Part shown: one piece after another, positions 1 to 64,000 of the stretch
Numbering within the stretch: the stretch's first letter is position 1
Layout of the letters: every line of letters begins with the position of its first letter
NCBI GenBank assembly: GCA_037441185.1
Contig: JBBISP010000005.1
Coordinates: 5,889 to 69,888 of the forward strand
Length of the DNA: 64,000 nucleotides
Reading direction: 5' to 3'
From: Nitrospirota bacterium
Lineage (GTDB): Bacteria; Nitrospirota; Thermodesulfovibrionia; Thermodesulfovibrionales; Dissulfurispiraceae
Notes under the pieces: generated by a model
What the model was told of the DNA's origin: nothing
Databases searched by the model: none
What the model saw: the letters and a program-made list of their open reading frames with translations, nothing else
Made by a program: the position numbers and the translations under genes

Positions 1-167
1 GCCATGCTTTTTATGCCCAATTTCTCAAGTTCCGCTGCCGCTTCCTTTGCTATATCAAGATTAACATCCACAACCACGATATTAACGCCTGCCCCTGCAA
101 GAGACTCTGCTATTGCCTTGCCTATGCCTCGGCCTCCGCCGGTTATTATTGCTGTATGCCCTTTCAT
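1..167 (-). CDS. Short-chain dehydrogenase/reductase (FabG-like), N-terminal fragment running off the window edge
   Basis: Not in the ORF track because it is truncated. Minus-strand translation from the ATG at 167 gives MKGHTAIITGGGRGIGKAIAESLAGAGVNIVVVDVNLDIAKEAAAELEKLGIKSMA, with the TGxxxGIG Rossmann motif of classical SDRs. Confidence 0.75.
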   Translation of the reverse strand, partial: MKGHTAIITGGGRGIGKAIAESLAGAGVNIVVVDVNLDIAKEAAAELEKLGIKSM

Positions 168-220
168 GCCTCTTTTACCCCCGGATCAAAAAGTCGGCTA
201 TCATTGTATCAGAGAATTGT

Positions 221-288
221 ATTCATTTTCCAGTCATTTTTTCAATTTCACTTTCATTGACACTTATTCATTTTCCTGTTATATTTTT
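221..288. repeat. Two copies of a ~22-nt direct repeat (ATTCATTTTCC[A/T]GT[C/T]AT[T/A]TTTT) in the divergent SDR/glgC intergenic region
   Basis: Copies at 221..242 and 266..288, 45 nt apart, read directly from the sequence. Confidence 0.8.
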
Positions 289-449
289 CTTATAAAGCAT
301 ACATGTCTTAAAAAGACACAAAAGGCTATAAAAATCTCCACTAATCCCTTTTTTTCAAAGAGGGGGACTTTAAATATATGTATTCCTCTCTTTAGCAAAG
401 GGGGGCGAGAGGGAATTTTAAGGTGAAAAGGTTCGGAAAGAGAAATAAT

Positions 450-1679
450 ATGACTGATGTCCTCGCGATTATACTTGCTGGCGGCAAGGGAGAGCGCCTG
501 CATCCGCTAACTATTCACAGGGCAAAGCCTGCTGTGCCATTCGGGGGTAAATACAGGATTATAGATTTTACTCTCAGCAACTGCATCAACTCCAATATAC
601 GGAAAATGGCAGTAATTACACAGTACAAGTCTCTCTCTCTTGACAGGCATCTTGCCCTGGGTTGGCAGCATCTTTTCAATGCCGAATTCGACGAGTTTTT
701 TATCTCGATTCCGCCCCAGCAAAGAGTTGGAGAAAGTTGGTACACAGGCACAGCAGATGCTGTATATCAGAACATCTATTTTATAGAAAAAGAAGAAACC
801 CCTTATCTTTTCATGCTATCAGGAGATCATATATATAAAATGGATTATTCAGAAATGCTCGCATTCCATAAAGAAAAAGGCGCAATCGGAACAATTGCGG
901 CAATAGAGATTAGCAGCAAGATTGCATCTTCCTTTGGCATTATGAATGTGGACAGTGATTTAAGGATTATAGGATTTGAGGAAAAGCCAAAAAAACCCAA
1001 GACAATACCGGGCATGCCGGAAATGTGTCTTGCATCGATGGGCGTTTATGTTTTTAATACAGATGCGATTATAGAAGAACTCAAAGCAGATGCTGGAAAA
1101 AAAGAATCATCTCATGACTTTGGCAAGGACATCATACCTGATATGATTAAAACAGGAAAAATCTATGCTTATAATTTTAAGGATGAAAATAAGAAAGAGG
1201 CAAAATACTGGAGGGATGTCGGCACAATAGACGCATACTGGGATGCAAACATGGATATCGTCTCTGTTGACCCGATGCTTAATTTATATGATAAAGATTG
1301 GCCAATAAGGACATACATATGCCAGAATCCGCCTGCCAAATTCGTATTTGCCCAGGAACAAAAAAGCGGAAGGCTCGGAATAGCCCTTGATTCTATTGTC
1401 TGTGACGGATGTATAATAAGCGGTGGAAGGGTTCAAAATTCTATTCTATCTCCAAATGTGAGGATAAACAGTTGGTCAACTGTAAAAGAATCCATTCTCA
1501 TGGAAAATGTAGAGATAGGAAGATATGCAAAAATAAAAAGGGCAATTATAGACAAAGATGTATATATACCGCCTGAAACAGTAATCGGATATAATCTAAA
1601 TGAAGACAAGAAAAAATTTCATGTAAGTCCAAATGGCATAGTCGTCATACCAAAGGGGACAGATTTTAGAAAACTGTAA
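450..1679 (+). CDS. glgC: Glucose-1-phosphate adenylyltransferase
   Basis: N-terminus MTDVLAIILAGGKGERLHPLTIHRAKPAVPFGGKYRIIDFTLSNCINS is the canonical GlgC nucleotide-binding region, and the length is typical. The ORF track opens at a GTG at 423; the ATG at 450 fits the family N-terminus better. Confidence 0.93.
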   Translation: MTDVLAIILAGGKGERLHPLTIHRAKPAVPFGGKYRIIDFTLSNCINSNIRKMAVITQYKSLSLDRHLALGWQHLFNAEFDEFFISIPPQQRVGESWYTGTADAVYQNIYFIEKEETPYLFMLSGDHIYKMDYSEMLAFHKEKGAIGTIAAIEISSKIASSFGIMNVDSDLRIIGFEEKPKKPKTIPGMPEMCLASMGVYVFNTDAIIEELKADAGKKESSHDFGKDIIPDMIKTGKIYAYNFKDENKKEAKYWRDVGTIDAYWDANMDIVSVDPMLNLYDKDWPIRTYICQNPPAKFVFAQEQKSGRLGIALDSIVCDGCIISGGRVQNSILSPNVRINSWSTVKESILMENVEIGRYAKIKRAIIDKDVYIPPETVIGYNLNEDKKKFHVSPNGIVVIPKGTDFRKL

Positions 1680-1683
1680 ATTG

Positions 1684-1706
1684 GCTGATAGCTCATAGCT
1701 GATAGC
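1684..1706. repeat. Heptad-periodic tandem repeat GCTGATA-GCTCATA-GCTGATA-GC just after the glgC stop
   Basis: Read directly. It is followed by an A-run and the 10-nt palindrome AATAGCTATT. Confidence 0.8.
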
Positions 1707-1725
1707 AAAAAAACAATAGCTATTC

Positions 1726-2160
1726 ATGCGCCATGAACTAATAAGAAAAATATATACACTTGGAACAAGCAGGCGAAGCGAGGAGGATTTTATTGAGATA
1801 CTCCTCGCTTATGATATAAAAACAGTTATTGATGTTAGACGTTTTCCCAAAAGCAAGATACAGGCATTTACAAAAGATTATCTCAAAGATCTGTTAAAAA
1901 AAGAGGGGATAATTTACATTTTTTTAGGTCTTGAACTCGGTGGATTCAGAAAAGGCGGATATGAAGCCTATTGCACTACTGAAGAATTCAAGAATGGCAT
2001 TGATAAACTCGAAAATGCCATTCTTGATACCGCAGCAATAATATGCGCTGAAAAATTTCCATGGAAATGCCACAGGAGATGGATAGCAAGAGAACTGCAT
2101 AGAAGGGGTTGGCTGATAGAGCATATAATAGACAAAGGAAAGGTATGGGTGCCAAAATGA
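1726..2160 (+). CDS. DUF488 family protein
   Basis: The N-terminal IYTLGTSRRSEEDFIEIL...IKTVIDVRRFPKSK pattern is typical of DUF488. Its stop overlaps the ligase start (ATGA). Confidence 0.8.
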   Translation: MRHELIRKIYTLGTSRRSEEDFIEILLAYDIKTVIDVRRFPKSKIQAFTKDYLKDLLKKEGIIYIFLGLELGGFRKGGYEAYCTTEEFKNGIDKLENAILDTAAIICAEKFPWKCHRRWIARELHRRGWLIEHIIDKGKVWVPK

Positions 2161-3881
2161 AATTCAAAAAACTCGTTGAATATTTCGAAAGGCTTGAGGA
2201 AACTACAAAACGCCTTGAGATGTTTGATATTCTTGCAGAACTCTTTAAAGAGGCCTCTGCAGAGGATATAGACAAGATAATATATCTGAGTCAAGGGCAG
2301 CTTTTGCCGCCATTTCAAGGTCTCGAAATAGGCATATCAGAAAAGCTTCTTATACGGGCAATATCTAATGCAACAGAAACGGCTACAAAAAAAGTGGAGC
2401 AGATATTCAGGCAAACAGGCGACCTTGGAAAAACAGCAGAAGAATTAAACAAGAGAAAAGGCTATGACCTGACAGCGAAACAGGTTTACGAAGAACTCAC
2501 GGACATAGCACAGACAGCAGGGCATGGAAGCGTAGAAAAAAAGATAGGCCTCCTTTCAAACCTTTTCAAAGGCGTCTCTCCAAAGGAAGCAAAATATATT
2601 GCAAGATTCGTAATAGGAAGATTACGGCTTGGAATAGGGGACCCAACAGTATTGGAGGCGCTTGCCCTGAGCATAGGAGATCGGCAACTGAGGCCTGAGC
2701 TTGAAAGGGCATACAATTTATGTTCTGATTTGGGTCTTGTTGCAAAGGCGCTTCTTGAAAATGGCATAGAAGGAGTCAAAAAATTTAAAATTCAGGTCGG
2801 CTATCCCATAAGAATGGCGTTGTGCGAAAGGCTGTCATCATCCGAAGATATTATTCAGAAAATCGGCAAGGCAGCAATCGAAGCGAAATATGACGGATTC
2901 AGGGTTCAATGCCATAAAGATGATGATAAAGTGGAGTTGTTTTCGAGAAATCTGGAAAAGACTACTCACATGTTTCCTGAGATTATAATGGCAATGAAAA
3001 AATTCATTAATGCTGACAGTGCGATCATAGAAGGCGAGGCTTTGGCTTATGATGAAGCAACCGGAGAATTATTCCCATTTCAGGTAACAATTCAGCGTAA
3101 AAGAAAACACGGCATAGAGGAGCTTTCAAAGGAACTCCCATTAAAATTCTTTGTTTTCGATCTGCTCTATCTGGACGGCGTCGATTACACAGAAAAGTCT
3201 TTTTTACAAAGAAGAAAACGGCTCGAAGCCATAATCAAAAAGAACAACATCATCGAGCCATCAGAGATGTTTATCACAGACAACCCGTCAGAGATATTCA
3301 AATACTTTGAAAGAGCTGTAGAAAGAGGACTTGAAGGAGTTGTTGCTAAACGTCTTGACACCCCCTACTCTGCCGGCGCAAGGAACTTTAACTGGATCAA
3401 ACTCAAGAGGAGCTACAAAGGAGAGCTCTCAGATACGATAGATGTCTGCATAGTTGGATATTTTGGCGGAAAGGGGGCAAGGGCTAAATTCGGCATAGGA
3501 GCGCTTTTAGGGGCAGTTTATGAGCCTGAAACAGACACATTTAAGACCGTAAGCAAGATAGGCTCAGGGTTTAAAGAAGATGAATTTATTGAACTTAAAA
3601 ATATTCTCGATGAAATTTCGATCAAACACAAACATCCGAGAGTTGATTCGCTAATGGATGCTGATGTATGGGTTGAACCTAAATATGTTATTACTGTTAT
3701 GGCGGATGAGATAACCAGATCTCCAACACATACCGCTGGAAAAGATAAAGAAGATATTGGCTATGCTCTAAGATTTCCAAGATCAACAGGTTTTATTAGA
3801 TTTGACAAAAGAGCAGAAGATGCAAATAGCGTAAAAGAGATTATCGAAATGTTCAAACAGCAGAAACAGGTGAGCATATAG
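2157..3881 (+). CDS. ATP-dependent DNA ligase, long archaeal/eukaryotic-like form with an N-terminal DNA-binding domain
   Basis: Adenylation motif I EAKYDGFR (KxDG), followed by EGEALAYD, FVFDLLYLDG, LEGVVAK and WIKLK motifs. Preferred start is the ATG at 2157 (MKFKKLVEYFERLE), which overlaps the DUF488 stop. Confidence 0.9.
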   Translation: MKFKKLVEYFERLEETTKRLEMFDILAELFKEASAEDIDKIIYLSQGQLLPPFQGLEIGISEKLLIRAISNATETATKKVEQIFRQTGDLGKTAEELNKRKGYDLTAKQVYEELTDIAQTAGHGSVEKKIGLLSNLFKGVSPKEAKYIARFVIGRLRLGIGDPTVLEALALSIGDRQLRPELERAYNLCSDLGLVAKALLENGIEGVKKFKIQVGYPIRMALCERLSSSEDIIQKIGKAAIEAKYDGFRVQCHKDDDKVELFSRNLEKTTHMFPEIIMAMKKFINADSAIIEGEALAYDEATGELFPFQVTIQRKRKHGIEELSKELPLKFFVFDLLYLDGVDYTEKSFLQRRKRLEAIIKKNNIIEPSEMFITDNPSEIFKYFERAVERGLEGVVAKRLDTPYSAGARNFNWIKLKRSYKGELSDTIDVCIVGYFGGKGARAKFGIGALLGAVYEPETDTFKTVSKIGSGFKEDEFIELKNILDEISIKHKHPRVDSLMDADVWVEPKYVITVMADEITRSPTHTAGKDKEDIGYALRFPRSTGFIRFDKRAEDANSVKEIIEMFKQQKQVSI

Positions 3882-3890
3882 TTTTTTATA

Positions 3891-4679
3891 TTATTTCATT
3901 TCCTGAACGGGCTTATTAGATGGATACATAAGTATTATGCTTATCCTCCTGTTTTTTGGATCATTAGGATTGTCCTTTACAAAGGGTTCTGTGGCTGCAT
4001 AACCAGCTACCCTCGAAAGTCTGTCGGGATTTAGTCCGTTATTTTCGAGCTCCCTTCTTGCAGCAGATGCCCTGTCTGTTGATAGTTCCCAATTGGTATA
4101 TTTATTTGACGAATAACTAATAGCGTCTGTATGTCCCTCGATAGATACTTTGTTTTCAATGCCCTTCACATTTTCTGCTATAACATTCAATATCTTTTTG
4201 GCATTTGAACTTAAATTTGCGCTGCCGAGGGCAAACAACGGATTGCCTTCTTTGTCAACCATCTGTATCCTCACGCCTCCTTCAAACATATCAACAATTA
4301 TCTGATCCTTGACATCAGCTAATTTTGCTTCTATCTCCCTTTTGAGCATTTCTCTTAAATCCTCCTTGCTCATAATATCCGAATTGCTTTCACCAAATTC
4401 CTGCGGCACCTTAGACGACTCCCCGCCAGACTCCTTCATTATTTCGGAATTATCCTCCATAAAAGAAGACCCGCTCTGGTCAAAGAGGCTGAAGTGTTTA
4501 TAATATGCCGCAATCCTCGCCCTCTTCTCTGGAGATACCATAGTTACAAGCCACATGACAAGGAAAAATGCCATCAGAGCTGTAACAAAATCTGCAAACG
4601 CTACTTTCCAGCTTCCACCGTGATGGCCTGCAGCAGATTGTTTTTTAATCTTTTTAATAATAATCTTCTGCTCTTTCAC
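3891..4679 (-). CDS. motB: Flagellar stator protein MotB (stator set 1)
   Basis: Single TM segment with the conserved Asp (WKVAFADFVTALMAFFLVMW) and a C-terminal OmpA-like peptidoglycan-binding domain (IEGHTD...NWELSTDRASAARR...NRRISI). ATGA overlap with motA. Confidence 0.9.
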   Translation of the reverse strand: MKEQKIIIKKIKKQSAAGHHGGSWKVAFADFVTALMAFFLVMWLVTMVSPEKRARIAAYYKHFSLFDQSGSSFMEDNSEIMKESGGESSKVPQEFGESNSDIMSKEDLREMLKREIEAKLADVKDQIIVDMFEGGVRIQMVDKEGNPLFALGSANLSSNAKKILNVIAENVKGIENKVSIEGHTDAISYSSNKYTNWELSTDRASAARRELENNGLNPDRLSRVAGYAATEPFVKDNPNDPKNRRISIILMYPSNKPVQEMK

Positions 4680-5530
4680 TTTGCCTTTTTCATCTCTTTC
4701 TCGAGATCTTCAAAGGATGGTTTGCATTCGCCTGAAATAGCCCTTCTGGCGAACTCAACCGCCATCTGGGGCGCAGCGCCGCCAACAAATGCCACAAGAG
4801 CCACCTTTATGACCTGAAGATATGCGGTATTTTCTCTTGATCTGTGTTCCATATTAGCTGCTATAGGGCCAACAAATCCGTAGCACATCATTACCCCAAG
4901 GAATGTTCCAACAAGAGCATGGGCAACGCTATAGCCAATCACAGCAGGGGGTTGATCAATCTTGCCCATTGTAATAACGATTCCCAGAACTGCAGCAACA
5001 ATTCCAAGACCAGGCAGGCCGTCAGCTACTTTGGAGACACTATGAGACGGTATCATTGATTCATGATGATGCGCTTCTATCTCAAGATCCAATAAGCTGT
5101 CAAGCTCATGCGGCGGAACATTTGTTGACACCATTACCTTAAGATTGTCACATATAAAATTAACAGCATGATGATTCTTCATAACACCGCTGTGCTTATT
5201 GAAGATGCCGCTCTTATATGGGTTTTCTATATCTGCTTCTATTGATATAAGCCCCTCTTTCCTGATCTTAGAAAATATCCTGTAAAGAAGTGAAAGAATA
5301 TCCAGATAATCTGCCTTGCTATATCCCTTTGAGCTGATAATTAATGGCAACTCCTTAAAAACTGCTGATATGACCTTTGGAGGAGAAGCTATAAAAAATG
5401 CGCCTGCAGCGGCTCCAAAAATAACTATAAACTCTGCAGGCACAAAAAGAACATGGAGGTTGCCGCCTGCCATTAAAAACCCTCCTATAACAGCGCCCAA
5501 AACAACGAATATGCCTATAATTACAAACAT
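4676..5530 (-). CDS. motA: Flagellar stator protein MotA (long type, stator set 1)
   Basis: 284 aa, four TM segments with a large cytoplasmic loop. MotA/TolQ/ExbB channel signature PGLGIVAAVLGIVITMG. Confidence 0.92.
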   Translation of the reverse strand: MFVIIGIFVVLGAVIGGFLMAGGNLHVLFVPAEFIVIFGAAAGAFFIASPPKVISAVFKELPLIISSKGYSKADYLDILSLLYRIFSKIRKEGLISIEADIENPYKSGIFNKHSGVMKNHHAVNFICDNLKVMVSTNVPPHELDSLLDLEIEAHHHESMIPSHSVSKVADGLPGLGIVAAVLGIVITMGKIDQPPAVIGYSVAHALVGTFLGVMMCYGFVGPIAANMEHRSRENTAYLQVIKVALVAFVGGAAPQMAVEFARRAISGECKPSFEDLEKEMKKAK

Positions 5531-5539
5531 CTTTATCCC

Positions 5540-6625
5540 TCATGCCCCTGCATTTGCAGGCAGGTTAATTGTAAATGTTGTCCCTTCGTTCTCTTTGCTC
5601 TCAACATTTATTGTTCCTCCATGTTCAGCAATTATGCTGTAAGCTACTGAAAGTCCAAGCCCTGTGCCTTTGTTAACAGGCTTGGTGGTAAAGAATGGGT
5701 CAAATATTGTCGTAAGATCTTTATCCTGAATGCCAATGCCGTTGTCAGAGATTTTTACTATTATTTTCTTATTATCATTATCATACTGTGTAAAAATAAC
5801 AATTCTGCCGTCTTCTTTTTTTTCTATTACAGCATCCTCTGCATTCAATATTATATTCATAATTACCTGCTGCATTTGCTGCATATCAAGATATGCAAAT
5901 GGGATATTGCTGTCAAAATTCTTTACAACTTCGATATTGTTTGTCCTTAGCCTGTATGCCCTCAGGTCAAGAGTGCTTTCAATAATGCTGTTTATATTCG
6001 CAATGCCCTTCTGCGGCGCCTGCTGCCGAGCAAAACAGAGAAGGCTTTCCACTATCTTTTTGCATCTTTCAGCCGCTGTATGTATTTTTTTCAGTTCACT
6101 TTTTATAGACTCATTTTTTACCTTCATGTCGAGCAGTTCCGTATATCCCAGTATCCCGGTAAGAGGATTATTGATTTCATGCGCAACCCCTGATACAAGC
6201 AGTCCAAGAGATATGAGTTTATCTGAATGATAAAGCTTGTCCCGCAATCTTTTGATCTCAGTGACATCCTGCATAATGCATATAAACTCCCTGTCATCTT
6301 TCGTCATAGCTGAAAATACGCTGAGTATATAAGTCCTGTCAGCTATCTGGACTTCATCAGACACAGGCATTCCTGATGCAATTGCGGTCTTTATCATACT
6401 GTCTCTATGCGGCACATCCATTCCGCAGAGTTCATGTAAGTTCATGCCAACAATCTCACGAGGATGTTTATTAAACCTCTGGGCAAAGGATTTATTGGCC
6501 TTCACAATAACGCCTTTTGCATTTATAACAAAAATATAATTCGTTATTGCATCGATTATTGCGCGCCACTTCTTTTGACTTTCGAGTATTCCTTCCATAT
6601 ACATCTCTTTTACCTGTTCAATCAT
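5540..6625 (-). CDS. Cytoplasmic PAS-domain sensor histidine kinase
   Basis: No TM segment. PAS-like N-terminus, H-box VSGVAHEINNPLTGILGY, and HATPase N/G boxes (NAEDA, DNGIGI, GTGLGLS). Sits between the two stator pairs. Confidence 0.85.
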   Translation of the reverse strand: MIEQVKEMYMEGILESQKKWRAIIDAITNYIFVINAKGVIVKANKSFAQRFNKHPREIVGMNLHELCGMDVPHRDSMIKTAIASGMPVSDEVQIADRTYILSVFSAMTKDDREFICIMQDVTEIKRLRDKLYHSDKLISLGLLVSGVAHEINNPLTGILGYTELLDMKVKNESIKSELKKIHTAAERCKKIVESLLCFARQQAPQKGIANINSIIESTLDLRAYRLRTNNIEVVKNFDSNIPFAYLDMQQMQQVIMNIILNAEDAVIEKKEDGRIVIFTQYDNDNKKIIVKISDNGIGIQDKDLTTIFDPFFTTKPVNKGTGLGLSVAYSIIAEHGGTINVESKENEGTTFTINLPANAGA

Positions 6626-6630
6626 CTATC

Positions 6631-7326
6631 TTATCCCCCCTTACTATCGTGATTCAGAACTACAATATCCACCCTCCTGTTTTTTGCCCTGCCCTGAGGG
6701 GTTTCATTAGATGCTACGGGTTTAAACTCTGCATATCCGGCAATAGAAAATCTTTCAGGAGGGAGATTGTAATTTCTTATTAAATAGCTTAACACATTCG
6801 CTGCCCTCAGTGTCGAGAGTTCCCAGTTTGATCGAAACAGGCTGCTCCTGATAGGAAGATTGTCTGTATGTCCTTCTATAGAAATATGATGCGGGATATT
6901 TTTGATGATTGATGCAATTGGCGTGAGCGCTGAAACAGCAGACTCCTTTATAATCGCTTGCCCTGCATCAAAAAGAATACTGTCGCCAAAGGATATTACA
7001 ACACCCCTTTCATCCCTTTTAACTGATGCATAACCATTTGCAGCTAATGCGTCAACAGCCTTCCTTAATTCTGTTTCTACTGCTGTAAAATTATCATATA
7101 CAGGCGCAATCTCTTCAATTACCTGAATTTTTTCTCCAGCGCTATAATTATTAAATGCATCTTTTGTAGAATCAGCAAACTTTTCGAGCTTGCCTGCATC
7201 TACATGGCTTATGGCATACATAACTGCAAAGAATGCAAAAAGAAGGGTGATAAAATCAGCATATGAGACCATCCATCTTTCTGTATTATCATGTTCTTCT
7301 ATCTTAAGTTTATTTCTCATCTTCAT
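6631..7326 (-). CDS. MotB/PomB/MotS-family stator protein (stator set 2)
   Basis: TM segment with the conserved Asp (WMVSYADFITLLFAFFAVMY) and an OmpA-like C-terminus (IEGHTDN...NWELSTLRAANV...NRRVDIVV). Confidence 0.87.
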   Translation of the reverse strand: MKMRNKLKIEEHDNTERWMVSYADFITLLFAFFAVMYAISHVDAGKLEKFADSTKDAFNNYSAGEKIQVIEEIAPVYDNFTAVETELRKAVDALAANGYASVKRDERGVVISFGDSILFDAGQAIIKESAVSALTPIASIIKNIPHHISIEGHTDNLPIRSSLFRSNWELSTLRAANVLSYLIRNYNLPPERFSIAGYAEFKPVASNETPQGRAKNRRVDIVVLNHDSKGG

Positions 7327-7332
7327 CGCCTT

Positions 7333-8082
7333 TTAGTCTTTTTTTTCCATAAAAACCCTCAGTTTCTCCTCAAGATCATAAGGGTTTATTCCAGATTGAA
7401 TTCCTACTACTCCCTCGATTATCATCTCTCTGCGAACTATTTCATGGCTTAGCCGGCTTATCAACTTTTTTGATATTGGCAGCAGTATCAGATTTGCTGA
7501 GCCAATGCCATAGACCGTAGCTACAAAAGCAACTGCTATGCCTGAACCGAGTTTGGAAGGATCAGAGAGATTCTCCATCACATGTATGAGCCCGATAACA
7601 GCCCCGATTATCCCTATTGTTGGCGCAAAGCCTCCAGCAGTCTCAAAGACCTTTGCTATTCTTTTTTTTTCTTCTCCATAGGTGATATTGTTTTGCTCCA
7701 GAGTATCTCTTAACATCTTTACCCCCATGCCATTAATTGCAAGTCTCAGGGCATCTCTGAGAAAGTCGTCATCGATTTCTAAAATCTCATGTTCCAATGC
7801 AATTAATCCCTTTCTTCTGGCTACTATAGAATATTTAACAAGACTGCTTATAATCATCTCTAAATCCATTTTCTTGTCTGAAAAAACATCTTTAAGCGAG
7901 GAAAAAGCCTTCATAATATCACTGAAAGAAACGCTTAGAAGCGTGGCACCGAGAGTCCCTCCAAATACTATAACTGCTGCAGTCGGCTGCAAAATTGTGC
8001 TTAACCTGCCGCCCTCAGCAATGCTTCCACCTGCAATCGCAGATATTCCAAGAACAATCCCTATAAGGCTTGCACGGTCCAT
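7333..8082 (-). CDS. MotA/PomA/MotP-family stator protein (short type, stator set 2)
   Basis: 249 aa with the short-type architecture. Channel signature FAPTIGIIGAVIGLIHVM. Its start overlaps the PilZ gene stop by 1 nt (TAATG). Confidence 0.88.
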   Translation of the reverse strand: MDRASLIGIVLGISAIAGGSIAEGGRLSTILQPTAAVIVFGGTLGATLLSVSFSDIMKAFSSLKDVFSDKKMDLEMIISSLVKYSIVARRKGLIALEHEILEIDDDFLRDALRLAINGMGVKMLRDTLEQNNITYGEEKKRIAKVFETAGGFAPTIGIIGAVIGLIHVMENLSDPSKLGSGIAVAFVATVYGIGSANLILLPISKKLISRLSHEIVRREMIIEGVVGIQSGINPYDLEEKLRVFMEKKD

Positions 8083-8849
8083 TAAATATCATTTCCAGTT
8101 TCATTTTTATGTTTCTTTATAATTTCCCTTTGGCGATTGATGGTATAGCGAATTATCTCCTCCCTCACATCGTCATTCATATGAGAGAAAATTAAAGCAA
8201 TATCGTATTTGTCATCATCGATAACATCGACCCTTACAACATTGCTGTATGCGACTATTCCTGTAGGAGGATGCGTGGGCAAAAGCATCTTGACCTCAAC
8301 AACATCATCCTTTTTGAGCTTTTCATTTGCTACAAATCGCATGCCTGATGCGCTTATATTAACCCTTGATGGCTCGATCTTTACAAGCCCTTCGCTTTCT
8401 AAATGTAAATGTTCTATTATCATCCCTAATTTTCTGTTAATATCGAGAAGCATTTTCCATAATGACGGATTTATTGTTTCATTTTGCAGATCAGCATCAA
8501 GCAGTTCAGCATCATATTGATGTTCCAGCAATATCTTCGCTCCCTTAAATGCAGATTCGCTGCCTACTTTCTTAGAGGCAACAGGGAATACATCATCTAC
8601 TCTAAAATATTGTCGTCTTTCAGAGAACATGGGTTTCAATACAATAGTCCGATCTTTCACCTCTATAACTTCTGTGTAATGATATCCATCATCTGTTGTA
8701 ATAACAAGGAATTGTCCGTTTTTAACATCAGGCATATTGTCAGCTTGCAGCACGATGCTGTTAGCATCGTTGGCAACAATAGTAGCCTTATGTTTTGTTA
8801 TGTCAGATGTTGACTTGTAATAAATATCTTTTCCTGCATTAAGTTTCAT
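8082..8849 (-). CDS. YcgR-like PilZ-domain c-di-GMP receptor
   Basis: RRQYFR (RxxxR) and NISASG (D/NxSxxG) c-di-GMP-binding motifs, with an N-terminal beta-rich PilZN-like region. Preferred start is the ATG at 8849 (MKLNAGKD), preceded by a purine-rich Shine-Dalgarno-like stretch (GGAAAGGGAAAAGG). The ORF-track start at 8888 would overlap the upstream gene. Confidence 0.8.
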   Translation of the reverse strand: MKLNAGKDIYYKSTSDITKHKATIVANDANSIVLQADNMPDVKNGQFLVITTDDGYHYTEVIEVKDRTIVLKPMFSERRQYFRVDDVFPVASKKVGSESAFKGAKILLEHQYDAELLDADLQNETINPSLWKMLLDINRKLGMIIEHLHLESEGLVKIEPSRVNISASGMRFVANEKLKKDDVVEVKMLLPTHPPTGIVAYSNVVRVDVIDDDKYDIALIFSHMNDDVREEIIRYTINRQREIIKKHKNETGNDI

Positions 8850-16521: not shown

Positions 16522-16563
16522 ATAGTCCATAGTCCATAGTCCATAGACTATAGACTATAGATT
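16522..16563. repeat. Six tandem heptads (ATAGTCC x3, ATAGACT x2, ATAGATT) filling the flgL-csrA gap
   Basis: Read directly. The mRNA strand reads UCUAUAG UCUAUAG UCUAUGG ACUAUGG ACUAUGG ACUAUUG followed by AAGGAGG and the csrA AUG. Confidence 0.9.
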
Positions 16564-17440
16564 ACCTTAAAAAATCAAACAATGACTGTGACAATGTTCG
16601 AGACGCTGTTTGCCTCAATGCCTGAAGGACAAACTCTGCTTTTGATATATCGCTTGCAGTCTCTACAAAGTCTGCATCCTCTGTGCTGGAAAGAACAGAT
16701 TTGAGATTAACATCAGCGCTTTCAAGCCTGTTTATCTGATCATCAAGGCGATTCAATCTTGCGCCAATGTCTGCCAATGCTGCATTAATACTTCCGAGTG
16801 CGCCATCTATGCTGCCAATGGATGTTTGCAATGTTGCTATATCATTATTCATAAGGGCGTTTCTTAAGTCATCAGCAATCTTCATAAAGCTCTCGCCATT
16901 GTACTGAAATGCTGTGCTGCCTGCAATATTGACAGATATAGCTGCGTCTCTGTCTATCATTACATTCATCATCCCTGAATCTCCATTGTAACTGAAATCA
17001 TGACTAAAGGAAGGCATATCTGTCCTGAACCCGGAAAAGATATACCTGTCCCTGAACTTACTATTAGAGAGACTAAGAAGATGTTCTGTCAACCTTGCCG
17101 TCTCTTTTGCGATGGATGCCCTGTTTTCAGCATTTAATGCGCCATCTGAGCCCTGAATAGCAAGTTCTTTTAGCCTGATAATCGCCTCTGAAACAGAAGA
17201 CATAACATCTTCTGTAAAACGAAGATGGGAAACAGCTTCATTAATGTTTCTTCTGTACTGGTCATTGGAATTAATGCTCAACCTGTAATCCATTGCCCTG
17301 ACAGCGCTCATTATATCATCAGAGGGTTTATCAATCTTCTTGCCTGATGAAAGACGGCTATGAAGCACAGACATCTCTCCTAAATTTCTCTGGATAGACC
17401 TTACAGTTTGGTTATATATCATAAATTGTGTGACTCTCAT
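16562..17440 (-). CDS. flgL: Hook-filament junction protein FlgL
   Basis: MRVTQFMIYNQTVRSIQRNLGEMSVLHSRLSSGKKIDKPSDD is a flagellin-like N-terminus typical of FlgL. C-terminus QALRQTASRTLSQSLFDFLR. Start at 17440 avoids overlap with flgK. Confidence 0.9.
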   Translation of the reverse strand: MRVTQFMIYNQTVRSIQRNLGEMSVLHSRLSSGKKIDKPSDDIMSAVRAMDYRLSINSNDQYRRNINEAVSHLRFTEDVMSSVSEAIIRLKELAIQGSDGALNAENRASIAKETARLTEHLLSLSNSKFRDRYIFSGFRTDMPSFSHDFSYNGDSGMMNVMIDRDAAISVNIAGSTAFQYNGESFMKIADDLRNALMNNDIATLQTSIGSIDGALGSINAALADIGARLNRLDDQINRLESADVNLKSVLSSTEDADFVETASDISKAEFVLQALRQTASRTLSQSLFDFLR

Positions 17441-17447
17441 ATGTTCC

Positions 17448-19061
17448 TCATAAATTGAGTATTGTCTGAAGCAGTTCATCTGTTACCTTGATCATCCTTG
17501 CCCCTGCCTCAAAAGACCGCTGAAACTTGATTAGATTTGCAGCTTCTTCATCGAGGGAAACGCCGGAAAGGGCTTCCCTTCTGTTATTCAATTCATTAAG
17601 AAGGTTTTCATCAAATCTGAGACTGTCAGAAGATGCCCTGCTCATAGTCCCAAGTCTTGAAACAATTCCTCTGTAAAAAACATTAAAATTGCTATCTAGT
17701 CCTGCAATGCTTTTGGTTGAAAGTTCTGCCATGCGAAGGGCATTGCCGTTGTCTCCTGGCAGAGTTAAATTAGACGAAGCTGCTGCTATCTTTAAAGGAT
17801 CTGATATTTCAACCCTAAAGTTTTTTATGGCATCTGTTAGTGGACTGATGAAAAATCTGTCATTGTCGCTAACAGCGCCTGTTATTACTATGCTTATACC
17901 ATCAAATGTTATAGGACTGCCCGATGAATATACGCCTGATGCTGCAACCGCTCCAGTCCTTATATTACGCACATTGTAATTGCCGGAGTTAAAAATTATA
18001 TCGTATTCATCGAGGGTCAGAGCCGAGAGATCGCTGACTGTTGCTGATGTCATATCTGCTCCTGATGAATAGTCTGATGCGGATATCTGGATGGGATCAA
18101 AAAAGTTGTTTCCTGTTGATGCATCAAGGCTATAGCCTAACCTGTGAATAAGATTTGTCTCCTTTATAAGCGATGCAATAAGCTTTCTCAATGATTTAAG
18201 CGCAACTGACTCTATGTTATTTCTAACATCAAAAAGTCCGCCAAGTTGTCCTCTGTTTATATATGGCGTGATATTTGCATCTCCTAAAAATATATTATTT
18301 TTGCCATCTACAGTTTTTATTGTCAGATTATTAACATTGACCCCGTAAACGAGATTTCTCGTGCCTGCCTGTATAGTAATAGCCCCGCTTTTGTCTTCAA
18401 AATATGAAATATTTATATATTCGGATAACTCTTTCAGAAGCAAATCACGCTGATCTCTAAGGTCGCCTGCTTTTTCATACTGCTGTCCTGCCTCTATCTG
18501 AACAATGTTTTCATTTAGTCTCGCTATTTCTGAAGATATGACATTTATGCGGTCTGCAATATTGCTGATTGACTCTTCTATATTTTTCAATGTTTTCGTA
18601 ATATTCATCTCCATATGCCTTGCTGACTGGACAAGGACATTAGCCTTCTGAAGCATAACAATCCTTTGCGGCTGACCTTCAGGGTATGCTGCAATCTCCT
18701 GCCATGAATTGAAATAATCAATCACTGTTCTTGAAAGCCCTATGTCCTTCATCTCATTGAATACCTGCTCTATATGGCTTAATGCCTGATTCAGCGCAAA
18801 TGACCTGCCATAGTTTTGATGCTGTCCAAGCAGTTGAGATTGTATGAATGTGTCATAATGCCTTTTTACTGCGGAAATCCTTACGCCGCTTCCGAGGAAA
18901 CCTCCATAAATGGCAGCAGGGTTTGCTGTTTCGAGCGCTACTCCTCTCCGTGTAAACCCTGGTGTATTAACATTTGCGATATTGTGGCTTGTAATGCCAA
19001 GCGCTGCCTGACTGACAAACATCGCAGACTTGCTTATGTTGAACAACCCGAATAGTGACAA
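17448..19061 (-). CDS. flgK: Hook-filament junction protein FlgK
   Basis: SLFGLFNISKSAMFVSQAALGITSHNIANVNTPGFTRR. Proposed TTG start at 19061, with AAAGGAGG 6 nt upstream, immediately after the flgN stop. Confidence 0.9.
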   Translation of the reverse strand: MSLFGLFNISKSAMFVSQAALGITSHNIANVNTPGFTRRGVALETANPAAIYGGFLGSGVRISAVKRHYDTFIQSQLLGQHQNYGRSFALNQALSHIEQVFNEMKDIGLSRTVIDYFNSWQEIAAYPEGQPQRIVMLQKANVLVQSARHMEMNITKTLKNIEESISNIADRINVISSEIARLNENIVQIEAGQQYEKAGDLRDQRDLLLKELSEYINISYFEDKSGAITIQAGTRNLVYGVNVNNLTIKTVDGKNNIFLGDANITPYINRGQLGGLFDVRNNIESVALKSLRKLIASLIKETNLIHRLGYSLDASTGNNFFDPIQISASDYSSGADMTSATVSDLSALTLDEYDIIFNSGNYNVRNIRTGAVAASGVYSSGSPITFDGISIVITGAVSDNDRFFISPLTDAIKNFRVEISDPLKIAAASSNLTLPGDNGNALRMAELSTKSIAGLDSNFNVFYRGIVSRLGTMSRASSDSLRFDENLLNELNNRREALSGVSLDEEAANLIKFQRSFEAGARMIKVTDELLQTILNL

Positions 19062-19062
19062 T

Positions 19063-19518
19063 CTATGCCTCCTTTGAAAGCACGGCGCCTGCAACTCCCT
19101 GATTCATACAAAGACCAAACGAATCAAAAAAACCCGCAGCATTTTTAAAAAAAACCATGGATCTCTCCATCAATATCCTGTTAAACTCATTCAATTCTGC
19201 TATGCTCTGAAATATCGAGACAACCTGCAACCTGAACCCCTGCAAGGCATGGTCGCCTGTCAATCCGCAGAGCCTATCCAGATTAATATCTCCATCAATG
19301 CTTTTGTCTGTTGCAAATTTATTCATAAGCCTGTTTTTTTCTTCTTCAAGCAGTCTCAGCCACAGAATAATGGTATCCTTTTCCTTTGACAGATTCTCAA
19401 GCTCAGAAACATCAAGCTCTATCAAACACTCCCGCTCCTTCTGCAGCACATCAAGGAGCATGCTGGCAGCGTTAATCTGCTTCATAAGAATATTTTTTAT
19501 GCCTTCAATAAGGTTCAT
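19063..19518 (-). CDS. flgN: FlgN-family export chaperone
   Basis: Helical 151-aa protein (LLDVLQKERECLIELDVSELENLSKEKDTIILWLRLLEEEKNRL) in the conserved flgM-flgN-flgK position. Confidence 0.72.
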   Translation of the reverse strand: MNLIEGIKNILMKQINAASMLLDVLQKERECLIELDVSELENLSKEKDTIILWLRLLEEEKNRLMNKFATDKSIDGDINLDRLCGLTGDHALQGFRLQVVSIFQSIAELNEFNRILMERSMVFFKNAAGFFDSFGLCMNQGVAGAVLSKEA

Positions 19519-19802
19519 AGCTCCTTAAGTATCTTATCCGCTATTTTCGCAACATCAATATTGTAATTGCCTGTCTCTATGGCTTCCTTTATAGCCTTAA
19601 CTTTATCTGCCCTGACATCAGGAATTTTATTTATGGCATTCATCAGCGCCGCCACATCCCTGCCTTCTCCAGAGATATCAACCCTGTCAATTAGATTTTT
19701 TTCTTTTGCTGAAACCTTTCCTTTTGTTTCAGCGCCGTTAATATTACGGATTTTAAGATTCACATCCTGACTATCCGGCGGTCTATTTCCATTTATCTTC
19801 AT
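19515..19802 (-). CDS. flgM: Anti-sigma-28 factor FlgM
   Basis: C-terminal VRADKVKAIKEAIETGNYNIDVAKIADKILK is the FlgM signature. Confidence 0.88.
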   Translation of the reverse strand: MKINGNRPPDSQDVNLKIRNINGAETKGKVSAKEKNLIDRVDISGEGRDVAALMNAINKIPDVRADKVKAIKEAIETGNYNIDVAKIADKILKEL

Positions 19803-19830
19803 TTGGCCCTCCTGTTCTTTAGTTATTTTT

Positions 19831-19857
19831 ATATCGGAGTTTTCCAGAAATTCTTTA
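19831..19857 (-). promoter_or_regulatory. Sigma-28 (FliA) promoter of the flgM operon
   Basis: The minus strand reads TAAAGAAT-N11-TCCGATAT, in the 57-nt gap between the flgJ stop and the flgM start. Confidence 0.75.
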
Positions 19858-19859
19858 AT

Positions 19860-20582
19860 CTATCGCATTGCCAAAACATTTATAGGATCTATGCTCTTAC
19901 CATCGTATCTGACTTCAAAATGCAGATGAGGCCCTGTGGATGCGCCTGTGCTTCCAACCTCTGCTATAACAGCAGCCGCATCCACATAATCTCCCTCTTT
20001 CACAAGATTCACCCTGTTGTGGGCATATTTTGTTATATAACCATTTCCATGATCAACCACTACAACATTTCCATAGCCAGCTTCTTCACCGCTAAATATC
20101 ACCCTGCCGCTCATTGCTGAATAAACAGGTGTTCCTTCAGGGGCTGAAATGTCTACACCATGATGAAATCTATAATCACCGTATATAGGGTGTTTTCTCA
20201 TCCCAAAAGAAGAGCTAATTTCGCCTGCAACTGGCAAAAAAGAGGGTCTTATTTTTGGAAATAGGGGTTCGGATCCAGCAGATATAGATGAAAAAGATGG
20301 AGGATCTATATGACTGTTAAATCCCTTAATAAGCATATCCTGAAGCCCGAGCCCTTTTTCAGCAAAAAGCCTTGCAATCTCCATATCAAACATGCTCATA
20401 TAGACATCTTTGCCAAAAGAGTTCTCGGATGAAGCAAGGGTAGTCTGCCTCATTGCTTTTATCATCTCAAATGCAAATAAAGACTCCATTTCCTTGGCAA
20501 CTGACTTAACAGCCTCCAAATCTTTTCTTCCCTTTAGCCCTTCTAATTTATGGCCGCTGTAAATGTCGTGTTGAATTTTCAT
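19860..20582 (-). CDS. flgJ: FlgJ-type rod-binding domain fused to an M23 (LytM-type) metallopeptidase domain
   Basis: N-terminal rod-binding pattern AKEMESLFAFEMIKAMRQT. C-terminal M23 motifs HHGVDISAPEGTPVYS and GSTGASTGPHLHFEV. Confidence 0.85.
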   Translation of the reverse strand: MKIQHDIYSGHKLEGLKGRKDLEAVKSVAKEMESLFAFEMIKAMRQTTLASSENSFGKDVYMSMFDMEIARLFAEKGLGLQDMLIKGFNSHIDPPSFSSISAGSEPLFPKIRPSFLPVAGEISSSFGMRKHPIYGDYRFHHGVDISAPEGTPVYSAMSGRVIFSGEEAGYGNVVVVDHGNGYITKYAHNRVNLVKEGDYVDAAAVIAEVGSTGASTGPHLHFEVRYDGKSIDPINVLAMR

Positions 20583-20609
20583 CTAAAAAACCTTCCCTTA
20601 TGTCTTACG

Positions 20610-21740
20610 CTAAATTATCTCTATCTCAGCTCTCAATGCCCCTGCTGCCTTTAATGCCTGAAGTATTGATATAAGGTCCCTTGACGTTACACCGAGGGCA
20701 TTTAATGCCCTTATTATCTCGCTGAGTGTTACCCCTGATACCTCTACAAGGGAAGCCTGCTGTTCCTTGACATCAACCTCCCTTTGGGGAACAACAACAG
20801 TCTCAGCCCCTTTTGGCGCAAATGGCAAAGGCTGGGAAACACCAAATTCTGTCTTTATATCTATAGTAAGACTGCCATGCGCTATAGCAACAGGAGATAT
20901 CTTAACATTATCACCAATCACAATCGTTCCAGTTCTTTCGTTTATTACAACCCTCGCAGGGACATCAATAGAAACATCTATTCTTTCTATAAGGGTAAGA
21001 AATTCGACAACCTTGTCTTTATAATGAGAAGGGATACGGAGTCTCACTGAGGATGCGTCTATTGTTGAAGCGCTATCATATCCGATATTGTCATTAATTC
21101 TTTTAACAATTTCTGATGCTACAGTAAAATCAGGGCGGTGTAAAAATATCCTTATCTCATCTCCACTTATAAGCTTAAACTCGGGTTCGACCTCAATCAA
21201 AACACCTTCAGGAACCCTTCCAGTAGTCAGATGATTTTTCTGAACAGTTGTGCCGCCTTCGCCTCCTTTAAAGCCGCCAATAGAAACTTGACCCTGCGCA
21301 AGGGCATAAACCCTTCCATCAGGTCCTTTAAGCGGCGTTAGAAGCAAGGTGCCTCCCTGTAGGCTCTTTGCGTCGCCGATAGTGGATACCACAGCATCAA
21401 TTCTTGTTCCCGACTTTGGAAAAGGCGGGAGCTTTGCAGTTACGATAACAGAGGCTGCATTCTTTGATTTTATGTCATTAGGGGCCGCTGTTATGCCTAT
21501 CCTTTGAAGCATATTCGCTATGCTCTGGGAAGTTGCGAGTCCCTTGTCTCCAGTGCCATCCAGACCAACAACAAGCCCATACCCTATAAGCTGATTTTCT
21601 CTCACTCCTTCAAAGTTTGCAATGTCTTTTATGCGTTCAGCGTGAGCGGCAGTGAATGGTGAACAGTGAATAATGAACAGAAAAAAACAAAAAATAAGAG
21701 TTTTTTTTATTTTTTCGATATATGCGGTTTTTGAATTCAT
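20610..21740 (-). CDS. flgI: Flagellar P-ring protein FlgI
   Basis: Signal peptide, then ERIKDIANFEGVRENQLIGYGLVVGLDGTGD, ending in LKAAGALRAEIEII. Confidence 0.95.
   Translation of the reverse strand: MNSKTAYIEKIKKTLIFCFFLFIIHCSPFTAAHAERIKDIANFEGVRENQLIGYGLVVGLDGTGDKGLATSQSIANMLQRIGITAAPNDIKSKNAASVIVTAKLPPFPKSGTRIDAVVSTIGDAKSLQGGTLLLTPLKGPDGRVYALAQGQVSIGGFKGGEGGTTVQKNHLTTGRVPEGVLIEVEPEFKLISGDEIRIFLHRPDFTVASEIVKRINDNIGYDSASTIDASSVRLRIPSHYKDKVVEFLTLIERIDVSIDVPARVVINERTGTIVIGDNVKISPVAIAHGSLTIDIKTEFGVSQPLPFAPKGAETVVVPQREVDVKEQQASLVEVSGVTLSEIIRALNALGVTSRDLISILQALKAAGALRAEIEII
21648..21680. repeat. Arm A of a long-range inverted repeat (heptad-periodic GTGAAYR units) inside flgI signal-peptide codons
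   Basis: GGCAGTGAATGGTGAACAGT... on the plus strand. Its partner is at 21759..21791. Confidence 0.85.
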
Positions 21741-21758
21741 TCTTTATGCTCCTTTTTA

Positions 21759-21791
21759 CTATTCACTAACGACTGTTCACTATTCACTGCC
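21759..21791. repeat. Arm B of the inverted repeat, in the flgH-flgI gap
   Basis: The reverse complement reads GGCAGTGAATAGTGAACAGT..., matching 19 of the first 20 nt of arm A. Confidence 0.85.
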
Positions 21792-21792
21792 T

Positions 21793-22527
21793 CTAAAACG
21801 GCCATACCTTATCCAAAATTCTCACAAGCCAGCCAGGACTCTGTTTATCTTGAACAACCCCGTCGCCGACAAGGTATATCTCGGCGTCTGCCACCCTGCT
21901 GCTCAGTATAGTATTGTCTGAAGCAATATCATCAGGTCTTATCATGCCTCTAAAAATAAGCACCTGTTTCTCTTTGTTTATAGTTATATCCTTTCTTGAC
22001 TCAAGAACAAGATTTCCATTAGGCATCGCTTCCACAATCTTTGCTGTGATGGTGCCTATGAGTTTGCCTTCTCTTGCTGTATTGCCGTCTCCTTTGAAGT
22101 CTGATTTCCCCTTGCCCTTGACAGTTGGAGAGAATACATTAGAACCCTTATAAAAACCCTTTAACCCCCAGACATTATGAAGATTAAAGTCATTGTTCAT
22201 TCCAAAAAAGTCTGTCATGCTGTAATCTGCTGATGAATCGCGGCTGGTGCTTGTGTCAGCGCTATTTGAACCAACTATGTTTTCAATGACCTTTATTGTT
22301 ACCAGATCATTGACCCTCCTTGCTTTTATATCTTCAAAAAGCCCTGCACTGTTACGCCACAAGGAGTTGGTGGAGGGCATCGGCGCTGCAGCTTCCTGAT
22401 AAACATACTTTGGAGGGTGAGACGGAAGCTGGGGTGAAGTAGCGCAGCCTGAGATTAAAAAAAGGATACAGAATGCAAAATACAGGATATAAAATTTTTC
22501 ATCCTTTAGTCTGACTTTTAACTCCAT
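21793..22527 (-). CDS. flgH: Flagellar L-ring lipoprotein FlgH
   Basis: Lipobox LISGC, then LWRNSAGLFEDIKARRVNDLVTIKV and GWLVRILDKVWPF. Preferred start is the ATG at 22527. Confidence 0.92.
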   Translation of the reverse strand: MELKVRLKDEKFYILYFAFCILFLISGCATSPQLPSHPPKYVYQEAAAPMPSTNSLWRNSAGLFEDIKARRVNDLVTIKVIENIVGSNSADTSTSRDSSADYSMTDFFGMNNDFNLHNVWGLKGFYKGSNVFSPTVKGKGKSDFKGDGNTAREGKLIGTITAKIVEAMPNGNLVLESRKDITINKEKQVLIFRGMIRPDDIASDNTILSSRVADAEIYLVGDGVVQDKQSPGWLVRILDKVWPF

Positions 22528-22528
22528 C

Positions 22529-23191
22529 TCAGAACTCCACCTTAACTGTATTTTCATCTACAAGCCTGCCTGTTATGATTTTTTTTGTTGATATATTAAT
22601 GACCCTTACAAAAGAGCCTACATAGGCGCTTTCATTTGTCTCTCCTATTGTCGAAATATTCAATCCTGTCGATTCTGCTAATACTACTACCCTTTGCCCT
22701 TTTTTCACGAGCAAGGAATTGCTCATCATGCTGTCCAGTATCGGTTTATTTGCAACTGTCGAACGCGTCAATTGTTTGCCCACGACTGCATCAGGATTTC
22801 CGATAAATCCAGACGGCAATCGCGATATATCCATCAACATTACATAAACATCTTTTTCCTGAAGAAGAGATCCCTTAGACATTGGTCTTCTGCTCATTAC
22901 CACCCTTTCAAATATCCTGACATTTGCGGCAGCTTCTACTTTCCTTCCATTTTTAAATTCCATTGTAAATACTGTTTTTCCAGGTGGAGCTTTTATTATG
23001 TTTATCTTTGCAGGCCTTTCCTCAGGCAATGTCGAATTCACCGCTATATTATTTATCTCAACATCAGCCCATGGATAATTTTCTATGATATGCTCCTTTA
23101 GCATTTCCCCAGGACTCCATGCTGCTGCAAAAGATATGGAACAAAGAGCAACTAATAAGAAACCAGTAACGAGAGACGAATAACATTTCAT
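22529..23191 (-). CDS. flgA: P-ring assembly chaperone FlgA
   Basis: Signal peptide and a C-terminal pattern LVKKGQRVVVLAESTGLNISTIGETNESAYVGSFVRVIN typical of FlgA. Conserved position upstream of flgH. Confidence 0.85.
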   Translation of the reverse strand: MKCYSSLVTGFLLVALCSISFAAAWSPGEMLKEHIIENYPWADVEINNIAVNSTLPEERPAKINIIKAPPGKTVFTMEFKNGRKVEAAANVRIFERVVMSRRPMSKGSLLQEKDVYVMLMDISRLPSGFIGNPDAVVGKQLTRSTVANKPILDSMMSNSLLVKKGQRVVVLAESTGLNISTIGETNESAYVGSFVRVINISTKKIITGRLVDENTVKVEF

Positions 23192-23193
23192 AG

Positions 23194-23982
23194 TTATCTC
23201 CTCAGATTATTAGCTATCTGGAGCATATCATCTGACGCCTGAACTGCCTTTGAATTAATCTCATAAGCCCTCTGGCTCACGATCATATTCACCATCTCCT
23301 CTACTATGTTCACATTGCTGAGTTCAAGAAAACCCTGAGCTATTGTGCCTATCCCTTCGCTGCCTGGATTGCCTGTTATTGGTTCACCTGATGACCCTGT
23401 TGGAACAAATAGGTTTTTGCCAAACGCCTTGAGTCCGGCAGGATTGATAAATCTGGCGAGTTCTATTTGCCCCACCTCTGTTGGCGCAGCGCTTCCAGTC
23501 TGAAGCGCTGAAACCTTTCCATCAGAGCCGACTGTTATATTTAAAGTATTTGAAGGTATAGTTATAGAAGGTTCCAGCGGATAGCCGTCAGAGGTCACGA
23601 TTCTTCCTTCGCTGTCAAGTTTAAATGCGCCTGTCCTTGTATATGCTACCTCGCCATCAGGTTTAAGTATCTTAAAAAAGCCGTCTCCTTCTATCACCAT
23701 ATCAAGATTATTACCGGTGCTTGCAAAATCACCCTGTGTGAAAATCTTTTGAACTGCCACAGGCCTTACCCCAAGTCCAACCTGAATGCCTGAAGGTATC
23801 TGCGCCCCTTCAGCAGACAAAGCCCCCGGCGTTTTTATATTTTGATACATAAGTTCCTGAAAATCAGCCCTTCCTTTTTTAAAGCCTGCTGTGTTTACAT
23901 TAGAGAGATTGTTTGCTATAACATCAATATTAAGCTTTTGCGCCTCCATCCCTGTTGCTGCTATAAACAATGACCTTATCAT
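23194..23982 (-). CDS. flgG: Distal rod protein FlgG
   Basis: [36 protein letters not shown] at the N-terminus and [30 protein letters not shown] at the C-terminus. Start at 23982 with an AGGGAGG RBS. Confidence 0.95.
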
Positions 23983-23992
23983 AAATCCTCCC

Positions 23993-24703
23993 TTATATTC
24001 TCGCCATATCGTTTGTGATCTTTGATGTAGCCTCATCAAGTGTTTGTATAGCCTTTTGATAAGACTCAAAATCCCTTAATGTGCTCATCATCATAATCAT
24101 CTCCTTAAAAATATCCACATTGGATAATTCAATATGTCCCTGCTCTACTGAAGCCTCTGACCTTATGCCTTCTTGGTTGGTTGAAAAAAGTCCATCTCCC
24201 AATCCTATAAGTGAGCCGATATCTTCAAAGTCCACTATCTTTAATTTTGCTACTTTGCTTCCATTTACATTAATATCGCCTGAAGGGGGTATCTCAACCT
24301 TACCCTTAGGTATCTGTATTGCGCCATTTTCACCTAAAACCTTAATTCCACTTTTTGTGATAAGATTGCCATTCATGTCTATTTTTAGATCGCCTTTCCT
24401 CGTATACATCCCTCCTTCAAGGCTTATAAAGCCCCTGCCGTTTATAGCTATATCAAAGGGATTGCCGGTCTTTATGATCTCGCCTCCTGAAAAATCTATC
24501 TTTGGTTCTGAGGCAACGGTCATAGCCCTTCCGTCATTGCTCCATGGGATATTATTCATCTGAGAGATAAGATGGTCATTAAAAGAAATCTTTGTCTGTT
24601 TAAATCCAACTGTGTTTGCATTGGCAATATTCTGAGATATCGCATCTATCCGCTCATGTCTCGAGACTGCGCCTGTGAGCGCTATATAAATTCCTTTATA
24701 CAT
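23993..24703 (-). CDS. flgF: Proximal rod protein FlgF
   Basis: [35 protein letters not shown] and a C-terminal rod/hook domain. Confidence 0.88.
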
Positions 24704-24715
24704 GACAATTTATTT

Positions 24716-24731
24716 AGCAATATTTATGCCA
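24716..24731 (-). promoter_or_regulatory. Sigma-54-type promoter (TGGCAT-N5-TTGCT) upstream of flgF
   Basis: The minus strand reads TTGGCATAAATATTGCTAAATAAATTGTCATG, with correct GG-N10-GC spacing. The -12 GC lies only about 13 nt from the flgF ATG. Confidence 0.6.
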
Positions 24732-24786
24732 AAGTCATAAACAATGACATATCTGTCCAAAATAAATTTATAATAGGCTATAAAAC

Positions 24787-24949
24787 AAGGCGTATGGTTC
24801 AATTTCTGCAAAGCACGGTTTACTTTAACTCGGCTGAAGTCGTAAGCGGAAGCCGAGCAATACCATATGGCAAAAACATTATGGTCAGATAATGATTTGA
24901 ACTTACACTAATGTAGTTTCTTTGGCAAAGAAATTGAGCCATACGCCTT
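24787..24949. repeat. 163-nt element bounded by 21-nt inverted repeats (20/21 match) with internal hairpins
   Basis: AAGGCGTATGGTTCAATTTCT (24787..24807) versus AGAAATTGAGCCATACGCCTT (24929..24949). Inner stem CTCGGCT/AGCCGAG at 24829..24857. Confidence 0.7.
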
Positions 24950-25051
24950 AGATGGACCATTTGAGGCAGGTATGATTTTTCAGATTAAACATCCATGTTA
25001 CGATTGAACTGCCGCTGGAAAGGATTTCCTTATGTGAAAATTTTTTCCATT

Positions 25052-25411
25052 CTACTTTTTACATAGATTGAGTATGAGCTCCACTTCACCTTTAGACATG
25101 TCAAAAAAATCTGCTATTTCGTCAACTTTTAGACCTTTTTTGGCAAGTTCACATATCTCTTTGCGACTTCCGGCAGAAGATAAAACCGCTTTTTTATCCA
25201 TTTTTTCAGCTTTCAATAATAAATCATTAAGCATCTCTATCTTGCTGTCTATCCTAAATTCAAGAGACTTCAAGGCATTTATCTTCTCATCTATCCTTTT
25301 GAATATGCTGTCTGAAATCTCTACTATCTCTGCAAGCTCCAAAGTTAAAAGTTCTTTTGCTTCTTCTTTTTTATTGTTTTTATTGCTCTTCTTTAACAGT
25401 CTTTTAATCAT
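25052..25411 (-). CDS. Coiled-coil protein with a C-terminal HTH-like motif (resembles DUF2802-type proteins that close flagellar che clusters)
   Basis: Lys-rich N-terminus and central coiled coil. C-terminal KEICELAKKGLKVDEIADFFDMSKGEVELILNL. The family assignment is from memory only. Confidence 0.5.
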   Translation of the reverse strand: MIKRLLKKSNKNNKKEEAKELLTLELAEIVEISDSIFKRIDEKINALKSLEFRIDSKIEMLNDLLLKAEKMDKKAVLSSAGSRKEICELAKKGLKVDEIADFFDMSKGEVELILNLCKK

Positions 25412-25420
25412 TTTCTTCTC

Positions 25421-25570
25421 CTAAGCCTGAATATCTATTTTAGAGCCATCTTTTTTTTCATCTTTATCATATTTTTTTTGTCCCTTTTTGATTTTTGAAG
25501 AAAATTTTTTTTCTGACTCTTTCTTTACAGCCCTAATATCAAAGATTCTTCTTAACCCCTCTATAGCCAT
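25421..25570 (-). CDS. Possible 49-aa lysine-rich small protein (below the ORF-track length cutoff)
   Basis: Minus-strand ATG at 25570 and TAG at 25421..25423 give MAIEGLRRIFDIRAVKKESEKKFSSKIKKGQKKYDKDEKKDGSKIDIQA. It fills an otherwise empty gap, and its stop sits beside the RBS of the next gene. Confidence 0.35.
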   Translation of the reverse strand: MAIEGLRRIFDIRAVKKESEKKFSSKIKKGQKKYDKDEKKDGSKIDIQA

Positions 25571-25595
25571 ATTATGATCACCATCCCTTCCACAT

Positions 25596-26468
25596 TTAAG
25601 CCTGATAAAGAGTCTTTTCCTGAATATATGCCTGCTTGAACTTCTCCACTATTTCTGATAACTGTTCATCTGTTATCATTAGAACCTCTTTACAGATCGG
25701 ATTTATAGATGCAATAAGCGGCATAGGTCCTCTATATCCGACTCCGAGCCTGACACATATTGTATCTGACATGGCTATTGTGCAACACAACATCCTCCTA
25801 TCCGATGACAATTCTGCGATGTCGTCATAGTCATGGAAGTGATGTCTTTTTATTGAATCGCATAGATTTTCAGAGAATCCCCATTTTTCAGCAAACAGGT
25901 TCCCAACCTCTGCATGCCCAAATCCAAAAATCTCTTTCTCTATATCAGAAAATCTTACCCTCTCATTATAAACCTTTTCCATTAACATCAAAAACCTCTC
26001 AGGCTGACTGTTATTCATTATGGTCTTGCCAATATCATGCAAAAGTCCTGCCACCATCGCTTCCTCTGCTTCAGGAAATCTTATCTCTTTAGCTATAATG
26101 CCGGCAGCAATCGAAACCCCAATGCTGTGTTCCCAAAGCTTTTGCTCCAGAATTCCAAATCTCTTATACACTGTCTTTGCAGATATGGCAAGGGCAAGAT
26201 TTTTAACGGCATCAAGTCCCATTATGACTATAGCATCTGATATAGTGTCAACATTCCGTCGCAGGCCATAATATGCAGAATTCGCAAGTCGCAATATATT
26301 TGACGCCATGGATTGATCCGCCATTATCACATCCTGAAGTGCATCTATCTCTACATTTGCTTTGTTGACAAGACTGACTATCTTAACAGCCACCATTGGC
26401 ATCGGAGGTATTTCACAAGTCATTAAAATAGATTCCTTTATGTTATCCATTTGACAGTAATCCCCCAT
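25596..26468 (-). CDS. HDOD domain protein (copy 1)
   Basis: ILRLANSAYYGLRRNVDTISDAIVIMGLDAVKNLAL and GLLHDIGK are HDOD hallmarks. The start could instead be the ATG at 26450. Confidence 0.85.
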   Translation of the reverse strand: MGDYCQMDNIKESILMTCEIPPMPMVAVKIVSLVNKANVEIDALQDVIMADQSMASNILRLANSAYYGLRRNVDTISDAIVIMGLDAVKNLALAISAKTVYKRFGILEQKLWEHSIGVSIAAGIIAKEIRFPEAEEAMVAGLLHDIGKTIMNNSQPERFLMLMEKVYNERVRFSDIEKEIFGFGHAEVGNLFAEKWGFSENLCDSIKRHHFHDYDDIAELSSDRRMLCCTIAMSDTICVRLGVGYRGPMPLIASINPICKEVLMITDEQLSEIVEKFKQAYIQEKTLYQA

Positions 26469-26478
26469 GTTACTTGAA

Positions 26479-27303
26479 TTATGTGAAAAATCTTTCTATT
26501 TCTCGCCTTAATCTACCTAATTTTTCTCCTATAGACTGCAGTTCATCCTCACCAAGCGAAAGTTCAAGAAGTATGGCATCATGCTCCTCGGTCCATATGC
26601 CGTCGTCTTCTATTCTTGGACTGAATCGCCTGGACAATGCCTCTGCAATCGCAACAATAGAGACCCCGAGTTTATTACCGCTCGTCTTTGACGGCTGGTG
26701 ATGATGTCTTATAGCCAAAACAATATCATCAGGCATTCTTACATGCTCAGCATATAATGAGCCGACTTCAGCATGAGTGCAGCCGAACATCTCTATCTCC
26801 TTATCAAAAATATCATCTGATACCCCTATCTCAAAAAATTTATCATGATCTTTCCTATATAAGATAACTCTGCCGATATCATGCAGCAGTCCGCATAGAA
26901 AGATCTCAGAAGGCGCAGCCATAGATACAGCATCTGATATTGCAGCCGCTATATATGCAACCTCATATCCATGAATCCAAAGATTCTTTACCTTAAATGA
27001 AGTGTGTGCTGGAAATATATCCATTACCGCCATTGCTAAAGCTATAGACTTTATATTGTTATACCCTAAAAACAATACAGCATGCTTTATACTCTTAACA
27101 TTTCCTGAATGGCCGAACATCGCAGAGTTTGCAAGTATTATGACTCTTTCAGCCAATGCCTGATCATGCGATATGAGATTGTAGAGTTCCTGTGGGGAAG
27201 AGTTCTCATTCCTCGTTATTGCAAGTATTCTGCTCATTAGCGAAGGAATTGTATATGACTTATTCAGCCCCTTAACAAATTCCTTTATATCATTTTTATC
27301 CAT
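26479..27303 (-). CDS. HDOD domain protein (copy 2)
   Basis: VIILANSAMFGHSGNVKSIKHAVLFLGYNNIKSIAL and GLLHDIGR. Paralog of the adjacent gene. Confidence 0.85.
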   Translation of the reverse strand: MDKNDIKEFVKGLNKSYTIPSLMSRILAITRNENSSPQELYNLISHDQALAERVIILANSAMFGHSGNVKSIKHAVLFLGYNNIKSIALAMAVMDIFPAHTSFKVKNLWIHGYEVAYIAAAISDAVSMAAPSEIFLCGLLHDIGRVILYRKDHDKFFEIGVSDDIFDKEIEMFGCTHAEVGSLYAEHVRMPDDIVLAIRHHHQPSKTSGNKLGVSIVAIAEALSRRFSPRIEDDGIWTEEHDAILLELSLGEDELQSIGEKLGRLRREIERFFT

Positions 27304-27319
27304 ATCTATACCTTTATTC

Positions 27320-28906
27320 TTAATGCCTAAACCAGCTTATGAGCTTCTGTATCTCTGAGGCCAATTTTGAGAGATCAGCGGCTGCATGGTTAAGTTGTGA
27401 ACTTGCATCCGAAGACATCTTTGTGATTGCAGAGACATTATTCATGCTCTGTGATACCTCTTCTGCAGCGGCTGACTGTTGTTCTGCTGCAACAGCTATC
27501 CTCTGAACCATGTCAACAGCCTTTTCAGATGCCTCCACTATAGTGTTGAGGGCTTCTTTTGCCTCCTCTGCAAGTTTTACTCCGCCCTGAACCTTTGAGA
27601 CGCCTATGTTCATTGAGCTCACAGACCTCTCGGTCTCTGCCTGTATCTTCTTTATCATCTCTGCAATCTCTCTTGTAGCTTTGCTGCTCCTTTCTGCAAG
27701 CTTTCTTACCTCATCAGCAACAACTGCAAATCCTCTTCCCTGCTCTCCAGCCCTCGCTGCCTCAATAGCTGCATTTAAGGCAAGAAGGTTTGTCTGATCT
27801 GCAATATCATCTATTACTCTTATAATATTTCCTATCTCATTTGAACCCTTTCCCAGCTCTTCAATAGTAGATGCTGTCTCTTTTATTGTCTCAGCAATCT
27901 CAACCATGCTGTTTACAGTATTTTCAACAGACTTCTTTCCTTTAAGCGCTATACTTGAAGCGTCTTTTGATGCAGATACTGCATTAGATGCGTTCTTTGC
28001 TACATCCATTACTGTCTGTGATATCTCTGTCATCGCAGATGCAACCTGCTCTATCTGGAGTGACTGCTCATGAGAGTTCTTGTTCAAATCATTTGCTGTT
28101 GCTGAGAATTCCTCTGAGGCTGACGCCATCTGATAGGTTGTTGAGGATAGGCGCTGAATAGTCTGTTTCAGATTTCCTGTCATCTCATTCATATTCGCTC
28201 CCAGAAGACCTATCTCATCCTTTGATGAAACCTCCATGTTTAAAGTAAGGTCTCCTCTTGAGATGAGACCTATAGAATCCATAAAATTAGATAGAGGTTT
28301 TAACAACTTATTTTTGCTTACAAATACACTGCCAATGCTCATTGCACATAATATGATCAGAAAAGATATTATAAATATATTCATCTTTGAGGTCTCGGCA
28401 TCCATTATTTCATAACCAGTTTTTATCTCTTTCTTTAGATAGTCATTGTATTGATCAAAAAGTCCCTTTATCTCAAAAGCTAAAGGCTCAGTTACGGTTG
28501 CAAGAATTTCTTTTTTCTTTGCAGTATCATTTGTTTTTAAAATAGCGTCTGCGCTCTCATGAAATCTCTTATGAGGGTCTTCCATTGCCTTATGTAACCT
28601 CTGCTCTTCAGCACTTTTGGGTTTATAAGAATAATACCATTTCCCAAAATCGCATTTTGTAGGATCAGTAGTTTTTTTAAATTCCTCTCCACTATGGATA
28701 TGCTCTTTAAGTGAATCAAGCCAAAGAAGATGGTCGATGTATTTTTCTTTTAAGAAACCGCTCGCCTCAACATTCCCTGCCTGTGTTTCATCGGCTGCTG
28801 AGATCTGATTATTGGTATATAAAAAGATCCCTATTGCAATAAAAGCAATCGCACAAACAACAATGCTCTGCAAAAAAACCAATTTCTTAATTGATACATC
28901 TTTCAT
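27320..28906 (-). CDS. Methyl-accepting chemotaxis protein with a CZB-like motif in the predicted periplasmic domain
   Basis: Two TM segments, a HAMP domain and the MCP signalling domain ([38 protein letters not shown]). Between the TM segments: DHLLW-x22-CDFGKW-x21-HKRFH. Confidence 0.93.
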
Positions 28907-28918
28907 CTTTATATCCTC

Positions 28919-29386
28919 CTAATGAACTAATAAATTTGATTCAATATTTGATTGCCCTTTGTTAAAGAAAAGCTTGTCAATATCAATGAGTATTAGAAGC
29001 CTGTCATTGAGTTTTCCCATACCTTTTATGTATTCAGAGTCTATGCTGCCTGTCATTAATGGCGGCGGATCAATAGCATCGGATGATATTCTCAACACCT
29101 CAGAGACTGAATCGACTATTATGCCTGTAATAATGCCAACATCTATGACTATTATCCTTGCGTGATTATCAAGCCTATCTGAATCCAGACCAAATCTTTT
29201 TCTCAGATTTATGACAGGTATCACCTTTCCCCTCAGGTTGATTACGCCTTCTATATGCTGAGGAGAGTTTGGAACAGGGGTTATATCCACAATCCTATTT
29301 ATCTCCTGCACCTTAAGAATATCAACAGCATATTCTTCTTTTCCAAGCCTGAATGTAACAAACTGTAAAATTTCATTTAAATTCAT
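28919..29386 (-). CDS. cheW: Chemotaxis coupling protein CheW
   Basis: FRLGKEEYAVDILKVQEI...IEGVINLRGKVIPVINLRKRFGL. Preferred start is the ATG at 29386, with GGAGG 5 nt upstream. Confidence 0.92.
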   Translation of the reverse strand: MNLNEILQFVTFRLGKEEYAVDILKVQEINRIVDITPVPNSPQHIEGVINLRGKVIPVINLRKRFGLDSDRLDNHARIIVIDVGIITGIIVDSVSEVLRISSDAIDPPPLMTGSIDSEYIKGMGKLNDRLLILIDIDKLFFNKGQSNIESNLLVH

Positions 29387-29404
29387 CTTTGCCTCCATAA
29401 TCTT

Positions 29405-29432
29405 TTATCGGTAAATATATTCATAAACTTAA
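29405..29432 (-). promoter_or_regulatory. Candidate sigma-28-type promoter inside the che cluster, upstream of cheW
   Basis: The minus strand reads TTAAGTTT-N12-ACCGATAA, in the cheB-cheW gap. Confidence 0.5.
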
Positions 29433-29441
29433 ACACCGGCA

Positions 29442-30494
29442 CTATACAGAATTTATTATCTCCCCTGCTATTTCCTCTATGGACAATATCTTATCTGCGA
29501 TGCCTCCATCCACAACGGCCTTCGGCATTCCATAAACAACACATGTATCTTCATTCTGAGCAAATACCCTTCCGCCAGTCCTTTTTAATTGTGTCAGACC
29601 TTCAAGGCCATCATGTCCCATGCCTGTAAGTATTACGCCCAGTGACCTGCCAGGGAAAAATTCTGCCACTGAAAACATAAGGGCATCGACAGATGGACGG
29701 TAAATAAATTCATCTTTATTCTCTGAAATAGTGATAACGGTCTCTATACCTCTCGGTCTCTTCACCCTCATATGGCCCCTGCCTGGCGCTATATATGCAA
29801 CACCATTTTTTAAAGATTCTCCCTCCTCTGCCTCTTTTACAGTAATCTGGCTTAGCTGATTCAGCCTCTCGGCAAAAGGACCTGTAAAATTTGGAGGCAT
29901 GTGCTGGGCTATGACGATAGGCGCCGGAAAGTCTTTCGGCAATTTTGGAATTATTTCCTGAAGCGCCTTTGGTCCGCCTGTAGAGGTGCCAATAGCCACT
30001 ATGTTTATCCTTCGCTCTCCTGTTGTTCTCACAGGCATCGATTCGGGAATCTCTATTGCCTTTGGCGCTGCTGCCGGCCTGATGCGTCTTTTAACGATGC
30101 CTTTCCGGGCAATATGTTTTACCTTTTCGATTAATATTTCCTTAATCTTAACAATATTAACCGAAAGCTCTGATAGGTTTTTAGGAATAAAATCTACTGC
30201 TCCAAGCTCAAGTGCATCGAGCGTTACTCTTGCGCCCTCAACAGTTAGAGAACTGACCATAATCACAGGGACCTGGTTTTTCTCCATAATATGCCTTAAT
30301 GCAGAAATACCATCCATCCTCGGCATCTCGACATCCATCGTCACAATATCAGGTTTAAGCTTCTCGACCATTTCGATTGCCTCAAGCCCGTCTTTTGCCT
30401 TTCCAACAATCTGTATTTCATGATCAGAAGAAAGCATGCTGCTCAACACATTTCTCATGAATGCCGAATCATCAACAATTAAAACCTTTACCAT
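29442..30494 (-). CDS. cheB: Chemotaxis methylesterase/deamidase CheB (REC plus methylesterase domains)
   Basis: VLIVDDSAFMR...DVEMPRMDG, then the methylesterase domain (IGTSTGGP, GMGHDG). Confidence 0.95.
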   Translation of the reverse strand: MVKVLIVDDSAFMRNVLSSMLSSDHEIQIVGKAKDGLEAIEMVEKLKPDIVTMDVEMPRMDGISALRHIMEKNQVPVIMVSSLTVEGARVTLDALELGAVDFIPKNLSELSVNIVKIKEILIEKVKHIARKGIVKRRIRPAAAPKAIEIPESMPVRTTGERRINIVAIGTSTGGPKALQEIIPKLPKDFPAPIVIAQHMPPNFTGPFAERLNQLSQITVKEAEEGESLKNGVAYIAPGRGHMRVKRPRGIETVITISENKDEFIYRPSVDALMFSVAEFFPGRSLGVILTGMGHDGLEGLTQLKRTGGRVFAQNEDTCVVYGMPKAVVDGGIADKILSIEEIAGEIINSV

Positions 30495-30496
30495 AA

Positions 30497-32950
30497 TTAA
30501 ACCCTAAACCATCCTGCCGTTGAATTCAATTCTGCTGCAAGTTTTGAAAGATCTACTGACGCGCGTTTTATTTCACCAATTGAATCGCCTAATTGTCTTG
30601 TTATTGCTGCAATGCTTTCCATATTGTGAGAAACATCTTCGGATGCCGTGGACTGTTCTTCGGTTGCTGCTGCAATTCTCTGCACCATGTCTGCAACCTC
30701 TCCTACATACTCAACTATCCCGTCTATTGACTTCAGAGTGCTGTTTACATGGTTAAGAACCATTCCAACAGACTCCCTTTCTTGCCTCATAAAGTTTACA
30801 GAATCTGCAACCTCTGCTTGCATTGCCTTTACTGTGTTTGAAATGTCATTCGTAGCTGAAGTTGTTCTTTCTGCAAGTTTTCTCACCTCATCGGCAACAA
30901 CCGCAAAACCCCTTCCCTGTTCTCCTGCACGGGCAGCCTCTATTGCTGCGTTCAATGCAAGAAGATTTGTCTGATCAGCTATGCCTTTTATCAAGGTTAT
31001 TATTTCATTTATCTCGCCTGATTTCTGCCCGAGGGATTCCACTTTTGCAGCAGACATATTAACCATATCTGTAAATTTCTGAAGCTCCTGAACCGTTATA
31101 TGCATAGCATTTTTGCCATTCATCGCTATCTTTTTCATCTCCTGCGCAGCCTTTGATGTATGGGAGGCGTTTTTTGCCATGTCAAGCGTTGTTTGAGACA
31201 TTTCTGTCATTGCAGTTGCTGACTGCTCTACCTGAGAAGTCTGCTGATAAGAGCCTTTCTCAAGAGCATCAGCAGTGGCTGACAGCTCCTCTGAACTGCT
31301 TGCAAGTGTGCTGGTAGATGTTTTTATTTTTCCGACAATTCCTCTGAGATTGTCTATCATCTTACACATTGATTGTTGAACCAGTCCTATTTCATCCTTC
31401 TTTTGTTCATTCTTAGAACATGTAAGGGTGCCTTCAGCAATCTGCTCAGATTCCCAGATGAGTTCATTTAAGGGTTTTGAAACAGAACGATAAATCCATG
31501 TGCCGAAGGCGATGCCAAAGACAACAGCGCCTATGCTTATGCCAATAATAAGTATTGTGCTGAATCTCACCATTCTGTTCACCTTTCCTATAGCCTTTTC
31601 CTGCTCGCCTTGAGCGGAAGTAACAGTCTGTTTTCCCATTTCAGCCTGCCTTATAACTATTCCCCTCAATCTATCGGTAGCTTGCAGAGCCTTTTCTTTC
31701 ATATCAATCTGATGGCGGATCTTAGCAATTATTCCGTCTTTTGCAAATAACAGACTCCTCACAGAAGACAAGGCAATTTGTACGCTTTGAAGCATCTTAA
31801 TCTCTTCCTTTGCATCTAATTTTGAGAGCATCCTCTCAAGGCCTTTACTTACGACATCGATTTTTTCATATATTCTTTTAATATCATTATCAATAAGGTC
31901 AACCTCTTTTAATAAATTAACCGTAAACAACCGTGCAGCCAGCCCTTCTATGGATAACCCGAGTGAGACGAGTTCAGAATTTCCAGATAACACATTTATT
32001 GATATATTAGCCTGAGTAAAAACATCTCTTTGTTTATTTGTTTCAATGCTATACTTATCACCGGCAGTCATAACTTCTTGTTCTGTAATTAAAAGAACCG
32101 ATGCAAGCTTTTCGTTTATTTCTTTATTTAATAATTCATGGCGATTTTTAGACTCTTCGTTTGGTTCTCCAATCATTGCGGTTTGGACCTTTACAAGTTC
32201 ATCAATCCTTTCTCCAAGCATTTTAATATCAGAGTATAGGTTTTTGGACTCCTTCAAATATTCGCTCTGAAGAGCCTTATTTACAATAGCATTAATTTTG
32301 CCTCTGGCAATTATTAATGTCTTTTTATCCTGCGCTTTTTGTATCTCAAAAATAGCTAACTGAATATCTTTAAACGTTGCTTTTAACATCTCAATATTTC
32401 TCAGTTTTGATGAAATACCCCTTGTCTCTTCTAATGATGTAACAAATAAGGCAGAACGATTAAGCTGAAGCCCCTTTATCTTTGCATCAAGTCCTTTTAA
32501 TTTATTTGATACATCTTTTAGTCTTTGAATGATTTCCGTATTTGCTGAGGCTGCTTCTTGTTCAGCATTTAATCTCCCTTCTGTTATATGAAAAAGTTCC
32601 TTAGCTATACGGCTCATTTCACTATAGACCTCCATATTTACGCCTCCAGAGAGCGCCTCTAAGACATCCTGAGATGCCTTAACCTCTGAAAGTGAATTTT
32701 CAGCCTCTGCACGGTATGTCTTGTATTCATCACTGCTGTTTGATGCAGATACCTTTATAAGGTCTGAGGTCATGCCCTGAATTGCTCGCTGAAACTCAAC
32801 AGTTCTCATCTGAAAAGGGGTGCTCTTCTCTGTAAGATGAAAAAGTTTGTTTTTCACAGAACCCATGCCTATCACACTTGTAACAGCAACAGCGCTAATG
32901 ATTGCGAGCACTGCAATTACATTCCATGTGAGTTTAGCTTTAATTGTCAT
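30497..32950 (-). CDS. Methyl-accepting chemotaxis protein with a very large (~430 aa) helical extracytoplasmic domain
   Basis: TM segments near aa 10-32 and 463-487, a HAMP domain, and the same conserved signalling hairpin as the other MCP. Confidence 0.93.
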   Translation of the reverse strand: MTIKAKLTWNVIAVLAIISAVAVTSVIGMGSVKNKLFHLTEKSTPFQMRTVEFQRAIQGMTSDLIKVSASNSSDEYKTYRAEAENSLSEVKASQDVLEALSGGVNMEVYSEMSRIAKELFHITEGRLNAEQEAASANTEIIQRLKDVSNKLKGLDAKIKGLQLNRSALFVTSLEETRGISSKLRNIEMLKATFKDIQLAIFEIQKAQDKKTLIIARGKINAIVNKALQSEYLKESKNLYSDIKMLGERIDELVKVQTAMIGEPNEESKNRHELLNKEINEKLASVLLITEQEVMTAGDKYSIETNKQRDVFTQANISINVLSGNSELVSLGLSIEGLAARLFTVNLLKEVDLIDNDIKRIYEKIDVVSKGLERMLSKLDAKEEIKMLQSVQIALSSVRSLLFAKDGIIAKIRHQIDMKEKALQATDRLRGIVIRQAEMGKQTVTSAQGEQEKAIGKVNRMVRFSTILIIGISIGAVVFGIAFGTWIYRSVSKPLNELIWESEQIAEGTLTCSKNEQKKDEIGLVQQSMCKMIDNLRGIVGKIKTSTSTLASSSEELSATADALEKGSYQQTSQVEQSATAMTEMSQTTLDMAKNASHTSKAAQEMKKIAMNGKNAMHITVQELQKFTDMVNMSAAKVESLGQKSGEINEIITLIKGIADQTNLLALNAAIEAARAGEQGRGFAVVADEVRKLAERTTSATNDISNTVKAMQAEVADSVNFMRQERESVGMVLNHVNSTLKSIDGIVEYVGEVADMVQRIAAATEEQSTASEDVSHNMESIAAITRQLGDSIGEIKRASVDLSKLAAELNSTAGWFRV

Positions 32951-32976
32951 AATTTATCCTCAATATTTGTTAGGAT

Positions 32977-33016
32977 GTTGACCGTTATTAGCAATAATGC
33001 GCTAATAACGGTCAAC
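32977..33016 (-). terminator. Perfect 16-bp stem-loop between the SBP gene and the MCP gene (no U-tract)
   Basis: GTTGACCGTTATTAGC-AATAATGC-GCTAATAACGGTCAAC. Confidence 0.45.
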
Positions 33017-33032
33017 TATAATCATTTTTTCA

Positions 33033-33794
33033 TTACTTTATATATTTCTTTCCCTCTCCCCGCACAAAATCTATGAGCTTCTGAACTTTAGGAGACGGCT
33101 GTCCTTTTGTATATATAATCACAGGAACAGAAATCTTAGGCTCTGCTAAAGGTTTTACACTTCCGTCCATCAGACCTTCTGAAGCCAGACCAACCGCCTC
33201 TGGATTGGATTTAACTGCATTTATTACATCTGCTGCCCTGTCTACTGTAAGCACATCAGATGTATATTTTTCACCATCCATTATCTTTTTGGATACTAAT
33301 TCATTAACTCCTTTTATAAGATTGCCAAATACAACAATAATCGGCATATCTTTTCCGCCGACCTGCTTCCAGTTGTCAATCTTTCCTGTAAAAATATCTT
33401 TTGCTTGTTCTTTCGTCAGCTTTGATGCAGGGTTGTCATTGTTAACTATTATCACAATCCTGTCCTCGCTAACTACAGCGCTCTTTATAAGAGACATATC
33501 CTTTATCTCTATGTTTTCCTTCTTAACAAGTCCGCTGACCTCATCCGGGGAAAGGAAAAGAACAGCAGCATCAATAACTCCCTTTTCTAAGTCTATAATG
33601 GCAAATTTAGGACCATATGCAGTCGAGGTCAGATTAATACCTGTTGCATTTGTGAAATGACTTTTCACAGGGTTTATAGCCTTTTCAAGCGGCGGCGCCC
33701 CTCCTCCAAGTTTTATCTCTTCTGCAAAGGCGCTAATACCCAATGTTAATACAAAAACAACTACTGCCATTAAAACTAACACACACCTTTTCAT
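33033..33794 (-). CDS. Periplasmic PstS-family (PBP-like-2) substrate-binding protein
   Basis: Signal peptide and the family motif IFTGKIDNWKQVGGKDMPIIVV. No ABC permease or ATPase genes are adjacent. Confidence 0.8.
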   Translation of the reverse strand: MKRCVLVLMAVVVFVLTLGISAFAEEIKLGGGAPPLEKAINPVKSHFTNATGINLTSTAYGPKFAIIDLEKGVIDAAVLFLSPDEVSGLVKKENIEIKDMSLIKSAVVSEDRIVIIVNNDNPASKLTKEQAKDIFTGKIDNWKQVGGKDMPIIVVFGNLIKGVNELVSKKIMDGEKYTSDVLTVDRAADVINAVKSNPEAVGLASEGLMDGSVKPLAEPKISVPVIIYTKGQPSPKVQKLIDFVRGEGKKYIK

Positions 33795-33845
33795 CTTCTG
33801 CCTCCAAAACTAAAATATAATCCACCAAAGGTGGTTCGTATGTTT

Positions 33846-33894
33846 ATCAGTCCATAGTCCACAGTCTATAGACTATGGTCTATGGACTATGGTC
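33846..33894. repeat. Seven tandem heptads (YAYRGWC) forming a near-perfect ~21-bp palindrome centred on GTCTATAGAC
   Basis: ATCAGTC CATAGTC CACAGTC TATAGAC TATGGTC TATGGAC TATGGTC, in the cheW-cheZ / SBP gap. Confidence 0.9.
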
Positions 33895-33898
33895 TAAT

Positions 33899-35077
33899 TC
33901 AGAATCCGAATTCCTTTAATAAATCATCCACTCCTTCCTGAGATACCTTTTCAGGCGCTCCAATTTCTACCTTCTTTCCTTCTTCTATCTTCACACCAAA
34001 GGTTGCTATCATTTTCACAAGCTCATTTTCCATGTCTCCGACAAGCTTAATTACCCTCTTTATAGCCTGCCCTGTAATGTCTTGAAAAGACTGAGCAGTA
34101 AGTATTTGGGTTAAATCATCCTCAAGGCTATTCTTAAAATTCTTTAAATAGTTCACAGATTCTTCAGGTTCTTTAAGGTTTTTTATATGTGCATTAAGTT
34201 CATCCATAGTCAGAATGTATTTCTCGACTATGCCCATTGTCTTGTTGGCTGCTTCCTCTGTCTTATCAATAACAAACTCAAGCCTATCAATAGCGCTCGG
34301 CATGTCTGTTATCGCTATATTCTTAAGTCTGGGGTCAAGCGCCTCTTTAAAAGTCTTTATGGAGTCATGAAGCTTTCTCGTTACCTTTCCAACCTCTTTA
34401 AAAAGGTCGCTCTGTCCTTTGCCTATAATATTCTGTATGGAGATATCCGCCTTTTCATAATTTTGCGCTGCGACGGCATTCATGAAATCGACTATATCAT
34501 CAAGAAGGGCGCATCTTGGATCAGTAGAGCTTATGCCCCTCTTTTCAAAAAAGTCCTTTGCATCCATGACTTCTTTGACAATCACACTGCCGCCCATGCC
34601 TTCTGCCTTCTTTACCACCTCGACCTTATCCCCAACTTCATTGACTTCAAATATCTCATCTTCAAAAATGCTCATGTTTTCTATAGGGATAAGCTTCTTT
34701 GTATCAAGGAGAACAACAAGCTTATCATCAACCCTTGCAATGCCTGAGACTATATCAGAGGCATTAAAGTAAGCTGGCGGCTCTATCTTCGATTCCTCTA
34801 TTGTGATAACGCCTGTTATGCTGTCAACAAGAACTCCGAATTTGACACTGCCGTTTGTAACAACAATAATCTTCTCCCCTATTGTCTCTCCATTTAGACC
34901 GATAAGTTTTCTGATATCAACAACAGGTATTACCCTTCCTCTCAGATTAGCTATGCCTTCTATGTAATAAGGAGACTGAGGCAGTTTTGTAAGAGTCGGC
35001 ATATTAATAATCTCTTGAACCTTTAGTATGGGAATCGTATATTCATTGTTATCAACCATAAAGCCAATGTGCTGCAT
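33899..35077 (-). CDS. CheW-domain / CheZ phosphatase fusion protein
   Basis: The N-terminal ~140 aa are paralogous to CheW ([12 protein letters not shown]...[23 protein letters not shown]). The C-terminal ~200 aa carry the CheZ active-site helix [21 protein letters not shown] and the CheY-binding tail [11 protein letters not shown]. Start at 35077 with a GGAGG RBS. Confidence 0.85.
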   Translation of the reverse strand: [392 protein letters not shown]

Positions 35078-35096
35078 ATATCCTCCGTCTGTTTTC

Positions 35097-36809
35097 TTAT
35101 TTGCTTGTCCTAAATGTGCTTCTTGAAAGCACTGCAAGGTCTAAAATTAAGACAACCTTTCCATCGCCAGTGATTGTTGCGCCCATGATGCCGCATTCTT
35201 CAGAATCAATGCCGTTAAGTGTTTTAATCACAATTTCTTCCTGACCTAAAAGTTCATCAACAGATATGCAGAACCTCCTGTCGCCAACTGTAGTCACAAG
35301 AACATAAATGTTATCTCTGTCAACCTCAGATGTTCCTCTAACTCCGAGAAACTCTGACATCTGGAAAAGGGGCATAACACTGCCGCGCACAGTTAATGCC
35401 ATCTGACCTGTCACATCTTTTATATCGCTTTTTTTAATCTTGATCGTCTCTTCTATCATTGTTTGTGGAATGGCATAAATTTCATCGCCTATCTTTACCA
35501 TCATGGCATAAATTATTGCGAGGGTAAGAGGCAGACTTATCTTAAATGTGCTTCCAATATCCTTTTTAGTTATTACTTCTACATATCCGTTCAGTTTTGA
35601 TACATTTGTTTTAACAACATCCATTCCGACTCCGCGGCCGCTTAGTTCTGTTGAAACATCTTTTGTGGAAAATCCAGGCAAAAATATAAGATTTATTGCA
35701 GCCTCATCAGACATCCTCTGCGCCTCTTCCTCTGTTATCAAACATTTTGACAACGCCTTTTTCTTGACAGACTCAACATCAATGCCCTTTCCATCATCAG
35801 AGACCTCTATGACAATCTGTGTGCCTTTCTGGTATGCGCTTAAGATTATTCTCCCATTCTTGGGCTTGCCTTTGATCTGCCGTTCTTCAGAGAATTCTAT
35901 GGCATGATCTATAGAATTTCTTATAATATGAACAAGGGGGTCTCCTATGCTTTCTATAACAGTTTTATCAACCTCTGTGTCTTCTCCGAATATCTCAAGA
36001 TCTATATCCTTGCCCAAATTCCTTGACATATCCCTTACCATCCTCGGAAACTTGCTGAAAACCTTCTGAATTGGCTGCATCCTCATCTTCATCACAGCAA
36101 GCTGTAAATCAGATGTAACCCTGTCGAAAAATCCTGTTGTCTCAAGAAGGCTCTCAACATGACTGTCTCCAGAATATTTAAGTTCAAGTTTTGAGGCAAG
36201 GTTTAAAAGCCTGTTTCTGACAAGAACTATTTCTCCAGCAAGATCCATTACCTTATCTATCCTCGATACATCAACCCTAAGTGTCGATACTACTTCCTTG
36301 TCCTTTGTTATCTGCTCAGCCACAGGTTGAGGTTCAGGTTTAGGTTGAGAAACAGCAGATTCTTTTTTCTTTTCCTCAGCCGCAACCTTAACCTCAACAT
36401 CTTCTTTCTCCTCTCCTGCTACTGCCAATTTCAGAGAATAATCAAGCTCTCTTAAAATGTCCGATATATCCAGTTCTATGCCGTCTTTAAGTTTGATATG
36501 ATGTATTAAAAGCCTTAAGGTATCCACACTTTTAAGAATCGCATCCATTAATTCCCGTGAAAGAGCAACTTCACCATCACGGAGCCTCTTCATAATGCTC
36601 TCTGCCCTGTGAGCAATATCAACTATCTGCTGAAAGCCCAGAAAGCCTGCAGCTCCTTTAAGAGTATGCATTCCTCGAAATATCTCGTTTAAAATATTCT
36701 TATCATATCCCTTTGTCTCGAGTTCGACAAACATTGGGTCTATTTTTTCGAGTGACTCTTCTGCCTCAGTAATAAATTCTGATATTATCTCTTCCATTTC
36801 ATCAGCCAT
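35097..36809 (-). CDS. cheA: Chemotaxis histidine kinase CheA (P1-P3-P4-P5, apparently no P2 domain)
   Basis: Hpt MHTLKGAAGFLG, a low-complexity linker, the dimerisation region LRVDVSRIDKVMDLAGEIV, HATPase boxes, and a C-terminal CheW-like domain. 570 aa. Confidence 0.95.
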   Translation of the reverse strand: MADEMEEIISEFITEAEESLEKIDPMFVELETKGYDKNILNEIFRGMHTLKGAAGFLGFQQIVDIAHRAESIMKRLRDGEVALSRELMDAILKSVDTLRLLIHHIKLKDGIELDISDILRELDYSLKLAVAGEEKEDVEVKVAAEEKKKESAVSQPKPEPQPVAEQITKDKEVVSTLRVDVSRIDKVMDLAGEIVLVRNRLLNLASKLELKYSGDSHVESLLETTGFFDRVTSDLQLAVMKMRMQPIQKVFSKFPRMVRDMSRNLGKDIDLEIFGEDTEVDKTVIESIGDPLVHIIRNSIDHAIEFSEERQIKGKPKNGRIILSAYQKGTQIVIEVSDDGKGIDVESVKKKALSKCLITEEEAQRMSDEAAINLIFLPGFSTKDVSTELSGRGVGMDVVKTNVSKLNGYVEVITKKDIGSTFKISLPLTLAIIYAMMVKIGDEIYAIPQTMIEETIKIKKSDIKDVTGQMALTVRGSVMPLFQMSEFLGVRGTSEVDRDNIYVLVTTVGDRRFCISVDELLGQEEIVIKTLNGIDSEECGIMGATITGDGKVVLILDLAVLSRSTFRTSK

Positions 36810-36819
36810 TTTATGCCCC

Positions 36820-37224
36820 TTAATTCGCCTTTAATGCAGGTTTTTTTTCAGCTATTTTGCTGAGTTTTTCCATTAATACCTCAGCAGTGAATGGTTTAAC
36901 AATATAATTATCAACACCAGACTTTATGGCCTCTATAACTTTATCCTTTTCAGACTCTGCTGTCACCATAAGAAATGGGATATCTTTAAGCGGCTCTGGC
37001 TCCTGCCTGATATTTCTAAGAAGGTCTATACCCTCCATATTAGGCATGTTCCAGTCAGATACAACGAGCCCGTATTTGCCGCTCTTAAGTTTGTTGAGCG
37101 CCTGCACGCCATCCTCAGCCTCTTCTATATTTTCAAAGCCGATTTGTTTCAAAAGATTCTTAACTATCCTTCTCATTGTAGGAAAGTCGTCCACTACGAG
37201 CACTATGATCTCAAAGTTAAACAT
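36820..37224 (-). CDS. cheY: Chemotaxis response regulator CheY
   Basis: [18 protein letters not shown]...[16 protein letters not shown]...MVTAE...YIVKPFTA is the classical CheY signature. Confidence 0.93.
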
Positions 37225-37603
37225 TAGCCTTACCTCCTTTAAACATTGTATTTAATATTTTTTTAATGCTGTTATTTATCTGGTCAGCGCTTACAGGCTT
37301 GACTAAATAATCATTGGCGCCTGCTTCAAGCGCCCTTGTTTTCTCATCAGCATCAGCTTCTGTAGTGACCATAAGAATAGGTATATGTGAACCATAATCA
37401 GCCCTTAGTCTTTTAATTAGTTCAAGTCCATCCATATAAGGCATATTTAAATCAGTTACAATCATATTGACAGGAATTGTTGCAAGTTTTTCGATGGCAT
37501 CAAGTCCGTTTTCAGCAAAGAACACATCAAATCCCCTTGACCTGAGGGATAGCCCCATAAGCTTTCTTGTTGTGGGACAATCATCAACAATTAATATCTT
37601 CAT
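37217..37603 (-). CDS. Second single-domain CheY-like response regulator
   Basis: [12 protein letters not shown]...[15 protein letters not shown]...YLVKP. Preferred start is the ATG at 37603, after the cheR TGA. Confidence 0.88.
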
Positions 37604-37608
37604 ACTAT

Positions 37609-38424
37609 TCACCTTTTTTGATAAACTACTACATTATTTATTACGACCGGCATGAATGCCCTTGTAACATTATGCAGACTCTCTGCTGTGCCGATAAACA
37701 AAAAACCGCCCGGCTTAATGCTGTCATAAAGATTAGAAACGACCTTCTGCTTTGCCTTTTCGTCAAAGTAAATAAGAACATTGCGGCAGAAGACCACATC
37801 CATTCCTTTAATGTTTTTCATGCCTTTTTCATCAATCAGATTGATATTTTTGAATTGAACATAGTTTTTAATAACGTTTCCCAGAACAAAAGACTGTCCG
37901 TTATTATTAAAATATTTCTTGAGATAATTCTCCGGAATATTTCTTACGGAATAAGATGTATAAACCGCTTTATTTGCAGACTCCAAAGCTTTGCTGCTGA
38001 TATCAGAAGCCAGCATCTCTGCCTTCAATGAGCTTAATCTTTCCTTAAACATCATAGCAATGGTATAGGGTTCCTCCCCTGTCGAACAGGCAGCAGACCA
38101 TATCTTTATAGTTTTAGTTTTGTTTTGCTCTGCAACCCTTCCGGCCACCTCATTAATCAACACATCCAACTGCTGAGGCTCTCTGAAAAAAAAGGTCTCA
38201 TTTGTTGTAATAGAATCAAAGAGCATTGCAAGTTCATTATTACAGCGGCCATTCATCACAAAATAAAGATAATCATCAAAACCCTTGAGCCCTCTATCTT
38301 TAATTCTTTTAATAAGCCTGTTTTCGAGGAGATACTTTTTTGTGTCGGGTATAAAAATACCGCACCTTTCATATATAAAATCCCTTAACTGTCTAAATAT
38401 TTCATCTTGAAGGTAGATATTCAT
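37609..38424 (-). CDS. cheR: Chemotaxis methyltransferase CheR
   Basis: TNETFFFREPQQLDVL, IWSAACSTGEEPYTIAM and VFCRNVLIYFD. Confidence 0.93.
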   Translation of the reverse strand: MNIYLQDEIFRQLRDFIYERCGIFIPDTKKYLLENRLIKRIKDRGLKGFDDYLYFVMNGRCNNELAMLFDSITTNETFFFREPQQLDVLINEVAGRVAEQNKTKTIKIWSAACSTGEEPYTIAMMFKERLSSLKAEMLASDISSKALESANKAVYTSYSVRNIPENYLKKYFNNNGQSFVLGNVIKNYVQFKNINLIDEKGMKNIKGMDVVFCRNVLIYFDEKAKQKVVSNLYDSIKPGGFLFIGTAESLHNVTRAFMPVVINNVVVYQKR

Positions 38425-38425
38425 A

Positions 38426-39859
38426 TCACATTTTCTGCAGCCATCCGGCTATTTCTTTTATATTACTGTCGAAATTTTCTATCTGTGACAAAAACCTTTC
38501 CGAATCAAGCATAAAAAGCGCCTTTACTGCCTCCTCTATCACATCCTCATATTTTTCTTGCGCCAGGAGTTTTGCTATAGGCTCAAATGCAGTCTTATCC
38601 CTAATCCTACCGAGTGCAGATACAGTTATTCTTCTTATATGTCCATCGTAGTCGTTGAGGGCGTCGATTAAGATCGGGGTTGTATTTTTATCTCGTATTT
38701 CACATAGCGCCTTTATGCTCGCCCTTCGAATATCTCTAATGTCTGCTTTAAGAAGATTTATAAGATGAGGGATCGCTTTTTTGCACTTCAGGTCCCCAAT
38801 CACATCTATAGCAATAACTTTTCCTCTAAATTTAATGGATGAATCAGCGACAATATCAATCAATTCATCAATGCAGCCAAAGCTTTTGAGCGCATCCTTC
38901 GCAGCAAAGATAATATCCTCATTTTCTAGTTCAGAAGGATCCATTGAGCCTACAATATCTACAATTGCCGAAATTGCCTTTTTCCCCTTTAATTCAGCAA
39001 TCCCTTTTAATGCAATTAGTTTCTCATTTAAGTCGCCGTTTTCGAGCATGTCCAAGAGACTCTCATAAATGCCCCATATGGATGGGGCAACTCGTAATGC
39101 AACAAGGCTTTTAACAATAACAGTCTTTTCAAAATCCTCCTTTGCTTTATCAAAACGGCTAATAAGAGCATCTGCGGCAAGTTGTGAGCCTATAGCGCCA
39201 AGCGCCTCTATTGCAGCGTGTCTTATAGCAGCAGAAGGGGCATCGAGCAGGCAGGTGATATGCCCTATTGATGATTCCTCCTTTATCATGCCTAAAGACT
39301 CTAAGGCTGAGAAGCAAACCCATTCCTCATCTTTAAGGGCATTTAATAGTTCTGGCAATGCCTCCTTATAATTAAGTATTCCCAATGCCTTTGCAGCAGA
39401 TGCCCTGACATTAGGATTAGAGTCATCTTTTAATATCGCGCACAACACCTCTGGATAACCGCACTTTTTAGTTTCACAGATAATGTCAATGGCAAATTTT
39501 CTTATATCATCATCCTTATCCATAAGAAGAGGACGAAGGAGCGGAACAGCTTCTGAGCCAATGCCTTTTAATATTATAATGGCAGTATTTCTAAGCAGTG
39601 AGTCTCCTCTTAAAAGAGGCATTACCATATAAGCTGTCATCTCTCCGCCTATGGAAATAAGAGATCTCATAGCAGCATCCTGCACGCCAAAATCGCTATC
39701 GTTTAAGGCATTGATCAAAGGATATATAGCCCTCTCATCCCCTTTTGATAATAATTCTGTGGCTAAACGCCTTTTTGACGAATCAGCATGTCTGAGGTCT
39801 GCTATCAATTTTGATATGGCTTTTGCATTAAGCATTTTATTTTTATTTATATTCGGCAT
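38426..39859 (-). CDS. HEAT-repeat (PBS-lyase-like) protein embedded in the che operon
   Basis: At least seven repeats of the D.(D/N)..(V/I)R..A..ALG.I type, for example DSNPNVRASAAKALGIL and DGHIRRITVSALGRIRD. Confidence 0.8.
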   Translation of the reverse strand: MPNINKNKMLNAKAISKLIADLRHADSSKRRLATELLSKGDERAIYPLINALNDSDFGVQDAAMRSLISIGGEMTAYMVMPLLRGDSLLRNTAIIILKGIGSEAVPLLRPLLMDKDDDIRKFAIDIICETKKCGYPEVLCAILKDDSNPNVRASAAKALGILNYKEALPELLNALKDEEWVCFSALESLGMIKEESSIGHITCLLDAPSAAIRHAAIEALGAIGSQLAADALISRFDKAKEDFEKTVIVKSLVALRVAPSIWGIYESLLDMLENGDLNEKLIALKGIAELKGKKAISAIVDIVGSMDPSELENEDIIFAAKDALKSFGCIDELIDIVADSSIKFRGKVIAIDVIGDLKCKKAIPHLINLLKADIRDIRRASIKALCEIRDKNTTPILIDALNDYDGHIRRITVSALGRIRDKTAFEPIAKLLAQEKYEDVIEEAVKALFMLDSERFLSQIENFDSNIKEIAGWLQKM

Positions 39860-39874
39860 TTTCTGAAAAATACT

Positions 39875-40627
39875 TTAATAATGTTCTTTTGTTAGTCTTC
39901 CTTTAAGCCTCATAATTGCCTGAGAATGCAATTGGCAGACCCTTCCCTCCGTAAGATTAAGAATCTTGCCTATCTCTTTCATTGTTAGCTCCTCCCAGTA
40001 ATAAAGAGACAACAACAACTTCTCCTTTTCTGGCAGCTCATCTATAAGCCTTGCAAGGACATCCTTTATATTAGACTCCTCCAATAAGGCGAGGGGATTA
40101 CTAGCATTCGGATCTGGTATGCAATCCAGAATGTTAAGATTATTTTCCTCTGATACATTTGAGCTAAAGTCTTCAAAACTGAGTGTTATAGCGCTATTTG
40201 CTTTTTGCAGTATCTGATAGTATTCATCAAGTGATATATTGAGGGCATCTGCAATCTCATTTTCATCAGGTAGTCTTCCCATCTCCTTCTCAAGTTTTGC
40301 ATATGCATGCTTCAACTCGTTCACCTTTTCCCTCATAGACCTCGATATATTGTCAAATGCCCTCAATTCATCAAGCATAGCGCCCTTTATCCTATATTCT
40401 GCATATGTCTTGAGTTTGCTCCTGCCTTGTTCAAATTTATTGAGGACCTCCATGAGGCCCATTAAGCCTACACTTATAAGATCATCAACGGTAAGCTGAC
40501 AAGGGAGTCTCCACGATAGCCTGTGTGCAGTATATTTTATGAATGGTAGAAAATCGCTTATTATCTGCTCTTTTTCCTCTTCGCTGAATTCTGCATTATA
40601 ATATCTCTTTTCTAAAACGTCTTTCAT
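39875..40627 (-). CDS. fliA: Flagellar sigma factor FliA (sigma-28)
   Basis: Regions 2-4 of a group-3 sigma factor: VGLMGLMEVLNKFEQGRSKLKTYAEYRIKGAMLDELR, and the region 4 HTH MKEIGKILNLTEGRVCQLHSQAIMRLK. Confidence 0.93.
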   Translation of the reverse strand: MKDVLEKRYYNAEFSEEEKEQIISDFLPFIKYTAHRLSWRLPCQLTVDDLISVGLMGLMEVLNKFEQGRSKLKTYAEYRIKGAMLDELRAFDNISRSMREKVNELKHAYAKLEKEMGRLPDENEIADALNISLDEYYQILQKANSAITLSFEDFSSNVSEENNLNILDCIPDPNASNPLALLEESNIKDVLARLIDELPEKEKLLLSLYYWEELTMKEIGKILNLTEGRVCQLHSQAIMRLKGRLTKEHY

Positions 40628-41460
40628 TTCCTTGCCCCGGCTGTTGACAATAGATTGCCAATAAAGAATTGTAGAGTCCCTTTAACATTGTCATCTGGGT
40701 TTTCTAATAACTTTGATGCAATATCCATTATGTTTTTTACAACAATTCCGTTCGGATATATATCTACAAGCGTCTTTTGCTGCCTTACTGCTTCCTGCAC
40801 AGACCTGTCAAACGGAACATATCCGAGATAATCGAGGGATATATTCAAAAATCTCTCCACAGCAATGGATAATCTTTTAAAGACCTCAAAGGCCTCTGTT
40901 GAACTCCTTGCGGAGTTAACAAGTATCCTGAAATCTTTTTCCTGATACTTTGTAAAAAGAACTTTTATTAGCGCATATGCATCAGTCAGAGCAGTCGGCT
41001 CAGGATTGGTCACAACTATGATCTCTTGAGACGCTGCGCAAAAAAATGCTACATTTGACGATATTCCTGCACCTGTATCTATAAGCAGTATATCTGTGTC
41101 TTCCTCGCATGAATCAAACTCCCCGATAAGCCGCAGCCTCTGAAATTCATCAAGAACGGTCATCTCCTGTATCCCAGAGCTTGCCGGTAAAACTTTAATG
41201 CCATACGGCCCTTCAACGATTATATCCTTCAGGTTCATCTGTCCATCAATAACATGCTGGATATTGTATTTCGGAGCAATATTAAGCAGTATATCTATAT
41301 TGCTAAGCCCGAGGTCTGCATCCATTATCATTACCTCTTTGCCGAGCTGCCTGAAGGCAATGGCAAGATTTGCGACAATATTCGTTTTCCCTACCCCTCC
41401 CTTGCCGCTTGTTACAGCAATAGTCCTTATATGCCTGTTGTTTGATATTTCTCTATTCAT
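40624..41460 (-). CDS. flhG: MinD/ParA-type flagellar number regulator FlhG (FleN/YlxH)
   Basis: Deviant Walker A SGKGGVGKT. Conserved position between flhF and fliA. Start at 41460 overlaps the flhF stop (ATGA). Confidence 0.9.
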   Translation of the reverse strand: MNREISNNRHIRTIAVTSGKGGVGKTNIVANLAIAFRQLGKEVMIMDADLGLSNIDILLNIAPKYNIQHVIDGQMNLKDIIVEGPYGIKVLPASSGIQEMTVLDEFQRLRLIGEFDSCEEDTDILLIDTGAGISSNVAFFCAASQEIIVVTNPEPTALTDAYALIKVLFTKYQEKDFRILVNSARSSTEAFEVFKRLSIAVERFLNISLDYLGYVPFDRSVQEAVRQQKTLVDIYPNGIVVKNIMDIASKLLENPDDNVKGTLQFFIGNLLSTAGARK

Positions 41461-42584
41461 GCAGCCTCCTGTATTGTGTTGCCATCGCTCTTCTGAAAAT
41501 GTCCGCACTTTAATACCAGATTCGCCAATTTCTCAGAATCAGGGAACTCTATATCATCAGGGACATTCTGGCCCGTTGTTATATATGCAATCGGTTTCTT
41601 ATAAATAGTTAGCAGATTATATATAGAGCCGAATCTTACTGCCTCATCCATCTTTGTAAATGCTATGCGATCTATTGGAAGACTGCAGTAATACCTATAA
41701 GATTCAAGCATAAAATCATAACTGCTGTTCATGCTTAAGAGAAGATGCATCTGAATAGATGGCTGCTGCTCGCATATGAGCCGCAATTTATCCAGATACT
41801 CGCCATCCATAGGATTTCTGCCAGTGGTATCAATAAATATAGCGTCTTTATCAGAGTGCTTAGAAAGAGCTTTATTTAAGCCATTTACATCATCTGCAAC
41901 CTCAAGAGGTATCCCCATTATTCTCGAATATATTCTCACCTGCTCTATTGCCCCTATTCTGTAAGTATCGAGACTGATTATAACTGCTCTTTTACCATCT
42001 CTTATTGCGCGGGCTGAAAGCTTTGCAATGGTTGTGGTCTTGCCAACGCCTGTTGGGCCGATCAGCATAATAGTGTTTTTATTGTCATTAACCAATTGAT
42101 TCATGTTTATATCTGATAATATCAGGGAGGGTATATCATCTATATCTGCTGCCCTCTCACATATACTGATCGCAAATTCCTCGGCTACAGATCTTTCCCT
42201 GAGAAAATTAAATATTCCCATTTTTTTTGTAGGCAGTGATATTTGACAGCCGAAGTTCTTCATGCCTTCTATCGCATTCCTCAGTTTCTCTATCTCGTTT
42301 TTTATTTCGTTATTCTGAATAAAACCGTAATGTTCAAGCTCGGAGGGCAGCGTCATCGTATCTGTGGATTTTTGCTTTATTTCAGCAGGCTTGCCGGATA
42401 ATTTATATAATGATTTGCTGCTCTCACCTATATCAAAATCAATAGCCGCCATTACCTCAACAGATGCTGCTGTCCCATTTTTTCCCTCAGATGTAGCAAG
42501 GATAACAGCATCGTCACCCATCTCCTTTTTTACGAGCATAAGGGCATTGCTGAAATTATCTGCCCTGAATTTTTTAATCTTCAT
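41457..42584 (-). CDS. flhF: SRP-like GTPase FlhF
   Basis: MKIKKFRADNFSNALMLVKKEMGDDAVIL, plus G motifs GPTGVGKTTT, DTAGR-like DTTGRN and TKMDE. Confidence 0.9.
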   Translation of the reverse strand: MKIKKFRADNFSNALMLVKKEMGDDAVILATSEGKNGTAASVEVMAAIDFDIGESSKSLYKLSGKPAEIKQKSTDTMTLPSELEHYGFIQNNEIKNEIEKLRNAIEGMKNFGCQISLPTKKMGIFNFLRERSVAEEFAISICERAADIDDIPSLILSDINMNQLVNDNKNTIMLIGPTGVGKTTTIAKLSARAIRDGKRAVIISLDTYRIGAIEQVRIYSRIMGIPLEVADDVNGLNKALSKHSDKDAIFIDTTGRNPMDGEYLDKLRLICEQQPSIQMHLLLSMNSSYDFMLESYRYYCSLPIDRIAFTKMDEAVRFGSIYNLLTIYKKPIAYITTGQNVPDDIEFPDSEKLANLVLKCGHFQKSDGNTIQEAA

Positions 42585-44613
42585 ATCTCACCATCCCCAC
42601 TGTATAAAGTTTTGCTGCTGAAGAAATCTCTGCATTTGAAAGCACCACAACAGAAGGCAAAAACTTCTCTAAAAGTCTTTTTATAAATCTTCTTGTATGA
42701 ATCGAACAAAGTATAATGGGCTGAACTCCTTTGGAAATATATTCTCCAAATGACTTTTCAACGCTCCTTATAAGTTTGCCGACTATTTCAGGGTTTACAG
42801 ATTCTCCAGATTCTATAATCTGCAGCAGCGCCCTCTCTAATCTCGGATCAACAGTCAATACATGAACGTTCCCATCATGTGTCATATGCTGTTTTGTTAT
42901 ATATCTAGAAAGCGATTGTCTTACATGTTCTGTTAATATGTCTGGGTCTTTTACAGATGGGGCATTATCCAGGAGTGTTTCGAGGATAGTAACAAGGTCA
43001 TTAATCGGCACTCTTTCCTTCAAAAGATTCTGAAGCACCCTTTGAACGACACCGAGCGTAAGATGAACAGGTATAAGCTCATCAACAATCTTTGGATAAA
43101 GTTTTGATACACCGTCCAATAAATTTTGCACCTCTGTTCTTGTCAGTATCTCCCAACTATGATTTTTTATAAGCTCTGTGAGGTGTGTGACAATAACGCT
43201 CGCGACATCAACAATCATATAGCCTGAAGCCTGCGCCTTCTCTGCATCCTTTTCTTCTACCCAGTATGCAGGAAGTCCGAATGCAGGTTCTTTTGTAGGT
43301 ATTCCTTCAATCTTCTCAACATTGTCAGACGCAACAGCGAGCAGATAGCCCATTGCCACCTCACTTTTTGCTATTTCAATGCCTCTTATGAGAAATCTGT
43401 ATTCTTGAGGTCTTAACTGAAGATTATCCTTTATGTGTATAGAAGGAACAACAAAACCCATTTCCTTAGCGATTTGTCTCCTCATAGCCTTGACTTTGTG
43501 CAGGAGTTCTCCTCTCGGTTCTTCAACAAGAGGGATTAAGCCATATCCAATTTCGAGAGCAAGTGGATCAAGCTCAACAAATGATTCTATCCTCATATCT
43601 TCCGGCGCCTTGTCTTGTTTTATTTCCTCTTTTGCTTGATCTTCTTCCTGAGACCTTGAAAAGATATAGCCCAATCCGCCTGACACTGCAGACATTAAAA
43701 GAATCGGAATGTGCGGAAGACCTGGAATAATGCCAAAAAACAGCAATATTCCTGATGTTGTCATAAGAACCTTTGGACTGCTTATGACCTGCCATGTAAT
43801 ATCTGTTCCCATATTTGATTCTGAACCTGAACGGCTTATCACAACACCTGCAGCCGTTGATATGAGCAGCGCTGGTATCTGGGAAACAATCCCATCACCT
43901 ATAGTCAAGATTGTAAATGTAGCTGCAGCCTCTGCAACAGGCATGCCTTTTTGCAAGATACCGATCATAATTCCGGCTATAATATTAATCGCTGTTATCA
44001 CAAGACCAGCAATAGCATCTCCTCTTACGAACTTGCTTGCTCCGTCCATTGCCCCATAAAAATCTGCTTCCCTGCTTATCTCTTTCCTTCGCCTACGCGC
44101 CTCCGGCTCGTCAATCATGCCTGCGTTCAGATCAGCGTCTATGCTCATCTGTTTGCCCGGCAAGGCATCGAGGGTAAACCTTGCAGAGACCTCTGCAATC
44201 CTTCCTGCACCTTTAGTTATGACCACAAAGTTTACGATAACCAGTATCAGAAAAATGATAAAACCAACCAGATAGTTGCCTCCAACTACAAAATTTCCGA
44301 ATGATTTAATCACCTGCCCTGCTGCATCAGTCCCTTCGCTTCCCTTAAGAAGTATCAATTTTGTGGATGCAACATTTAGTGAAAGCCTGTAGAGGGTTGC
44401 AATAAGGAGCAAAGATGGAAGCACAGAAAAGTCAAGCGGTCTCTTTATATAAACTGAATTTATTATCACTAAAACTGAAAGAGCAATAGACAAGGCAAGA
44501 AGAATATCAAGCAAAAAAGGAGGCAAGGGTATGAGCATCACTCCAAGCAATGAGACAACGCCCACTGCAACTATAATCTCTCCCTTCTGCTGTAAGAATG
44601 CAAAGAATTTCAT
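42574..44613 (-). CDS. flhA: Flagellar export gate protein FlhA
   Basis: 679 aa. Contains FPSLLL-like VLPSLLLIATLYRLSLNVASTKLIL, the FHIPEP region GNFVVGGNYLVGFIIFLILVIVNFVVITKGAGRIAEVSARFTLDALPGKQMSIDADL, and a cytoplasmic C-terminal domain. Confidence 0.97.
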   Translation of the reverse strand: MKFFAFLQQKGEIIVAVGVVSLLGVMLIPLPPFLLDILLALSIALSVLVIINSVYIKRPLDFSVLPSLLLIATLYRLSLNVASTKLILLKGSEGTDAAGQVIKSFGNFVVGGNYLVGFIIFLILVIVNFVVITKGAGRIAEVSARFTLDALPGKQMSIDADLNAGMIDEPEARRRRKEISREADFYGAMDGASKFVRGDAIAGLVITAINIIAGIMIGILQKGMPVAEAAATFTILTIGDGIVSQIPALLISTAAGVVISRSGSESNMGTDITWQVISSPKVLMTTSGILLFFGIIPGLPHIPILLMSAVSGGLGYIFSRSQEEDQAKEEIKQDKAPEDMRIESFVELDPLALEIGYGLIPLVEEPRGELLHKVKAMRRQIAKEMGFVVPSIHIKDNLQLRPQEYRFLIRGIEIAKSEVAMGYLLAVASDNVEKIEGIPTKEPAFGLPAYWVEEKDAEKAQASGYMIVDVASVIVTHLTELIKNHSWEILTRTEVQNLLDGVSKLYPKIVDELIPVHLTLGVVQRVLQNLLKERVPINDLVTILETLLDNAPSVKDPDILTEHVRQSLSRYITKQHMTHDGNVHVLTVDPRLERALLQIIESGESVNPEIVGKLIRSVEKSFGEYISKGVQPIILCSIHTRRFIKRLLEKFLPSVVVLSNAEISSAAKLYTVGMVRYED

Positions 44614-45650
44614 GCTGCGCCTCTCATCTTATATACATAGGCAAGGATCTTTGCCACTGCTCTGTAAAGGTCCTCAGGAATGTAAGAGCCTATTTCAACC
44701 TTATAAAGCATCCTTGCAAGGGGTTTATCTTCTATTATCGGCACGCCTTTCTTTCTTGCAATCTCCTTAATTTTTTCAGCCAAAACATCTGCGCCCTTTG
44801 CAACAATCTTTGGAGCAGACATTTTCTTACCTTCATATTTGAGGGCAACTGCAAGATGGACAGGGTTTGTTATGACCACGGTAGCCTTTGGAACCTCCTG
44901 CATCATGCGCCTCATAGCCATCTCCTTCTGGATGCTCTTTATCTTCGATTTTATATATGGGTCTCCTTCAGATTCTTTATGCTCCTCTTTAAGTTCTTTC
45001 ATGCTCATTCTTATAGACCTCTCAAACTGCCATTTCTGAAAAAAATAGTCAATAATGGCTATTGCAAGAAAACATAAGACACCGTAAGTAACAACCTTAA
45101 GAATGAGAAGGCTTGTGTTGACTGCAATGCCGCGCACGCCCATATCCATAAGAGATGGCAGCGTATATAAGTTGTTTTTTATCACAGCATAAAAGAGGTA
45201 GGCTCCAATCGAAAATTTCATAAGGCTCTTTAAAAATTCTGTAAAACCGTTTATTGAAAACATTTTCTTAATGCCGTTGATGGGATTTACAGCTTCTAAT
45301 TTTAATTCGAGAGGCTTGAAAATCATTCCGCCCTGAAGAAATCCTGTTGCAATAGCAAGGCAAAAGACTACAGCTAAAAAAGGCATCAGCACAATCATGC
45401 CTTTTAAAGACGCTGCTTTCAGCACATAGATGGCATTGGTTCCATAATCAAGACTAAGAAGTCCGCTGGTTAAATGAATAGCATTATCGGCAAGATGCCT
45501 TCCGGCAAGGTACATTACTAATATTACCCCTCCTGTAGAGACAATGGATGTAAGGTCGCGGCTTCTGGCAACCTGCCCTTTTTCCCTCGCTTTTTGCCTT
45601 TTCCGAGGCGTTGCTTGTTCTGTTCTTTCCTGGTGTTCCTGTTCAGCCAT
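44610..45650 (-). CDS. flhB: Flagellar export switch protein FlhB
   Basis: MAEQEHQERTEQATPRKRQKAREKGQVARSRDL, four TM segments, and an autocleavage loop that here reads NPVH. Confidence 0.96.
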   Translation of the reverse strand: MAEQEHQERTEQATPRKRQKAREKGQVARSRDLTSIVSTGGVILVMYLAGRHLADNAIHLTSGLLSLDYGTNAIYVLKAASLKGMIVLMPFLAVVFCLAIATGFLQGGMIFKPLELKLEAVNPINGIKKMFSINGFTEFLKSLMKFSIGAYLFYAVIKNNLYTLPSLMDMGVRGIAVNTSLLILKVVTYGVLCFLAIAIIDYFFQKWQFERSIRMSMKELKEEHKESEGDPYIKSKIKSIQKEMAMRRMMQEVPKATVVITNPVHLAVALKYEGKKMSAPKIVAKGADVLAEKIKEIARKKGVPIIEDKPLARMLYKVEIGSYIPEDLYRAVAKILAYVYKMRGAA

Positions 45651-45651
45651 A

Positions 45652-46407
45652 TTATCCCCTCGCAGCAGAAATAAGCCTTAACATATGGTTCTTGACATCT
45701 CCGAAATTAGCGCTGAATGTATTTATAAATACAGGCAGACTAATAAGCATAATCAAATAACCGAGGAATATATAAATTGGAAAGCTTATGAAAAGTATAT
45801 TCATCTGAGGGGCTGCCTTATATATGAAACCGAGCAAGAGATTCGCCATCAACATGCCTGCTAAAAGAGGAGCAGCTATCTTAAGGGCTAAAATAAACAG
45901 CCTGCTTCCGCTTGATACGACCATTGTCACGAGATTTTTCGCATCAATACTGCCCACTGGCACCCATTCATAGCTCTTCACAAATATATAAATGAGATCG
46001 TGATGAGCGTCGATAGAAAGAAGAATAAGTGTTGCCATCAAACTATATAATCTTGCCACCTCTGTAGACTGCCCCATTTCTGGATTAAAAACAGTTGCTA
46101 AGGATAGTCCCATTGCATTACTCATAAACTGTCCTGCTATTTCAACAGCCATAAATAAAACCCTCACAGCAGAGCCGAGAATTACTCCCAATATTACCTC
46201 CCTGATAACCAAAAAAGGGATCGGTGTATTTTTTATATCAATCTCAACCATAGGGGTGAGCATAATGGCTATTGCTACTGCAAAGCCTATTTTAAAGCTT
46301 GCAGGGAAACTCTTGCTGTTGAAAATAGGCATAAAGCTGACAAATATGCTTGCCCTCAATAAAACGAGAAGAAAAATTGGCAAATAATCTGAAAAATTTG
46401 GATTCAT
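45652..46407 (-). CDS. fliR: Flagellar export apparatus protein FliR
   Basis: Polytopic 251-aa protein in the conserved fliPQR-flhB order. Confidence 0.92.
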   Translation of the reverse strand: MNPNFSDYLPIFLLVLLRASIFVSFMPIFNSKSFPASFKIGFAVAIAIMLTPMVEIDIKNTPIPFLVIREVILGVILGSAVRVLFMAVEIAGQFMSNAMGLSLATVFNPEMGQSTEVARLYSLMATLILLSIDAHHDLIYIFVKSYEWVPVGSIDAKNLVTMVVSSGSRLFILALKIAAPLLAGMLMANLLLGFIYKAAPQMNILFISFPIYIFLGYLIMLISLPVFINTFSANFGDVKNHMLRLISAARG

Positions 46408-46673
46408 TTCAAATACACCGGTATCTTTTCTATGATATTAGTAGTAAAGGCTATCATTCCGCTCGCCATCCACGGCAAAAGAAAAAATATGCATAAAAAG
46501 ACAGCTATTATCTTTGGAACAAAGGTTAGTGTAAATTCCTGAATCTGTGTAATTGCCTGGAAAAAACCTATTACAAGCCCTACAACCATACTCACAAGCA
46601 GGGCAGGTCCTGCTGTAATAAGAATAGCTTTTATCGCCTCTGCTGAAATATCCTTCACCATATCAACCGTCAT
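46404..46673 (-). CDS. fliQ: Flagellar export apparatus protein FliQ
   Basis: 89 aa from the ATG at 46673. [24 protein letters not shown] matches the FliQ core. ATGA overlap with fliP. Confidence 0.93.
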
Positions 46674-47311
46674 GAAAAACTCCTTACTATCGATCCAACA
46701 ACGAGATTCCATCCATCAACAAGGACAAAGAGAAGAATCTTAAAAGGAAGAGATATCATTACAGGCGGCAGCATCATCATACCCATGGAAAGGAGTATGC
46801 TTGACACTACCATGTCTATTACGAGAAATGGTACGAATATGAGAAAGCCTATCTCAAACGCTGTCCTTAGTTCGCTTATAACAAAGGCAGGCACAACAAT
46901 TTTCATAGGTGTATCCTCTGGCTTAGAAGGAATATCAAAGCTTGAGAGCTTGAAAAAGAGCGCCAAATCCTTTTCTCTCGTCTGCTTGAGCATAAATTCT
47001 TTAACAGGGGTCTCTGCCCTCTTAACAGCCTCTGTCATATTTATCTTCTTTTCCATATACGGGGTTATAGATTCCTTTGTCAGAACATCAATAGTTGGAG
47101 CCATAATGAAAAGGGTAAGAAAAATTGCAAGTCCTATGATGACAGAATTTGGCGGTATCTGCTGGCCTCCAAGCGCATGCCTTAAAAAGGAAAGGACAAC
47201 AACTATGCGTGTGAAGGATGTAAACATCACAAGAACTGCAGGCAAAAGAGAAAGAAAGCTTATAAAAAAAAAGATGGTCAGCGCTGGATTGTTCATGTCA
47301 ATATCTTGCAT
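46670..47311 (-). CDS. fliP: Flagellar export apparatus protein FliP
   Basis: [40 protein letters not shown] and [13 protein letters not shown]. Confidence 0.95.
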
Positions 47312-47632
47312 TTATAAACTCTCCTTTAGCTCTTTAAGCCTCTGAATCCTCTTCCTTCTGCACTGTGCGTCAGTATTTATAGATGATTTTTCTATGATTT
47401 CTTCTCCGAATCGTTCTATAACCTTCATATCTGTGGGAGTTATTCCCAGTATGAATACCTCTTTGTTAATCTTCATTGCCGCAATGCCCATTTTCTGGCC
47501 AAAGGAACGATATTCGATCAAGTCCATAATACCAGCAGATCTTTTCTTTTTCTTATAAATTAAGGAAAGGCCAAAAATCATGATTATGACTATAAAAAGG
47601 GCTGAAAGCATCTGTGTCACTATATCGCTCAT
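47312..47632 (-). CDS. fliO: FliO-like flagellar biosynthesis protein
   Basis: Single N-terminal TM segment, a poly-K stretch, then [29 protein letters not shown]. Position immediately upstream of fliP. Confidence 0.7.
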
Positions 47633-48048
47633 CTTAGTTGTTTCACCCTCTCGATCGGACTCAAGATGTCTGTGAGCCTTATGCCAAATTTTTCATTCAC
47701 AACCACCACTTCACCCTTTGCAATAAGTTTATTGTTTACAAGTATCTCCATTGGTTCGCCAGCCAATTTATCAAGCTCAACAACAGAGCCCTGCCCGAGC
47801 TGCAGGATATCCTTTATAAGCATCTTTGTTCTACCGAGTTCCACTTTAAATGTCAAAGGGATATCAAGCAAAAACTCAATGCCTTTGCCGTTTGCCTTAG
47901 CCTTTGCGAGTTCTGTTTTATTATCTTCATTCAACTCCTTGAACTCAGGTTGCTGCGCTGCGCTCTCATGCTGTTCATCTTGCTGCAATTGTTTGCTCTC
48001 TTTTTTCTTATCTCGCTGTTGAGATGCCTCTTGTTTATGATCACCCAT
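47629..48048 (-). CDS. fliN: C-ring protein FliN
   Basis: C-terminal SpoA domain [68 protein letters not shown]. Confidence 0.9.
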
Positions 48049-48057
48049 ATTTTCCTC

Positions 48058-49026
48058 CTACTGAATAATTTCTGTAATTTTTATTGCTTGTGAGCCTTTT
48101 CTGTAACCCGGTAAACACTTGAATTTAGGCAAGTCCTCTATCTTTAGTAAAAGCTGATCAGAGGCTGACTTGTTAAGCATAATCACATTTCCAACTTCGA
48201 GATTCAGCAGATCACTTATCGTTAGTTCCGTACTTCCTATCTCTACGATTACATCAATAAAAGAATTCATCAAAATATCGGTGACTCTCGTCACCCACTT
48301 TTCATCAGCTGTAATTGTATCGGTCTGAATACCGAAATAAAGCTTCTCCTTTATAGGCTCTATCATTGTGTAAGGTATGCAGAAAAATATTTTTCCTCTG
48401 CCCCCTTCCATTTCCAGATGAATCTCTATCTTTATCACAACATCTGATGGGTTAACTATCGTTACAAAACGAGGGTTTATCTCTGAGCTTATATGTTCTG
48501 CCTTTATTGGAGTAATAGCTCCCCATGCGTTCATCAGGTCGGTTAATGCCACATTCACTATTTTCTTTATTATCTTATGCTCTATATCTGTAAATTGCCT
48601 GCCCTCAATCTTCACATGCTGTCCGCCATTGCCGCCAAAGAAATATTCTATAAAAGTAAAAATCATAGAGGCATCTACAACAAAAAGGGCATATCCCTTA
48701 AGAGGCTCCATCTTAATGACATTAATGCTTGACGGCAAAGGAATGGTCTTCATAAATTCACTGAATTTCATCATTTCTATGCCGCGAATACTAATGTCAA
48801 CAAACTTCATAAGGCTTGAAGAAACAGAATTCCGGAACTGCTGCGCAAACCTCTCTGTTACCATCTCAAGGCCATGCATCTTGCCCCGTATTATCTTTTC
48901 CTGACTGGTCAGATCATACGGCCTTACGCCGCTAACATCAGTGTTTTGGGGCTCGGTCTCCACCTCCCCTGCCTGAACGCCTCTCAGCAGGGCATCGACT
49001 TCTTCTTGTGATAAAATGTTTTCCAT
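48058..49026 (-). CDS. fliM: C-ring protein FliM
   Basis: N-terminal CheY-P-binding peptide LSQEEVDALL, followed by the FliM middle and C-terminal domains. Confidence 0.93.
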   Translation of the reverse strand: MENILSQEEVDALLRGVQAGEVETEPQNTDVSGVRPYDLTSQEKIIRGKMHGLEMVTERFAQQFRNSVSSSLMKFVDISIRGIEMMKFSEFMKTIPLPSSINVIKMEPLKGYALFVVDASMIFTFIEYFFGGNGGQHVKIEGRQFTDIEHKIIKKIVNVALTDLMNAWGAITPIKAEHISSEINPRFVTIVNPSDVVIKIEIHLEMEGGRGKIFFCIPYTMIEPIKEKLYFGIQTDTITADEKWVTRVTDILMNSFIDVIVEIGSTELTISDLLNLEVGNVIMLNKSASDQLLLKIEDLPKFKCLPGYRKGSQAIKITEIIQ

Positions 49027-49030
49027 ATCT

Positions 49031-49510
49031 TTATTGCATCACGAATTCAGTAAAATAAAGGTTTTTAAAAATATCTTTACCGATTGACTGGTTTGCCCTC
49101 AAAAGAATTTCATCTTTAAGTTGAAGTTTGCCCTCGGGGCCTGACACAGACTCTGAAGACTTTCCGCTTAAAAGGGTTATTATTGCATCCCTTAGGTTTG
49201 GCATCTTTTGTTTAACTGCTTCCTCATATGATTTATCTGAAAACTCAAGTTGCATTGTCATCTTCAAATACCTTCCATGATCAGAAAGGTTCACTACAAA
49301 TGGATCCAATGCTATAAGCGCAGTTTTGACATCTTCTGCCTTCTTGCTTTCTTCTTTTGTTTTCCCGCCAGAAATTATGGAATATCCGAAAAAACCTCCT
49401 CCCAACAACAAAATCACAATAACAATAATTATTAAAATCTTCTTCTTTCCGTTTTTTTTTGGTTTTTCTTGAGCTTCATCATTAACAGGCTCATTGTTTT
49501 TTTCGACCAT
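49031..49510 (-). CDS. fliL: Flagellar basal-body-associated protein FliL
   Basis: Lys-rich N-terminus, a single TM segment, then LDPFVVNLSDHGRYLKMTMQLEF...LRDAIITLL. Confidence 0.88.
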   Translation of the reverse strand: MVEKNNEPVNDEAQEKPKKNGKKKILIIIVIVILLLGGGFFGYSIISGGKTKEESKKAEDVKTALIALDPFVVNLSDHGRYLKMTMQLEFSDKSYEEAVKQKMPNLRDAIITLLSGKSSESVSGPEGKLQLKDEILLRANQSIGKDIFKNLYFTEFVMQ

Positions 49511-49557
49511 AACTTTTTCTCCCTTTTATATTTTAAATATACTCGTCTATCGTCTAT

Positions 49558-49573
49558 ATCAAGGATCATGCCA
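49558..49573 (-). promoter_or_regulatory. Candidate sigma-54-type promoter upstream of fliL, with a non-canonical -12 element
   Basis: The minus strand reads TGGCATGATCCTTGAT: correct GG at -24 but GA instead of GC at -12. About 36 nt to the fliL ATG from the predicted start site. Confidence 0.4.
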
Positions 49574-49682
49574 AAGAAGAAGTTATTGAAAAATATAACT
49601 TTTAAAAGAAGCTGCTGGTCTGCGAGATGTTTTATAAGAGTCAAAGAAATGACTAAATGATGGTTTTACAACAGGGACATAT

Positions 49683-49713
49683 AATGAAGGGGCTATATAT
49701 TAGCCCCTTCATT
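49683..49713 (-). terminator. 13-bp perfect stem-loop just after flgE
   Basis: AATGAAGGGGCTA-TATAT-TAGCCCCTTCATT. The A-run is 5' and there is no U-run 3' on the coding (minus) strand, so the T-run lies on the plus strand. Confidence 0.45.
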
Positions 49714-49721
49714 GTTTTTTG

Positions 49722-50957
49722 TTATCGTTTCAGATTAACCAGTTCCTGCATCAGTTCATCTGTTGTCGTAATTACCCTTGAGTTAGCCTGAAAACCTCTT
49801 TGTGCAGAGATCATCCGGACAAATTCCTCTCCAAGGTCAACATTGCTTAATTCAAGCGTATTTGATAGCACCCTTCCAAATCCTGACTTGTTTGGCGTGC
49901 CAATGATAGCAATGCCTGAGTCATATGATTCTGAGTAGAGATTTCTTCCAAGTTTTGTAAGCTGTGTTGGCGCAATAAACTTTGCTATTGCAATCTGTGC
50001 TATAGATTTTATCTGACCATTTGTAAATATGCCTGATATCACACCTTCTTTAGATATAGCGAGTCCTTTAAGTGTGCCTGCAGGAAAACCATCCTGGCTC
50101 TGAAAACGGGTTGCTGACTCTGAGGCTAACTGTGTGAAATTCTGAAAGTTAATAGATATGGATTGCCCTTGCGCAACTCCACCGCCAAAGTTAAAGGGCG
50201 CAGTAGTTGAAGCTTCGCTTGTTAACGTGCCGGAATTATCAAAAGTCATTATGCCTGATGCCTGTATTTCTGTATCGCCTCTTGCTGAATCAGAGGCTCC
50301 AACAACAGCATTCCACTGCCATTCATTTTGATTTGTTTTTGTAAAATATAATGTGATATTTCTTGCATTTCCGAGGGAATCATACACACTAACAACGCTC
50401 GAAAAGTTAGAGGTATTTAGTGGATCATTTAAATCAAAGGGTCCAACAATGTTTGATGCTGCATTGAGATTTGCAGAGATATTCATATTTGCAGTTGGTG
50501 CAGTAGAGTTGTTAAATGCAGAGACATTAATATCCCCTAATATCCCTGTAGGCAGTCCTGCAGTCGTGTATCCATATCCCTGAACCCTTAATCCATCAGT
50601 ATTAATCATATAGCCATCTTTATCGAGGCCAAACTGGCCAACCCTTGTGTAATAAGCCCCTGATGGGTCCTTAACTATAAAGAATCCGTCCCCATCAATT
50701 GCCATATCAAGAGCATTCCCTGTGCTTTCAAATGAACCCTGCGTAAAGAGCGGCGAAATATCATTCATAAATACGCCTCTTCCAATTTGTGATGAGCTTG
50801 TGCCGCTCGTCAATGTCTGGCTCATCACATCTCCAAATGATACCCTGCTTGCCTTAAATCCGAGGGTGTTCATGTTTGCAATATTGTCTCCAATTACAGA
50901 AAGAGAGGTGCTGTTTGCTTTCATCCCACTGATGCCTGTAAATAATGAAGTTAACAT
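49722..50957 (-). CDS. flgE: Flagellar hook protein FlgE
   Basis: MLTSLFTGISGMKANSTSLSVIGDNIANMNTLGFK at the N-terminus and MISAQRGFQANSRVITTTDELMQELVNLKR at the C-terminus. Confidence 0.93.
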   Translation of the reverse strand: MLTSLFTGISGMKANSTSLSVIGDNIANMNTLGFKASRVSFGDVMSQTLTSGTSSSQIGRGVFMNDISPLFTQGSFESTGNALDMAIDGDGFFIVKDPSGAYYTRVGQFGLDKDGYMINTDGLRVQGYGYTTAGLPTGILGDINVSAFNNSTAPTANMNISANLNAASNIVGPFDLNDPLNTSNFSSVVSVYDSLGNARNITLYFTKTNQNEWQWNAVVGASDSARGDTEIQASGIMTFDNSGTLTSEASTTAPFNFGGGVAQGQSISINFQNFTQLASESATRFQSQDGFPAGTLKGLAISKEGVISGIFTNGQIKSIAQIAIAKFIAPTQLTKLGRNLYSESYDSGIAIIGTPNKSGFGRVLSNTLELSNVDLGEEFVRMISAQRGFQANSRVITTTDELMQELVNLKR

Positions 50958-50972
50958 TTTGTGCCTCCTTTT

Positions 50973-51371
50973 TTAGCTGTTTATTTCTTTGATTTCGCCG
51001 AGGGTAACCCTCTTGCCATTTTCTAACAAAAGATATGTTATGCCTTCTTGAAAAGCCACGCCGGCAACCTTGCTCACTGCATCATCTGTTGTCTTTACAG
51101 TTTTACCTATTAGGCTTGTTGCAAATCCATTGTTAAGCGACATCTGGTATGCTACTAATCGTTCCATACTACTGTTGAGATTAAAAAGTTGCTCTAATGA
51201 ACTGAATTGAGCCATCTGGGCTGTAAATTCTGTGCTTTCAAGAGGCTTAAGCGGATCCTGGTATTTAAGTTGAGAGGTGAAAAGCTTTAAAAAGTCATCC
51301 TTACCAAGCGTTTTACTTAAGCCTGCTGACGAGGTTAAATGCTCATTGCTGCTTAATTTAGTTATCTCCAT
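50973..51371 (-). CDS. flgD: Hook cap / hook assembly protein FlgD
   Basis: LGKDDFLKLFTSQLKYQDPLKPLESTEFTAQMAQFSSLEQL. Confidence 0.9.
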   Translation of the reverse strand: MEITKLSSNEHLTSSAGLSKTLGKDDFLKLFTSQLKYQDPLKPLESTEFTAQMAQFSSLEQLFNLNSSMERLVAYQMSLNNGFATSLIGKTVKTTDDAVSKVAGVAFQEGITYLLLENGKRVTLGEIKEINS

Positions 51372-51387
51372 ATTCTTTCCCTCCTAT

Positions 51388-53025
51388 TTATACAAAGATG
51401 CTGATATTATTGTCTGATACAAATGACCTTTGGGGGCGGCTATCCATTACTTTTATAACCCTCTGTTCGTCTTTATTAAATTGGCAATTTTGCTGCTCCC
51501 TCCTTTCTTTTAATGCAACAGAAAAGCTTCCGATATTTATACCCTCTTTAATAAGAGAATCTATTATATTGTGTATATTTTTCTCTATTATTTCCTTTCC
51601 GACATGTTCAAAGGCTGTTATTCTGGCTTTAACAGCATCTTTGTCAAGGGAAAGCTTTATATCGAGTCTTCCTATTTCTTCAGGCTCTACAGATACCTCT
51701 ACTGATGTTGCATCTTTGCTTGTTATATGAAATCTATTGCCTGACATGTCAGCAATGCGTCTGGCAACTGCTGCAATTTCAGATGCGGCAGGGTTGTTTT
51801 TATTTTGAGAATGCTCGCTAAACATATGGCTAAAACCATCCTCAGCCGTTGTATTTACAGCATTATTAAATCTATCTTTACCATGACTAATAAAATCACC
51901 TGCCTTCTGATTTTCATCTGAAAATATTTCTTCACCCTCCTCATTGCCCGCTCCTGTCAAAGGATAGAGATTATTTAGCTCTTTGTCCCCTTGTAAAAGA
52001 GCATTTTGCCTCTCTCTTTTTTCACCTTGCGGGAGAGAGTAAGGGTAAAGGGTATCTTCATTATCATTTGTGCTGCCATAAAGCATATGTGTTTCATATC
52101 CTTTGCGCAGATTAGTGGATTCATCTGGAGTTTTATTGGTTCCTGATATATTGCTTGCCGCAATCTCTGAGTCGTTGACAACAAAAGTATCAGGCATATG
52201 GGATTTTGTTAAGTCTTTCATTATTGATTCAGGCATGACTTTTAACATCTCTTTTGCATTAATTTCTTGAGTCCCTTTAACAGAATAATTCTTTGCCATC
52301 CCTTCTACGCTGCTTTTAATCTCTGTTTGCGGATCATCAGTCTGCACTGTTTGCCTTACTGCAATGCCTCTGAAATCCATCGTATTAGGCGTATAGGATT
52401 TATGACTAAAACTATCATCAGCCGCTTTATTAGAAGCATAATTAAATCCATCTTTACCATGACTAATAAAATCATCTGCCTTCTGATTTTCATCCGAAAA
52501 TACCACTAATTTGTCATTCCCGTGCAAACGGGAATCCAAAGTGTCAGTTGTCTGGATTCCTGCTTCTGCAAGAATGACATTTTCATCTCCTTTTGTGAGC
52601 CAAAGGCTAATGTGAATGTGTGTTTCATCTAAAAATCCACTTTTGGACTGCAGGGACGGCCGTCCTACTTGTAGGTCAGCCGTCTCATCTGATGGATTTT
52701 CATTGTTATTTGTGCTGTCATAGAGGCTGATATTGCATGTGTTTATTTGCTGCATATGGCATGATTTATTTAGCGTACTGGTTAATAACAGGCTGAGTTC
52801 AAGATTATTGCAATCTAGAGTTATATCATTTTTTTTAGATTTGGAATCAGGGATTGAGAGTTGTTCTGTTTCTGAATGACATGGCAGATAATTCATAAAA
52901 CTTCTATTGCCAAGGGGCATTTCATTAATATCGAATTGCGAATTTGAGAACATTGCTATTTTATCGCTATTCGGAATATCTAATATTATGGACATATCCA
53001 TACAAGATTCCTTATCAATAATCAT
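51388..53025 (-). CDS. fliK: Hook-length control protein FliK
   Basis: Low-complexity N-terminal ruler region and a C-terminal Flg_hook-type domain (VEVSVEPEEIGRLDIKLSLDKDAVKARITAFEHVGKEII...GINIGSFSV). Position between the ylxF-like gene and flgD. The start is uncertain (ATG at 53025 or 53001). Confidence 0.8.
   Translation of the reverse strand: MIIDKESCMDMSIILDIPNSDKIAMFSNSQFDINEMPLGNRSFMNYLPCHSETEQLSIPDSKSKKNDITLDCNNLELSLLLTSTLNKSCHMQQINTCNISLYDSTNNNENPSDETADLQVGRPSLQSKSGFLDETHIHISLWLTKGDENVILAEAGIQTTDTLDSRLHGNDKLVVFSDENQKADDFISHGKDGFNYASNKAADDSFSHKSYTPNTMDFRGIAVRQTVQTDDPQTEIKSSVEGMAKNYSVKGTQEINAKEMLKVMPESIMKDLTKSHMPDTFVVNDSEIAASNISGTNKTPDESTNLRKGYETHMLYGSTNDNEDTLYPYSLPQGEKRERQNALLQGDKELNNLYPLTGAGNEEGEEIFSDENQKAGDFISHGKDRFNNAVNTTAEDGFSHMFSEHSQNKNNPAASEIAAVARRIADMSGNRFHITSKDATSVEVSVEPEEIGRLDIKLSLDKDAVKARITAFEHVGKEIIEKNIHNIIDSLIKEGINIGSFSVALKERREQQNCQFNKDEQRVIKVMDSRPQRSFVSDNNISIFV
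51825..51926. repeat. Copy B of a 102-nt in-frame direct repeat inside fliK
   Basis: About a dozen mismatches to 52401..52502 in my manual alignment. Encodes FSDENQKAGDFISHGKDRFNNAVNTTAEDGFSH. Confidence 0.85.
52401..52502. repeat. Copy A of the 102-nt in-frame direct repeat inside fliK
   Basis: Encodes FSDENQKADDFISHGKDGFNYASNKAADDSFSH, 576 nt (192 codons) from copy B. Confidence 0.85.
52512..52579. repeat. Two inverted REP-like palindromic units embedded in frame in fliK
   Basis: TGTCATTCCCGTGCAAACGGGAATCCA (8-bp stem, GCAA loop) at 52512..52538, and a degenerate inverted copy TGGATTCCTGCTTCTGCAAGAATGACA at 52553..52579. Translated as AEAGIQ...LDSRLHGNDK. Confidence 0.8.
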
Positions 53026-53092
53026 GCCATGACAAAATGGCTAAAAATAGGCATTAGACATAAGGATCTGGATTAAAAGATATGGAAAGTTT

Positions 53093-53578
53093 TTATCTTG
53101 CAGGAATTTTTTTCACAGGATTGGCCATGCTTTCTGTCATAGAAGCAGCCTTTTTAGGATCCATGGCTGCAAGCACAGCAGCAGCCTTTTTATTTTTCAT
53201 GCCAAGTATAACCTTTTTCGCTGTCGATTCATCCAGCGCTGAAAGCCGCAATGCTGCCTCTTCTGCAGGCATTGCTTCATATATCTTTATAAGATGCGCT
53301 ATTCTCTCATTCTTTATAGCCTCTATTTTGTTAATCGCATGTTCGATTTCTTTCAGAAGGCTCTCGTATTTATTAATCCTTTCATCCACATCCTTCCTCA
53401 GTGCATTAAGCCTTTCCTCTTCTATTTTCATTGCCTCTTCTTTTTCTGCAAGTTCAATATTTTTCTTTTTGATATAGCCTATAATGTCTTCCTGACAATA
53501 TGCAGGAAAGCAAGATAAAAACAAGACCATTAAACATATGACACTTATAAAAAAAATATTTTTTCTACGATCTGTCAT
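53093..53578 (-). CDS. MotE/YlxF-like flagellar protein (MgtE-N-type helical domain) with a signal/anchor sequence
   Basis: Coiled coil followed by IKIYEAMPAEEAALRLSALDESTAKKVILGMKNKKAAAVLAAMDPKKAA. Conserved position after fliJ. Confidence 0.55.
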   Translation of the reverse strand: MTDRRKNIFFISVICLMVLFLSCFPAYCQEDIIGYIKKKNIELAEKEEAMKIEEERLNALRKDVDERINKYESLLKEIEHAINKIEAIKNERIAHLIKIYEAMPAEEAALRLSALDESTAKKVILGMKNKKAAAVLAAMDPKKAASMTESMANPVKKIPAR

Positions 53579-54018
53579 TCCTCTCTTTGCCTCCTTAAAG
53601 CAAACAAAGAATCTATCTCTTTTTGTTCTGCCGCTGCATTTTCAATTTTGTCCTTCTGGAGAATCTTTTCTTTCATTTTTTCAAAGACCTTTTTCTCCTT
53701 ATATGCCTCAACTAAGGCGTCCTGTTTATTATTCATCTCTGAAACATTCATGGCTATTGTCATCTTCTGGTCACCAATATTTTTATGTATCTGCGAAAAA
53801 TAGTTGTAGAAGAGTCCCAGCTCATAAATATTTACAGACTTTCCTTCATGTCTTTTATCAAATGCTGTAAAAACTTCAGAAAATGTATTTTCAAGGGAAT
53901 CAAGCCTTTCCTGCTCCATTTTTATAACATCTCTGATCCTTTTCACTTGAAGTTCAAGGTCTTCCTTTTCTTGTTCCTTAATCTGAAAAAGCTTTGATAG
54001 GGTTTTGAGTTTAGTCAT
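53575..54018 (-). CDS. fliJ: Flagellar export protein FliJ
   Basis: 147-aa coiled-coil protein directly after fliI, with C-terminal KEKILQKDKIENAAAEQKEIDSLF. Preferred start is the ATG at 54018. Confidence 0.8.
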   Translation of the reverse strand: MTKLKTLSKLFQIKEQEKEDLELQVKRIRDVIKMEQERLDSLENTFSEVFTAFDKRHEGKSVNIYELGLFYNYFSQIHKNIGDQKMTIAMNVSEMNNKQDALVEAYKEKKVFEKMKEKILQKDKIENAAAEQKEIDSLFALRRQREE

Positions 54019-55336
54019 TCTCCATCTTCTCCAACAAACAATACAGTCCATGTACGCTGTCAGCACAATCCATCCTGTCGTTCATGCCCTGCCTCATATA
54101 TGACTTAATCTTGTCAATCATTTTTATAGAATAATCGACCTTTGGGTTTGAACCGTTTTTATATGCGCCTATTGTTATCATATCCTCATACTTTTTGTAT
54201 GTAGCAAGTATCTCTATAAACTTTCCAGCATATTCTTTGTGCTTCTGATCTATTATATCAGGCATTACTCTGCTCACAGAGCGAAGCACATCAATTGCAG
54301 GATAATGGTTTTCCATCGCAAGCTCTCTTGACAGGACAATATGGCCGTCAAGTATTGACATTGCTGCATCAGCAACCGGATCAGAGAGGTCATCTCCTTC
54401 AACAAGCACTGTATAAAGCCCTGTTATGCTGCCATCCTTTTCTGATGTTCCAATCCTTTCAAGGACTTTAGAAAGCATAGCAAAGACAGACGGAGTATAA
54501 CCTTTAGATGTCGGAGGTTCACCAATAGCAAGTCCGATTTCTCGCTGCGCCATGGCAACCCTTGTTAATGAATCCATAAGCAAAAGAACATCTTCACCCT
54601 GATCTCTGAAATATTCTGCAATAGCTGTAGCAGCAAAGGCAGCCCTTAGTTTCACAAGCGGCGGCTGTTCTGATGTGGAGACAATAACAACTGATCTCTT
54701 CATGCCTTCTTCACCGAGATCCCTCTCTAAAAATTCCTTTACCTCCCTGCCTCTTTCGCCTATCAGGGCAATAACATTAATCCCTGCTCCTGTATATTTT
54801 GAAATCATACCGAGCATAACGCTCTTGCCAACTCCAGTCCCTGCCATAATTCCAATCCTCTGCCCCTTGCCGCATGTGAGCAGTCCATTTATCGCCCTTA
54901 TTCCAAGATCTAAAGGCTCTTTAATTCTCTGCCTATTCAGAGGATTTGAAGAAGATGCAAATAAAGGATAAGATATTCCGCTTATATGTCCACGGCCATC
55001 AATAGGATTTCCAGAGCCATCAATAACCCTGCCAACAATATCTCTACTAACCTTTATAGAAAGCTTTTTCCCGAGGGGATAAACCTTGCTGCCGAGTGTA
55101 ACTTGAGACAATTCACCAATAGCCATAAGCAAAACCATCCCACTCTTAAAACCGACGACCTCTGCATCAACCGTCTGCTCACTTTCTGTGAAAACCTTGC
55201 ATGCCTCACCAATGCTGACTTTTAACCCTGTGGCCTTTAAAAGTATGCCTGTAATTTCGACTATCCTTCCATAAACCCTCAGAGGTTCGGATTTCTCAGC
55301 CATTTGAATATATTTTGACAGGTCAATGGATGTCAC
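54011..55336 (-). CDS. fliI: Flagellum-specific ATPase FliI
   Basis: Walker A GAGVGKS-like MAGTGVGKSVMLG, Walker B VLLLMDSLTR, and F1-ATPase-like architecture. Confidence 0.96.
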   Translation of the reverse strand: MTSIDLSKYIQMAEKSEPLRVYGRIVEITGILLKATGLKVSIGEACKVFTESEQTVDAEVVGFKSGMVLLMAIGELSQVTLGSKVYPLGKKLSIKVSRDIVGRVIDGSGNPIDGRGHISGISYPLFASSSNPLNRQRIKEPLDLGIRAINGLLTCGKGQRIGIMAGTGVGKSVMLGMISKYTGAGINVIALIGERGREVKEFLERDLGEEGMKRSVVIVSTSEQPPLVKLRAAFAATAIAEYFRDQGEDVLLLMDSLTRVAMAQREIGLAIGEPPTSKGYTPSVFAMLSKVLERIGTSEKDGSITGLYTVLVEGDDLSDPVADAAMSILDGHIVLSRELAMENHYPAIDVLRSVSRVMPDIIDQKHKEYAGKFIEILATYKKYEDMITIGAYKNGSNPKVDYSIKMIDKIKSYMRQGMNDRMDCADSVHGLYCLLEKMEND

Positions 55337-55961
55337 TATCTTTCCTTATATCTTCAATTATATTTTTTATCTGAGCATCTATGTCTGTTATGACCTCTTG
55401 CACAGGCCCTATTACAACAGGAGCTGATGCAGAAGGGTCAACATCAAAAACTATGTCAGGATGAATATCTATGAGATCAGGTTTTACCTTTAATAAGATT
55501 GCATAGGTTGCCGGATTTAGTCTAATAGTTATAGTGCCTGTTCTTTGGATCCTCTTCATAGCCTCTTTCACTATCGCAACAATCGCGTCAGGATTCATGG
55601 ACAACTCTTCAACCACTATCCTTTTTGCTATAGCGACAGCGAGATCAAAAATCTGGGGTTCGAGGTCCCTTAAAGTCTTTTCCTTCATGTTTGCAATATC
55701 AGTGACAAGACTCTCAAGCTTATCCAATAAGATAGATGCCTTTCTCTCTCCCATATCAAGGCCTGCCTTTTCGCCAACGATAAAACCCTTTTCATAGGCT
55801 TCCCTTTCTATGGATTCGATCTTTTGATATGTTGTCTCTGGCTGTTCACATTCATGCTCTAAAGGTATTTCTTCTTCCTCCTTTAAATCTACGCTCTCAA
55901 AATATGGCATATAATAAGGCGCTGTGCTTTTTACCTTTATAATTTTCGCGCTATACAACAA
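55323..55961 (-). CDS. fliH: Flagellar export protein FliH
   Basis: Acidic N-terminus, then EREAYEKGFIVGEKAGLDMGERK and a C-terminal FliH domain. Lies between fliG and fliI. Confidence 0.85.
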   Translation of the reverse strand: MLYSAKIIKVKSTAPYYMPYFESVDLKEEEEIPLEHECEQPETTYQKIESIEREAYEKGFIVGEKAGLDMGERKASILLDKLESLVTDIANMKEKTLRDLEPQIFDLAVAIAKRIVVEELSMNPDAIVAIVKEAMKRIQRTGTITIRLNPATYAILLKVKPDLIDIHPDIVFDVDPSASAPVVIGPVQEVITDIDAQIKNIIEDIRKDSDIH

Positions 55962-56934
55962 GCTCCTCGCCTCCTTTCCCTGAAAGGACTATCCTGCCTT
56001 CTTCTTCCAATTTTCTTGCAACATTAACAATGCTCTGCTGAGCCCTTACAACATCAGAGACCCTAACAGGGCCTCTGACTTCCATTTCTTCTTTTAGTAT
56101 TTCAGCAGCTCTCTGAGACATATTCCTGAATATCTTCTCCTTAAGTTCTTCGGAAGCTGTTTTTAAGGCAAGTGCAAACTCATCCGTACTTATCTCTTTA
56201 AGTATAGCCTGGATGCCTCTGTCATCAATGGTAACAAGATCATCAAAAGTGAACATTAATTGCCTTATGGAATCTGCTAAAGAATTGTCATGTTCCTCAA
56301 TTTTTCCGAGCAGAAGTTGTTCTGTGTTCTTATTAGAGCGGTTCAAAATTTCGGCTATTGTTTTTATGCCTCCTATCTTTCTCTCTTTGCCCTTATTTCC
56401 TTGCAGGTGGCCTTTTAGCACCTCCTCGATTTCTTCAATAGCATTTTCAGGTATCTTTTCTATAGAGGCTATCCTCAAAGCTACATCAAATTTTATATTA
56501 TCGGGGAGAATCGAAAGAATCTCTCCAGCCTGTGCATGCTCAAGCAGCGATAGGATAAGTGCTATGGTTTGAGGATGTTCAGTAATAAGAAAATTAGTAA
56601 GGGTCTTTGAATCAATATATTTAAGGGACCCCAATGTATTGCTTCTGGAAACCCTTCCCAATATTCTATTTGCTGTATCTTCTCCCAATCCTTTGCAAAG
56701 TATATTTTTGATGAATGCCTCGCCTCCAACAGATATGTCTTCCCCAGATGCAATTCCACAAACCTCTCTGAAGACAGGTATCATATCTTCTTTGCTCACT
56801 ACTTTAAATTTACTCATATAATTGCTTATCTCGCTAACTTGCTTGATATCAAGATTTTTTAATATCTCGGCTGCCATATCTTCCCCAATGGCGCTTAGAA
56901 ATATTGCAGCCTTGTCATATCCGCTCAATGCCAT
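55951..56934 (-). CDS. fliG: Rotor/switch protein FliG
   Basis: GYDKAAIFLSAIGEDMAAEILKNL, MFTFDDL, and the torque helix region EEMEVRGPVRVSDVVRAQQSIVNVARKLEEEG. Confidence 0.95.
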   Translation of the reverse strand: MALSGYDKAAIFLSAIGEDMAAEILKNLDIKQVSEISNYMSKFKVVSKEDMIPVFREVCGIASGEDISVGGEAFIKNILCKGLGEDTANRILGRVSRSNTLGSLKYIDSKTLTNFLITEHPQTIALILSLLEHAQAGEILSILPDNIKFDVALRIASIEKIPENAIEEIEEVLKGHLQGNKGKERKIGGIKTIAEILNRSNKNTEQLLLGKIEEHDNSLADSIRQLMFTFDDLVTIDDRGIQAILKEISTDEFALALKTASEELKEKIFRNMSQRAAEILKEEMEVRGPVRVSDVVRAQQSIVNVARKLEEEGRIVLSGKGGEELVV

Positions 56935-56935
56935 T

Positions 56936-58483
56936 TTATTTCTCCTCTATCCAGGTCTTTATCATATCTGCTGCTTGATTCGGATTCTTTTTAGCCCACT
57001 CAATGAGCCTATTCCTCGAAAAATCGATCTTTTCATGTTCATTCAACTCACCCTGAATTTGAACCTGAGAAGAATTTGTTTCGGGTTCAGGCACAGGTTG
57101 AAGAGCCGTAGAAGCTGCTAATGTTCTCACTAAAGGCCTTAAGACAAAAATAAAAAACAGCATCATCGCCAATAGCGGTGTAAAATATTTGGCAATTTTC
57201 ATTATAGCAGGCAGATAATCCTTTATCCCTTCCTGCATCTCCTCTATAGGTTCATTCTCAAAAGGAATGTTTGTAACCTTGACTTCATCGCCCCTGTCAG
57301 ATGTATATCCAATAGCATTCTTTACCAGATCCTCATAATATTTTATCTCCTCTGCCGAACGAGACGTGTATTTCTTCTCTTTTGAACCTGACTGGGCAGT
57401 ATATGTGCCGTCCACAATTACTGCAGCAGAAAGCCTCTTTATTTCGCCTGATGGACTTATCACATGACTCGTCACCTTGTTGATCTCATAGTTTATTGTC
57501 TCATTCTTTTTTTCTGACTGTCCTTGCGTGGAAATAATTTGAGATGATTTGCCTGGGACATTAGAAGCAACACCAGGAACACCTCCTGTGCCAACTGGCG
57601 CGGATTTTTCTGTATTCTTCTGCTCGCTCCTTATTACCTGACTATCAGGGTCAAACCTTTCTTCGGTCTTTTCTATCCTTGAAAAGTCAATATTTGCAGA
57701 TATCTTCACCTTGACCTTGCCTTTGCCAGCAACAGGCTCGAGCATATCCATGACCTTTGCCTCAAGCGCTTTCTCGTATTTATGCTGATATTCAAGCTGA
57801 GAGCTGCTCAGGCCTATGATATCGTCTGCTTTCTGAGTCAACAGTTCACCGCTGTCATCTATTATGCTCACATTCTTTGGATTCAAACCCTCCACACTGC
57901 TGGATACTAAATGGACTATGCCTTGAACCTGGCCCTGGCTTAATGTTCTGCCTTTTGTAAGCTTTACAAGTACCGATGCGGTAGGGACCTCTCTTTCACG
58001 AACAAAAAGTGATTTCTGCGGCATCACAAGATGCACCCGGCATTGTTCTATCTCGGATAGGGACATTATTGTCCTTGCAAGCTCCCCCTGAAGCGCTCTC
58101 GTATAATTCAATTTCTGGACAAAGTCGGTTGTCCCGAAGTCTGTCTTGTCAAAGAGTTCAAATCCCACGCCTCCTCCCTGTGGGAGTCCATGCGATGCAA
58201 GTTGAAGCCTTATGTCATAGACCTTGTCAGCCGGTACAGAAATGCTGTTTGAATCAGCCCGATATGGCACCTTCATCTCCTTCAGCCTCTGCACAATCTG
58301 ACCGCCGTCGCTCTGAGAAACATTAGAATAAAGGACATGATAATTCTCCTTCTGCGACCATGAAATAATAAGCACTACAATAGCTATGGACATCGCCACT
58401 ACTGAAAAAAGAGCAGTCTTTTTCTTTGTTGGCCATGCATTAACAGCGCTGACTATATTTTTAAAAGTAGCTGAAATGCCCAT
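56936..58483 (-). CDS. fliF: MS-ring protein FliF
   Basis: 515 aa with N- and C-terminal TM segments. Contains VPYRADSNSISVPADKVYDIRLQLASHGLP and ELARTIMSLSEIEQCRVHLVMP. Confidence 0.95.
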   Translation of the reverse strand: MGISATFKNIVSAVNAWPTKKKTALFSVVAMSIAIVVLIISWSQKENYHVLYSNVSQSDGGQIVQRLKEMKVPYRADSNSISVPADKVYDIRLQLASHGLPQGGGVGFELFDKTDFGTTDFVQKLNYTRALQGELARTIMSLSEIEQCRVHLVMPQKSLFVREREVPTASVLVKLTKGRTLSQGQVQGIVHLVSSSVEGLNPKNVSIIDDSGELLTQKADDIIGLSSSQLEYQHKYEKALEAKVMDMLEPVAGKGKVKVKISANIDFSRIEKTEERFDPDSQVIRSEQKNTEKSAPVGTGGVPGVASNVPGKSSQIISTQGQSEKKNETINYEINKVTSHVISPSGEIKRLSAAVIVDGTYTAQSGSKEKKYTSRSAEEIKYYEDLVKNAIGYTSDRGDEVKVTNIPFENEPIEEMQEGIKDYLPAIMKIAKYFTPLLAMMLFFIFVLRPLVRTLAASTALQPVPEPETNSSQVQIQGELNEHEKIDFSRNRLIEWAKKNPNQAADMIKTWIEEK

Positions 58484-58773
58484 TATACCTGCATCCTCAT
58501 TACTTCTTCATAAGCATTAAGGAGTCTGTTTCTAACCTCTACCATCACCTGAAAAGACATTTCTGCCTTTTCCATAGCTATGATTGCAGTAGATATATCG
58601 CCTCCCGAAGCAAACTCTTTCACTGCGTTTTCAGTTTCTGCCTCTATTTGAGACAATTTTCCGATTACATCATGCATTATCTCATCAAAACCTGCTTTAG
58701 AAACATTATTGCCATTTTTAATGCCCTGCAAAAGTCCCTGGTTTTTTAGTCCATCAATCCTGACTTCAGACAT
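58483..58773 (-). CDS. fliE: Basal body protein FliE
   Basis: C-terminal AIIAMEKAEMSFQVMVEVRNRLLNAYEEVMRMQV. TAATG junctions on both sides. Confidence 0.9.
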   Translation of the reverse strand: MSEVRIDGLKNQGLLQGIKNGNNVSKAGFDEIMHDVIGKLSQIEAETENAVKEFASGGDISTAIIAMEKAEMSFQVMVEVRNRLLNAYEEVMRMQV

Positions 58774-59189
58774 TATACCCTCCCAATCTCAAGGCTTTTC
58801 ATAAACATGGATTTCGACAAATTAAAAGCTGACACAGATGCCTCATATGCCCTGAATGCAGTCATCATGTTAACCATCTCTTCAATGATATTCACATTAG
58901 GCATCTCTACATAGCCCTCATTGTCTGCGTCAGGATTGCCAGGATCGTAAATCTTTTTCAGTGGAGTATTGTCAGTTATGATGTTATCGATCCTTACGCC
59001 CTGAAGTTCTACAGGATTAGACTCCATATTCATGGGAGAAAAGACCACATCCTTTCTCCGATACGGGCCTCCTTCTTCTGTCCTTGTAGAGTTGACATTA
59101 GCCATATTAGAGGCTATTATATTCATCCTCCGCCTCTGGGATTCAATGGCCGATGCGCTCACTTTAAATACATTAAAATATGACTTCAT
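58773..59189 (-). CDS. flgC: Proximal rod protein FlgC
   Basis: FKVSASAIESQRRRMNIIASNMANVNSTRTEEGGPYRRK and MTAFRAYEASV. Confidence 0.93.
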   Translation of the reverse strand: MKSYFNVFKVSASAIESQRRRMNIIASNMANVNSTRTEEGGPYRRKDVVFSPMNMESNPVELQGVRIDNIITDNTPLKKIYDPGNPDADNEGYVEMPNVNIIEEMVNMMTAFRAYEASVSAFNLSKSMFMKSLEIGRV

Positions 59190-59191
59190 AC

Positions 59192-59557
59192 TTACCTCCT
59201 TAATGCTTCTTTAAGCATTCTAAATTTCATAGAAAGCATGGTTGTGCCTCCCATAAACATCATGGAGTTCTCTGTCACCTTTGCCACCTCCATATCAAGC
59301 TCCACATTATTGCTGTCGCCCCACGATGGCAAAGCCTCTATTTTTAATTCCTCCAGATTACTGCTGCTGCTGTTTTTTATATGCTTCTTGTCAGTTGCTT
59401 TTAATTCATGCTTCTCTGCATCAAGAATATAATTAAAATCCAGATCCCTTGTCTTATATCCAGGGGTGTCAGCATTGGCGATATTAGATGCAAGTACGCC
59501 ATGCCTTTTAGTAGTAAAATGTATAATCCTCTCTAATGTTTTTATATCATCACTCAT
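59192..59557 (-). CDS. flgB: Proximal rod protein FlgB
   Basis: HGVLASNIANADTPGYKTRDLDF. Preferred start is the ATG at 59557, with GGAGG 5 nt upstream. Confidence 0.9.
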   Translation of the reverse strand: MSDDIKTLERIIHFTTKRHGVLASNIANADTPGYKTRDLDFNYILDAEKHELKATDKKHIKNSSSSNLEELKIEALPSWGDSNNVELDMEVAKVTENSMMFMGGTTMLSMKFRMLKEALRR

Positions 59558-59575
59558 GTTGTCCTCCATAAAAGC

Positions 59576-59592
59576 TATCAATTAGCATGCCA
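59576..59592 (-). promoter_or_regulatory. Weak candidate sigma-54-type promoter upstream of flgB
   Basis: The minus strand reads TGGCATGCTAATTTGAT. It has a good -24 element, a TTGAT -12-like element as at fliL, and a spacing 1 nt too long. Confidence 0.35.
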
Positions 59593-59699
59593 GCCTAAGG
59601 ATGACCATAAATTATAAGAGCCGGATGCCTGTCGAGAATGAAGCGGAAATACTTTGTCTTTCACCATAAACACATTGCTAATATGAAAAAATTTACACA

Positions 59700-60989
59700 T
59701 TAGGAAAATTTTTCTCCATATTCGTTAAGCTTGTTTCTTATCGTCCTTGCGCTGACACCCAATATTTTTGCTGCCTTTGTCTTATTCCCATCCACATCTT
59801 TTAGCGTCTGCAATATAAGCTCCTTTTCCATGTCCCTTATGCTTCCATTTACATTTATATAGCCGCCTGAGTCCATTTCATCAAACATAAGGTCACTTAT
59901 GCTTATTGCCCTCCCTGAACAGATGAATACCGCCCTTTGCATTACATTTTCGAGTTCCCTTACATTGCCGCGCCACTGCTTTTTCTTTAGAAAATCCATT
60001 GATTCATCATCAAACCCCTCTATCTCCTTTCCATAAAGGGCAGAAAACTTTTCTAAAAAATGGCTGCAAAGTAAGGTTATATCCTCAGGCCTGTCCCTCA
60101 AAGGCGGCATTTTTATAGGGAATACATTAAGCCTGTAATAGAGGTCTTCCCTAAATCTTCCTTCAACGCATTCCTTGTGCAGGTCTCTATTTGTAGTCGC
60201 TATTACCCTGACATCAATAGGTATTGGATTCTTTCCGCCGATCCTGTCTATCTCCCTTTCCTGCAAAACCCTGAGAAGTTTTGCCTGAAGAACCATGGAC
60301 ATTTCTCCTATCTCATCAAGGAGTATAGTTCCACCATTTGAGAGTTCAAATTTTCCTTTTCTTCTATCAACAGCGCCTGTAAATGCCCCCTTCTCATAGC
60401 CAAAGAGTTCGGATTCAAGCAGGTTATCGGGTATAGCAGCACAATTCACAGCAACAAATGGATTGTCACTCCTCTTGCTTATCCTGTGTATATATCTGGC
60501 AATAAGTTCTTTTCCTGTTCCGCTTTCACCACATATAAGCACTGTTATATCACTCTTTGCAAGATTTCCTGCAAGGCTGACTATCTTCTTCATCTCGGAA
60601 TTTGTTGTGAGCATCTCTTTACCGCTTGAAGCCTTCTTTATAATGGAGTCTATAGCGCCCTTAAGAGCTTCAAAAGAAAATGGTTTCAATAGATAATCTG
60701 CTGCCCCTTTTTTCATTGTCTCTACAGCATTTTCTACAGTTCCAAACCCCGTTATTACAAGGACAGGCATATTAGCTGTATGTCGCCTGACCTCTTTTAA
60801 GAGCGATAAGCCGTCCATCTTCGGCATCTTCATATCTGTTACCAATAGCGAATAGCATGCCATGGAGAGATGATTGACAGCCTCATACCCATTTTCACAT
60901 ACAACTGTTGCATAACCGAGCCTCTGTATTGCCTCATTAAGGGCTGATCTCATCTCTGAGTCGTCATCAACAATAAGGATTGGCTTCAT
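59700..60989 (-). CDS. Sigma-54-dependent response regulator (REC-AAA+-Fis HTH), FlrC/FleR/FlgR-like
   Basis: [11 protein letters not shown]...[11 protein letters not shown], Walker A GESGTGKE, the sigma-54 contact loop GAFTGA, and a C-terminal [19 protein letters not shown]. Preferred start is the ATG at 60989. Confidence 0.9.
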
Positions 60990-62187
60990 ATAAAAATAAC
61001 TCCTTTCCAATTTTCTTTGTGTCTTTATATTTCTGTTCTTGTATTGGGAAATAGAGTTGGAAACAGGTTCCTTGTCCCCATTTGCTTTTTACTTTTATAA
61101 TGCCTTCATGAGCCTGCATTATCTTTGATGCAATCGTCAAGCCAAGTCCTGTGCCTTTTTCCTTTGTGCTGAAAAAGGGGTCAAATATTTTTTCTATATT
61201 TTCCTGCCTTATGCCTTCTCCCTCATCGTAGAAATTAGCTACTATAAATTCCCCTTCCTTGCTTATATTTATCGTAATAGCACCGCCATCAGGTGTAATA
61301 CTGATAGCATTTAAGAGAATATTCAAAAAAACCTGTTTTAGAAGTTCTTTATCTCCGGATATTAAGGAATCATCTGATACATCCTTGAAAAGCCTTATCC
61401 CCCGGCTTTCTATCATCGGCATGAGCATATCAATGGAATCGTCAATAACAACAGAAAGGTCTATGGTATTAAATCGTGGTTTTTGAGGTTTTGCAAAAAA
61501 CAACATATTTGTAAGAATGTTATTAAGACTCTTTATGCCATTGGATATGCCGTTTGCAAGCCCTGTATGAGATGTGCCTTGAAGCTCGTTTTTGAGCATG
61601 CTTGCATAAAGTTCGATGCTGCATAATGGACTCCTTATTTCATGAACTATCTTCGCAGCCATCTCTCCCATAGCGATCAGTCTTTTGTTCCTCTCATGAT
61701 TCGCCTCCAGTTCCTTTAGTCTTGTGATATCCTTCAAAAGCATTACGCGGCCTCTCACAAATTTAGGAGAGGTTGAATCAAAAATGTCTGAGACTGTGAA
61801 AAGCACATTGTATCTTTTGCCATTTGCAATGACAATGGTCTCTGCATCCTCCTTTACAAGCGAAATGCCAAGACTGTGAAAGGCATTGCCGACAGCGCAT
61901 TCAAGACTCAATTCGAGCATTTCTTCTGCTGCCTTGTTTATCATTGTGACATTGCCGTCATGGTCAAGCACCACAATCGCCTCTCCTATGCTTTGCAGTA
62001 TGCATTTCAAATAATCCTTTGTCATTTTTGTTTCATGCAGGGCATTGCTGAGTTCAAGATTCTTTTTTTCCAACTCCATGGTGAGGTGATCTATTCTCTC
62101 CTGAAGTTTTTCGTAATATGCCTCAACTTTTTTTGCTGCAGCACTAAAATTGCAAAAAGCATCGCTAAGACGGCTTAACTCATCCAT
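60967..62187 (-). CDS. Cytoplasmic PAS sensor histidine kinase, FlrB/FleS-like partner
   Basis: PAS region, H-box AAKIVHEIRSPLCSIELYASML, and HATPase motifs (NAISITPDGG, DEGEGI, GTGLGLTIA). Confidence 0.85.
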   Translation of the reverse strand: MDELSRLSDAFCNFSAAAKKVEAYYEKLQERIDHLTMELEKKNLELSNALHETKMTKDYLKCILQSIGEAIVVLDHDGNVTMINKAAEEMLELSLECAVGNAFHSLGISLVKEDAETIVIANGKRYNVLFTVSDIFDSTSPKFVRGRVMLLKDITRLKELEANHERNKRLIAMGEMAAKIVHEIRSPLCSIELYASMLKNELQGTSHTGLANGISNGIKSLNNILTNMLFFAKPQKPRFNTIDLSVVIDDSIDMLMPMIESRGIRLFKDVSDDSLISGDKELLKQVFLNILLNAISITPDGGAITINISKEGEFIVANFYDEGEGIRQENIEKIFDPFFSTKEKGTGLGLTIASKIMQAHEGIIKVKSKWGQGTCFQLYFPIQEQKYKDTKKIGKELFLYEANPYC

Positions 62188-62188
62188 A

Positions 62189-63982
62189 TTAAAATATCTC
62201 CATTGTTTTTCTGTTTATATCGAGTTCCCTGAGTCTTATATTCGACATCTTAACCAAGATTGGATCATTTCTAATCTTGCCAAGACTATTGTCTTCGTTA
62301 TCTATATTTCCTATCGCTGAAACTCTGTACAACACCCACTCATTTGAAGGATCCCTATCCATGGCAAGCTTGTAATAGTTCAGGGCTTCTGTCGTCCTGC
62401 CTTGTTCATAAAGGATATCTGCAAGCCTGATATACGCCCATGAATCGCTTCCTACATTCTTAAGCGCCCTTTCATACACTACTATAGCCTTCTTAATGTC
62501 TTTTGCTGCTGCAAGTGTCTTTCCGAGCAAATCGAGGTCTTCACTGCTCAGATTCTTGATTGACAATAACAGTTCTGCCGAAGAATCGCCATTTTCTTTT
62601 ATAAAGTGCATCCTTGCTTCCATTCTCTTGATGTCATCTCCAGATGCCTTCATGCCTTTTAGCATCTTAATATACTCCTCAGCCTTGTTTGCATCTCCTA
62701 TATCTGCATAAAAATTAAATATTGCAGAGATGCTCAGTATCTTTGCATCTTTCGAGCCATATTTTGAAAGCCATAAATATATCTCAAAAAATAAGATGCC
62801 TTTATTTTCTAATGCCTCTGCAGCCTTTAAAAGTGTCTGCTCCCTTGAACCGTCAAACATCCACTTTCCCATCGACTGCCACAGTTCAACAAAAAGCGAT
62901 TTATCTTTCTCTATTGCATACAGTATAACCTCCTCAAGTTCATCCAGCGCATTCCTTCTAAAAGATGAAGCGCTGAATACTATTTCTCTTAATAGGGATA
63001 CTGCTCTGCTGAACTGATCCTTTTGTCTATAAAGTCCAGACAGCCTGAGAATCGCTTCATAATATTCACTGCCATAAGGATATTCGTATCTTATAGTTTC
63101 AAGATTCCCTATTGCCTCGTTCATTTTCCCTGATTTAAGATGTATATCGGCAAGATTAAGCAATGCCTGTCTTTTTATTTTCCTATCCTTTGAAAGAAGC
63201 GCAAGATTGAAATATTTAATAGCCTCCTGCATCCTTGACTCATCTGCCGCAATCAATCCAAGACTTATAGATGCTTTATCCTTAAATCGACTGTCCTGCA
63301 CTAACAATAGATATCTCTTTGCCTCCAAATATTTATTCATCAATCTGAGATTCTCTCCAAAATAATAGAGGCTCTCAGCGTCTTTCTTTATATGCTCACT
63401 GTTTTTTTGTATTGCTGACATATAAATATCATTCGCTTCTTTCATCATCATAAGTCTCTGGAGGGTATTTGCTTTTCCAAAGACAGCATCAGGTGTGTCA
63501 CTAGCTAACTCATAATGCCTTAATGCCTCTCTCAAAAGTCCTATTGCTGACATGCTTTTTGCAAGACCAAGATGGGCTTGCTGAATATATTTTGAATCAG
63601 GAAATTCCTTTATAAATCTGAGATAGTCAATTCTTGCTTCATAAAAGTATTCCATATCAAGATATGAGTGCGCCCTTTCAAGGAGAGACAATGCCTTCAA
63701 ATCGCCGGTTGAATAGATGTAGGCCATTCTCAGATTTTCTACTGCCATAGATGTCTTTTTGATTTCTCTTAACGTCTTTCCGTAGATGAAATAGTAATAA
63801 GGGAGGGATGAATCATCTGCCTGATATTCAGAAATGGTGTTAATCGCCTCTTGGGGCTTGTGCTCTTTTAAAAGGTCCCATGCTTTTTTAAGCTGCTGCG
63901 GTTTTATAATGTCATCGATTGACTCTGCCCATGAATTAATAGGCATTATTAACACTAACAATATTAATAACCATTTATTCAT
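62189..63982 (-). CDS. Secreted tetratricopeptide-repeat (TPR) protein
   Basis: Signal peptide MNKWLLILLVLIMPINSWA, followed by many TPR-like A..Y..AL...P units. Confidence 0.8.
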   Translation of the reverse strand: MNKWLLILLVLIMPINSWAESIDDIIKPQQLKKAWDLLKEHKPQEAINTISEYQADDSSLPYYYFIYGKTLREIKKTSMAVENLRMAYIYSTGDLKALSLLERAHSYLDMEYFYEARIDYLRFIKEFPDSKYIQQAHLGLAKSMSAIGLLREALRHYELASDTPDAVFGKANTLQRLMMMKEANDIYMSAIQKNSEHIKKDAESLYYFGENLRLMNKYLEAKRYLLLVQDSRFKDKASISLGLIAADESRMQEAIKYFNLALLSKDRKIKRQALLNLADIHLKSGKMNEAIGNLETIRYEYPYGSEYYEAILRLSGLYRQKDQFSRAVSLLREIVFSASSFRRNALDELEEVILYAIEKDKSLFVELWQSMGKWMFDGSREQTLLKAAEALENKGILFFEIYLWLSKYGSKDAKILSISAIFNFYADIGDANKAEEYIKMLKGMKASGDDIKRMEARMHFIKENGDSSAELLLSIKNLSSEDLDLLGKTLAAAKDIKKAIVVYERALKNVGSDSWAYIRLADILYEQGRTTEALNYYKLAMDRDPSNEWVLYRVSAIGNIDNEDNSLGKIRNDPILVKMSNIRLRELDINRKTMEIF

Positions 63983-64000
63983 GCAAAATTATTAGCAATT

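Follow-up and report, generated by a model that had tools for sequence, protein, structure and literature searches.

Localization of CheZ phosphatases and the CheV precedent

CheZ of Escherichia coli carries its catalytic Asp and Gln on a helical hairpin and ends in a C-terminal CheY-binding peptide. It reaches the receptor array through CheA-short, and this localization needs the D(D/E)WF motif at the hairpin tip, a feature of the enteric subfamily (PMC7750401). Non-enteric CheZ proteins of the Azorhizobium caulinodans type (from alpha- and delta-proteobacteria) have longer N-terminal helices and a four-helix bundle about 25 residues shorter, and they keep the DxxxQ motif and the C-terminus, without D(D/E)WF (PMC7750401). 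These are stand-alone proteins that reach the pole without CheA, through determinants in their N-terminus or bundle. In Helicobacter pylori a remote CheZ orthologue forms a polar complex with ChePep and is localized by other means than CheA-short (PMC7750401); it depends there on a separate partner and not on the core chemotaxis proteins.

CheV offers a precedent of another kind, as it joins an N-terminal CheW-like adaptor to a C-terminal signaling passenger on a linker. In arrays CheV serves as an alternative adaptor, a role with which PMC4742279 deals.

Here we describe a protein in which a CheW module is followed by a CheZ module. It belongs to a class mentioned by Vass, Branscum, Bourret and Foster (2022; bioRxiv 10.1101/2022.05.07.491035), who listed CheZ fused to CheW-like domains among rare architectures and left these out of their analysis for having fewer than 40 sequences in RP35. 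For this class the study offers neither taxonomy nor gene context, and it treats neither residues nor function. The sequence-only reading from which we started was aware of no characterization of the fusion. We found no experimental or dedicated computational characterization in the literature covered, but the fusion is not unseen, given Vass et al. and the existing database annotations. Its homologues are named "protein phosphatase CheZ" at NCBI and "chemotaxis signal transduction protein/... CheZ" at JGI. Another name in use is "CheW-like domain-containing protein"; this name and that of NCBI hide their dual nature.

The locus and the start of the gene

The gene lies in a window of 64,000 nucleotides (the whole stretch of DNA analyzed) from a Nitrospirota bacterium, operon-linked to cheA, cheY and cheB within a flagellar cluster. 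The features discussed here are the following:

28919..29398, minus strand: stand-alone cheW (Pfam, E 3e-40), start probably at 29386, orthologues of about 155 aa
33899..35077, minus strand: cheW-cheZ fusion gene, 392 aa, stop codon at 33899-33901 (open reading frame with Pfam CheW and CheZ)
35082..35086, minus strand: Shine-Dalgarno sequence GGAGG (read from the sequence), four bases before the ATG at 35075-35077
35097..36809, minus strand: cheA, P1-linker-P3-P4-P5 and P2-less (Pfam), directly upstream of the fusion
36820..37224, minus strand: cheY, 134 aa (Pfam Response_reg), the highly conserved copy
37217..37612, minus strand: second cheY-like receiver, 131 aa (Pfam Response_reg)

Translation of the fusion almost certainly begins with the ATG at 35075-35077, because this codon follows the GGAGG site, lies 19 nt past the cheA stop codon (TAA at 35097-35099), and falls within a few residues of the N-termini of all aligned full-length homologues, where Q(H/Y)IGF is conserved. 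We rejected the longest reading of the frame (33899..35137, minus strand), which begins at a TTG at 35137, encodes 412 aa and would run 41 nt into cheA. The initial placement of the gene at 33899..35077 was therefore right. A separate "CheZ-short" product from an internal start is not supported, as the AAGG/AAAGAAG sequences upstream of M161/M172 are weak matches with poor spacing. Short, CheZ-only database entries (e.g., P0140 and P0147) come from tiny contigs or start in mid-motif and look like fragments.

The adjacent CheA has Pfam matches to Hpt, dimerization, HATPase_c and CheW-like domains but none to P2, and the E/K/P-rich, low-complexity connector of about 45 aa between P1 and P3 has no Pfam match even at E<=10; the kinase thus lacks P2, as had been proposed. 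The cheY at 36820..37224 presumably encodes the substrate of the CheZ module; it is kept at 66-90% identity in relatives versus 57-65% for the second cheY.

Gene order is well preserved. Each of the 14 related loci that were fetched has cheA next to the fusion, and the order fliA-HEAT-cheR-cheY-cheY-cheA-cheWZ-(PBP-MCP)-cheB is kept in 9 of 10 Nitrospirota loci (L001-L010; the nine that reach that far), as well as in L011-L013. A divergent lineage has cheWZ-cheA-cheB-motA, with cheWZ still beside cheA.

The CheW module

One open reading frame encodes a genuine protein with a CheW adaptor module and a CheZ module. The domain search proposed with the sequence-only reading, which had claimed this two-domain architecture, matched both families far above their cutoffs. 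CheW (PF01584) is found over aa 3-130 at E 3.8e-34 (117.7 bits versus a cutoff of 23.5) and CheZ (PF04344) at E 9.1e-35 (120.8 bits versus 30.7). The parts of the protein are as follows:

34673..35071, minus strand: CheW-like domain, aa 3-135 (Pfam, PDB chains, AF2, Foldseek, residue conservation)
34523..34672, minus strand: spacer, aa 136-185, ending in FFEK (alignments A1, A3 and A4)
34412..34522, minus strand: extra helical pair, aa 186-222 (AF2 helices 187-203 and 207-219), preceding the Pfam-defined CheZ
33902..34411, minus strand: CheZ core, aa 223-392 (Pfam, BLASTP, 1kmi_Z, AF2 secondary structure)
34067..34081, minus strand: catalytic motif D333-I-T-G-Q337 (alignment to E. coli D143...Q147)
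33902..33943, minus strand: C-terminal CheY-binding peptide, aa 379-392 (aligned with E. coli CheZ 201-214)

The N-terminal module fits CheW both in its profile match and in its two-subdomain beta-barrel fold. PDB CheW chains match it at E 2.9e-22 to 1.8e-16, and Foldseek pairs the AF2 model with the CheW chain 2ch4_Y (TM 0.86, rmsd 2.1 A, E 3e-13, 138 columns), 2ch4 being the CheA-P4P5/CheW complex. pLDDT values in the module are 72-90 for aa 1-100, 66 for aa 101-110 and 83-84 for aa 111-130. The claimed paralogy with the stand-alone CheW at 28919..29398 is borne out by 38% identity (E 2e-28). The NCBIfam CheW equivalog cutoff is missed (69.4 versus 260).

For the residue comparison we used lists of receptor and CheA-P5 contacts from a review (PMC13098124, Table 1) and an E. 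coli CheW reference sequence that agrees with the 2ho9 alignment. The equivalents of E. coli E38, I39, R62, G57 and G99 are invariant in 55 of 55 fusion sequences; in fusion numbering, E22, R46, G41 and G81 are kept in all 55 and G47 (E. coli G63) in 54. The E38-R62 salt-bridge pair, whose role is treated in PMC13098124 and PMC3828127, is thus retained. Receptor-face I33, V36 and V108 and CheA-P5 interface-1 residues T46, N60, G63 and P67 are conserved in at least 51 of 55 (E. coli numbering). The protein in the window is identical to E. coli CheW at I33, L34, V36, Q37, E38, I39 and V108 of the receptor face, with conservative changes at V105 (to I) and S106 (to T), and at T46, P52, I55, N60, G63 and P67 of interface 1. 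Other E. coli contacts are changed in the fusions, namely D107 to G and R96 to V or I (V in the protein of the window), and in interface 2 R117 is replaced by E and E121 is variable; the protein in the window also has P for A49. The stand-alone CheW of the window departs from E. coli at the D107, R96, R117 and E121 positions too. Judged by these residues, the CheW module looks functional.

The CheZ module

BLASTP aligns aa 224-392 of the fusion with E. coli CheZ 16-214 (28% identity, E 5e-15; the reference sequence fits the residue range given for 1kmi_Z), and the PDB chain 1kmi_Z itself matches at E 1.3e-9. The catalytic stretch aligns with E. coli AQDFQDLTGQVIKR, so D333 and Q337, on the second hairpin helix, correspond to D143 and Q147; neither residue varies in alignment A1 (24 sequences) or A3 (42 sequences). 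At the C-terminus, aa 379-392 pair with SQDQVDDLLDSLGF and the tail with VDDLLDSLGF. This CheY-binding peptide is the most conserved region (mean identity 0.84), with Q380, V383, L387, G391 and F392 invariant in the 42 sequences of A3, and D333, Q337, Q380 and L387 are invariant across fusions down to 32% identity. The AF2 layout comprises an N-helix (223-246), hairpin helices (249-299 and 305-359), a disordered linker (360-378) and a C-terminal helix (380-389). The hairpin has pLDDT values of 70-82 for aa 271-330, 57-67 for aa 251-270 and 58-63 for aa 331-350 in this monomer model. The sequence-only reading had called the C-terminal region a complete CheZ, and all the parts (N-helix, hairpin with Asp and Gln, flexible linker, CheY-binding helix) are present; the motifs that it quoted, including the catalytic residues and the tail peptide, align with E. 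coli as it said.

Compared with E. coli CheZ, the fusion has a hairpin about 21 aa shorter, no D(D/E)WF motif (0 of 24 and 0 of 42 aligned family members) and an extra N-terminal helical pair. These are also the features of non-enteric CheZ, from which the fusion differs in having CheW in front. Going by its motifs and layout, the CheZ module is a putative CheY-P phosphatase of the non-enteric type, with a short bundle and a long N-terminus. The NCBIfam Phos_CheZ model matches it weakly (18 bits versus 72.9 for the enteric model), and the CheZ equivalog cutoffs are missed (NF008368, 72.9 versus 257 bits; NF041271, 18.1 versus 350), which makes the fusion a remote orthologue of the enteric proteins and an equivalog of neither curated CheZ type.

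The extra helical pair conserves F198, M199, A201, A210, D211 and I214. It is also present in the CheZ-only relatives P0151 and P0238, which lack CheW, and we therefore regard it as part of the long N-terminus of the CheZ module.

Spacer and whole-protein model

The spacer is conserved inside the Nitrospirota clade, whereas other fusion lineages have low-complexity sequence there. It has no Pfam or PDB sequence match, and the three strands that AF2 draws in it have low pLDDT values (48-59). We considered whether aa 133-224 might conceal a P2-like domain or some other known one and rejected this, since Pfam finds nothing at E<=10 and the PDB profile search stays at chance level (best match a TALE-like repeat protein at E 0.013, in a region of low AF2 confidence).

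The AF2 model is a monomer with a mean pLDDT of 67.8 and a pTM of 0.37, so the relative placement of its domains is meaningless. Searched as a whole, it retrieves only CheW and CheA-P5 structures; the structure prediction suggested earlier recovered the CheW fold, while for the helical part a hairpin was predicted and Foldseek returned non-specific coiled-coils, 1KMI not among them.

Conservation of the fused architecture

In each of two homologue searches, all of the best 120 matches carry PF01584 and PF04344 in one protein. The 240 listed matches amount to about 190 distinct clusters at 90% identity, all of them fused; their length is 375-426 aa, save for one partial sequence. At the 50% identity level, about 16 fusion clusters are seen. 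Both domains are found in all full-length homologues at 62-98% identity. The homologues are drawn from NCBI, JGI, ENA and Logan assemblies and include Thermodesulfovibrio aggregans and a complete genome (CP144373.1) of the cultured Thermodesulfovibrio sp. 3907-1M.

A phosphatase probably tethered to the receptor array

The whole is best explained, in our view with fair probability, by a bifunctional protein in which a CheZ-type CheY-P phosphatase is tethered to the receptor array by a CheW adaptor module. The modules would make the protein both an adaptor and a catalytically competent phosphatase, and the fusion probably anchors this signal-terminating enzyme at the chemoreceptor array. The CheW module would most likely dock onto CheA-P5 and/or the receptor tips of the array encoded in the same operon, and CheY-P from the P2-less CheA would be dephosphorylated where it is produced. 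Array incorporation, dimerization, phosphatase activity and the choice of CheY substrate are inferred.

Compared with E. coli, the localization would be covalent, through the N-terminal CheW domain. A covalent tether into the receptor-CheA-CheW lattice would replace localization by CheA-short and hard-wire the non-covalent CheZ/CheA-short arrangement; the presumed outcome is the same, a phosphatase concentrated at the kinase and receptor array. The case for placement in the lattice comes entirely from the conserved CheW interface residues and the CheV precedent, which suggests that CheW can act as an adaptor while carrying a C-terminal passenger. The passenger of CheV is a phosphorylatable receiver domain and that of the fusion a CheZ phosphatase; Pfam finds no Response_reg domain in the fusion, and the likeness to CheV is architectural only.

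CheZ works as a homodimer, and each functional unit would therefore have two CheW modules, on spacers of about 50-90 aa. Such a dimer could occupy two CheW positions. Against this reading, the bulk of a CheZ dimer beneath the baseplate might bring it into steric conflict with CheA P1/P4.

The changes at E. coli contacts (D107 to G, R96 to V/I, R117 to E, E121 variable) count on the same side, as do the missed NCBIfam equivalog cutoffs, the low confidence of the monomer model and the absence of 1KMI from the Foldseek matches.

Among the rival readings, it is conceivable, if unlikely, that the operon's array has the fusion as its principal coupling protein and, in some relatives, as the sole one encoded in the operon. 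In that case receptor-kinase coupling itself would require the fusion, and CheZ would be stoichiometric at CheW positions and not auxiliary beside an ordinary CheW. The conserved operon core does hold cheA and cheWZ without a separate cheW, and a tblastn search (E<=1e-5) with the stand-alone CheW of the window matches, in L001-L010, the fusion's own CheW module alone. No stand-alone cheW is seen among the open reading frames downstream of cheB in L001 and L006, or in a 21-kb region of the complete Thermodesulfovibrio sp. 3907-1M genome. Against this, the window (28919..29398) and L011/L012 carry a stand-alone CheW just after cheB, and in three relatives its orthologues, from a homologue list that has no proteins of the complete genomes, lie on contigs of 11995, 26092 and 92267 nt, the same sizes as contigs that bear the fusion; for the 92267-nt case, L011/L012 confirm the co-occurrence directly.

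A stronger form of the tether, in which the phosphatase is a stoichiometric, signal-responsive part of the lattice, strikes us as quite improbable. Each CheZ dimer would tie two CheW positions together, giving a second layer of array connectivity; the receptor state would set phosphatase as well as kinase output, so that the array behaves like a bifunctional kinase/phosphatase; and the C-terminal peptide of the array-tethered CheZ would double as the CheY docking site missing from the P2-less CheA.

It is likewise improbable that the CheW module stays outside the lattice and has a regulatory or competitive role in binding to CheA-P5 or to free receptors, e.g., by capping CheA, modulating array assembly or making phosphatase activity depend on CheA binding. 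The conserved interface-1 residues would fit, and E. coli CheZ is reported to be more active in the CheA-short complex (Wang & Matsumura 1996, as cited in PMC7750401). Interface-2 and ring residues depart from those of E. coli, but the interface-2 changes are shared with the ordinary CheW of the window and hence not diagnostic. Moreover, conservation is no weaker at the receptor contacts and the E38-R62 bridge than at the CheA contacts, which argues for a full ternary interaction.

Finally, the scenario of a sequencing, assembly or frameshift artifact joining a separate cheW and cheZ, named in advance as what might undo the finding, is excluded for practical purposes by fused architecture conserved across independent assemblies: the same uninterrupted architecture and length recur in all 240 listed matches, the 14 fetched loci and the finished genome CP144373.1, the spacer itself is conserved in sequence, and the gene shows no strong ribosome-binding site or start from which CheZ could be made separately. 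Nothing was found in favor of an artifact.

Implications for phosphatase placement

Both the spatial profile of CheY-P and the kinetics of the response depend on where the CheY-P phosphatase sits with respect to the kinase, and the placement of the phosphatase has been solved differently by E. coli, Helicobacter, Azorhizobium and the bacteria that use CheC, CheX or FliY. The fusion raises structural questions, namely how a hexagonal lattice accommodates a dimeric passenger on CheW and how a P2-less CheA recruits CheY. It is also a natural test case for phosphatase localization; the tether gives a simple experimental handle, and cultured Thermodesulfovibrio are available. Nature would offer no more direct evidence of selection for the co-localization of phosphatase and kinase than a lineage that fused CheZ to an array adaptor.

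The Fusion Gene and Its Homologs

The fusion gene cheW-cheZ (cheWZ) lies on the minus strand directly behind cheA, where an overlapping open reading frame (ORF) with a TTG start was called at 33899..35137. On inspection of the sequence, the cheA stop codon occupies 35097-35099, followed by GGAGG (35082-35086) and then ATG (35075-35077). The N-terminus is conserved as Q(H/Y)IGF, and every aligned full-length homolog starts a few residues or less from the window's ATG. The gene is therefore 33899..35077 (−), encoding 392 aa, as the sequence-only reading had placed it. The CheW and CheZ domains proposed in that reading are both found by Pfam, several-fold over the gathering scores: a CheW-like domain at aa 3-130 (E 3.8e-34, 117.7 bits) and a CheZ match split over two stretches (E 9.1e-35, 120.8 bits). 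The NCBIfam equivalog models for CheZ and CheW match as well, with scores far under their cutoffs, thus marking both modules as remote orthologs of the enteric proteins.

Among 5.8 billion clustered proteins, 770 match the fusion at E<=1e-5. The best 120 of these all carry PF01584 and PF04344 at 62-98% identity and, save one partial sequence, measure 380-409 aa. With a profile built from divergent members, both domains are present in 120 of the 120 matches listed, including proteins from Thermodesulfovibrio aggregans and Thermodesulfovibrio sp. 3907-1M. Clustering at 50% leaves about 16 full-length fusion clusters, with identities down to 32-35%; judging by source names, these belong to Nitrospirota (Thermodesulfovibrionales, Dissulfurispiraceae), with one divergent cluster from a Thermodesulfobacteriota MAG. 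Down to this lowest identity, D333, Q337, Q380, and L387 are invariant across the aligned clusters. Averaged by region, identity to the window protein is 0.84 in the C-terminal peptide, 0.82 in the N-helix, 0.71 in the hairpin, 0.65 in the CheW module, and 0.56 in the spacer. Such family-wide conservation rules out a frameshift or assembly artifact and demonstrates purifying selection on both modules.

One fusion with 70% identity (P0052) is labeled "Alphaproteobacteria bacterium" in NCBI/UniRef; as its neighbors in sequence space are all Nitrospirota, it probably stems from a mis-binned or mis-classified MAG contig. In a 262-aa variant family (P0123, P0489, and P0490, on separate contigs of 4-36 kb), the first ~60 CheW-domain residues are joined straight to the CheZ helical pair, and this may be a decaying or remodeled fusion with half a CheW domain.

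The CheZ Module

The fusion was modeled with AlphaFold2 from an alignment of 42 family sequences, giving the following features behind the CheW module.

Predicted features of the fusion protein (AlphaFold2)
aa 136-185: spacer, low confidence, three predicted strands
aa 187-203 and 207-219: two short helices (helical pair)
aa 223-246: CheZ N-helix
aa 249-299 and 305-359: CheZ helical hairpin
aa 361-378: disordered linker
aa 380-389: C-terminal helix

Confidence in the hairpin is highest at aa 271-330 (pLDDT 70-82) and drops to 57-67 and 58-63 near its two ends. By BLASTP, aa 224-392 align with residues 16-214 of Escherichia coli CheZ, placing D333/Q337 on the catalytic D143/Q147 and the ten-residue C-terminal peptide on the CheY-binding VDDLLDSLGF. 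Compared with E. coli CheZ, the hairpin is ~21 residues shorter, and the D(D/E)WF tip motif, which E. coli CheZ requires for localization dependent on CheA-short (PMC7750401), was not found in any examined family member. In its long N-terminus, short bundle, and lack of a CheA-short motif, the module resembles the alpha/delta-type CheZ proteins (PMC7750401).

For the spacer and the helical pair, no relative was detected in Pfam or among PDB sequences. The pair also occurs in relatives with CheZ only (P0151 and P0238) and is therefore part of the CheZ module. The beta-rich spacer is kept within the Nitrospirota clade, and low-complexity sequence takes its place in other fusion lineages.

The CheW Module and the Stand-Alone CheW

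The CheW module matches solved CheW structures in a PDB sequence search (E 2.9e-22 to 1.8e-16) and is 38% identical to the stand-alone CheW (28919..29398). Its pLDDT is 72-90 over aa 1-100, 66 over aa 101-110, and 83-84 over aa 111-130, and the model superimposes on CheW of the CheA-P4P5/CheW complex 2ch4 with a TM score of 0.86 (rmsd 2.1 Å). E. coli contact residues, taken from the lists of a 2026 review (PMC13098124), were mapped onto the CheW modules of 55 fusions. All 55 retain the E38-R62 salt bridge, I39, G57, and G99 (E. coli numbering), and at least 51 keep receptor-face I33, V36, and V108 as well as interface-1 T46, N60, G63, and P67. Conservation is weaker at L34 (46/55), P52 (44/55), and Q37 (40/55). 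V105 and S106 are conservatively replaced (I and T, respectively), and the other departures from E. coli are D107 to G, R96 to I/V, A49 to P, and, at interface 2, R117 to E and a variable residue for E121. The window's ordinary CheW also departs from E. coli at most of these positions. With the contact residues largely kept, the module has the look of a functional adaptor, not of a decayed remnant.

The window's organism encodes both proteins. Its stand-alone cheW directly follows cheB, as it does in two further loci (L011 and L012). In ten GTDB-representative Nitrospirota loci (L001-L010), the stand-alone CheW matches nothing but the fusion's CheW module (tblastn, E<=1e-5); an inspection of the ORFs past cheB in L001 and L006 turned up no stand-alone cheW, nor does one lie in the 21 kb examined of the finished genome of Thermodesulfovibrio sp. 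3907-1M. Three relatives carry stand-alone CheW orthologs on contigs equal in size to the fusion-bearing ones, and co-occurrence is directly confirmed in one of the three. The stand-alone ORF was called from 29398 (MEAKMNL...); its close orthologs measure 154-158 aa, so the second ATG at 29386, chosen in the sequence-only reading, is probably the true start.

Genomic Context

Flagellar and chemotaxis genes form one supercluster in the window. On the minus strand, it encodes, in this order, FlhF, FlhG, FliA, a HEAT-repeat protein, CheR, two CheYs, CheA, and CheW-CheZ, followed by a PBP-like protein, an 817-aa MCP, CheB, CheW, a CZB-containing MCP, two HDOD proteins, and flgF/G/A/H. It also encodes FliM and a short FliN without a CheC-like extension, and no further CheY-P phosphatase was seen among its annotated ORFs. 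The core order fliA-HEAT-cheR-cheY-cheY-cheA-cheWZ-...-cheB is kept in all nine of the ten representative loci that reach that far and in three further loci (L011-L013). The adjacent CheA had been described as lacking P2, and indeed Pfam finds Hpt, dimerization, HATPase_c, and CheW-like domains only, with a ~45-aa E/K/P-rich P1-P3 connector that has no match at E<=10. The CheAs of L011-L014 share this domain set.

A divergent fusion lineage at ~35% identity (L014, P0137, and P0278, the last named Thermodesulfobacteriota) departs from this order. At L014 (103..4678), it reads cheWZ-cheA-cheB-motA. The position of cheWZ upstream rather than downstream of cheA suggests either that the fusion is old and was later rearranged or that it moved laterally from one phylum to another.

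Several neighbors merit mention. The HEAT-repeat gene (38426..39859 (−); L001 2520..4385, L011 4708..6579, L013 4752..6632) sits between fliA and cheR at every related locus and so looks like a conserved che-operon component, with no role assigned; at 477 aa versus 621-626 aa in relatives, the window copy misses ~145 C-terminal residues. The PBP_like_2 periplasmic binding protein and the 817-aa MCP, paired between cheWZ and cheB (30497..33794 (−)), occur in the window, L001-L005, and L009 and are absent from L006, L007, L010, L011, and L013; they may form a binding-protein-dependent chemoreceptor cassette that is gained and lost. In the 528-aa MCP (27320..28906 (−)), hydrophobic segments at ~aa 10-30 and 176-197 flank the zinc-binding CZB domain (aa 59-123), which thus lies before HAMP, where the sensor domain would be; in the counterparts from L006 (8796..10769) and L011 (13186..15147), CZB is C-terminal. 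A CZB that faced the periplasm would be unusual. The tandem HDOD proteins (274 and 290 aa; 25596..27303 (−)) are poorly understood signaling modules that appear linked to the flagellar/che cluster; Thermodesulfovibrio sp. 3907-1M has one after cheB (L013 12263..13102).

Proposed Function and Significance

The best-supported reading is that of a covalently array-tethered CheY-P phosphatase. The sequence data show domain identity, motifs, conservation, and linkage; as regards binding, dimerization, activity, and substrate choice, we infer a scheme in which the CheW module would dock on CheA-P5 and receptor tips, and the CheZ module, presumably dimeric as in E. coli, would catch CheY-P via its C-terminal peptide and reach into the active site of CheY with Q337 and D333. 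The highly conserved CheY (36820..37224) is the likelier substrate. With one module at the array and the other acting on CheY-P, the signal would be terminated beside the kinase. Vaknin and Berg in 2004 and Rao, Kirby, and Arkin in 2005 reportedly found that such kinase/phosphatase co-localization flattens CheY-P gradients. The logic would equal that of CheA-short-mediated CheZ localization in E. coli (PMC7750401), and CheV (10.1101/2022.05.07.491035) sets the precedent for a CheW domain with a passenger at its C-terminus.

A full-text literature search for a CheW-CheZ fusion returned nothing relevant. The presence of CheZ in Nitrospirae is known (PMC12887009, citing Lertsethtakarn & Ottemann 2010). 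Vass et al. 2022 (10.1101/2022.05.07.491035) list CheW-like/CheZ fusions, excluded as rare architectures, and in public annotation the family goes under "protein phosphatase CheZ" or "CheW-like domain-containing protein". The architecture is thus on record, and the searchable literature contains no characterization of it. A chemotaxis specialist would find the fusion neat, not shocking; it is a clean natural experiment on phosphatase localization and on the lattice's tolerance of a dimeric passenger.
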